Source of the DNA: Candidatus Woesearchaeota archaeon
Lineage (GTDB): Archaea > Nanobdellota > Nanobdellia > SCGC-AAA011-G17 > GW2011-AR20
Direction of reading: 5' to 3'
DNA: 35,923 nucleotides
NCBI GenBank assembly: GCA_018302915.1
Contig: JAGVZB010000020.1
Span: 1-35,923 of the forward strand
This document shows positions 1 to 35,923 of this stretch, one piece after another (within the stretch, counting starts at the first letter, position 1; every line of letters begins with the position of its first letter). The notes under the pieces were generated by a model that saw nothing but the letters and a program-made list of their open reading frames with translations, did no database searches and had not been told where the DNA came from. The position numbers and the translations under genes are program-made.

Positions 1-39
1 AGATCTACACTCTTTCCCTACACGACGCTCTTCCGATCT
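1..39. other. Illumina TruSeq universal adapter remnant (assembly artefact, not biological)
   Basis: Bases 1-39 read AGATCTACACTCTTTCCCTACACGACGCTCTTCCGATCT. This is the 3' part of the TruSeq universal adapter / read-1 primer site. Confidence 0.95.
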
Positions 40-53
40 ATTATGGGGAAGAT

Positions 54-581
54 TTGCCTATCTCTCGATTATTTGATCCTACATTCCGAGCAGAGTTAGG
101 TGAGAGGGTAAGGCCATTTATGATTAATGCTAAAGAAAGTGAATTACATAGAAGATGTTCATTTTTAGAAGAGGAACTACATTCACAACATGGATTAGTA
201 CCCATAGTTTTAGGTTATTTTACATTAAATTTAGGAGGAATTACAACCAGCACTCTTTTTGCAATTGGAGCCATGTCAATAAGAGGCAAGTTTGACGGAA
301 TGATTGTTGAAGAATGTAATGAAAAAACTAAAACGGCACATGCAAATGGAAGTATTGCCCTTGGGAGTATTCAGTTCATCAAAACATATGCTGGACCTCT
401 TAGTATTCCTGTTGAGTATTCTGGGCAAGGTAATGGATACCATCTTCAAGGTGGATGGAAAATCGATACTAGTCCATTAACAGGTCTTAAAAAAGTGATT
501 GCAGATGCAATACCGGAGGGGTCTAGATTTGGTAGTTTTGCTGCCATAAACTATGGTGAACTTGAAGTACATAATCTGTAA
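54..581 (+). CDS. hypothetical protein, probably 5'-truncated at the contig edge
   Basis: 175-aa ORF in the track. The TTG start is arbitrary and the frame stays open upstream into the adapter. No motif recognised. Looks somewhat more GC-rich than its neighbours by eye. Confidence 0.4.
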   Translation: MPISRLFDPTFRAELGERVRPFMINAKESELHRRCSFLEEELHSQHGLVPIVLGYFTLNLGGITTSTLFAIGAMSIRGKFDGMIVEECNEKTKTAHANGSIALGSIQFIKTYAGPLSIPVEYSGQGNGYHLQGGWKIDTSPLTGLKKVIADAIPEGSRFGSFAAINYGELEVHNL

Positions 582-743
582 TCATCATTAACTTTTTCTT
601 GTCGTGAAAATTATATTTAATCTAACCTTTGTTTTCTGACAATGACTCTGGAAATTTTTCATGCCTCATACCAATTTTTATTGTTATACTACAACAATTT
701 CTTAAACAGTAATGTATAAAAGCAGAGCATACTTATATATTTT

Positions 744-1583
744 ATGGTCTACATTCCAGTAGATATAGAAAAATCCATTGCAAAGGAATGCAAAAGAAGA
801 GGTTATAGTGATAAAACAATTAAAAGTTATACATATTGCATAAACAGGTTTCTAAAACACACCAACAAATCTCTTAATAAAATCAGCAAAAAAGATGTAA
901 GGTTATTTCTAGAGGGTTTATCTGAGAATAACAGAGCAGGAAACACAATGAATTTGTACCACATGGCAATCAGATTCCTGTTTGAAGAGGTTCTGGACAA
1001 AAGAATATGGATAGATATCAAATACAGCAAAATCCCAGAGAAAATTCCTGTTGTAATATCAAAATATGAAATAAAAGAGCTATTTAATGCAATTGAAAAT
1101 CCAAAGCATAAATTGATGATTCAAATGATGTATTCTGCCGGATTGAGGGTAAGTGAACTAATAAATTTGAAGGTTGATGATCTAGAAATAGGAAAAGGCT
1201 ATGGATTTGTAAGAAAAGGAAAAGGAAACAAAGACAGGATATTCATAATAGCAAATGCACTTAAAGAAAATATTAAAAAATTTATAGAATCAAAAAAACC
1301 AAATGAGTTTAATTGCTTGTTTACAAGCGTAAAAGGAAGAAAGTATAATATAAGCAGCCCAAGGCAGATAATTAGAAAAGCTTTGAAGAGCGCAGGAATC
1401 AACAAAAATATATCCTGCCATACCTTAAGGCATTCATTTGCAACACATTTGATTGAAAATGGCTACTCCATAAGCGAGGTTCAGGCTTTATTAGGGCATA
1501 AAAGCCCAGAGACAACATTTATTTATGTTCATGCCGCTTCCCCAAACATGATAAAGGTTAAAAGCCCACTGGATGAATTATAA
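744..1583 (+). CDS. xerA: tyrosine recombinase, XerA/XerCD-like (phage-integrase family)
   Basis: 279 aa. N-terminal core-binding-type segment (TIKSYTYCINRFLKH). C-terminal catalytic signature GLRVSEL...HTLRHSFATHLIENGYSISEVQALLGHKSPETTFIYVH (R...HxxR...H...Y). Confidence 0.75.
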   Translation: MVYIPVDIEKSIAKECKRRGYSDKTIKSYTYCINRFLKHTNKSLNKISKKDVRLFLEGLSENNRAGNTMNLYHMAIRFLFEEVLDKRIWIDIKYSKIPEKIPVVISKYEIKELFNAIENPKHKLMIQMMYSAGLRVSELINLKVDDLEIGKGYGFVRKGKGNKDRIFIIANALKENIKKFIESKKPNEFNCLFTSVKGRKYNISSPRQIIRKALKSAGINKNISCHTLRHSFATHLIENGYSISEVQALLGHKSPETTFIYVHAASPNMIKVKSPLDEL

Positions 1584-1621
1584 CAGTTAATTATTTATTT
1601 ATTTACTTTTTTAATTATTAT

Positions 1622-2407
1622 ATGGGAAGAGAATTACATCCAACACCTTTAAATGATAATTTTTTTAATAAAGATTCTGCAAAAGTATGGTACATATTAG
1701 GCTTGTTAGTTGATACCTATCTTCCTTTAAGAGGATCTGAAAAAGACATTATATTTAGAAACAGAGATTATAACCTGGTCAAAATAATAAAAACAAATCT
1801 AGAATGCGAAAATAATATAACATCCGACAATAGGGACAAGAACTCTCACTTTTTCCAAGTAACCAACAGAAGATTACGCCTAAGCCTTGAGGAAAGGGGA
1901 TTAACTCCGGACAAAAGAAACAGAAAATTTCCAGACAACATTCCGGAAGAATTCGTGCATCATTACATCAGGGGATTTATTGAGGATAAATGTGTAAAAA
2001 GAGATTACATTGAAAAAATTATATTACCTTTTTATCATGATTACCTTGCTGGATTAAACAAGAGCTTAAGAGAACATTGTGATGTTGAAAAACAAAGTAT
2101 AACTGGAAGTGAGACTTACTATGGATTTCAAGATACAGGAATGATTCATGAATTCATATATAAAAAACATAAAAATTTATATTTGCCAAATGTAAAAGAC
2201 AAATTCAGGCTGATAAACCCACATGAGGCTAAAAGAAAAAATATCGATGAAAAAATAAAAAAAGCAAAAAGATTATTGCTCCAGGGAAAAAAAGGGGATG
2301 AAATTGCCAGTATTTTAGGATGTGCAAGCAGAACCTCATTTTACATTTCCTTTAGAAAAAATACCGGTATGAGCACAAGAACATTTATAAGAGGAAATTA
2401 TAAATAA
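1622..2407 (+). CDS. degenerate LAGLIDADG-like domain fused to a C-terminal AraC-type HTH
   Basis: Two LAGLIDADG-like helices (KVWYILGLLVDTYL and HHYIRGFIEDKCV) about 95 aa apart, with the typical ...GLTPDKRNRKFPDNIP... linker. C-terminus GDEIASILGCASRTSFYISFRKNTGMSTRTF resembles the second AraC HTH. Confidence 0.45.
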   Translation: MGRELHPTPLNDNFFNKDSAKVWYILGLLVDTYLPLRGSEKDIIFRNRDYNLVKIIKTNLECENNITSDNRDKNSHFFQVTNRRLRLSLEERGLTPDKRNRKFPDNIPEEFVHHYIRGFIEDKCVKRDYIEKIILPFYHDYLAGLNKSLREHCDVEKQSITGSETYYGFQDTGMIHEFIYKKHKNLYLPNVKDKFRLINPHEAKRKNIDEKIKKAKRLLLQGKKGDEIASILGCASRTSFYISFRKNTGMSTRTFIRGNYK

Positions 2408-2417
2408 AAGAATTAAC

Positions 2418-3140
2418 ATGCTAGAATACATCTTACTTGGAATTGTGCAAGGAATAACTGAATGGCTTCCTGTCTCAAGCTCCGGGCATCTGGTTATATT
2501 CCAGGAGCTATTTAATATAAAGGCAGACCTGTTCTATGACATATGGCTTCATCTCGGGACTTTAATTGTTCTGGTATTCTTCTTTTACAAGGATATAATA
2601 AATATAAGCAGGAAATGGATTTTATACATAATAATAGGAAGCCTCATCACAGGAGCCATAGGACTTGTTTTTTATGACATACTAAAAAGCTTCTTCAGCA
2701 ATTTATTAGTTGTTGGACTTGGACTTATTTTTACAGGAATAATATTATTTTTAACCAAGAATTATAACGGGAAAAGAGAATTAAATAAAATTGATTCCAT
2801 CTTAATCGGGCTGTCACAAGCAATAGCAATAATCCCGGGAGTTTCAAGATCAGGAGCCACCATTTCAACAGGGCTGTTAAGAGATATAAATAAAGAAAAA
2901 GCGTTCAAGTTCAGTTTTCTATTAAGCATACCTGCTATTTTAGGTGCATTATTATATGAAGGAAGAAATATAAGTTTTAACATAAGTATTGAGCATATTG
3001 TTGGATTGTTAGCTTCTGTCATTGTTGGTTATTTATCATTAAAAATATTATTCAAAATTGTCAGGAAAAGAAAGCTGCATTATTTCAGCTATTACTGCTG
3101 GATTGCCGGGATAATAATTATTTTAATCCAATACATTTAA
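2418..3140 (+). CDS. uppP: undecaprenyl-diphosphate phosphatase (BacA/UppP)
   Basis: Signature motifs GIVQGITEWLPVSSSGHL and IIPGVSRSGATIS. Polytopic membrane protein of 240 aa. Confidence 0.9.
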   Translation: MLEYILLGIVQGITEWLPVSSSGHLVIFQELFNIKADLFYDIWLHLGTLIVLVFFFYKDIINISRKWILYIIIGSLITGAIGLVFYDILKSFFSNLLVVGLGLIFTGIILFLTKNYNGKRELNKIDSILIGLSQAIAIIPGVSRSGATISTGLLRDINKEKAFKFSFLLSIPAILGALLYEGRNISFNISIEHIVGLLASVIVGYLSLKILFKIVRKRKLHYFSYYCWIAGIIIILIQYI

Positions 3141-3166
3141 AAAACCCAAATTCTAAACCAATTATT

Positions 3167-4969
3167 ATGGAAATAGAGAAACTAGTGCCTGACACAAGCG
3201 TTATCATTGAAAACATAATATCACAGAAGCTTGAAAAGAAGGAAATAAGGATAAAAGAGCTAATAATTCACGAGGCTGTTCTTGCCGAGCTTGAGCACCA
3301 GGCCAACCTTGGAAAGGAAATAGGAAGGTTCGGGCTTGATGAGCTGAAAAAATTAAGGGAGTTATCCAAGAAATTAAAATTTGAAATAAAATACACTGGA
3401 AGAAGGCCAAACACTTCAGAAATAAGAAGCGCTTCTTTGGGAGAGATTGATTCCTTGATAAGGGATTTGGCATATAATGAAGATGCAATGCTTCTTACAG
3501 GAGACAAGGTCCAAAGCAAGGTTGCAGAAGCAAAGGGAATAAATGTAATGTACATAGAGCCAGTAATAAAGGCAAAAAAGCTAAAGATTGAAAAATTCTT
3601 CGATGAAAAAACAATGAGCGTCCACTTGAGGGAAAATTACAAGCCATATGCTAAGAAAGGAATGCCTGGGCAATGGGAGACTGTAATGCTAAGCGACAAG
3701 AACCTTGACCAGGATGAAATCATAGACTTCAGCAGGAACATTATTGAGGAAGCAAAAATAAGGAAGGAAGGCTTCATAGAAATAGAAAGAAGAGGAAGCT
3801 CTATTGTACAGATAGGAAACTTCAGGATTGTAATCACAAGGCCGCCTTTTTCGGATGCATATGAAATAACATGCGTAAGGCCAATAAAAAAATTAAACAT
3901 CAATGATTATGAATTAAGCGAGAAATTAAAAAAAAGAATTGAGGAACAAGCTGAAGGAATTTTAATTGCCGGCTCGCCAGGCATGGGGAAAAGTACCTGT
4001 GCAAGTGCACTGGCAGAATTTTATGCCTCTAAAAACAAAACAGTAAAGACAATAGAGGCGCCAAGAGACCTGCAGCTAAGCGACAACATAACGCAGTATG
4101 CAATCTCCCACGGAACTCCTGAAGAGATACATGATGTATTATTATTATCAAGGCCAGATTATGTGATATATGATGAGATGAGAAACACAACAGACTTCAG
4201 GCTTTTTGCAGATCTAAGATTAAGCGGAATCGGAATTGTAGGAGTGATTCATGCAACTGCCCCTGTGGATTCAATACAAAGATTCATCGGAAGGATGGAT
4301 CTTGGCGTGATACCACAGATAATTGACACCGTCGTGTTCATCAAGGATGGAAAGGTCGGGAAAGTCCTAAGTTTGATGATGACTGTCAAAGTTCCAAGCG
4401 GAATGACCGAGGCTGACCTGTCAAGGCCTGTAGTCGAAGTGAGAGACTTTGAAAATGACAAACTTGAATATGAGATTTATTCCTACGGAGAAGAAACCGT
4501 CGTGATTCCTGTTTCCAAAGATGAAAAGAAAGCACCACTGAAGGAATTGGCATCAAGGCAGATTGAATATGAGCTACAAAGAGAAATTCCCGGGGTAAAG
4601 GCTGACTTAGTCTCAGACAGCAGAGCCATAATTTATGTTCCTGAAGATGACATCGGAAAGGTAATAGGAAAAAAAGGTGAAAGAATAACTGAAATAGAAA
4701 AAAGGCTCGGGATTCACATTGATGTAAAACCGCTTGATGAAAGCAAGAGCGAAATCAAGTACAACCTAAGCGAGAAAAACAATGTATTGTTCTTTTATGT
4801 AAGCAACAACCTGTCAAACAAGAATGTTGACTTTCACGGGAAAGACGGATACCTGTTCAGTGCAAGAGTAGGAAATAAAGGAGAAATTAAAATCAAAAAA
4901 AGAAGCAAGATGGCTGACAGGCTGCTAAAAATGCTTGACAGGAATGAAAAAGTTATACTAAAAATCTAA
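3167..4969 (+). CDS. PIN-domain / P-loop (PilT-like) ATPase with C-terminal KH domain
   Basis: N-terminal PIN-like segment (LVPDTSVII...LLTGD). Walker A GSPGMGKST. Walker B-like YVIYDEMR. KH GxxG motif VIGKKGERITEIEKRLG. This architecture is conserved in archaea. Confidence 0.75.
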   Translation: MEIEKLVPDTSVIIENIISQKLEKKEIRIKELIIHEAVLAELEHQANLGKEIGRFGLDELKKLRELSKKLKFEIKYTGRRPNTSEIRSASLGEIDSLIRDLAYNEDAMLLTGDKVQSKVAEAKGINVMYIEPVIKAKKLKIEKFFDEKTMSVHLRENYKPYAKKGMPGQWETVMLSDKNLDQDEIIDFSRNIIEEAKIRKEGFIEIERRGSSIVQIGNFRIVITRPPFSDAYEITCVRPIKKLNINDYELSEKLKKRIEEQAEGILIAGSPGMGKSTCASALAEFYASKNKTVKTIEAPRDLQLSDNITQYAISHGTPEEIHDVLLLSRPDYVIYDEMRNTTDFRLFADLRLSGIGIVGVIHATAPVDSIQRFIGRMDLGVIPQIIDTVVFIKDGKVGKVLSLMMTVKVPSGMTEADLSRPVVEVRDFENDKLEYEIYSYGEETVVIPVSKDEKKAPLKELASRQIEYELQREIPGVKADLVSDSRAIIYVPEDDIGKVIGKKGERITEIEKRLGIHIDVKPLDESKSEIKYNLSEKNNVLFFYVSNNLSNKNVDFHGKDGYLFSARVGNKGEIKIKKRSKMADRLLKMLDRNEKVILKI

Positions 4970-4975
4970 AAAGTT

Positions 4976-5239
4976 TTATTTTCTATAATATATAATTAAT
5001 AAAAAATATGTTAAATATACTGATAAAAAAATTGTTTGGCCTATCACAAGGTATACATCACTTAACAAGAAAAATTTTATTAGCAATACAAGCGCACCAA
5101 AACTTCTTATAATGCATCCTTTTATTGATATGTCCTTAGATGATTTTCTTTTTGTGATATGCAATATTTGTATAATGATATCTGCTGTTAAAGCAATGAA
5201 TGCAACAATTAATGCATAATCAATCAGTATCTGCAACAT
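4976..5239 (-). CDS. small 3-TM membrane protein, PQ-loop/SemiSWEET-like
   Basis: 87 aa with three hydrophobic helices. TM1 is followed by IQILHITKRKSSKDISIKG, resembling the PQ-loop motif (PQ..K.KS..G.S) with P replaced by I. Confidence 0.35.
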   Translation of the reverse strand: MLQILIDYALIVAFIALTADIIIQILHITKRKSSKDISIKGCIIRSFGALVLLIKFFLLSDVYLVIGQTIFLSVYLTYFLLIIYYRK

Positions 5240-5333
5240 AGTTTATTACTGCTTAACATTCCCTATTTAATAATTTCTAAATACCAAAATATTAAGATAG
5301 TTTTAAAAGTTAATATATATTTATTATTTATAT

Positions 5334-5408
5334 GCTCCCGTAGCTCAACCTGGACAGAGCATTTCCGTCCTAAGGAAAGGGTTGTGGGTTCGAATCCCAT
5401 CGGGAGCG
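5334..5408 (+). tRNA. tRNA-Arg (anticodon CCT), no intron
   Basis: Hand-folded cloverleaf: acceptor GCTCCCG/CGGGAGC, D stem GCTC/GAGC, anticodon arm TTTCC-GTCCTAA-GGAAA, T arm GTGGG-TTCGAAT-CCCAT, discriminator G. 75 nt. Confidence 0.85.
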
Positions 5409-5417
5409 CTTTTAGAA

Positions 5418-5831
5418 TTACTTGTTAAACTTCTTCTTTATTTCCTTGACTTTTTTCAGAACATCTTCAGGAAGGCTTTCCCTGTTTTCATCTGACTCAT
5501 ACATCTTCACCAATGCATCTTCCTTCCTTCTCAGATCATAATAATAATCAAAATAATTGCTTCCTGTCTTCAACTGCCTCTCAATGTCCCTTATCTGGTT
5601 CAACAGAAAAAGAGCCTCTGAATTCTTTCCGGTAAGCCTTATCTTAACCTTTTCCCTTGGAGCAGGGATGTCATCAACTATGTCCTCAACCTTTATCTTA
5701 ACTGGGGATTTCTCATACATGCTCGGGATGGGCTTCTTGTTTTTAGCCTGCAGCCTCCTCAAAACATCCAGTGTTGACTCCCTCTGCTTTATTTCCATAA
5801 AAGACTTTATCAAGAATAAAGATTTAAACAT
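5418..5831 (-). CDS. hypothetical protein
   Basis: 137-aa ORF with a charged, non-repetitive sequence. An alternative start at Met12 (5798) is equally plausible. No motif recognised. Confidence 0.45.
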   Translation of the reverse strand: MFKSLFLIKSFMEIKQRESTLDVLRRLQAKNKKPIPSMYEKSPVKIKVEDIVDDIPAPREKVKIRLTGKNSEALFLLNQIRDIERQLKTGSNYFDYYYDLRRKEDALVKMYESDENRESLPEDVLKKVKEIKKKFNK

Positions 5832-5902
5832 ATTGTTATTATTGCTCAGTTATATTTGTCTGTTTTAGAAAACTTTTTATATTCTCCTTTTAAAAGATAA
5901 TC

Positions 5903-6055
5903 ATGGCAGAACAGATAAGAATGCCTTCCGGAATGGGAGGACTGGTAAGGTATTTTGATGACTTCAAGACAAAGGTAAACCTATCCCCTGAGCTCATAGT
6001 TGGGGTAATAATTGCTGTCATAGTTCTTGAGTATATCCTGCACAACTTCATCTAA
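5903..6055 (+). CDS. preprotein translocase subunit Sec61-beta (archaeal SecG)
   Basis: 50-aa ORF missing from the supplied track (<60 aa): MAEQIRMPSGMGGLVRYFDDFKTKVNLSPELIVGVIIAVIVLEYILHNFI. It has the Sec61-beta hallmark G-L-x-R-Y-F-D followed by one C-terminal TM helix. Confidence 0.75.
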   Translation: MAEQIRMPSGMGGLVRYFDDFKTKVNLSPELIVGVIIAVIVLEYILHNFI

Positions 6056-6056
6056 A

Positions 6057-6371
6057 ATGTTTCCCGGATTAAACCCAAAAAATATGGAGAAGATAATGAA
6101 GCAGATGGGGATAAAGCAGGAAGAGATAGATGCTGATGAGGTGATAATAAAAAATTCCAGCAGGAATATAATAATAAAAAATCCAAAAGTAACCAAGATA
6201 AACATGCAGGGGCATGAAACTTTCCAGGTTACCGGGGATGTCCAAGAGGAGATGAATGAAGAGGACGTTAATACAATAATGGAGCAGACAGGATGCTCGA
6301 GGGAAGAAGCCGAGAAAGCCCTTGAAAAATATGAGGATCTCACAGAAGCAATAATAAGCTTAAAGGAATAA
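6057..6371 (+). CDS. nac: nascent polypeptide-associated complex protein (NAC + UBA domains)
   Basis: MFPGLNPKNMEKIMKQMGIKQEEI...NAC beta-barrel...C-terminal UBA EEDVNTIMEQTGCSREEAEKALEKYEDLTEAI. The ATG at 6057 is preferred over the track's TTG at 6027 and lies 1 nt after the Sec61-beta stop. Confidence 0.85.
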   Translation: MFPGLNPKNMEKIMKQMGIKQEEIDADEVIIKNSSRNIIIKNPKVTKINMQGHETFQVTGDVQEEMNEEDVNTIMEQTGCSREEAEKALEKYEDLTEAIISLKE

Positions 6372-6376
6372 AACAA

Positions 6377-6610
6377 TTATATTTTATTAATTGATTCTAT
6401 CTCATTCAAAAAAATAACTGTACTATCAGAATACCCATCATCTGTTTTCTCCCTTGATACCTTTAAAAAATTTGTACTGCCATTTTTATACCTTCTTCCA
6501 GAACCATCACACAAATACCTAAAATAATATAATGTTCTCACTTTATCATCCCTTACCTCAACCAAATCCCCTTCAACCAATTTTTCCAGTTCTTTTCTTT
6601 TGATTGGCAT
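6377..6610 (-). CDS. hypothetical protein
   Basis: 77-aa ORF with a non-repetitive sequence and no motif recognised. Confidence 0.4.
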   Translation of the reverse strand: MPIKRKELEKLVEGDLVEVRDDKVRTLYYFRYLCDGSGRRYKNGSTNFLKVSREKTDDGYSDSTVIFLNEIESINKI

Positions 6611-6661
6611 GGAATATTAAAAAAGCATAATTTATTTAAGTTTTATCAACCTGCAATATAC

Positions 6662-7144
6662 ATGAAAGAAATAAGGATTGTTCTTGACAGGGCAAACGAG
6701 CTCATAAAAAGGGCTGACCACATGTTCTACATCACCTATCCCCTGATCAAAGACAACAAATTAATAATAACAATGGCCGAGAACATAAGCAACGGAATGA
6801 GCCATGCAATGGATGCCATACTGATGTATGAAAGATTATACAAGAGAATCTCAATTTATCCCGAAGACTTCAACGTAAAAATGGGCATATTCAGGGATTC
6901 AATAGCAAAAAGGTATAATATTGAGAAGGAGCATATTAACCTTATCCGCGATCTGAAGATGTTCCTTGAGGAAAGAAAAAACAGCGGGGCAGAATTTATG
7001 AAAAATGATAAATATGCCTTTTTTAACCAAAAACAAGAGCTAAAAAGCCTTGGTTTGGACAGAATAAAGCAAAATTTAAATATGAGCAAGGAGTTCATAA
7101 GGAAGGTGAATGGGATACTTACAAATGTTACAACACGATTCTGA
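6662..7144 (+). CDS. hypothetical alpha-helical protein, tandem paralog A
   Basis: 160 aa. N-terminal motif ELIKRADHMFYITYP is shared with the next gene. Confidence 0.55.
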   Translation: MKEIRIVLDRANELIKRADHMFYITYPLIKDNKLIITMAENISNGMSHAMDAILMYERLYKRISIYPEDFNVKMGIFRDSIAKRYNIEKEHINLIRDLKMFLEERKNSGAEFMKNDKYAFFNQKQELKSLGLDRIKQNLNMSKEFIRKVNGILTNVTTRF

Positions 7145-7574
7145 TTCAAAGGAAGAGCTGAAAAGGGCTGACCATCTTTTATATGTTACGCTAAAATACA
7201 CGAAGAACATAGACGTCATAAGAAATGCAATCAGGAGGCTCATAAATGCATGCGACTATGCAATACTTGACGTCACTGAATGGCTCAAGGCAAAGAAGAA
7301 AATAAAGCACATCCCCTTAATGCCAATTGAAAGGGCCATTGAGGTAAAAAAACACTTCAGAAAATCAGACCTCATAGCTTTCATCGATTTCTATCTCATT
7401 CTAAAAAAAATTGACCGCGCCGAGTACACAAGAAAAGAGGAATACAAAAAAGGCGTAAAACTTATTGCAATAGATGAAAATGAGGAAACCTGGGAAATCA
7501 ACATCGAGAAGCTGTATGAATTCTTCGAGAAAACAAAAGAATTTGTCAAGTACGTTGAGGAAAATTACAAATAA
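7125..7574 (+). CDS. hypothetical alpha-helical protein, tandem paralog B
   Basis: About 150 aa. EELKRADHLLYVTLKYT matches the motif of the upstream gene. ATG at 7125 (the track gives 7110). Overlaps the upstream gene's 3' end. Confidence 0.55.
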   Translation: MLQHDSDSKEELKRADHLLYVTLKYTKNIDVIRNAIRRLINACDYAILDVTEWLKAKKKIKHIPLMPIERAIEVKKHFRKSDLIAFIDFYLILKKIDRAEYTRKEEYKKGVKLIAIDENEETWEINIEKLYEFFEKTKEFVKYVEENYK

Positions 7575-7603
7575 TTTATATATTAAGAAAAAATAGGAAT
7601 AAC

Positions 7604-8365
7604 ATGAGAAAAATACTGATTTGCTCTGCAAAGGGCGGCGTTTCAAAGACAACAAGCGCAATCAACATAAGCTCAGCACTGAACAAGCTCGGGAGGGATG
7701 TCATTCTTGTCGACTGCAATCTTACAACACCTAATGTAGGGTTATATTATGGCATTGCAAAAGTTGAGAGAACAATCCATGACGTGATGAACAAGAAGGG
7801 AGACATAAGGAAAGCAATCTATCTTCATAAATCAGGATTAAAAATAATTCCTGGAAGCATTTCAATAAACAGCCTGAAGAAAGTAAGGCCTGAATTCCTG
7901 AAGCAAAAACTGAACAGCCTAAATTCTGAATTCCTGATAATGGACAGCTCTGCAGGGCTTGGAAGGGAATCATTGGCTGCCCTTGATGCATGCGATGAGG
8001 TTCTAATATTAGTCAACCCTGAACTTCCGTCTGTTGCCGATGGATTAAAGCTGATCAAAATTGCTGAGGAACTAAAAAAAGAGATAATAGGAGTTGTTGT
8101 GTGCAGGAAAAGAGGAAAGCTTGAAATGAAGATGGATGCAATTGAAAATTTAATGGATAACAGGCCGATAATAGGTGTCATTCCTGAGGATGAGCATGTC
8201 AAAAAGGCGCTAGTCAGGGAAGAAAGCGTGTTCAACCTGTATCCTGATTCTGAAGCCGGAAGAGCATATAACAGGCTAGCCCATTACCTGACAGGGGAAA
8301 TATACAACAACGAAAGCAAAAAAGGATTCTTTGATAATTTTCTTGAGGTTCTTGGCTTAAAATAA
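7604..8365 (+). CDS. MinD/ParA-family P-loop ATPase
   Basis: Deviant Walker A ICSAKGGVSKTTSA, DCN/Walker A' region and Walker B FLIMDSSAG. 253 aa. Confidence 0.85.
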   Translation: MRKILICSAKGGVSKTTSAINISSALNKLGRDVILVDCNLTTPNVGLYYGIAKVERTIHDVMNKKGDIRKAIYLHKSGLKIIPGSISINSLKKVRPEFLKQKLNSLNSEFLIMDSSAGLGRESLAALDACDEVLILVNPELPSVADGLKLIKIAEELKKEIIGVVVCRKRGKLEMKMDAIENLMDNRPIIGVIPEDEHVKKALVREESVFNLYPDSEAGRAYNRLAHYLTGEIYNNESKKGFFDNFLEVLGLK

Positions 8366-8452
8366 TGTTACCACTTGTAAATTATAATAAATAGAAAGAT
8401 TTATAAATGCTTTTTTTATCCATATCATAGACTTGAGGTGCAGGAGAACAAA

Positions 8453-9241
8453 ATGATAGTCAAAGAAGACTTTGTAAAAAAGCTGAAAATTGCATTTGAT
8501 TTAAATATATATGAAGTAAAAATATGGACTGCTTTGCTAAGCAAGGGAGTTTCAAGCGCGGGAGAATTGAGTGATATATCAAACGTACCAAGATCAAGAA
8601 GTTATGATATTCTGGAATCTCTTGAGAAGAAAGGATTTGTCCTGATGAAACTGGGCAAGCCGATAAAATACATCGCTGTCGATCCAAAGGAAGTTCTAGA
8701 AAGGGTAAAGAAAAACATAAGAAATGACGGCGATGAAAGAGTCAAGAATCTTGACAAAGTCAAGGGAGAAAATACCTACAAGGAGCTGGAATTGCTCCAC
8801 AAGCAGGGAATTGAAAACATTGACCCAACTTCATTGTCAGGAGCAATAAAAGGAAGAAGAAACATCAATGACCAGATTGAGACATTATTAAGGAACGCAA
8901 AGGAAAGCGTCCTAATAAACACAACCAAGGATGGATTCTTCAGAAAGATTGACATAATCAAGGAGCTAAGCAGGAAACTAAAGGATGTAAAAATAAAGAT
9001 CATAGTTCCGAAAAGCGAGGAAATAAAAGAATTTTCAAAGGAGCTAAAGAATGTAAGCATCAAGTACAGCGACGACTTCAACTCAAGGTTTGTAATGGTT
9101 GACGGAAAAGACATGCTGTTCATGATAATGGAAGACACAAAAATCCATGAAAGCTATGACACCGGAATATGGGTAAAGAGCCCTTATTTTGTAAAGTCAA
9201 TGGAAAACCTTTTTGATATAAACTGGAACACATTAAAATGA
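8453..9241 (+). CDS. TrmB-family transcriptional regulator
   Basis: N-terminal wHTH LNIYEVKIWTALLSKGVSSAGELSDISNVPRSRSYDILESLEKKGFV, typical of TrmB. ATG at 8453 preferred over the track's GTG at 8438. Confidence 0.75.
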   Translation: MIVKEDFVKKLKIAFDLNIYEVKIWTALLSKGVSSAGELSDISNVPRSRSYDILESLEKKGFVLMKLGKPIKYIAVDPKEVLERVKKNIRNDGDERVKNLDKVKGENTYKELELLHKQGIENIDPTSLSGAIKGRRNINDQIETLLRNAKESVLINTTKDGFFRKIDIIKELSRKLKDVKIKIIVPKSEEIKEFSKELKNVSIKYSDDFNSRFVMVDGKDMLFMIMEDTKIHESYDTGIWVKSPYFVKSMENLFDINWNTLK

Positions 9242-9636
9242 ATTTTTACAGAGGATTAAGGAATACTGCATTAACCTTAGCTACTTTATTAACTGTTGGA
9301 TGCGAGAGCGATAAAATTGCAGGCGAAGTTTACGACAAAACTGCTTTCTTTAGAAAGGGGGGAGGATATAACCTAGCTTTAACAATAAAAGACAGCCTTT
9401 CAAATAATATAATTTATTACCTAAATATGAGAGTATCAGAATGGGTTGATTATTCAAGCGGTTACGGAATGCAAACTGTTGTCGACATGAAAAACTGCGA
9501 GCCTATAACTCCAGAAAAACTAAAGAAAATAATAGGAAGTCCAGACAGCATTCATTCAATTAGAAAAAATGAAACAATTAATGATTTTCTTAACAACCAT
9601 GATGCTGATTTTTTCATAGATGAATCAGAGGAATAA
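9238..9636 (+). CDS. hypothetical secreted/lipoprotein-like protein
   Basis: N-terminal signal peptide with a lipobox-like LLTVGC. 132 aa. Start overlaps the trmB-like stop (ATGA). Confidence 0.5.
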   Translation: MNFYRGLRNTALTLATLLTVGCESDKIAGEVYDKTAFFRKGGGYNLALTIKDSLSNNIIYYLNMRVSEWVDYSSGYGMQTVVDMKNCEPITPEKLKKIIGSPDSIHSIRKNETINDFLNNHDADFFIDESEE

Positions 9637-9667
9637 ATTTTTATATTTTAAAATCATTCAATTCAAA

Positions 9668-10153
9668 ATGTACAAACGTAAAGGATTTGGCGATACAATA
9701 CCTATACCTGATGAATTATTAAACTCCGTAAGTCTTTTAGGAGGTAAAACAGGGGGAACATTTTTACACAATAAACCTGTCAATCTGGAATCCACTGTTT
9801 CAAGAATTGAAGTAAAAAATGAAATCCCTTTCAGATTAGAGTTTACACAAGCTTTCATAATTCCTGGTAAAGATTATAAAATAAGATGCAATGGAAAATG
9901 GCATATTGTAACTGACGGCACAATAAAAATAAGCAGGAGTGAACTAAATTCATTATACAAACTGAACAGAGAATATGGATACTCTGAGATAATCAAAATT
10001 ATCTGTGAAGATGGAAAATATACTCCAATGGAATGCCATCCTGATTTCAAAGAAGAATACAAATCCAGAAAAAGGAGTTCAAATGAAGATAATTCAGGAA
10101 TTCTCGCATTGATTAGTGAGGGATATCCGCGAGAAGAACCATCCTATCCATAA
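9668..10153 (+). CDS. hypothetical protein
   Basis: ORF track gives 9620..10153. ATG at 9668 (MYKRKGFG...) avoids overlap with the upstream gene. No motif recognised. Confidence 0.45.
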   Translation: MYKRKGFGDTIPIPDELLNSVSLLGGKTGGTFLHNKPVNLESTVSRIEVKNEIPFRLEFTQAFIIPGKDYKIRCNGKWHIVTDGTIKISRSELNSLYKLNREYGYSEIIKIICEDGKYTPMECHPDFKEEYKSRKRSSNEDNSGILALISEGYPREEPSYP

Positions 10154-10192
10154 ATTACAAATATTTAAAAACATCTTGTTCTTTTTAATTAT

Positions 10193-11686
10193 ATGAAAGA
10201 GGTAGCTGAAAGCCTTAGCCCTTTGGAGAGAAAAATATTCCCCCTAATAAAAGACAATATTTCCTTAAATGAATTAATTGACAAAAGCAGGCTAAAGGAA
10301 GTTGAGGTGATAAGGGCACTGCAATGGCTTGAAAACAAGGAATTAATCAATGTAAGGAAAGAAAGCAAGGAAATAATCGAGATTGACTCCAACGGCAGGA
10401 AAATCCTGAAGGAAGATCTGCCAGAAAAAAGGTTTCTAAAATCCATCCTGAACAAAGAGTTAAGCCTGAATGAGATAATAGAAAAAGCCAAGCTTGACAA
10501 AGATGAATTAAATGCTGCTCTTGGCCTGCTGAAAAGAAATTCATGCATAATTCTAGGGAACAAGATAAAAATAACTGAAGCAGGGAAAAAATACCTCAAT
10601 GACAACAGGATCGAGGATTTCCTTAAGAAACTGCCATTGGACAAAAACAAAGCAGACAAAATTCTATACAATGAACTAAAAGGCAGAAAAGAATTAATAA
10701 AAGAAAACCTGGTCAAGGACAGGATTTCTGACTTAACAAGCAAGGGGAGAGAATTACAAAAATTGAATTTAAAGGATGATTACATTGAAAGCCTTACAAT
10801 AAACGTAATAAAGAACAAGGAATGGGTGAATAAAAAGTTCAGGAGATATGACATCAATATCAATGTCCCAAAAGTATATCCTGGAAAAAAGCATTTTGTC
10901 AATGAAGCATTAGACTATGCAAGAAGAATTTGGCTTGAGATGGGATTCAAAGAGATGAAGGGAAACATAATCCAAACTGCATTCTGGAACTTTGATGCCC
11001 TGTATACCTCACAGGATCATTCCGTAAGAGAAATGCAGGACACTTTTTACCTGAAAGAAAAGGGAAGACTACCAGACAAAGAAATTGTTAACAAAGTCAG
11101 GGCTGCTCATGAAAACGGATGGAACACAGGAAGCAAAGGATGGCAATACAAATGGAATCCTGAAGAAGCCATGAAGAAAGTGCTGAGAACACATACAACA
11201 TGCCTGAGCGCACAAACATTATCAAAGCTGAAGAAAGAGGAACTGCCTGCAAAATTTTTCTCTGTTGGAAGATGCTACAGGAATGAAACGCTTGACTTTT
11301 CACATTTGTTTGAATTCAACCAAACAGAAGGAATTGTAGTTGATGAAAATGCAAACCTAAGACATCTGATGGGTTATTTAAGGGAGTTTGCAACAAAAAT
11401 GGGATTTCCAAAAGTCAGATTCAGGCCTGCTTATTTTCCGTATACAGAACCAAGCCTAGAGGGAGATGTTTATGATCCAGTTCATAAAAAATGGATTGAG
11501 TTCATAGCAGCAGGAATTTTCAGGCCAGAAGTTACCAAACCATTACTAGGGAAAGATGTCCCTGTATTGGCATGGGGGCCAGGGATTGACAGAATAATAA
11601 CCGCTGCTTACAACATCAAAGACATAAGGGATATTTACAAGAATGACCTGAAGCAATTAAGAGAAAGTAAGATGTGGTTGAAATAA
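10193..11686 (+). CDS. pheS: phenylalanine--tRNA ligase alpha subunit (archaeal type)
   Basis: 497 aa. N-terminal wHTH repeats. Class II core motifs ...FRRYDINI..., ...FSVGRCYRNE..., ...GAGIFRPEV...AWGPGIDRI. Confidence 0.92.
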   Translation: MKEVAESLSPLERKIFPLIKDNISLNELIDKSRLKEVEVIRALQWLENKELINVRKESKEIIEIDSNGRKILKEDLPEKRFLKSILNKELSLNEIIEKAKLDKDELNAALGLLKRNSCIILGNKIKITEAGKKYLNDNRIEDFLKKLPLDKNKADKILYNELKGRKELIKENLVKDRISDLTSKGRELQKLNLKDDYIESLTINVIKNKEWVNKKFRRYDININVPKVYPGKKHFVNEALDYARRIWLEMGFKEMKGNIIQTAFWNFDALYTSQDHSVREMQDTFYLKEKGRLPDKEIVNKVRAAHENGWNTGSKGWQYKWNPEEAMKKVLRTHTTCLSAQTLSKLKKEELPAKFFSVGRCYRNETLDFSHLFEFNQTEGIVVDENANLRHLMGYLREFATKMGFPKVRFRPAYFPYTEPSLEGDVYDPVHKKWIEFIAAGIFRPEVTKPLLGKDVPVLAWGPGIDRIITAAYNIKDIRDIYKNDLKQLRESKMWLK

Positions 11687-11694
11687 TTTCTTTT

Positions 11695-11712
11695 ATGAAA
11701 CAATTGTTTCAT
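11695..11712. promoter_or_regulatory. perfect 18-bp palindrome ATGAAACAATTGTTTCAT (candidate operator)
   Basis: Self-complementary 9+9 bp with no spacer, 9 nt after the pheS stop and 48 nt upstream of the wHTH-nucleotidyltransferase start. The half-site TGTTTCAT recurs at 11741-11748. Confidence 0.4.
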
Positions 11713-11758
11713 TTATAGAACAGAAAGATTTAAATACTACTGTTTCATTTATAGAACA
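11705..11758 (+). repeat. 18-nt direct repeat TGTTTCATTTATAGAACA x2 (11705-11722 and 11741-11758)
   Basis: Two identical copies 36 nt apart, each containing a TTTATA TATA-like element. The second ends 2 nt before the ATG at 11760. Confidence 0.8.
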
Positions 11759-11759
11759 T

Positions 11760-12281
11760 ATGTTCCAAAAAGAGAATAAAAATAAGATAATGAAATTATT
11801 CTTTAATAACCCAAATAAAGAGTTTTATCTCAGAGAGATATCAAGATTAACTAAAGTATCCCCATCAGGAAGTTTTAGAATCTTGAATAAGCTAGAGGGA
11901 AAAAATTTGATAGTAAGAAATAAAAATAAAGCGGTTACCAACTTTAAGCTTAAAAATAATGAAGATGTTAAAAGACTAAAGAGATTATTCAATATAAACA
12001 GTGTCTATGAATCCAAATTAGTTGATTTTTTAATTGACAAGTATAATAATCCAACAGCAATTGTACTATTTGGATCTTATTCCCTTGGAGAAGATAACGA
12101 AAAGGGGGATATAGATATTGCTGTAATAACAAAAAAGCACAAAGACTTAAACTTATTAAAATTTGAAAGATATTTAGGAAAGAGTATCCATTTGCTGGAA
12201 GTTGATTTGGATAAAGTCAGCAAAGAATTTAAAAATAATCTAGCCAATGGGTTTATACTGGGAGGATATTTAAGTTTATAA
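11760..12281 (+). CDS. wHTH-fused minimal nucleotidyltransferase (MNT-type antitoxin-like)
   Basis: N-terminal wHTH (FYLREISRLTKVSPSGSFRILNKLEGKNLI). NTase motif VLFGSYSLGEDNEKGDIDIAV (G-S-x10-D-x-D). Its stop overlaps the next gene's start (TAATG). Confidence 0.8.
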   Translation: MFQKENKNKIMKLFFNNPNKEFYLREISRLTKVSPSGSFRILNKLEGKNLIVRNKNKAVTNFKLKNNEDVKRLKRLFNINSVYESKLVDFLIDKYNNPTAIVLFGSYSLGEDNEKGDIDIAVITKKHKDLNLLKFERYLGKSIHLLEVDLDKVSKEFKNNLANGFILGGYLSL

Positions 12282-12706
12282 TGAAAGATTTTAAGATATT
12301 TTTAGAAGATGGGAGCATAAAAAGAATCACTCCAAATAAATCACTAATTAAAAGTTTAGTGAATGATGCCATTAAAAGATTAGATTTTTATAAAAAGTTA
12401 AGATTAGATAATGAAAATTCAAAGTATATTCTTGAAAATATTTATGAATCATTAAGAGAATTAGCTGATGCTGTTTTAATAAAAGATGGTTATAAATCCT
12501 ATTCCCATGAAGCTTCTATTACTTATTTATTGAAGTATAATCTCCCTTTGGTTGAGATTAATAAATTTGATAATTTTAGAAAGATAAGGAACAACAGCAA
12601 ATATTATGGGAAACCTGTAGATTTAGAGGACAGCAAAGAGATTATGGAATTAGCAGAAAAATTATTAAAGGATATAAAAAATATACTTAAAGATGCCAAC
12701 AGTTAA
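12281..12706 (+). CDS. HEPN-domain protein (partner of the upstream nucleotidyltransferase)
   Basis: 141-aa all-alpha protein. ...LRELADAVLIKDGYKSYSHEA... and FRKIRNNSKYYGKPV resemble the PF05168-type HEPN R..R....Y region. Gene order and overlap are typical of NTase-HEPN pairs. Confidence 0.65.
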   Translation: MKDFKIFLEDGSIKRITPNKSLIKSLVNDAIKRLDFYKKLRLDNENSKYILENIYESLRELADAVLIKDGYKSYSHEASITYLLKYNLPLVEINKFDNFRKIRNNSKYYGKPVDLEDSKEIMELAEKLLKDIKNILKDANS

Positions 12707-14321
12707 TTTAAACAAAAATGAACTTGAAAAATTAGCAGGAAAGAAATTATCAATTGACAAGCTAAAAGACAGGATTTCAATGCTTGGAACTGATCTGGAA
12801 GATATAAAAGGAAATGAGATAATCGTTGAAGTGTTCCCCGACAGGCCTGACATGCTAAGCGAGCAGGGATTTGCAAGGGCATTTTCATCCTTCATTGGAG
12901 TTAAAAAAGGATTAAGAGAATACAAAGCAAAGAAATCAAATTACAATCTAATCATTGATGATTCTGTAAAGAACATAAGGCCTTTCACTTCATGCGCTAT
13001 TGTAAAGAACTTAAAATTTGACGGTGAAAAAATAAAACAGGTCATCCAGATCCAGGAGAAACTTCATGTCGGCTACGGAAGAAACAGGAAGAAATGCGCC
13101 ATAGGGATTTATCCGCTTGAAAAGATTAAATTCCCGATTCATTACAGGGCACTGGAGCCAGAAAAAATTATTTTCACCCCACTGGAATCAAAGAGAGAAA
13201 TGAACGGCAATGAAATCCTTGAGAAACACCCGGCCGGAAAAGAATACGGCCATCTGCTAAAGGAGAAAAATAAATTCCCTGTATTTGTCGATGCAGGAAA
13301 CAACATATTAAGCATGCCGCCAATAATCAACTCAGAAAACACAGGAAAAATAACAGGCAAAACAAAGGAAATTTTCATAGAGGTCAGCGGCTTTGACTAC
13401 AATGTTGTAAGCAAATGCCTTAGCATAATCGTATGTTCCTTAATTGACATGAAAGGAATTGCATATGAAATTGAGCTAAAGTACGGCAACAAAAAAATAA
13501 CAAGCCCCAGCCTAAAGCCGGAATCAATGAAGATTGACATTAACTATGCAAACAAAATCCTTGGGTTGAATTTAAGGGAAAATGACATCAAAAATTACCT
13601 TGAGAGGATGGGTTATGACTACAGCAAGGGAAAGGTGATAATTCCCTGCTACAGGACTGACATTATGCACCAGGCTGATATCATTGAAGACATAGCAATT
13701 GCATACGGCTATGAAAATTTCAAGGAAGAAATACCAAATGTAAGCACCCTTGGCTCTGAAGATGAATCTGAAAAGTTCAAGAGAAAAATAAAAGATATCC
13801 TGATTGGCTTCGGATACCTTGAATGCAACAGCTATAACCTGATTTCCGGGGATGTTCTGAACAAGATGGAAATCAAGATGAACAACATCAAAGTGCTGAA
13901 TCCTGTAAACATTGATTATAATACTTTAAGAAGCTGGATGATCCCAAGCCTGATGAAAATTCTAAGCGAAAACAAGCATCATGAATATCCGCAGAAGATA
14001 TTTGAAGCCGGGACCGCCTTTGAAAAGGAAGAATCTGAAAACCTGGGGTTGTTAAGCTGCCATGCAAATGCAAATTTCACAGAGGTAAAGCAGATTCTTG
14101 ATTACATGTTCAATGCTTTAGGCCTGAAATATAATCTGGAAGAAGCCGAGCATGATTCATTCATCAAGGGAAGAGCCGGAATGATTAAATGCAATGGAAA
14201 GAAGATGGGCTATATAGGAGAATTACACCCCAAAATAATCACCAATTTCAACCTGGAACTTCCTGTTGCCGGCTTTGAAATCAATTTAAGCGAATTGTCC
14301 AAACTGGTCATTCAATATTGA
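12693..14321 (+). CDS. pheT: phenylalanine--tRNA ligase beta subunit (archaeal type)
   Basis: 542 aa. MPTVNLNKNELEKL... is a typical archaeal PheT N-terminus, followed by B3/4 and B5 domain-like regions. The start lies 14 nt inside the HEPN gene. Confidence 0.9.
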   Translation: MPTVNLNKNELEKLAGKKLSIDKLKDRISMLGTDLEDIKGNEIIVEVFPDRPDMLSEQGFARAFSSFIGVKKGLREYKAKKSNYNLIIDDSVKNIRPFTSCAIVKNLKFDGEKIKQVIQIQEKLHVGYGRNRKKCAIGIYPLEKIKFPIHYRALEPEKIIFTPLESKREMNGNEILEKHPAGKEYGHLLKEKNKFPVFVDAGNNILSMPPIINSENTGKITGKTKEIFIEVSGFDYNVVSKCLSIIVCSLIDMKGIAYEIELKYGNKKITSPSLKPESMKIDINYANKILGLNLRENDIKNYLERMGYDYSKGKVIIPCYRTDIMHQADIIEDIAIAYGYENFKEEIPNVSTLGSEDESEKFKRKIKDILIGFGYLECNSYNLISGDVLNKMEIKMNNIKVLNPVNIDYNTLRSWMIPSLMKILSENKHHEYPQKIFEAGTAFEKEESENLGLLSCHANANFTEVKQILDYMFNALGLKYNLEEAEHDSFIKGRAGMIKCNGKKMGYIGELHPKIITNFNLELPVAGFEINLSELSKLVIQY

Positions 14322-14612
14322 CCTTATCAAACAATGAATGGTGTCATATTCCAACCTTAAACCTCTGGAAACTAAACAATAATCATTGCTTATGCATACC
14401 CCTCTATCATCATATTTTTCCCTTAAAAAATATAAAATATATTCACTTTCTTCATTCCATTCAAATTTTTTCAATAATTCAAATTTATGGGTTCTTGACA
14501 ATGCCATTGCCATTGATACATTCGGCCAAAAATGCCTATCTAATATCCTTCTGAATCTTCTGTTGTAATATGGCCTTAGCAAAAAATTAACCAAATCATT
14601 CATAAAAAACAT
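14286..14612 (-). CDS. hypothetical protein
   Basis: 108-aa ORF with a complex, non-repetitive sequence (RPYYNRRFRRILDRHFWPN...). Its 3' end overlaps the pheT 3' end by 36 nt (convergent). Confidence 0.35.
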   Translation of the reverse strand: MFFMNDLVNFLLRPYYNRRFRRILDRHFWPNVSMAMALSRTHKFELLKKFEWNEESEYILYFLREKYDDRGVCISNDYCLVSRGLRLEYDTIHCLIRSILNDQFGQFA

Positions 14613-14633
14613 ATGATGAGAAATATTATAAAA

Positions 14634-14969
14634 TCATTCCTTTGACAGCTTCTTCACAACTGCCGGCTCCACTATCAACAATGCATAGAAAACCCATATG
14701 CTCCACACCGAGAAATAAGATTCATTTCCCAAAATAAAAAATATCAACGCTAAATCCAGCAAAAAATTAACCAACAGCCATACAATCCCCACGGCAAACA
14801 TATTCCTCTCATCAAGCATTACCCTTGAAAATGTATAAATCAGCAAAGCCCCGAGAATCAGCATAATTATATTCATTGTATTTGGAAGTATAACCATCAA
14901 GAACCACCCTACAAAGAACAGAATAACCCAAATAATAAAACCATATAACAAAACTTTTTCCAATTTCAT
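14634..14969 (-). CDS. hypothetical integral membrane protein (4 TM)
   Basis: Four hydrophobic helices. Start at Met10 (14969, MKLEKVLLYG...) is preferred over 14996, which would overlap the dph2 fragment. Confidence 0.5.
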   Translation of the reverse strand: MKLEKVLLYGFIIWVILFFVGWFLMVILPNTMNIIMLILGALLIYTFSRVMLDERNMFAVGIVWLLVNFLLDLALIFFILGNESYFSVWSIWVFYALLIVEPAVVKKLSKE

Positions 14970-14974
14970 TTTAT

Positions 14975-15250
14975 ATGCTCTTATCACCCATTCCAAAATT
15001 TATTAACCAACTTAGATTTGTATACAAAGAGAAACCTAAATTAGTCTGCATTCAATTATCTGATGGCCTGAAACCAAGGGCATTAGAGATACAAAAATAC
15101 CTGGAGAGCAAAACAAAGGCAAGAATACTGATATGGCTTGGATCATGCTTCGGAGCATGCGATGTCCCCATTGAACTGAAAGAATTAAACATTGATCTGC
15201 TAATACAATTCGGGCACAATGATTTCGGATATGAGCATTTATGGAGGTGA
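14975..15250 (+). pseudogene. dph2: N-terminal fragment of diphthamide synthase Dph2 (about 90 of about 330 aa)
   Basis: KLVCIQLSDGLKPRALEIQKYLESKTKARILIWLGSCFGACDVPIELKELNIDLLIQFGHNDFG aligns with the Dph2 N-terminus (V.IQ.PEGL...YGACD...D.LIH.GHS) as I recall it. The ORF stops at 91 aa and the rest of the enzyme is absent downstream. Confidence 0.65.
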
Positions 15251-15252
15251 AA

Positions 15253-15387
15253 ATGAAAATAAACATTCCCGAGACAATGGAAAGAAGCATAAAAATAATA
15301 GTGCAAAAAACAAACATGTTCAAGGATGAGGAGGATTTTGTCCAACAGGCCCTGCTTAAGCAAATCTCAAAATTCAGGGACCTATAA
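15253..15387 (+). CDS. small ribbon-helix-helix (CopG-like) protein
   Basis: 44-aa ORF not in the track: MKINIPETMERSIKIIVQKTNMFKDEEDFVQQALLKQISKFRDL. It fits the beta-strand/helix/helix RHH pattern. GGAGGTGA lies 3 nt upstream of the ATG. Confidence 0.45.
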   Translation: MKINIPETMERSIKIIVQKTNMFKDEEDFVQQALLKQISKFRDL

Positions 15388-15561
15388 CCCCCTCTTTTTC
15401 CTGATGTAATTTAACAAGATGTAATAAACCACAAAGAATATTAATGAAGAGATGATGGAAACCTCCAACTTGAATGTTTTGTAAACAGTGTATGTGATTA
15501 TGTTATAAAACAGGAAATAAATAACTGCGGTCATCAATGATAATTTTAGCTCTTTGCTCAT
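15382..15561 (-). CDS. small hypothetical 2-TM membrane protein
   Basis: 59-aa ORF just below the track cutoff: MSKELKLSLMTAVIYFLFYNIITYTVYKTFKLEVSIISSLIFFVVYYILLNYIRKKRGL. Confidence 0.3.
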   Translation of the reverse strand: MSKELKLSLMTAVIYFLFYNIITYTVYKTFKLEVSIISSLIFFVVYYILLNYIRKKRGL

Positions 15562-15595
15562 GCTATTTCATTAATTTGTTTATTTAAAAATTATA

Positions 15596-15699
15596 CGCCG
15601 GGACTGGGATTTGAACCCAGACACCCAAAAGGGTCAAGCTTTCCAGGCCTACACTTCTTTTGCAAGAATTTGTGCAATACCAGATTATGCGATCCCGGC
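15596..15699 (-). tRNA. tRNA-Ser (anticodon GGA) with a 21-nt non-canonical intron at 29/30
   Basis: Acceptor GCCGGGA/TCCCGGC, discriminator G, T arm CTGGG-TTCAAAT-CCCAG. After removing 15649-15669 the anticodon arm is CAAGC-CTGGAAA-GCTTG, followed by a long variable arm A-CCC-TTTT-GGG-TGT (class II). Mature length 83 nt. Confidence 0.8.
15649..15669 (-). other. tRNA-Ser intron (BHB-type, in the anticodon stem)
   Basis: RNA sense A-TTCTT-GCAA-AAGAA-GTGT-AG. Central helix GCAC/GTGT, 3-nt bulges AAA and AGG, inner helix TTCTT/AAGAA capped by the GNRA loop GCAA. Confidence 0.75.
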
Positions 15700-15772
15700 A
15701 GTAAGGATTTAGTCCTTCATAAAATTGTAAAGCCCTTCATAAATCTGAAAGAAAATTAGTTTAAAAGTCTTC

Positions 15773-16600
15773 TTACAAAGAAGAATAAGTTTTCTTCATC
15801 AATAAAGCATCTGTTTCAAGGTTAGGAGATTCACATACAACAACACCACTGCATTTGAATTCCTTCAAGGCTTTCATCAAATCCTTATAGTTCATGTCTG
15901 AATCTTTTAATTCAAGATGATTCTTTTCCCCTTTTTCGCCATAATTTATTCCTGACATGTGAATGTGCATGTTATCCAATGCTTTTTTTCCTAAAGCTTT
16001 TTCATATTTTGTCAGTATTTCCCTAAACTCTTCATGAGTGTTATTTTTTCCTCCTCGGGCATGCAAATGAGCAAAATCTATGCAAGGAAGAATATTATCA
16101 AACTCCTGAGAGATCTTAATACATTCATCAAAAGAGCCTATCTGGGAAACTTTTCCAGTTGTTTCAGGCCTTACCCATATTTTTATGTTTTCATCCTTCA
16201 AAGAATCCATAATATGCTTCATTTCTTTCTTGAATCTTTCATATGCCTGCTCTTTAGTTGATTTCATGTAATAACCAGGATGGAAGCAAACTGAATAACC
16301 TCCTGAGAGATAAGCAATCCTTGCTGCATTTATTATATTTGACTTTGAAATTCCTATTTTCTGCTTTTCCTCGGAATTTAGATTGATGTAATAAGAAGCA
16401 TGTGCTGTCAGAACAACATTCTCTTTTCTTGCTGTCTCCTTCACTCTTTCTGCCTGATCTTTTTTTATAAAAACAGAATGAACAAATTCAAGTTCAAGAG
16501 AATCAAGACCAAGAGAATTAATCTGCTTTATCCCATTATAAATATCCGGCTTCTTGGTTGATATTGGGATTCCACCTGTTCCAAACAACAATTTATCCAT
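15773..16600 (-). CDS. nfo: endonuclease IV-like AP endonuclease (xylose-isomerase-like TIM barrel)
   Basis: Metal-ligand pattern of the Nfo family: TAHASYYINL, CFHPG, WVRPETTG, CIDFAHLHA, HIHMSG...KNHLEL, VCESP. Confidence 0.55.
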   Translation of the reverse strand: MDKLLFGTGGIPISTKKPDIYNGIKQINSLGLDSLELEFVHSVFIKKDQAERVKETARKENVVLTAHASYYINLNSEEKQKIGISKSNIINAARIAYLSGGYSVCFHPGYYMKSTKEQAYERFKKEMKHIMDSLKDENIKIWVRPETTGKVSQIGSFDECIKISQEFDNILPCIDFAHLHARGGKNNTHEEFREILTKYEKALGKKALDNMHIHMSGINYGEKGEKNHLELKDSDMNYKDLMKALKEFKCSGVVVCESPNLETDALLMKKTYSSL

Positions 16601-16630
16601 GAAGAAGGAATGATTTTTTGGTTTATATAA

Positions 16631-17518
16631 TTAATGCACCCAATCTGTCTTTAATTTAGAACCTGATAGATATTGATAAATTGCAAGAGCTGCCTTTGCA
16701 CCCTCCCCTGCTGATATTATCGACTGCTTGAATGGAACTGAAGAGCAATCTCCACACGCATATATTCCTTTTTCAGAAGTCTCACACCTGTCATTGATTA
16801 TTATCTCTCCAATATCATTCAATCCAACAATATCATTCAGGAAAGAATTATCACTTTCAAATCCAATGTTAACAATCACATTATCAACCTTTATCTCCCT
16901 GCCATTATCCAACAATACATGCCTTAATTTATTGTCTCCCTTAAATTCCCTTACATTTGCATTGACAAAATTACAGAATGATTTTACCTCATTGACAAGA
17001 GTCTCATCAGCCTTGAATTCCGAGCGATGAATTATTGTTATTTCACCAGCAATTCCATTTAATTCCCTGGCTGATGTAAATGCAGAATTTCCTGCACCTA
17101 TTATAGCCACTTTCTTGCTCTTGTACCTCTGATAATTAACTATATTATAATCAATACCATTCCCCATGAATTTGTCCTCATTTTCAGCATTCAATATTCT
17201 CGGAGCCTTTCCAAAAGCAAGAAGAACTGTCTTTGCTGAATGATTGTTAACCAAGAAATAATCATCATGCTTTTTTATTTCCTTTACCTTTTCATATTTT
17301 ATTTCAAGGCCTAAAGCTTCAGCCTGCTCCTTGACACTCAATGGAATCTTATAACCCTCTATCTTATCATAACCAGGATAATTAAATATGTACTTAGGCA
17401 AGTTAGTTCTTCCTCCAATATCCAAAGTAATCAATAATGTCTTAAGCTCTTTTCTTCTTAGATAAACTGAAGCTGACAATCCAGCAATACCTCCACCGAC
17501 AATTATGCAGTCATACAT
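16631..17518 (-). CDS. thioredoxin-reductase-like FAD/NAD(P) flavoprotein lacking the redox CxxC
   Basis: FAD GxGxxG YDCIIVGGGIAGLSAS, NAD(P) site VAIIGAGNSAFTSA and GIYACGDCS. The position of the TrxB CATC motif reads GIDYNIVNYQ. Confidence 0.7.
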   Translation of the reverse strand: MYDCIIVGGGIAGLSASVYLRRKELKTLLITLDIGGRTNLPKYIFNYPGYDKIEGYKIPLSVKEQAEALGLEIKYEKVKEIKKHDDYFLVNNHSAKTVLLAFGKAPRILNAENEDKFMGNGIDYNIVNYQRYKSKKVAIIGAGNSAFTSARELNGIAGEITIIHRSEFKADETLVNEVKSFCNFVNANVREFKGDNKLRHVLLDNGREIKVDNVIVNIGFESDNSFLNDIVGLNDIGEIIINDRCETSEKGIYACGDCSSVPFKQSIISAGEGAKAALAIYQYLSGSKLKTDWVH

Positions 17519-17969
17519 TTTTTATTCTCCTGTATTTCGGGACAAAATTCTTTATTTTATCATTGGATGCAAAACCAACGCCATAAAAGTCATCCTTGTG
17601 CTTTATTAGCTTATATCCATTAATTCCCTTGCAATCAAGGTCATAACCTTTCAGCCATTCCCTTATTTCATTATCACCAAGCTCGTGAATATTTTTCGTT
17701 GCTTTCTTTCCTATAATCTGAGAGCCTTCTATAGACAACCTCAAGCCTTTTGAAACATTCAAAAAGTACAAGCCCAACCCGTTTATTCTTAAATCTTTCG
17801 TGTCCAAATCTTTTATTTCCTTTGATATCAGATAAATCTTGTATTTATTATTCATATAAAAAGAGCAGTTCAATTTCAATTCCTTGATGCCATAATACTC
17901 CTTCAGCTCCTTGATTATCTTGTCCGTCTGCTTTTTATTCATGAATTTCATATAATCAATCAGAATCAA
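17511..17969 (-). CDS. NIP7-like / PUA-domain RNA-binding protein (tentative)
   Basis: About 150 aa. Pattern ...IYLISKEI...GLGLYFLNVSKGLRLSIEGSQII...IHELGDNEIREWLKGYDL...DDFYGVGF... resembles the pre-PUA + PUA architecture of archaeal Nip7-type proteins. Confidence 0.4.
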   Translation of the reverse strand: MILIDYMKFMNKKQTDKIIKELKEYYGIKELKLNCSFYMNNKYKIYLISKEIKDLDTKDLRINGLGLYFLNVSKGLRLSIEGSQIIGKKATKNIHELGDNEIREWLKGYDLDCKGINGYKLIKHKDDFYGVGFASNDKIKNFVPKYRRIKNV

Positions 17970-17981
17970 TAATTTTTAAAC

Positions 17982-18248
17982 TTATTCCGGATGCAGTTCA
18001 CACTGCTTTCTCCAATATTCATACTGTTTTTCCTGAAAATCTCTCATATGATCATTTTCTTTAGATATCAAGCTGTCCAATTCCATTTTATTTTGGTAGG
18101 CTCTAATATTATTATTTACCTTCTTTATTACCTCTTCATGAAACAATGCCCCAGCAAGTGCGACAAGTAGTGCTCCACTAATAATCTTCTTAGATATCCT
18201 CACAGCAAGGCTAGGCTGATCATATCTTTCCTGTGTTGCATTATACAT
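17982..18248 (-). CDS. hypothetical membrane-anchored protein
   Basis: 88 aa with one TM segment (IISGALLVALAGALF). Starts 1 nt after the upstream ORF's stop. Confidence 0.45.
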   Translation of the reverse strand: MYNATQERYDQPSLAVRISKKIISGALLVALAGALFHEEVIKKVNNNIRAYQNKMELDSLISKENDHMRDFQEKQYEYWRKQCELHPE

Positions 18249-18249
18249 T

Positions 18250-18450
18250 TTACAGCTTACCCCTTAATCCTTCCTTCCTGGCTTTTTGAGCTTCTTTTTC
18301 AAGATCAACGCCCAAATCCTTCAAGGCTTTTATATGAGCTTGTAATAACTGATCAACAATTGTAATCATCTTTATCAATTCCTGCCTTTCCTTAGCCAAG
18401 GTGCTCACAGCCCCCTTATGGAATCCAATTTGCTCTTCTTTTTGTACCAT
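18250..18450 (-). CDS. hypothetical small coiled-coil protein
   Basis: 66 aa. A GGAGG Shine-Dalgarno lies 7 nt upstream of the ATG. Confidence 0.45.
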   Translation of the reverse strand: MVQKEEQIGFHKGAVSTLAKERQELIKMITIVDQLLQAHIKALKDLGVDLEKEAQKARKEGLRGKL

Positions 18451-18569
18451 CTTATTCCTCCTTTGTTGTTACTAAATAGTAAATATTATTATTTATAAAG
18501 GTTTTGGTTGAAAATAAAAAACTATAAATTTAAAAAGGGTGAAATTACACAAAATTAAGGAGGATTTAA

Positions 18570-18736
18570 ATGGCGGAAGGAACAGTAAAGTTTTTTAACA
18601 CAAAGAAAGGCTTTACTTCGTTCACATCACCGGTTTAGAGCAAGGTGAAAGAATAAACGAAGGCGATAAAGTTTCTTTTGAAGTTGTTAAAGGCGACAGA
18701 GGACCTAAGGCTGAGAAAGTTAGAAAGGTAGAATAA
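18570..18736 (+). pseudogene. cold-shock-domain protein gene with an internal out-of-frame deletion
   Basis: AAGGAGG RBS, then MAEGTVKFFNTKKGF (CSD N-terminus up to the RNP1 start KGF). The frame then breaks at 18615-18616. In the other frame FVHITGLEQGERINEGDKVSFEVVKGDRGPKAEKVRKVE continues (RNP2 FVH onwards). About 11-12 codons (GFI...DV) are missing. 167 nt total, not a multiple of 3. Confidence 0.7.
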
Positions 18737-18800
18737 TTAAAGAGAGATTAAGATAATTTCTTCAGTAAATTATATAAACACTCTTTTGAATTAGTTATAC

Positions 18801-20405
18801 ATGGATGATTTAATACTCAAACATGTCTTATATAATTCCATAAAGTATGACAAGGTTGATGCAAATTCCATCCTAGGGAAGGTTATAGCTGAAAGACCAG
18901 AATCAAAGAACAACATCAAGAGTGTCATCAGGCTGATCAATGAGAAAATAAGGGAAGTAAGCAGATTAAGCCCTGACGAAAGAAAGGAAAAACTTGAGCA
19001 ATATGACTTCAGGAAGAAAGAAGAAAAAAAAGAGCTGGAACTACCTAATGTAAAAGGCAAGGTTATAATGAGATTTGCCCCAAACCCAAACGGGCCAATA
19101 CACATAGGACATGCAAGGCAGGCAATATTAAATTCTTATTTCTGCGAAAAGTACAAAGGAGAATTCATCCTAAGATTTGACGACACTGATGCAAAAATAA
19201 AAACTCCACTAAAAGAGGCATACAAATGGATAGAAGAGGACATAAAATGGCTTGGAATAAAGACAAAAAAAGTCATAAGGCAAAGCTCAAGATTTGATAT
19301 TTATTACAGATATGCAGAGCAACTTATAAAAAAAAATCATGCATATGTCTGCACATGCAAGAATTTTAAGGAGTTAGTAGACAAGAGAATAGAATGCCCC
19401 TGCAGAAGATCAAGCCCTGAAGAAAACATAAGGGAATGGAAATTAATGTTCACAAAATACAAGGAGGGTGACGCTGCCCTAAGGATAAAGACCAACATAA
19501 ACGACAAGAACCCTGCTGTAAGGGAGTGGCCTGCATTCAGGATAATAGACAAAGGAAAACACCCATACAAGAAAGCAAAAGTATGGCCCCTATTGAATTT
19601 TGCCTCTGCAATAGATGACTATGAATTTAAAATCACCAACATTGTAAGGGGCATTGACTTAAGAATAAGCGATGAAAGGCAAGGATACATCTACAAATAT
19701 TTTGGATGGAAATATCCGGAGACAGTTTACACGGGAAAATTACTGTTCAAGAACCTCAAGAGCACCTCCGAAATAAAAAAACTAATCCAGGAAAAGAAAT
19801 TAACCGGATGGGATGACCTAAGGCTTGGAACATTAAAGGCATTAAGAAGAAGAGGCTTCAAGGCAGAAGCCATAAGAAATTTTATCTTAAGCATGGGATT
19901 GAATAGAAATGATGTCAACGTTGACATAAGCAATTTAGAATCATTCAACAAGGACATAATTGACAAGGAAGCTAACAGATATTTTGTTGTTTTTAACCCT
20001 AAGAAAATAAAGATTGATGCTCCTGACATGAATGTAAAAGTCCCCCTGCATCCTGAATTTGAAAGAGGCTTCAGGAATTTCAAGACTAAACAGGAATTTT
20101 ACATTCAGGACACAATTGAAAAAGGAAAATTATACAGGTTCATGCACTTATTCAATTTCAAAGACAATAAATTTGTGAGCAAAGAATTAGACAAGGAAGC
20201 TAAATTAATTCACTGGCTTCCCGTTTCTAAATATCTTGTTAACATAGAAGTTTTAATGGATGACAATTCTACCAGAAAAGGATTTGGGGAGAGCTCACTA
20301 AAAAGGATAAAAGAAAGAACAATAGTACAAGCAGAAAGAAATTTCTTCATGATTCTCGAGAAAAAATTAAAAAACAAACTTATTTTCGTTTACACCCACA
20401 GATAA
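18801..20405 (+). CDS. gltX: glutamate--tRNA ligase (archaeal/eukaryal class I type)
   Basis: HIGH motif RFAPNPNGPIHIGHAR and a GluRS/GlnRS core (ILRFDDTD, RGIDLR). 534 aa. Confidence 0.9.
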   Translation: MDDLILKHVLYNSIKYDKVDANSILGKVIAERPESKNNIKSVIRLINEKIREVSRLSPDERKEKLEQYDFRKKEEKKELELPNVKGKVIMRFAPNPNGPIHIGHARQAILNSYFCEKYKGEFILRFDDTDAKIKTPLKEAYKWIEEDIKWLGIKTKKVIRQSSRFDIYYRYAEQLIKKNHAYVCTCKNFKELVDKRIECPCRRSSPEENIREWKLMFTKYKEGDAALRIKTNINDKNPAVREWPAFRIIDKGKHPYKKAKVWPLLNFASAIDDYEFKITNIVRGIDLRISDERQGYIYKYFGWKYPETVYTGKLLFKNLKSTSEIKKLIQEKKLTGWDDLRLGTLKALRRRGFKAEAIRNFILSMGLNRNDVNVDISNLESFNKDIIDKEANRYFVVFNPKKIKIDAPDMNVKVPLHPEFERGFRNFKTKQEFYIQDTIEKGKLYRFMHLFNFKDNKFVSKELDKEAKLIHWLPVSKYLVNIEVLMDDNSTRKGFGESSLKRIKERTIVQAERNFFMILEKKLKNKLIFVYTHR

Positions 20406-20406
20406 A
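20381..20406 (+). repeat. direct repeat copy 1 (3' end of gltX including the stop codon)
   Basis: TATTTTCGTTTACACCCACAGATAAA. The core GTTTACACCCACAGATAAA (20388-20406) is repeated exactly at 21076-21094. Confidence 0.9.
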
Positions 20407-20435
20407 TTTAAATATATAAATTAAATTATAATAAG

Positions 20436-20736
20436 ATGGAAAAAAGATTAACTGCAAAATCAATCCTAAAAAAGATTGAGGATAATAAAAATAATCTGAT
20501 AAAATGTGAAGTAAAGAGAATAGGCTTATTTGGATCATTTCTAAAAGGAAAGCAGAATGATAAAAGTGATATAGATTTTATAGTTGAATTTAATAAAAGC
20601 ACTTTTGATAATTATATGGATTTAAAATTTTTTTGGAGAAATTATTTCACAAAAAATTTGATTTGGTTACTGAAAAAAGTCTAAAGCCTTCTTTAAAGTA
20701 TATAAAGGAGGAAGCAATTTATGCAAAGAGAGTATA
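20436..20736 (+). pseudogene. minimal nucleotidyltransferase (MNT antitoxin type) with a -1 frameshift in a T7 run
   Basis: IGLFGSFLKGKQNDKSDIDFIVEF NTase motif. After the T-run at 20628-20634 the family-typical C-terminus (LEKLFHKKFDLVTEKSLKPSLKYIKEEAIYA) continues in the +1-shifted frame. The track ORF ends at 20684 in the wrong frame. Confidence 0.65.
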
Positions 20737-21065
20737 AGCTTTATATTGAAGATATACTTAAATCCATAGAGAGTATATAAGATTATACAAAAAATTTTAC
20801 ATATGATAATTTTGCCAGAAATAAACTTGTTGTTAATGGAGTTGTCAGAAACTTAGAAATAATTGGAGAAGCGGTTAAAGAAATCCCTGTTGAAACAAGA
20901 AAAAGGTATAATGAAATAGATTGGAAAAAAGTAATTGGGCTTAGAGATGTAATTACACATAGATATTTTGGTGTTGATACTGACATTATATGGGACATTG
21001 TTAAAAACAAAATTCCTGATCTTAAGTTGTGCATAGTAAAGATTTCTAAAGGATTAAAAAAATAA
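20721..21065 (+). pseudogene. HepT/DUF86 HEPN toxin gene with an in-frame TAA at codon 20
   Basis: MQREYKLYIEDILKSIESI-TAA(20778-20780)-DYTKNF...RNLEIIGEAVKEI...IDWKKVIGLRDVITHRYFGVDTDIIW (Rx4HxY HEPN motif). The start overlaps the reconstructed end of the MNT gene. Confidence 0.7.
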
Positions 21066-21068
21066 AAT

Positions 21069-21094
21069 TGTTTTTGTTTACACCCACAGATAAA
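21069..21094 (+). repeat. direct repeat copy 2 (orphan copy of the gltX 3' end)
   Basis: TGTTTTTGTTTACACCCACAGATAAA has 24/26 identity to 20381-20406 with an exact 19-nt core. It lies 4 nt after the HepT pseudogene stop. Confidence 0.9.
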
Positions 21095-21217
21095 GTTGAT
21101 TTTATATATTCACATTTTAAAATGTCTTATTGGGATCTTTTTCTAATTTAGCATTTATTAACAAAATTGATTTTTAATCACAGATAATTTTAAATAATAT
21201 TCTTTTTAATCAATGCA

Positions 21218-21460
21218 ATGGCAAAGTATAAAATCATTTATGACAGGGATGCATGCATAGGAGCACTTGGATGTTTAGGAGTTACCGAAGAATTGTGGGA
21301 ACTGGCAGATGACGGAAAAGTCAACCTCAAAGGCGCCGTGTTCAATGAAGAAACACAAAAGTGGGAATTGATAATTGATGAAAACGATTTTGACATCGCA
21401 AGAGCTTCCGAAGATGCATGCCCTGTGCAGGCAATAAAAGTTGAGAAAGTTGAAGATTAA
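21218..21460 (+). CDS. small single-cluster ferredoxin (three-Cys, CxxAxxC...CP type)
   Basis: 80 aa. DRDACIGALGCLGV...EDACPVQAIKVE has the mono-cluster ferredoxin layout, with the second Cys of CxxCxxC replaced by Ala. Confidence 0.6.
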   Translation: MAKYKIIYDRDACIGALGCLGVTEELWELADDGKVNLKGAVFNEETQKWELIIDENDFDIARASEDACPVQAIKVEKVED

Positions 21461-22053
21461 ATATTTCTTATAACCTCAATGAATATCTTATTGTCCTTCA
21501 ATGGGACTGTTATGAACTCAAAATTAGATTTATTTCCCTTCCTGTCCCTTAGTGTCCCTTTTGACTTGAATGATTTTTTTATTTCCAAGGTTTTAAATGC
21601 CGTACAGTTTGGGCATACTTTATCATTCTTAGCAAGGATTTCATAGCAGAATTTACCTTTTGAATTTCCTATCTTGCTTTTTAATTTTTCATTCATCCAT
21701 ATAACTTTTTTATCTTCATCTATCACAGATATCCCATCTATCGGGCTGTTCAGCAGGTCCTTTATGTAAGAGCCCATCTTCTTGTCCTTCAACAGATTTC
21801 TTATAGGGGATTCAGACAGCGACCATAACTTTGCCATCCCCACATTCCTGTATTCAACAATCCCATTCTCATTCAGTTTTTCAAGAGATTTTGATACAGT
21901 CCTCCTGTCTTTCTTTAACTTTCTGGAAATATCTGAGGCTGAATAAGAATTTTCCTTCAGCAAAGCAATTATCCTTTCTTCTATCATAGCAATCAAACAA
22001 CCATTTTGTTTATATTCATTTCCATCATATTGATGTACAATATTGTTCCACAA
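21457..22053 (-). CDS. wHTH + PAS-like sensor transcriptional regulator
   Basis: wHTH (SASDISRKLKKDRRTVSKSLEKLNENGIVEY), then a PAS-like region (SPIDGISVIDEDKKVIWMNEKL...GKFCYEILAKNDKVCPNCTAFKT...). The start may be Met23 (21987). Confidence 0.6.
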   Translation of the reverse strand: MWNNIVHQYDGNEYKQNGCLIAMIEERIIALLKENSYSASDISRKLKKDRRTVSKSLEKLNENGIVEYRNVGMAKLWSLSESPIRNLLKDKKMGSYIKDLLNSPIDGISVIDEDKKVIWMNEKLKSKIGNSKGKFCYEILAKNDKVCPNCTAFKTLEIKKSFKSKGTLRDRKGNKSNFEFITVPLKDNKIFIEVIRNI

Positions 22054-22084
22054 TATTTATAAATGTTAAGATTAATTTGATTTT

Positions 22085-23263
22085 ATGGAAATCTATCTTG
22101 ATCATGCTGCAACAACCTATGTAGATGAAAGAGTAAAGGAATCCATGGACAAGTATTTCTCAGATGAATACGGAAATCCCGGAAGCTTCAACACAGTAGG
22201 ATTAAGGGCAAAGAATGCAATGGATGAATCAAGGGAAACAATATCAAAAATATTAAACTGCACTCCTCAGGAAATAATTTTCACAGGCTCCGGAACTGAA
22301 AGCATTAACCTGGCAATAAAAGGATTTGTCAGAGCAAATAAAAGCAAGGGAAATCATATTATAACACAAAAAACAGAGCACGAGGCCGTACTAGAAACAT
22401 GCCATTACCTGGAAAAAGAAGAAGGTCTTAAAGTAACTTATTTAGACGTTGATGAATTTGGTCTTATTAAATTAGATGAACTGGAAAAAGAAATAACAAA
22501 AGAGACAATACTGGTTTCCATAATGTATGCAAACAATGAGATTGGGACTGTCCAGAACATAAAAGAAATCTCTGAAATATGCAAAAAACATAAAATAAAA
22601 TTCCATACTGATGCATGCCAGGCTGCTGGCTATTTAGACATTAATGTTCAAAATTTAGGAATTGACCTAATGAGCCTTAATGGAAGCAAGCTATATGGGC
22701 CTAAAGGAATTGGACTGCTGTATGTTAAAAAGGGAACCATGCTAAAACCAATAATTCACGGCGGCGGACAGGAATTTGGATTAAGATCCGGAACTGAGAA
22801 TATACCTTACATTGTAGGATTTGCAAAAGCATTGGAAATTGCACAAAGGGAAAAAGATGTTGAAGTCATGAGATTAATTAATTTAAGGGATTACTTGATT
22901 AATAATGTTCTTGAAAATATCCCAAAGACATTCCTAAACGGACATCCTTCAAGCAGACTCCCAAATAATGCAAACATAACTTTCCTTGATGTCGAAGGAG
23001 AGGCAATAATGCTCATGATGAATGAATATGGCATATGCGCTTCTTCAGGATCAGCATGCACATCAAAATCACTTGATCCTAGCCATGTTATCCTGGCAAT
23101 AGGACTACCTTATGAAGCTGCACATGGCAGCATAAGATTCACATTAGGGAAAAAAACAACCAAGGAAGGCATTGACAAACTGCTGAAAGTACTACCTGGA
23201 ATCATAGAATACTTAAGACAGGTAAGCCCTGTTAATTTAAGCCTTAAGGATATGGGAAAATGA
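22085..23263 (+). CDS. iscS: cysteine desulfurase (NifS/IscS, class V aminotransferase)
   Basis: HTDACQA, PLP-Lys region SLNGSKLYGPKGIGLLYV and active-site loop SSGSACTS. 392 aa. Confidence 0.9.
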   Translation: MEIYLDHAATTYVDERVKESMDKYFSDEYGNPGSFNTVGLRAKNAMDESRETISKILNCTPQEIIFTGSGTESINLAIKGFVRANKSKGNHIITQKTEHEAVLETCHYLEKEEGLKVTYLDVDEFGLIKLDELEKEITKETILVSIMYANNEIGTVQNIKEISEICKKHKIKFHTDACQAAGYLDINVQNLGIDLMSLNGSKLYGPKGIGLLYVKKGTMLKPIIHGGGQEFGLRSGTENIPYIVGFAKALEIAQREKDVEVMRLINLRDYLINNVLENIPKTFLNGHPSSRLPNNANITFLDVEGEAIMLMMNEYGICASSGSACTSKSLDPSHVILAIGLPYEAAHGSIRFTLGKKTTKEGIDKLLKVLPGIIEYLRQVSPVNLSLKDMGK

Positions 23264-23904
23264 ATGTTGGAGATGTAAAATCATATGATAATACAAGCTG
23301 GTTTTATACTGACACAGTCAAAGATCATTTCTTTAATCCAAGAAATCTTGTTAAAAAAGATAATGAAATTGAAGTAAAGGATTTCAATGGGATTGGCAGC
23401 GTCGGAAGCCCGGCCTGCGGTGATCAAATGTCTGTATGGCTAAAAATTGATAAGAATGAAACAATAAAAGAGTGTAGATGGAGATGCTTCGGATGTGCTT
23501 CAGCAATAGCTTCAACATCAATGCTGAGTGTGATAGTTACCGAGAATGATGGAATGAAGATTGAAGATGCCATGAAAATAAAACCACAGGACATCAACAA
23601 AAGACTGGATGGATTGCCAACAAGAAAATTCCACTGTTCTGTACTAGGAGACAAAGCATTGAGGGCTGCAATAAATGATTATTTCAGAAGAACAGGACAG
23701 AATGACAGAATGGTCATTGAAGGTGCAAAGATTATTGATAAAATATTAAAAATAACTGATAAGGACATTGAAGAAGCTGTATTGGATGGAGCAGACACTT
23801 TCGAAAAAGTCCAGCAAAAGACCAAAGTTGGAATTAAGGACAAGACATGCATCCCTGAAGTTGAGCAGCTGATAAGATTCTACAAGGAAAAGTATTTTGG
23901 ATAA
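23260..23904 (+). CDS. iscU: NifU/IscU-type Fe-S cluster scaffold with a C-terminal extension
   Basis: Three scaffold cysteines in GSPACGDQM, CFGCASAIAS and FHCSVLGDKAL. Start overlaps the iscS stop (ATGA). Confidence 0.85.
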   Translation: MNVGDVKSYDNTSWFYTDTVKDHFFNPRNLVKKDNEIEVKDFNGIGSVGSPACGDQMSVWLKIDKNETIKECRWRCFGCASAIASTSMLSVIVTENDGMKIEDAMKIKPQDINKRLDGLPTRKFHCSVLGDKALRAAINDYFRRTGQNDRMVIEGAKIIDKILKITDKDIEEAVLDGADTFEKVQQKTKVGIKDKTCIPEVEQLIRFYKEKYFG

Positions 23905-24181
23905 CCCCTTAATTTTTGGCTCTACTGCCAAAGGAACTTTTAGAAAAAAAAGTGATATAGATATTCTGCTTGTATTTAACAAGAAGGAAATGAAAGATGC
24001 CAAATTAAAAAGAGATATAGAAGCCATTACAGGTGTTAAAATACAAATATTTATAATAGATCTATATTATTTTAAATAACAAGTACTAAAAGAAGAAGAT
24101 AAAATTATAACCCATGCAATAAAAACAGGATTTGTAATGATGGGATTTGATAAATTTTACAAAGAGGTATTAAATGGCTAA
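23897..24181 (+). pseudogene. 5'-truncated nucleotidyltransferase remnant with an internal stop
   Basis: LIFGSTAKGTFRKKSDIDILLVF... parallels the NTase core of 11760..12281 but lacks the wHTH and N-terminus. An in-frame TAA lies at 24077-24079. After it, ...THAIKTGFVMMGF matches the C-terminus NGFILGGY of the intact paralog. Confidence 0.6.
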
Positions 24182-24331
24182 AGAAATTTGGGAGATCTGG
24201 CTTGAAAATAAAAAAAGAAGAAGTTTTATATTATATTGAAGCAAAAACAAAAAGAACAAAAGCAAGTTATTCAACGCAGAAAATTTGAGAATAAAATCAA
24301 TAAATTTTATAAATAAAATAAAAGAGATAAA

Positions 24332-25720
24332 ATGATGGATTATGAAAAATTAAACCTTAAAATCGGCCTTGAAATCCACAGGCAAATTGATTCACACAAG
24401 TTATTCTGCAAATGCCCATCAAGATTATCTGAAGGTTTTCCTGATTTAACCGTTAAAAGAAATTTAAGAGCTGTTGAAAGTGAGATTGGAGAGGAAGATA
24501 AATCTGCTGTCTTTGAAATGCTGAAGAAAAAGAATGGAATGTATGAGATATTCAATGAAAGCAGCTGTTTGATTGAACTTGATGAAGAACCAATTCTAAA
24601 CATCAATGAAGATGCACTAAAAGCTGTCCTGACCATTGCTAAAATGCTCAACTGCGAAATCAATGATAATTTGATAATGATGAGAAAGCAGGTTTTGGAT
24701 TACAGCAACACTTCAGGATTCCAGAGGACTGGGTTACTGGCAAGAAACGGATATGTGAACATCAAAAACAATGCAATAGAAATTGCAACAATATGCATCG
24801 AGGAGGATGCTGCAAGAAAAATAAGCGAAGACAGCAATAAAGTTGTTTACAGATTAGACAGATTAGGAATTCCCCTAATAGAAATTGCAACTGCACCTGA
24901 CATAAAAACACCTGAGGAAGCAAGAGAAGTTGCTGCACACATCGGAATGATATTAAAATCAACAGGAAAATTCAAGGGAGGAATAGGGACAATAAGGCAG
25001 GATTTGAATGTCTCTATAAAAAACGGAGCAAGAGTTGAGATCAAAGGCGTTCAGGAGCTAAAACATATTCCAAGAATAATCGAGAATGAAATCAAAAGAC
25101 AATCAGAGATTATCAGCAAAGGAAAAAAAGTCCATAGTGAAGTAAGAAAAGTCAATGACAAGTTAGAAACTGATTTCTTAAGGCCAATGCCCGGAGCTTC
25201 AAGGATGTATGTCGAGACTGATATTCCGGAGGTAAACACCAAGGAATTAATTAAGGGAATAGTATTGCCCAAATTAATCATCGACAACATCAAAGAATTG
25301 GTGAAAAAAGGATTAAGGGAGGACTTGGCAAAAGAAATTGTAAAGGAAGACATCAACCTAGATGATTATGACTTAGATCCAAGAATCGTTGCTGATGTAC
25401 TAATTGAAAAGCCAAAAGAAATCAAGACAAGATTCAAGCTGGATGTCAAAAGAGAGAATTTAGAGAAAGTTCTGGAGCTGCTAAAACAAAAGAAAATAAA
25501 CAAAGATATCATCGTTGATGTTTTGATTGATTTAGAGAATGACAAGTTTGAAATTTCCAAATATGAAAAAATTGATGCAAAAATAATCGAGAATGATGTA
25601 AAAAACCTCATCAAGAATAACCTGACTGTCAATGCAATCATGGGAATACTAATGGGAAGATACAGGGGAAAAATTTCAGGAAAAGAACTAAGTGAAATAA
25701 TAAAAAGATATGAAAAATAA
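24332..25720 (+). CDS. gatE: Glu-tRNA(Gln) amidotransferase subunit E, compact form
   Basis: LKIGLEIHRQIDSHKLFCKC, CLIELDEEP, MRKQVLDYSNTSGFQRT, CIEEDAARK, YRLDRLGIPLIEIAT, GTIRQDLNVSI, ARVEIKGVQEL, LRPMPGASRMYVETDIP and a YqeY-like tail IMGILMGRYRGKISGKEL. Only 462 aa. Confidence 0.88.
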   Translation: MMDYEKLNLKIGLEIHRQIDSHKLFCKCPSRLSEGFPDLTVKRNLRAVESEIGEEDKSAVFEMLKKKNGMYEIFNESSCLIELDEEPILNINEDALKAVLTIAKMLNCEINDNLIMMRKQVLDYSNTSGFQRTGLLARNGYVNIKNNAIEIATICIEEDAARKISEDSNKVVYRLDRLGIPLIEIATAPDIKTPEEAREVAAHIGMILKSTGKFKGGIGTIRQDLNVSIKNGARVEIKGVQELKHIPRIIENEIKRQSEIISKGKKVHSEVRKVNDKLETDFLRPMPGASRMYVETDIPEVNTKELIKGIVLPKLIIDNIKELVKKGLREDLAKEIVKEDINLDDYDLDPRIVADVLIEKPKEIKTRFKLDVKRENLEKVLELLKQKKINKDIIVDVLIDLENDKFEISKYEKIDAKIIENDVKNLIKNNLTVNAIMGILMGRYRGKISGKELSEIIKRYEK

Positions 25721-25721
25721 A

Positions 25722-25901
25722 TTAATGCCTTCTTTTTTTCTTCTTATCCCCCAGAATTTTCTTTGCCTCTGATTCCATCATCCTTTCCAGCTTTATGGAT
25801 TCATTCAAAATTCTTCTTGCTGTAGGCTTGGCTTTCTTCCTTGCTATTTTTGAAGCTGCCCTGGCATACCTGACAAGACTTCTTACTGTTTTGCTTATCA
25901 T
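25722..25901 (-). CDS. small basic hypothetical protein, translationally coupled to the upstream kinase gene
   Basis: 59-aa ORF below the track cutoff (MISKTVRSLVRYARAASKIARKKAKPTARRILNESIKLERMMESEAKKILGDKKKKRRH). Its ATG overlaps the upstream TGA (ATGA), and AGGAGG lies 6 nt upstream. Confidence 0.4.
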   Translation of the reverse strand: MISKTVRSLVRYARAASKIARKKAKPTARRILNESIKLERMMESEAKKILGDKKKKRRH

Positions 25902-27535
25902 TTGGACCTCCTTTTTTCATCTGTAATTGACCTTACCAGCTTAAGGCCTATTATCAAGGTTATCACAACCAGAATAACCGACACCAAAGGAATATTAAAG
26001 ATTAACGGCTGAAGCCTTGCCTGTATTATCAATGCAGCAGCTATCAGCAAGCCAGCCATGACTATCCCTGCAGCAAGCCTGTTAATTGCATTATCAAGAT
26101 AAAAAGTGAATTTCCTTATGTCTGCATCCTCAATATCAACCTTCACTTTCCCCTTTCTTAATATCCTCTTCAATTCATCAGGGAAATTAACAAAATCCTT
26201 CCTGAACTTCCACATGTTCTTCTTAAACATTCCAAACAGATAATTTGGTGATTTTTTATTTTTCTCAAGAGTTTCCACATAAGGCCTGCATGTCTTCACA
26301 AAATCAAACTTGGGGTCAAGCTCCTTTCCAAAACCCTCGACAGTTGCCGTTGCCTTTATCAACAAGACAAAATTCGTGGGAAATTTCATCTTGTAATTTC
26401 TTGCAAGAGATAAGATGTCATACAAAACAGACGATACATCCATCCTGTCCAGTGAAGTGTTGTAATATTTCCCGAGGTGCAATGACAAATCCTCCTTGAA
26501 CTTATCCATATTTATCCCCTCATCAACAATCTGCAAATCAACGAGAGATTCTGCAAGAAGCTCACGATCACCCTTTATCAAAGAGATGAAAACATTTTCA
26601 AATTTATCCCTCAACTCATTGGAGATATGCCCAACAATACCAAAATCCAGAAGAGCAAGTTTCTGACTAGGCATAACAAAAACATTTCCAGGATGAGGAT
26701 CTGCATGAAAGGTACCATACTCCATTGTCTGCTTGATGTATGATTCAACTATCTGCCTGACATAGTGTGGTCTGTTCTTCTTAACTTCAGTTATCTTAAC
26801 GCCGCTGATAAACTCCATCGTAAGAACCCTTCTTGTTGTATGGTTCCAGTAAACCTTGGGTATTTTTATAGGGTCATCCCTGAAATTATTATAAAATATG
26901 TCTATGTTCCTAGCCTCAGCAAGATAATCAAGCTCATTCTTGGTGTACTCCTCAAATTCCTTCACTATTTCCATGAAATTATACTCTCTTAATTCAGGAT
27001 AATATTTTTCAAGCAAAGTTGCAAGATGATACAATAATTGAATGTCCGTCTCAAATAATTTGTCTATGTTGGGCCTCTGAACCTTCACTGCCACAATCTT
27101 TCCATTGTTTAGCATTGCCTTATGAACCTGGCCGACCGAGGCTGCTGCAACAGGATCCTGGTCAAACTTCAGGAATAAATTTGACAAAGGCTGCTCAAAC
27201 TCCTTCTCTATAATCTCCTTAACCTTTTCAAACTTGAACGGCTTAACTTCATCCTGCAATTTCGAGAATTCCTGCGCATACTCCTTTGGAATCAAATCCG
27301 CCCTTAAACTCAGCAATTGACCAAGCTTTATGAAAGCCCCAGAAAGCTCCTCCATCGCCAACCTCAACCTTCTCGGAATCTCTGACTTATTCTGAAGGTA
27401 TCTCGGCTTATGGGTCAATGGGATATGCTTTTTCAGCTTTAACTTATCTATCAACAGAAACAATTCCTGCTCCGCAAGGACGGATGCAATCTGCCTTAAC
27501 CTGGACACCTCTTTTATTGCTGAAGTTATAGACAT
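25898..27535 (-). CDS. ABC1/UbiB-family atypical protein kinase with a C-terminal TM anchor
   Basis: FDQDPVAAASVGQVHKA...VAVKVQRPNI (ABC1 signature), HADPHPGNVFV and LLDFG. 545 aa with two C-terminal TM helices. Confidence 0.85.
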   Translation of the reverse strand: MSITSAIKEVSRLRQIASVLAEQELFLLIDKLKLKKHIPLTHKPRYLQNKSEIPRRLRLAMEELSGAFIKLGQLLSLRADLIPKEYAQEFSKLQDEVKPFKFEKVKEIIEKEFEQPLSNLFLKFDQDPVAAASVGQVHKAMLNNGKIVAVKVQRPNIDKLFETDIQLLYHLATLLEKYYPELREYNFMEIVKEFEEYTKNELDYLAEARNIDIFYNNFRDDPIKIPKVYWNHTTRRVLTMEFISGVKITEVKKNRPHYVRQIVESYIKQTMEYGTFHADPHPGNVFVMPSQKLALLDFGIVGHISNELRDKFENVFISLIKGDRELLAESLVDLQIVDEGINMDKFKEDLSLHLGKYYNTSLDRMDVSSVLYDILSLARNYKMKFPTNFVLLIKATATVEGFGKELDPKFDFVKTCRPYVETLEKNKKSPNYLFGMFKKNMWKFRKDFVNFPDELKRILRKGKVKVDIEDADIRKFTFYLDNAINRLAAGIVMAGLLIAAALIIQARLQPLIFNIPLVSVILVVITLIIGLKLVRSITDEKRRSK

Positions 27536-27573
27536 AATCTAAAAAAGATTAAGATGTTTATATATGTTTTTGT

Positions 27574-27891
27574 TCAATCAAAATCATTTATCTCACTCAA
27601 CAACTTGCCTGAAGACAATGACTTAATTGATGTTACATATGCCGGGCTTGAGCAGTAAGGGCATCTAAACTTGTTGTCACCAGAAGGATCATACTTGAAC
27701 TTGTACTTGCACCTTGTGCACATGTAATCCCTCTTGCCTGATTTCTGCATTGGGGAATATTCCTTTTTAACTTCCTTTTTAACCTGCTCCTTCTCCGGAA
27801 CTAACTTGATTCCCTTGACAACATACCTTACATCATTTATGGGAACATTCATCTTGCATTCATCGCACATGATTTGCTTATTGTCTATCAT
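27574..27891 (-). CDS. zinc-ribbon protein
   Basis: 105 aa. CDEC near the N-terminus, and CTRC...x15...CPYC forming a C4 ribbon. Confidence 0.5.
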   Translation of the reverse strand: MIDNKQIMCDECKMNVPINDVRYVVKGIKLVPEKEQVKKEVKKEYSPMQKSGKRDYMCTRCKYKFKYDPSGDNKFRCPYCSSPAYVTSIKSLSSGKLLSEINDFD

Positions 27892-27894
27892 TTT

Positions 27895-28707
27895 TTATGC
27901 CGCCTTTCTCATCTGCATTCTATTACAAAACAATACTAACTCATCCAATTCCAATACTTTTCCCGGACCAACCTGTGAAACTCTTGAGGAATTCTCCCTT
28001 CTTTCATATTCCCTATAAACACCTTTAACCAAAACCGAATCATGATAAAAAGAATGAAAGAAAAATTCTTCACTTAAACCATTACCATTAAAATGAGTCA
28101 CTTTTCCCATTCCTAAATTTGAATAAGAACTTCTTTTTATCTGATATGCATGTATTCCTTTATCTTTCATTGCTTCTGTCATTTTTATAGCAAGCCTTGT
28201 CTTTGTTCCCAAATTAGGATAAATAGAATTATCATCTGGAAAGGGAATGTCATATACAAAATTTCCCGGAATTTTATCTATCAAACTAAAACCTTCTGGT
28301 AAATCAATATTATTATTAAATTCATTTATTCTAACAACTTTTCCATTCTTGCTGTTAAAGATATATGCTCCATCATTTCCTTTACCTTCTTCCTGCATTA
28401 AGAATCCTGAAAATTCGTCAAAATTCAGCAATGGTTTTGATGAATCATACTCCTCTCTAATTTTTTTTGATCTTTCATTATGATCATAAACATCATTAAT
28501 CATACCTTCTTCTATTAATGTATTAAATACATTTAGACCATCAACCAAAAAAAGAAATCCATGGTAAGGTATCCCTTTATCAGAACCCTCAGTTAATGAT
28601 TTATCACCAATTAATATTTCCCCTCTTCTTATCAAAGGTCTGCAAATCTCCAAATAATTTCTTCGATGATGGTGCATTACAAGCCAGGGAAAGATGTCAA
28701 TTGCCAT
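27895..28707 (-). CDS. hypothetical protein with diadenylate-cyclase (DisA_N/DAC)-like motifs (tentative)
   Basis: 270 aa. HGFLFLVD..., GNDGAYIF (DGA motif) and LGTKTRLAIKMTEA (at the position of GTRHRAA) occur in the order seen in DAC domains. RHR is replaced by KTR. Confidence 0.3.
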   Translation of the reverse strand: MAIDIFPWLVMHHHRRNYLEICRPLIRRGEILIGDKSLTEGSDKGIPYHGFLFLVDGLNVFNTLIEEGMINDVYDHNERSKKIREEYDSSKPLLNFDEFSGFLMQEEGKGNDGAYIFNSKNGKVVRINEFNNNIDLPEGFSLIDKIPGNFVYDIPFPDDNSIYPNLGTKTRLAIKMTEAMKDKGIHAYQIKRSSYSNLGMGKVTHFNGNGLSEEFFFHSFYHDSVLVKGVYREYERRENSSRVSQVGPGKVLELDELVLFCNRMQMRKAA

Positions 28708-28817
28708 AATAATTTTTAATTAACTAAATCTCTTTTTATACTTACCTATCAATTTTTTTTATTTTTAGGTATAAAAAAGCAAAAATTTATTAATTAGTAA
28801 AAGAATATCAAAAAGGA

Positions 28818-29840
28818 ATGGTAAAATTTGACCACAACCTGATTTATTTGCACTCAGAAAACGCCAGAATGACATTAAAGGATATAGCCTATCATTTAAA
28901 GAAAAGCCCGCAGAGGCTAAAATACTCCCTGTCTGTTTTGGACAAAGAGAGTATCTTTACAACCCCTTTCTGCATATTTGACTATTCATATTTTGGACTG
29001 ATAATGTTCAGGGTATATTTCAAGGGAGGGTACATCCATGATCATGACAAGGAAATAATAATAAAAGAATTGAGTGAAAACTCTTTTGTAACATCCATAT
29101 ATGAATTAACAGGGGAATTTGATTTTGTATTGGAGTTTGCGTCGCCGAATCCATCTAAATTCAACAAAGAGTTAAAGAAGATATCCTCAATAAATTCAAT
29201 GCTTAAGGATTACAAAATTATCCTCAATCTTGTCACATATATATACCCAAAAAATTACATATCAAAAAATAATGACCTGAACATTTTAAACACAGAAAAG
29301 ATAATCGGCGGCGACAGAGAAAGGGAACTGTTCAACAGGAACGAGAAGGACGTCATCAAGAACCTAATATTAGATCCAAAAATAAGAATCATGGAGCTTG
29401 CAAGCAAATCAGAATTAAATGTGAAGACGGTAAAGAGCATCCTGAAAAACTTAATCAAGAAAAATATCATCAAGGGATTCAAGTACAACATAGATACAAA
29501 CAAATTAGGAATCAACAAATCAAGATTATTCCTTAAGCTGCACAACTTAAGCCTTGACAGAGAATCAGACCTCATGAAACATATGCTGAACACAAAAGAG
29601 ATTGTCCAGGTCAACAAGACCGTCGGTGACTGGGACATGGAGATTGATATTGAATCACTTGACAAAGGAAAAATAAGATATATAACAATGCAAATAAGGG
29701 AATTGTTTGTTGACTTGATAGAAAGGTTTAACATAATTGAATTCTACAAATATTACAAAAGATCTTATCTGCCGTCCTACATCTTCAAGGAAGGCGAGGA
29801 TTTCCAGGACAAGATAATTATAATTGATTTGAAAAAATGA
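28818..29840 (+). CDS. tandem Lrp/AsnC-like regulator (two HTH + effector-domain modules)
   Basis: Two repeats of HTH (MTLKDIAYHLKKSPQRLKYSLSVL / RIMELASKSELNVKTVKSILKNLIKKNII). Each is followed by a beta-alpha-beta-beta-alpha-beta-like segment (YELTGEFDFVLEF / VNKTVGDWDMEIDIE). Confidence 0.55.
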   Translation: MVKFDHNLIYLHSENARMTLKDIAYHLKKSPQRLKYSLSVLDKESIFTTPFCIFDYSYFGLIMFRVYFKGGYIHDHDKEIIIKELSENSFVTSIYELTGEFDFVLEFASPNPSKFNKELKKISSINSMLKDYKIILNLVTYIYPKNYISKNNDLNILNTEKIIGGDRERELFNRNEKDVIKNLILDPKIRIMELASKSELNVKTVKSILKNLIKKNIIKGFKYNIDTNKLGINKSRLFLKLHNLSLDRESDLMKHMLNTKEIVQVNKTVGDWDMEIDIESLDKGKIRYITMQIRELFVDLIERFNIIEFYKYYKRSYLPSYIFKEGEDFQDKIIIIDLKK

Positions 29841-29841
29841 T

Positions 29842-29862
29842 GCCTCTGTAGCTTAATAAGTA
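29842..29862 (+). other. orphan tRNA 5' fragment (acceptor 5' strand + D arm, tRNA-Thr-like)
   Basis: GCCTCTGTAGCTTAATAAGTA matches 16/21 positions with the first 21 nt of tRNA-Thr(CGT) at 29903 and 15/20 with tRNA-Thr(GGT) at 31301. No matching 3' half follows. Confidence 0.5.
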
Positions 29863-29902
29863 AAAATTTATAAACATTGAAAACATGTTGTGATATAAAT
29901 AC

Positions 29903-29987
29903 GCCTCGATAGCTCAGTTAGTAGAGCAGCAGAATTATGCTGAATCTCGTAAACTGCAGGCCGGGGGTGCAAATCCCTCTCGAGGCT
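29903..29987 (+). tRNA. tRNA-Thr (anticodon CGT) with a 12-nt non-canonical intron at 30/31
   Basis: Acceptor GCCTCGA/TCGAGGC, discriminator T, D arm GCTC-AGTTAGTA-GAGC. After removing 29933-29944 the anticodon arm is GCAGT-CTCGTAA-ACTGC. T arm GGGGG-TGCAAAT-CCCTC. Mature length 73 nt. Confidence 0.75.
29933..29944 (+). other. tRNA-Thr(CGT) mini-intron
   Basis: AATTATGCTGAA. Central helix CAGC(29927-29930)/GCTG(29939-29942). The 5' bulge AG|A merges into a 5-nt loop. The 3' bulge is AA|T. Confidence 0.65.
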
Positions 29988-29994
29988 TATCAAA

Positions 29995-30999
29995 ATGGTG
30001 AGAATATATTTTAAAGATAAAAATATAAGAAATAAATTCTTTAAAGACTTAATTAGATACTCTAACCTAAAAACCTGGAAAGAATTAAGAAACAAATTTG
30101 ATATTCCAAGGACCAATCTTGAAAATTATAGAAATGGAAAATTAACCATACCAAAGAATGTTTATGATAATTTTAATCTTTTTCTACCTAAAAAATTAAT
30201 AGAACATTATTCTCTTAAAATTAATTCAAAAGAAGATAGATGGGGGATGATTAAAGGGGGAAAGCATAATTATATTAAAAATAAACATCTTTATGATTTA
30301 GGGAGAAAAAAAGCTTGGAAAGTAACAAGAAAAAAATTTGGTATTGAGAAAATAGATGTTAATGCCCCCATTAATTCAGAGTTTTGTGAAGTTTTGGGTG
30401 CTTTTATTGGAGATGGATCATTAAATATATATCGAAAGAATAAATATTTTGTTCAATTTTCTGGAGATTCTAGATATGACTTATCTTATTATAAAAGTAG
30501 AATTATACCTCTTGTAAAGAGTCTTATTAATAGAAATCCTTATATAAGAATTAAAAAAAATAGTATGTGGGTCACTTTTTATTCTAAATATCTTTTAAAG
30601 ATATTAACTGATAGGTTTTCTATGCCAAAAGGAAAAAAGGTTTATACTGTTAAAATACCTGATGAGATATTAAAAGATAAAACTAAATTAATTTTCACAT
30701 TAAGAGGTATCTTTGATACTGATGGTTGTGTGTTTTTTGATAAAAGAAATATTTACAAAAAACCTTATATAAGAATAGCATTACAGTTAGCAAATAAAGA
30801 TTTGATTGAGCAAGTATCTGATAGATTAACTTTTTTAAAGATACCCCACACAAGATATGATAGGATAAATGTAGGAAGTTTTGGAGCTTATACAATTCAA
30901 ATAAATGGAATAGATAATGTTAAAAAGTATTGCGAGACAATAGGATTCTATAACCAAAGGCACTTGAAAAAGTTAAATTTTAATTTTCAAAAGGTTTAA
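29995..30999 (+). CDS. free-standing double-motif LAGLIDADG homing-endonuclease-family protein with an N-terminal HTH-like region
   Basis: Motifs LGAFIGDGSL and LRGIFDTDGCVF, about 100 aa apart, both keeping the acidic residue. 334 aa. Starts 8 nt after tRNA-Thr(CGT). Confidence 0.8.
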   Translation: MVRIYFKDKNIRNKFFKDLIRYSNLKTWKELRNKFDIPRTNLENYRNGKLTIPKNVYDNFNLFLPKKLIEHYSLKINSKEDRWGMIKGGKHNYIKNKHLYDLGRKKAWKVTRKKFGIEKIDVNAPINSEFCEVLGAFIGDGSLNIYRKNKYFVQFSGDSRYDLSYYKSRIIPLVKSLINRNPYIRIKKNSMWVTFYSKYLLKILTDRFSMPKGKKVYTVKIPDEILKDKTKLIFTLRGIFDTDGCVFFDKRNIYKKPYIRIALQLANKDLIEQVSDRLTFLKIPHTRYDRINVGSFGAYTIQINGIDNVKKYCETIGFYNQRHLKKLNFNFQKV

Positions 31000-31166
31000 A
31001 AAAAGATATTTTGATTTAATACCATGATAAAAAAAGACAGAAAGAAGAAACCAGTATGGAAAGCATACAAGAAGAAACATCCTGACAAGAAACACGGAAA
31101 GAGAGCTTTCAGAAAGAAGAAAGCTTAAACTTAATGTGGGAGTGCCGGAGTGGTCAAACGGGCTGG

Positions 31167-31188
31167 GTCTATCAATTATAGAAGCCAA
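31167..31188 (+). other. tRNA-Leu intron 1 (BHB, in the anticodon stem 30/31)
   Basis: G-TCTAT-CAATT-ATAGA-AGCC-AA. Central helix GGCT(31161-31164)/AGCC(31183-31186), bulges GG|G and AA|A, inner helix TCTAT/ATAGA. Confidence 0.75.
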
Positions 31189-31195
31189 ACTTAAG

Positions 31196-31207
31196 ACCAT
31201 TTAAGAA
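31196..31207 (+). other. tRNA-Leu intron 2 (mini-intron at canonical 37/38)
   Basis: ACCATTTAAGAA. Central helix CTTA(31190-31193)/TAAG(31202-31205), bulges AG|A and AA|A. The junction is ambiguous by 1 nt because A flanks both ends. Confidence 0.65.
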
Positions 31208-31300
31208 ATCCAGTGGCTTAGTGCCTACGCAGGTTCGAACCCTGTCTCCCACACTCATTTTTAGATACTTTTAAAAAATAATTTCAATTCTTTATTTTAT

Positions 31301-31373
31301 GCCTCATTAGCTTAGTCGGTTGAGCACCGCATTGGTAATGCGGAGGTCCCGGGTTCGATTCCCGGATGAGGCT
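31301..31373 (+). tRNA. tRNA-Thr (anticodon GGT), no intron
   Basis: GCCTCAT-TA-GCTT-AGTCGGTT-GAGC-A-CCGCA-TTGGTAA-TGCGG-AGGTC-CCGGG-TTCGATT-CCCGG-ATGAGGC-T. A canonical 73-nt cloverleaf. Confidence 0.9.
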
Positions 31374-31413
31374 TTTCAAAACCCTTTTATATCACTTTAA
31401 ACACAAATCTTTC

Positions 31414-31875
31414 ATGAAAGACATAAACATCAAGGAAGAATACAACAAGCTAAAATACAAACTTCCAAAATTTGAAGATATCAACAATGAATTTGAACTG
31501 GATTTCATCAAGGAAAAACAATTTCTCCTAAGGCAGATAAGAAGAAGGATGAATGAAAAAGTGATATTCTTCTGCAGGATAATTGAAGGCCTGCTGTATC
31601 CAACGCAACAGCATATAATCAATGCAACTGAAATACAGAATTTCTCCGATGACAAAAAGAAAGAAATCCAGAAAATATACAAGGAACTAATGTATTATGA
31701 AAGGGAGTCATTATTGCTGGATGTTACACCTGATGACAAGAAAGATGTTGAATTCATAAACAACATATTCAACCTCTGGAGCAAGACAAAGAAACAAATG
31801 CAGGAAATAGCCAAGATAATGCAGGAATCATGGAGAAAAGAATATATATCTGAAAAAGATAACTATTTTGGATAA
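31414..31875 (+). CDS. hypothetical protein
   Basis: The track ORF starts at 31366, inside the tRNA-Thr gene. The first ATG outside the tRNA is 31414 (MKDINIKEEY...). 153 aa, charged and helical, no motif recognised. Confidence 0.5.
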   Translation: MKDINIKEEYNKLKYKLPKFEDINNEFELDFIKEKQFLLRQIRRRMNEKVIFFCRIIEGLLYPTQQHIINATEIQNFSDDKKKEIQKIYKELMYYERESLLLDVTPDDKKDVEFINNIFNLWSKTKKQMQEIAKIMQESWRKEYISEKDNYFG

Positions 31876-31878
31876 AAA

Positions 31879-32415
31879 ATGAGGCTGATCATACTTGGAC
31901 CACCTGGCTCGGGAAAAGGAACACAGGCAAAATTAATTTCTAAAAAATACCACCTGAGAAACATCTCCATCGGCAATGTCCTAAGAAAAGAGGTGAAGAA
32001 GAAAACAAGATTTGGTTTAAAGATAAAGCCTTACATTGAAAGAGGCGATCTTGCACCAGACTCGCTTGTTTACAAGGTTGTCAGGCCATACCTAAAGGGA
32101 GGCAGCTTTATCCTTGATGGTTTTCCAAGGCACATGAGCCAGGTAAAGCTGATCAAAGAAAAGATAAATGCAGCAATATACATTGACTGCAAGAAAGAAG
32201 AGATTGTCAAGAGACTGCTAAAAAGAAAAAAATTAGAGCACAGAAAGGATGACGATGAGATAACAATAGAATACAGATGGCTGGTTTACAAGAAAAAAAC
32301 ATTCCCTGTGATAGATTATTACAAGAAGAAAAATATCTTAATAACAATAAACGGAAACAACCCAATCAGAGAAGTTTTTAAGGATATCACAGAAAAACTG
32401 AATGAACTGTTCTAA
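31879..32415 (+). CDS. adk: adenylate kinase (short-LID type)
   Basis: P-loop ILGPPGSGKGTQA, NMP-binding ISIGNVLR, ILDGFPR. 178 aa. Confidence 0.88.
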   Translation: MRLIILGPPGSGKGTQAKLISKKYHLRNISIGNVLRKEVKKKTRFGLKIKPYIERGDLAPDSLVYKVVRPYLKGGSFILDGFPRHMSQVKLIKEKINAAIYIDCKKEEIVKRLLKRKKLEHRKDDDEITIEYRWLVYKKKTFPVIDYYKKKNILITINGNNPIREVFKDITEKLNELF

Positions 32416-33656
32416 AGAAAATCCTTTTCTGCTATTATCCTTTCATTAATTTCATTTCTAAGATTTATACTGAACAATTTCTTGATATCCTTCGGATGAT
32501 TGCTCAATAACCATGCCAGCTTTATGAATGCCGTCTCCAAAGTCAAATCAGTGTAATCACCAATCAGGTAATCCCTTATCTTCCTTCCAGTTGAATAAAC
32601 ATTCATGTTGACAGGGCCAAATACAGCCTGGGTCACCATCACTTTGGGCATCTTCATCTTCTTTAGCTCATTGAATATCCTTTCATTCTTTTCCTCAATC
32701 GGGATATGCCCCATTCCCGTCCCCTGAATAATCAAACCATTAAATTTTTTGAATGAAGACAGTTCAGAAGGATCCATGTTAGGATGCGTCGTCAAAATAC
32801 CTATCTTCAGATTCTCCCTGAACAATTTCAAGCTTAGCTTCCTGTTTTCCTTGTTGTAATTCCTGCTAAAGAATTTTATGCTATCTTTTGACACTAGCGC
32901 TATCGGCTGCGTGTTTATAGGCTTAAATGCATCCCTTCTTGTCGAATGCATCTTCTTTGTCTTCGTTGCGGGAAGGATCAAGCATGACTCATCATCCATC
33001 GAGGAATGCATGCAAATACCCACATCCTTAAAGTCTGATTCAAGAATAAACTTAACTGCAAGGAATAAATTCAGGAAAGAGTCCGATGACGGCCTGTCTG
33101 AAGATCTTTGCGAGCCAACAAGAAGAACCGGCGTTGACAAACCATCCAATGCAAAAGATAATGCCGACGAGGTATAAGCCAATGTATCCGTGCCATGCGT
33201 TATTATAATCCCTCTTGCATTCTTTGCCTTTTCTATCTCCCTTGCAAGCCTGTTATAATGCTCAAACCTAAAATTTTCAGAAAGAATATTAAAAATCAAT
33301 TTTGATTCAATATAAGCAAGATTTTTCAGCTCAGAATACTTCTCCAGAAGGTCTTCCGGAGTAAATGAAGATGAAACTGCACCAGTTTCATAATCAACCT
33401 TTGAAGCAAGAGTACCTCCAGTATGCAAGATAACTATCTTTGGAAGATTTTTATTCTGCTTTAATTTTATTTTTTCTCTTTTAATTGATTTCTGCTTCAA
33501 TTTTTTAATTGATTTTATGTTTTTATCGTCGAGAGAAATATTATACCCGGAATTCAATTTTATTATTTTTTTATTGCCTTTTGAATGCATTAATCTCCCG
33601 GAAATTGATTCTTTTTTTGTCTTTACCTGCACCAAACCACCCATTTTTTCAACCAT
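32412..33656 (-). CDS. gatD: Glu-tRNA(Gln) amidotransferase subunit D (asparaginase-like)
   Basis: N-terminal GatD-specific domain (KLNSGYNISL) and asparaginase motifs ILHTGGTLAS and ITHGTDTLAYTSSAL. 414 aa. Confidence 0.88.
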   Translation of the reverse strand: MVEKMGGLVQVKTKKESISGRLMHSKGNKKIIKLNSGYNISLDDKNIKSIKKLKQKSIKREKIKLKQNKNLPKIVILHTGGTLASKVDYETGAVSSSFTPEDLLEKYSELKNLAYIESKLIFNILSENFRFEHYNRLAREIEKAKNARGIIITHGTDTLAYTSSALSFALDGLSTPVLLVGSQRSSDRPSSDSFLNLFLAVKFILESDFKDVGICMHSSMDDESCLILPATKTKKMHSTRRDAFKPINTQPIALVSKDSIKFFSRNYNKENRKLSLKLFRENLKIGILTTHPNMDPSELSSFKKFNGLIIQGTGMGHIPIEEKNERIFNELKKMKMPKVMVTQAVFGPVNMNVYSTGRKIRDYLIGDYTDLTLETAFIKLAWLLSNHPKDIKKLFSINLRNEINERIIAEKDFL

Positions 33657-33774
33657 AATCTTATTTTATAAACAATATTAAATAATATTTATATACTGCA
33701 AAATATATATTGCTGTTAAAGAAGATTTAAATATAAGTTATGCATTTTAAGGATTATAAAAGTTTAGAAAACGA

Positions 33775-33805
33775 TTTTGACTTTGATGTGGCGTTAAAGT
33801 CAAAA
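33775..33805. promoter_or_regulatory. 10-bp inverted repeat TTTTGACTTT/AAAGTCAAAA enclosing a TGTGGCGTT motif, in the gatD-ftsZ divergent intergenic region
   Basis: Perfect 10-bp arms with the 11-nt loop GATGTGGCGTT. Related motifs are TGTGACGTGTT at 33808-33818 and TGTGGCGTT at 33854-33862. Confidence 0.35.
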
Positions 33806-33945
33806 ATTGTGACGTGTTTGGTTTGTAACTTTTAAGGTTAGTTGAACAAATTTTGTGGCGTTTAACTTGTTCTAAAAGTAGTATAAACACTACTTAAATA
33901 TAAATATATATATGGAGGAAAATATATATTAAAAGGAAAATATAT

Positions 33946-35040
33946 ATGGGGGTAAACAAAATGGACTTCTTGGTGAAAGGAGCATTGGAGGGCTTAAAAA
34001 GCTCAAATTTTGAAAATGTGGAAGTAGGTAAAGCAAATATAAAGGTTGTAGGTGCTGGTGGTGCAGGAAATAATATGGTTTCTTGGTTATATAAGAAAGG
34101 TATACAGGGTGCTGAGATATTAGCATGCAATACTGATAAACAACATCTTGATATTTCTGAGGCCGATCGCAAGTTCATAATCGGTGCTAATCTTACAAGA
34201 GGACTGGGTTGTGGTGGTTATCCAACTAAGGGTACTGAAGCAGCAAGAGAAAGTCTTCAAGAGATTAGAGAAAACCTAAAAGGATGCGATATGGTATTCA
34301 TATGTGCAGGAATGGGCGGAGGTACCGGAACAGGAAGTGCCCCTATAATTGCACAAGTTGCAAAAGAGATGGGTTCAATTGTAATTGGTACAGTAACAAT
34401 GCCATTGGACATTGAAAAGGCAAGAGTTGACAAGGCTGAGTTTGGTCTGGAGCAATTAAGAGACAAATGTGACACTGTAATTGTAATTGACAACAACAGG
34501 CTGGTTACCATTGCAGGAAACTTGCCATTAAGGCAGGCATTTGCAGTTGCTAACGAGCTAGTAAGCACGATGATCAAAGGCATTGTCGAAACTATTGCAG
34601 TTCCATCATTGGTTAATCTAGATTACGCAGATGTAAAAGCAATCATGAGTGAGGGTGGAGTTTCTGTAATTGGAATTGGTGAAAGTGACACTGCAAGTAG
34701 AGTCCAAGAAGCTGTAAAAAGAGCTTTGAGCAATCCATTATTGGATGTGAGCTATGATGGAGCAACAGGCGCTTTGATACACATAACTGGCGGAGAGGAC
34801 CTGACATTGGATGAAGTCAGCAAAGTAGGTGAAATAGTTACAGAAGCATTGGATCCTGATTCCCAGGTAATATGGGGAGCAAGAATTGATGAGGACATGA
34901 AAGGAAAACTAAGAGTTATGACAATAATAACTGGAGTTACATCTCCTTACGTGCTTGGAAAAGCTGATGCTCGACAGAGAGAAAAGGCTCATCAGAAATT
35001 CGGTAATGAGCTTGGAATTGAGATGGTTAGGGCTTACTAA
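33946..35040 (+). CDS. ftsZ: cell division GTPase FtsZ
   Basis: VVGAGGAGNNMV and the tubulin signature GMGGGTGTGSAPIIA, then NLDYADVKAIM. 364 aa. Confidence 0.95.
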   Translation: MGVNKMDFLVKGALEGLKSSNFENVEVGKANIKVVGAGGAGNNMVSWLYKKGIQGAEILACNTDKQHLDISEADRKFIIGANLTRGLGCGGYPTKGTEAARESLQEIRENLKGCDMVFICAGMGGGTGTGSAPIIAQVAKEMGSIVIGTVTMPLDIEKARVDKAEFGLEQLRDKCDTVIVIDNNRLVTIAGNLPLRQAFAVANELVSTMIKGIVETIAVPSLVNLDYADVKAIMSEGGVSVIGIGESDTASRVQEAVKRALSNPLLDVSYDGATGALIHITGGEDLTLDEVSKVGEIVTEALDPDSQVIWGARIDEDMKGKLRVMTIITGVTSPYVLGKADARQREKAHQKFGNELGIEMVRAY

Positions 35041-35075
35041 TCCTTCTTAACCCCCTGTGAAAAGGAGCCCTTCCA

Positions 35076-35099
35076 TTTTTTCTTTTTTTTTATTTTTTT
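35076..35099 (+). terminator. oligo-T tract, probable archaeal terminator downstream of ftsZ
   Basis: TTTTTTCTTTTTTTTTATTTTTTT begins 36 nt after the ftsZ stop. Oligo-T runs act as archaeal termination signals. Confidence 0.4.
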
Positions 35100-35613
35100 A
35101 AAAAGAATTAAACTTCAGAGAATAATTCAAAGAATTTCTTTTTGATGATTTTTTTTCATCTGAATAACCTAAGGTGATTATAGCATAAGCTTCAATGTCA
35201 TCAGGCAGCCTTAAAATTCTCTTTACTGCATTATCATCAAATGCTGAAATGAAGCATGATTTTATATTCAATGAAAAAGCCATAAGCATCATATTTTCTG
35301 CAGCTATTGAAGTATCCTGAATTGCATATAATTTGAATTTATCTGGATAATATGTCTTCAGCTTCTTCAGGTCAGAGCAGACAACAACAAACAACGGAGC
35401 CTGCATCATCCATCTCTGATCTAAAGATGCCTTAGTTATTTTTTCCTTGACATCTTCCTTATTGACAACCACAAATCTCCATGCCTGCAGGTTTCCTGCA
35501 TTGGGCGCATTTATGCCAGCCTCAAGAATTTTATTCAAATCTTTGTCTGATATCCTCTTGCTCTTATACCCCCTGCAGGAAAATCTTTCATTGATTGCTT
35601 TCTTTATGTTCAT
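35098..35613 (-). CDS. nitroreductase-family flavoprotein
   Basis: RFSCRGYKSKRISDKDLNKILEAGINAPNAGNLQAWRFVVV is the typical nitroreductase N-terminus. 171 aa. Confidence 0.8.
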   Translation of the reverse strand: MNIKKAINERFSCRGYKSKRISDKDLNKILEAGINAPNAGNLQAWRFVVVNKEDVKEKITKASLDQRWMMQAPLFVVVCSDLKKLKTYYPDKFKLYAIQDTSIAAENMMLMAFSLNIKSCFISAFDDNAVKRILRLPDDIEAYAIITLGYSDEKKSSKRNSLNYSLKFNSF

Positions 35614-35918
35614 TTTTCATTATTTTTTAAAATACTTTCAATTTTCTTTTTCAAAACTGGCAAATCCTCTTTTATTACTTTCCAAACTGTATTCAAATTA
35701 ACTCCAAAATAATGATGCATTAACTTATCTCTCATCCCAGCAATCTTTACCCAGGGAATTTCAGAATGTTCTTTCCTAAATGAATTTGGCAAACTTTTAA
35801 CAGATTCTCCAATAATTTCAATTGCTCTTATAATAGCATATTGTTTTTCTTTATTTTCTAAAAAAGATTTCTCAGTAATCCCTTTAATGAAAGATTCTAT
35901 TTCATTTATATTTTCCAA
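35610..35918 (-). CDS. HepT/DUF86 HEPN-domain toxin (intact)
   Basis: AIEIIGESVKSLP...IPWVKIAGMRDKLMHHYFGVNLNTVW contains the Rx4HxY motif. 102 aa. The stop TGA overlaps the nitroreductase ATG (ATGA). The gene lies at the window edge, so any upstream partner is out of view. Confidence 0.8.
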   Translation of the reverse strand: MENINEIESFIKGITEKSFLENKEKQYAIIRAIEIIGESVKSLPNSFRKEHSEIPWVKIAGMRDKLMHHYFGVNLNTVWKVIKEDLPVLKKKIESILKNNEK

Positions 35919-35923
35919 TATAT

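Follow-up and report, generated by a model that had tools for sequence, protein, structure and literature searches.

Genomic context and organization of the tRNA-Leu(UAA) gene

The stretch of DNA analyzed here (hereafter the window, 35,923 nucleotides at its full length) has a GC content of 34% and an archaeal gene content that includes the alpha and beta subunits of PheRS, GluRS, GatD/GatE and FtsZ, the last of these being 60% identical to the FtsZ of a metagenome-assembled genome labelled Woesearchaeota (L017). Judging by this gene content and by the signature D arm of the tRNA-Leu gene described below, the host appears to be a groundwater DPANN archaeon of the Woesearchaeota/Pacearchaeota type.

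Near the end of the window lies a 118-nt class II tRNA-Leu(UAA) gene (Table 1) that matches the Rfam family RF00005 with a score of 38.4 bits (gathering score 29, E = 8.6e-05). In the corresponding alignment, the acceptor, D, variable and T arms are all aligned, and 41 nucleotides occupy the place of the 7-nt anticodon loop. A preliminary description of this DNA had reported clean class II acceptor, D, variable and T arms, the coordinates of which all check, and the absence of a 7-nt anticodon loop that could be read from the contiguous DNA, in agreement with this alignment. Written out, the gene has the layout GTGGGAG-TG-CCGG-AGTGGTCAA-ACGG-G-CTGG, followed by 42 intervening nucleotides and then by TCCAG-TGGCTTAGTGCCTAC-GCAGG-TTCGAAC-CCTGT-CTCCCAC-A. 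A 15-nt variable arm, the anticodon UAA, G37 and A73 together identify it as a class II tRNA-Leu gene. The same sequence recurs, base for base, in six independent assemblies of ENA and JGI metagenomes, including sets labelled ANAN16. The T5 run immediately downstream is likely to be an archaeal terminator. Given that the three exons follow one another in collinear order within a single stretch of 118 nt, the gene is neither split nor permuted, and the two interrupting segments (22 and 12 nt) are far too short for group I or group II self-splicing introns, the catalytic core of which takes up hundreds of nucleotides; the Rfam scan of the window reported no intron family.

Table 1. Coordinates of the tRNA-Leu(UAA) gene, its exons, its two introns and the predicted splice motif of intron 1 (positions are those of the window)
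Feature	Position	Strand	Description	Basis
tRNA-Leu(UAA) gene	31136..31253	+	no encoded CCA; spliced product 84 nt (predicted)	
Acceptor stem	31136-31142 / 31246-31252	+	GTGGGAG pairs with CTCCCAC	sequence
Discriminator	31253	+	A73	sequence
D arm and T arm		+	CCGG/ACGG (D arm); GCAGG/CCTGT (T arm)	sequence
Variable arm	31214-31228	+	15 nt	
Exon 1	31136..31166	+	31 nt, tRNA positions 1-30: acceptor 5' strand, D arm, G26, anticodon-stem CTGG	
Intron 1	31167..31188	+	22 nt, GTCTATCAATTATAGAAGCCAA; non-canonical position 30/31 (anticodon stem, 5' strand); HBh' motif, relaxed	
Intron 1, central helix, 5' strand	31161..31164	+	GGCT, tRNA positions 25-28; pairs with AGCC 31183-31186	
Intron 1, 5' bulge	31165..31167	+	GGG; predicted cut 31166/31167	
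Intron 1, inner helix h'	31168..31182	+	TCTAT 31168-31172 / ATAGA 31178-31182, loop CAATT	
Intron 1, central helix, 3' strand	31183..31186	+	AGCC	
Intron 1, 3' bulge	31187..31189	+	AAA; predicted cut 31188/31189; A31189 becomes tRNA position 31	
Exon 2	31189..31195	+	7-nt micro-exon ACTTAAG, positions 31-37: U33, anticodon UAA, G37	
Intron 2	31196..31207	+	12-nt mini-intron, ACCATTTAAGAA; canonical position 37/38; hBH (bulge-helix-loop)	
Exon 3	31208..31253	+	46 nt: A38, anticodon-stem TCCAG, 15-nt variable arm, T arm, acceptor 3' strand, A73	
T5 run	31258..31262	+	5 nt past the 3' end of the gene	sequence

Exon structure and splice motifs

The exon structure was examined by excision, with the ends of the anticodon stem fixed at 31163 and 31213 and with a 5-bp stem, U33 and a purine at position 37 required of the resulting arm. 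Under these constraints, no acceptable anticodon arm is obtained from the contiguous DNA or by any single excision. Removal of both 31167-31188 and 31196-31207, the pair of excisions put forward in the preliminary description, reproduces the arm CTGGA-CTTAAGA-TCCAG with U33, the anticodon UAA and G37, and the 84-nt spliced product folds into a class II cloverleaf that is both the minimum-free-energy (MFE) structure (-32.2 kcal/mol) and the centroid structure. The gene thus carries more than one intron: no single excision suffices, and two splice motifs are located 7 exon nucleotides apart, with the anticodon between them. Arbitrary two-excision schemes produce 47 acceptable anticodon arms, so that a clean arm on its own is weak evidence, and the argument is carried by the register of the splice motifs and by the comparative data.

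When both introns are required to fit the register of the splice motif, in which a 4-bp central helix is flanked on opposite strands by two 3-nt bulges and each cut follows the second nucleotide of a bulge, only 5 of the 3,480 two-excision schemes satisfy it, and the proposed scheme is the only one of the 3,480 that combines this register with U33, a purine at position 37 and a leucine anticodon; both of its central helices consist entirely of Watson-Crick pairs. The other four register-compatible schemes were rejected for having C33, G-U-rich helices with excised pieces of 7-10 nt, or a broken stem. Upon shuffling of the 42 intervening nucleotides, a double-motif solution with a leucine anticodon arose in 13 of 3,000 cases. 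An alternative excision of 31197-31208 in place of intron 2 gives the identical product.

The central helix of intron 1 borrows G25 from the D stem and C27 and U28 from the anticodon stem. No other bulge-helix-bulge candidate in the precursor scores as high as this intron, and the MFE fold of the isolated segment 31159-31191 consists of the helix GGCU/AGCC, the bulge GGG and the hairpin UCUAU/AUAGA. Its outer helix amounts to a single base pair (G24-C32), with 5 bp in h', and the motif is accordingly of the relaxed HBh' type rather than a strict hBHBh'. In intron 2, the central helix is formed by CTTA (31190-31193) and TAAG (31202-31205), with the bulges AGA and AAA, the inner helix has 0 bp, and the outer helix is the anticodon stem itself, which counts 1 bp before and 6 bp after the removal of intron 1. 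Because there is no inner helix, the 5' cut of intron 2 falls in a hairpin loop, and this motif is of the hBH (BHL) type, again not a strict hBHBh'. The strict hBHBh' motif, with its outer and inner helices on either side of the bulges, is the substrate of EndA enzymes of narrow specificity (alpha4 and alpha'2). The helices and bulges listed in the preliminary description (GGCT/AGCC, GGG, AAA and TCTAT/ATAGA for intron 1; CTTA/TAAG, AGA and AAA without an inner helix for intron 2) are all present in the sequence, and its remark that A31189 joins the stem only once intron 1 is gone holds as well. Its assignment of bulge-helix-bulge geometry to both introns stands with respect to the 4-bp helices and 3-nt bulges and has to be amended with respect to the type of motif, which is HBh' in one case and hBH/BHL in the other.

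The layout of intron 2 is repeated in canonical introns of 11-16 nt in tRNA-Leu relatives (L229, L189, L174, L129, L198 and L239). Across the 42 canonical introns examined, base-pairing of the intron with the D loop is unsupported as a general feature (mean z = -0.02); it is confined to the gene of the window (p = 0.03) and to L174 (p = 0.07).

Comparison with intronless and intron-bearing relatives

The D arm of the gene, CCGGAGTGGTCAAACGG, is shared by more than 200 tRNA-Leu genes of Woesearchaeota and Pacearchaeota and represents a signature of the tRNA-Leu of this group. Among the 121 mostly intronless matches listed, two genes (L029 and L043) are tRNA-Leu(UAA) genes in which CTGGA-CTTAAGA-TCCAG is present as contiguous DNA, and Rfam places this segment as the anticodon arm in both (58.3 and 60.5 bits, respectively). 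The predicted 84-nt product is identical to L029 in 77 of 84 positions, including all of positions 7-57.

A second scan with the same D arm yielded at least 116 distinct intron-bearing tRNA-Leu genes; the frequencies given here refer to the matches listed. Of these approximately 116 genes, at least 24 contain an intron at 30/31, at least 10 of which also contain one at 37/38, and one gene contains three introns. A motif solver was applied to 121 sequences, 24 of which were left unsolved, and only the 30/31, 37/38 and combined 30/31 and 37/38 classes of its output were used, the solver also having produced spurious double-intron solutions (at 32/33, 33/34 and similar positions) for long canonical introns with a mismatch in the central helix. 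In the same register as in the window gene, and among the matches listed, the solver assigned a single canonical 37/38 intron to 34 sequences, a single 30/31 intron to 14 and both introns to 8; two further genes (L135 and L236) have both introns if one mismatch is allowed in the canonical helix. The genes with both introns include paralogous isoacceptors, namely L217 (Leu-CAA), in which the 30/31 intron is also 22 nt long and has the same GGCT/AGCC helix, and L129 (Leu-UAG); in both, the same two sites are occupied by introns of diverged sequence. A gene for a LAGLIDADG-domain protein repeatedly adjoins the intron-bearing tRNA-Leu genes.

Circularity was controlled for with those homologs in which a single excision restores the leucine arm, the motif not being required. 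In this motif-free set, all 14 excisions at 30/31 have 4 of 4 central-helix pairs, compared with mostly 0-2 pairs for chance alternatives in the loop. We further aligned the junction regions of 22 homologs (alignment A1); as A1 was built with the solver that required pairing, the motif-free set serves as the unbiased control. Within this solver-built alignment, for which pairing was a requirement, 100% of the cells are paired in the predicted register, versus 12-51% when the register is slid. With the same proviso that pairing was required, 3 of the 4 helix pairs in A1 show double-sided changes (15 cells), and none of 500 shuffles reaches the observed covariation. The covarying columns are 5-8 with 27-30. 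Positions 27-28 vary according to which anticodon stem is present, and the 3' segment of the intron tracks them; the helices seen at 30/31 include GGAT/ATCC, GGCA/TGCC, GACA/TGTC, GGTC/GACC and GGAC/GTCT.

A further relative is L174, the gene with three introns, in which tRNA-Leu(UAA) is followed by the same neighbors as in the window, namely tRNA-Thr(GGU), a 153-aa protein and adenylate kinase. The neighboring proteins are only 33-38% identical to those of the window, and from this synteny we consider L174 to be a true syntenic ortholog from a distant relative. Its anticodon arm is arranged as CTGG|30 nt|ACTTAAG|14 nt|ATCCAG, with the same junctions and the same helix and bulge register as in the window gene and with different intron sequences and lengths. 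The third intron of L174 lies at about 59/60, in the T loop, and Rfam gives no match to this gene at the gathering score. The claims of the preliminary description on tRNA-Leu(UAA) identity, intron positions and exact junctions are thus backed by three lines of evidence that do not depend on its own reasoning, namely the intronless genes L029 and L043, the ortholog L174, and the recurrence and covariation of the 30/31 intron.

The exact position of the junctions merits separate consideration. A profile hidden Markov model (HMM) built from 105 intronless tRNA-Leu relatives was used to score 10,015 candidate products, and the predicted product ranked first (80.4 bits); variants differing by one junction nucleotide scored only 0.1-0.3 bits lower (for example, 80.3). 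Two introns with junctions shifted by 1-2 nt would fit this result nearly as well: excision of 31168-31189 and 31198-31209, for instance, leaves CTGGG-CTTAAGA-CCCAG, a smaller shift leaves a G31-U39 pair, and CTGGG/CCCAG stems do occur in Leu(UAG) relatives. Given the tiny margin of the profile HMM, the choice of A31 over G31 rests on the motif register and the orthologs. In the shifted schemes, neither a 4-bp helix nor 3-nt bulges fall in register, and these schemes are absent from the five register-compatible ones, and all the Leu(UAA) orthologs (L029, L043 and L174) share the A31-U39 pair of the predicted product, the G31 alternative being impossible in the sequence of L174. We therefore regard shifted junctions as quite improbable.

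Slightly less probable still is the possibility of a pseudogene in decay, in which the insertions in the anticodon arm would stay unspliced. In favor of this view, the Rfam score of the gene is 20 bits below those of the intronless relatives, and no obvious TATA-like box was read within approximately 40 nt upstream of the gene. Against decay, the gene retains all four arms, its variable arm and A73 in intact form and is identical in six assemblies, the splice motifs in the two insertions restore a perfect arm, and two other tRNA genes of the window contain the same type of intron. Furthermore, both sites are occupied in the syntenic L174 despite the low identity of the neighboring proteins, which implies long-term selection. 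In our assessment, 31136-31253 is very probably a functional tRNA-Leu(UAA) precursor of a Woesearchaeota/Pacearchaeota-type DPANN archaeon, with two protein-spliced introns of the EndA type, one of 22 nt at 30/31 and the other of 12 nt at 37/38.

Gene finders and the other tRNA genes of the window

The preliminary description had predicted that standard gene finders would miss or miscall this gene, and such is indeed the behavior of ARAGORN, the program to which this statement applies. With default settings, the gene is missed; with the -i option, it is reported as a class II 'tRNA-Asp(atc)' with i(39,32), that is, a single 32-nt intron, on a shifted stem and without a position 26. Three of the five tRNA genes of the window are either overlooked or mislabelled by this program. 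A single long intron, either the 32-nt one of ARAGORN or a 34-nt insert in the stem CUGGG/UCCAG implied by Rfam, which aligns CUGGG and UCCAG around the 41-nt gap, is the least credible of the alternatives and can be set aside, considering that, with fixed stem ends, no single excision provides a 5-bp stem, U33 and a purine at position 37, that in the ARAGORN product an Asp anticodon with A34 would sit in a tRNA of class II with A73, in a shifted register and with junctions devoid of a splice motif, and that the relatives carry CTGGA-CTTAAGA-TCCAG.

Intron 1 of the tRNA-Leu(UAA) gene has counterparts in the window: three of the five tRNA genes are interrupted by a short intron on the 5' side of the anticodon stem. 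The tRNA-Thr(CGU) gene contains a 30/31 intron, and the gene at 15596-15699 on the reverse strand is a tRNA-Ser(GGA) gene with one 21-nt intron at 29/30. The latter gene gave no solution when read as a class I tRNA and was resolved once the class I assumption was dropped.

Predicted splicing pathway

Based on the helices described above, we propose a tentative order of events for the maturation of this precursor. The GGCU segment at positions 25-28 would base-pair with the AGCC segment located toward the 3' end of intron 1, producing an HBh' motif with a single-stranded 3' site and, at the 5' site, a 3-nt bulge closed by the 5-bp intron hairpin. The splicing endonuclease EndA would then cut intron 1 at 31166/31167 and 31188/31189, and a ligase of the RtcB type would join G30 to A31. 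Only after the removal of intron 1 could the 5-bp stem CUGGA/UCCAG form and supply the outer helix of the second motif, with its helix CUUA/UAAG, its 3' bulge AAA and its 5' site in the hairpin loop; intron 2 would subsequently be cut at 31195/31196 and 31207/31208, and the ends would be ligated. CCA would be added post-transcriptionally. The excision of both introns by EndA and the joining of the exons by RtcB at the predicted junctions are expected from the established pathway of archaeal tRNA splicing and are supported indirectly by the conservation of both sites in L174; neither EndA nor RtcB is among the 30 ORFs of the window that were scanned against Pfam. Since intron 1 lacks an outer helix proper, the EndA of the host would be expected to have broad specificity, either as an alpha4 enzyme with the 'L3' insert of DPANN or as an alpha-beta type.

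The removal of intron 1 probably comes first. Its central helix involves positions 25-28 and competes with the anticodon stem. After its removal, the MFE structure of the intermediate is the cloverleaf, with the now complete anticodon stem carrying the second motif (-34.7 kcal/mol, z = -2.2). The reverse order, with intron 2 removed first, leads to a predicted 9-bp helix in which exon 1 and the beginning of intron 1 pair with the micro-exon and exon 3, a structure that is not a splice motif. A simultaneous cutting of all four sites would release the 7-nt micro-exon, the only base-pairing of which is with intron 2. Two splice-competent conformers of the precursor are of approximately equal energy (-25.0 and -25.1 kcal/mol), and the nearest-neighbor MFE of the full precursor, at -39.5 kcal/mol, is a non-native fold that corresponds to neither of them; hence the folding energies are only indicative and do not fix the order.

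Relationship to known disrupted tRNA genes

Each element of this gene is of a known kind: non-canonical intron positions including 30/31, tRNA genes with multiple introns and disrupted tRNAs in DPANN archaea have all been published. The non-canonical positions that a 2014 review gives for archaeal tRNA genes include 29/30 and 30/31, and such introns can accompany canonical ones in the same gene (PMC4090602). Multiple introns, up to three per tRNA, are known in Thermoproteales, ARMAN-2, Methanopyrus kandleri and Asgard archaea, an example being the tRNA-Pro(UGG) of Pyrobaculum islandicum with introns at 25/26, 37/38 and 56/57 (Sugahara 2007/2008, per PMC4090602). As in the multi-intron genes of Thermoproteales, the window gene combines a canonical intron with at least one non-canonical intron of the EndA type, the motifs are drawn from the BHB/HBh'/hBH repertoire, and special software is needed to recognize them. 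The window gene differs from them in its host, which is mesophilic and AT-rich and belongs to the DPANN archaea rather than to the crenarchaeotes, and in its very short introns, which measure 22 and 12 nt and are separated by only 7 nt.

A canonical and an HBh' intron likewise coexist in the pre-tRNA-Glu(UUC) of M. kandleri, a euryarchaeote, the splicing of which, unlike that of the window gene, has been tested in vitro. In the M. kandleri precursor, both introns are in the anticodon arm and enclose a very short internal exon, with the non-canonical intron at 32/33. A 2018 survey of tRNA disruption describes both the canonical and the HBh' intron of this precursor as being processed by EndA (PMC5829648).

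With respect to the site of interruption, one parallel involves trans-splicing. The tRNA-Lys(CUU) of Nanoarchaeum equitans and Staphylothermus is split at 30/31 (PMC4090602). The window gene is interrupted at the same position, and N. equitans belongs to the same superphylum as the host; unlike those tRNA-Lys halves, which are encoded by separate genes and trans-spliced, the two sides of position 30/31 are joined here in cis by a 22-nt intron. Among other DPANN archaea, ARMAN-2 has disrupted tRNA genes and an epsilon2 EndA, the published examples being in the T loop, at 53/54 and 59/60 (PMC3239211). In the 2018 survey, which included one Pacearchaeota and one Woesearchaeota genome, the tRNA sets of some newly sequenced DPANN and Asgard archaea remained incomplete and manual curation was urged, and an alpha4 EndA of DPANN with an extra 'L3' loop was linked to increased disruption of tRNA genes (PMC5829648). 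The window gene shares with the disrupted tRNAs of ARMAN-2, Pacearchaeota and Woesearchaeota the superphylum of the host, the non-canonical and multiple introns and the relaxed motifs. The accessible text of the survey reports per-genome proportions and was found to contain no description of the window gene or of a clade-wide 30/31 intron in tRNA-Leu; the same is true of the literature searched, as far as its accessible text extends.

Ordered splicing of multi-intron precursors has a precedent in C. merolae, in which processing invariably ends with the 37/38 motif (PMC3978253). The order proposed here, predicted from folding and helix lengths, would similarly leave the 37/38 motif for the end, the removal of one intron creating or stabilizing the motif of the next.

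The gene leaves the current picture of archaeal tRNA splicing unchanged, and its main value is for annotation. tRNA-Leu(UAA) reads UUA and UUG, and UUA is presumably a very common codon in a genome with 34% GC; estimates of completeness and codon capacity for DPANN genomes will be wrong unless interrupted tRNA genes of this kind are resolved. In addition, a 22-nt HBh' intron and a 12-nt BHL intron only 7 nt apart make up a compact natural substrate for the study of the range of the DPANN EndA and of the order of multi-intron splicing. A wider reading, which we consider unlikely, would hold that the 30/31 HBh' intron is an ancient family across Woesearchaeota and Pacearchaeota (Nanoarchaeota in GTDB), that its combination with a canonical mini-intron makes the splicing order around the 7-nt anticodon micro-exon obligatory, that the link to LAGLIDADG proteins reflects mobility or maintenance at the DNA level, and that, as the intron occupies the same site as the split of the N. 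equitans tRNA-Lys, it might represent a cis-spliced precursor state of the nanoarchaeal split tRNAs.

As to distribution, the 30/31 intron is present in several tRNA-Leu isoacceptors and in the tRNA-Thr(CGU) gene of the window, and the 29/30 intron of the tRNA-Ser(GGA) gene in the same window is similar to it.

Non-canonical introns in other tRNA genes of the window

In three of the five tRNA genes of the window, an intron interrupts the anticodon stem on its 5' strand. In tRNA-Thr(CGU), the motif of the mini-intron has the helix CAGC/GCTG, with predicted cuts at AG↓A and AA↓T, and its excision yields the arm GCAGT-CTCGTAA-ACTGC. ARAGORN in the default mode reports this gene as Ser(gct); with the -i option, it returns Thr(cgt), yet with the junction at 31/32 and an A-A mismatch.

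The locus on the opposite strand is best read as a class II tRNA-Ser(GGA) with one intron. Its intron motif combines the helix GCAC/GTGT with a 5-bp inner helix, TTCTT/AAGAA, and predicted cuts at AA↓A and AG↓G. The spliced product of 83 nt is predicted to fold into a clean cloverleaf (-34.4 kcal/mol) and is identified by ARAGORN as Ser(gga). For the genomic sequence, ARAGORN -i reports Lys(ctt), and Rfam absorbs the variable arm into a 39-nt insert.

Features discussed in this section (coordinates of the window, except for the last row, which refers to the sequence of the distant relative L174)
Feature	Location	Strand	Details
Tyrosine recombinase	744-1583	+	Phage_integrase, E = 1.4e-40; near the window start
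tRNA-Ser(GGA)	15596-15699	-	best reading; intron 15649-15669, 21 nt, position 29/30
tRNA-Thr(CGU)	29903-29987	+	mini-intron 29933-29944, 12 nt, AATTATGCTGAA, position 30/31
LAGLIDADG_3 protein	29995-30999	+	334 aa, domain C-terminal; Pfam E = 2.9e-9
Extremely basic ORF	31024-31128	+	34 aa, MIKKDRKKKPVWKAYKKKHPDKKHGKRAFRKKKA; ends 8 nt before tRNA-Leu
L174 tRNA-Leu(UAA), syntenic orthologue	~3320-3490	-	third intron of ~30 nt in the T loop, ~59/60

Gene neighborhood of tRNA-Leu(UAA)

The gene for the LAGLIDADG_3 protein is located between tRNA-Thr(CGU) and tRNA-Leu(UAA). Homologs with 24-35% identity to this protein are encoded near tRNA-Leu in relatives: on the same strand, 100-180 nt upstream of the intron-bearing gene in L141, L214 and L236, and ~90 nt downstream of it in L164/L165. 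Among the matches listed for the mostly intronless genome set, such homologs were seen only at 1-4 kb from tRNA-Leu. Either conserved synteny or some connection with the mobility of the introns may underlie this arrangement.

The small basic ORF is present as a gene call in all six of the six assemblies. Because TATA-like A/T runs are found upstream of this ORF and not directly upstream of tRNA-Leu, the sequence suggests that the two may be co-transcribed.

Introns of tRNA-Leu in the window and in relatives

In the window gene, G37 and the 7 nt at the 5' end of intron 2 (31195-31202, GACCAUUU) are complementary over 8 bp to tRNA positions 13-20 (31148-31155, GAGUGGUC), and this pairing dominates the predicted minimum free energy structure of the precursor (-39.5 kcal/mol). 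The corresponding intron of L174, which differs in sequence (GAUCACUC), retains this complementarity; shuffling gives p-values of 0.03 for the window gene and 0.07 for L174. The 42 canonical introns of relatives among the matches listed show no trend to such pairing with positions 13-20.

The third intron of the L174 gene (TTCGAA↓TATAAAGAGCTAAAATCTCTTTAAAGAAAT↓TCCTGT) forms 3 of the 4 pairs of the central helix, and Rfam gives no report for this tRNA at the gathering score. Among the metagenome matches listed, L138, L197, L209, L222 and L236 diverge directly 3' of GGTTCGAA and, judging from this pattern, may contain a similar T-loop intron.

Four tRNA-Leu genes (L148, L182, L222 and L151) contain two tandem segments resembling anticodon loops, first GCTAAGGA... 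and then GCTTAGG...; a candidate 3' splice site of the 30/31 intron precedes each of them. When the splice register of a 4-bp helix and 3-nt bulges is applied to them by our solver program, two alternative mature arms are obtained, with the anticodon AAG or UAG. The tandem segments may be a relic of duplication or may allow alternative splicing that yields two isoacceptors.

Tyrosine recombinase

The tyrosine recombinase gene is followed on its 3' side by genes for an HTH protein and then BacA (undecaprenyl-diphosphatase family); it may encode a XerA-like chromosomal recombinase or belong to an integrated element.
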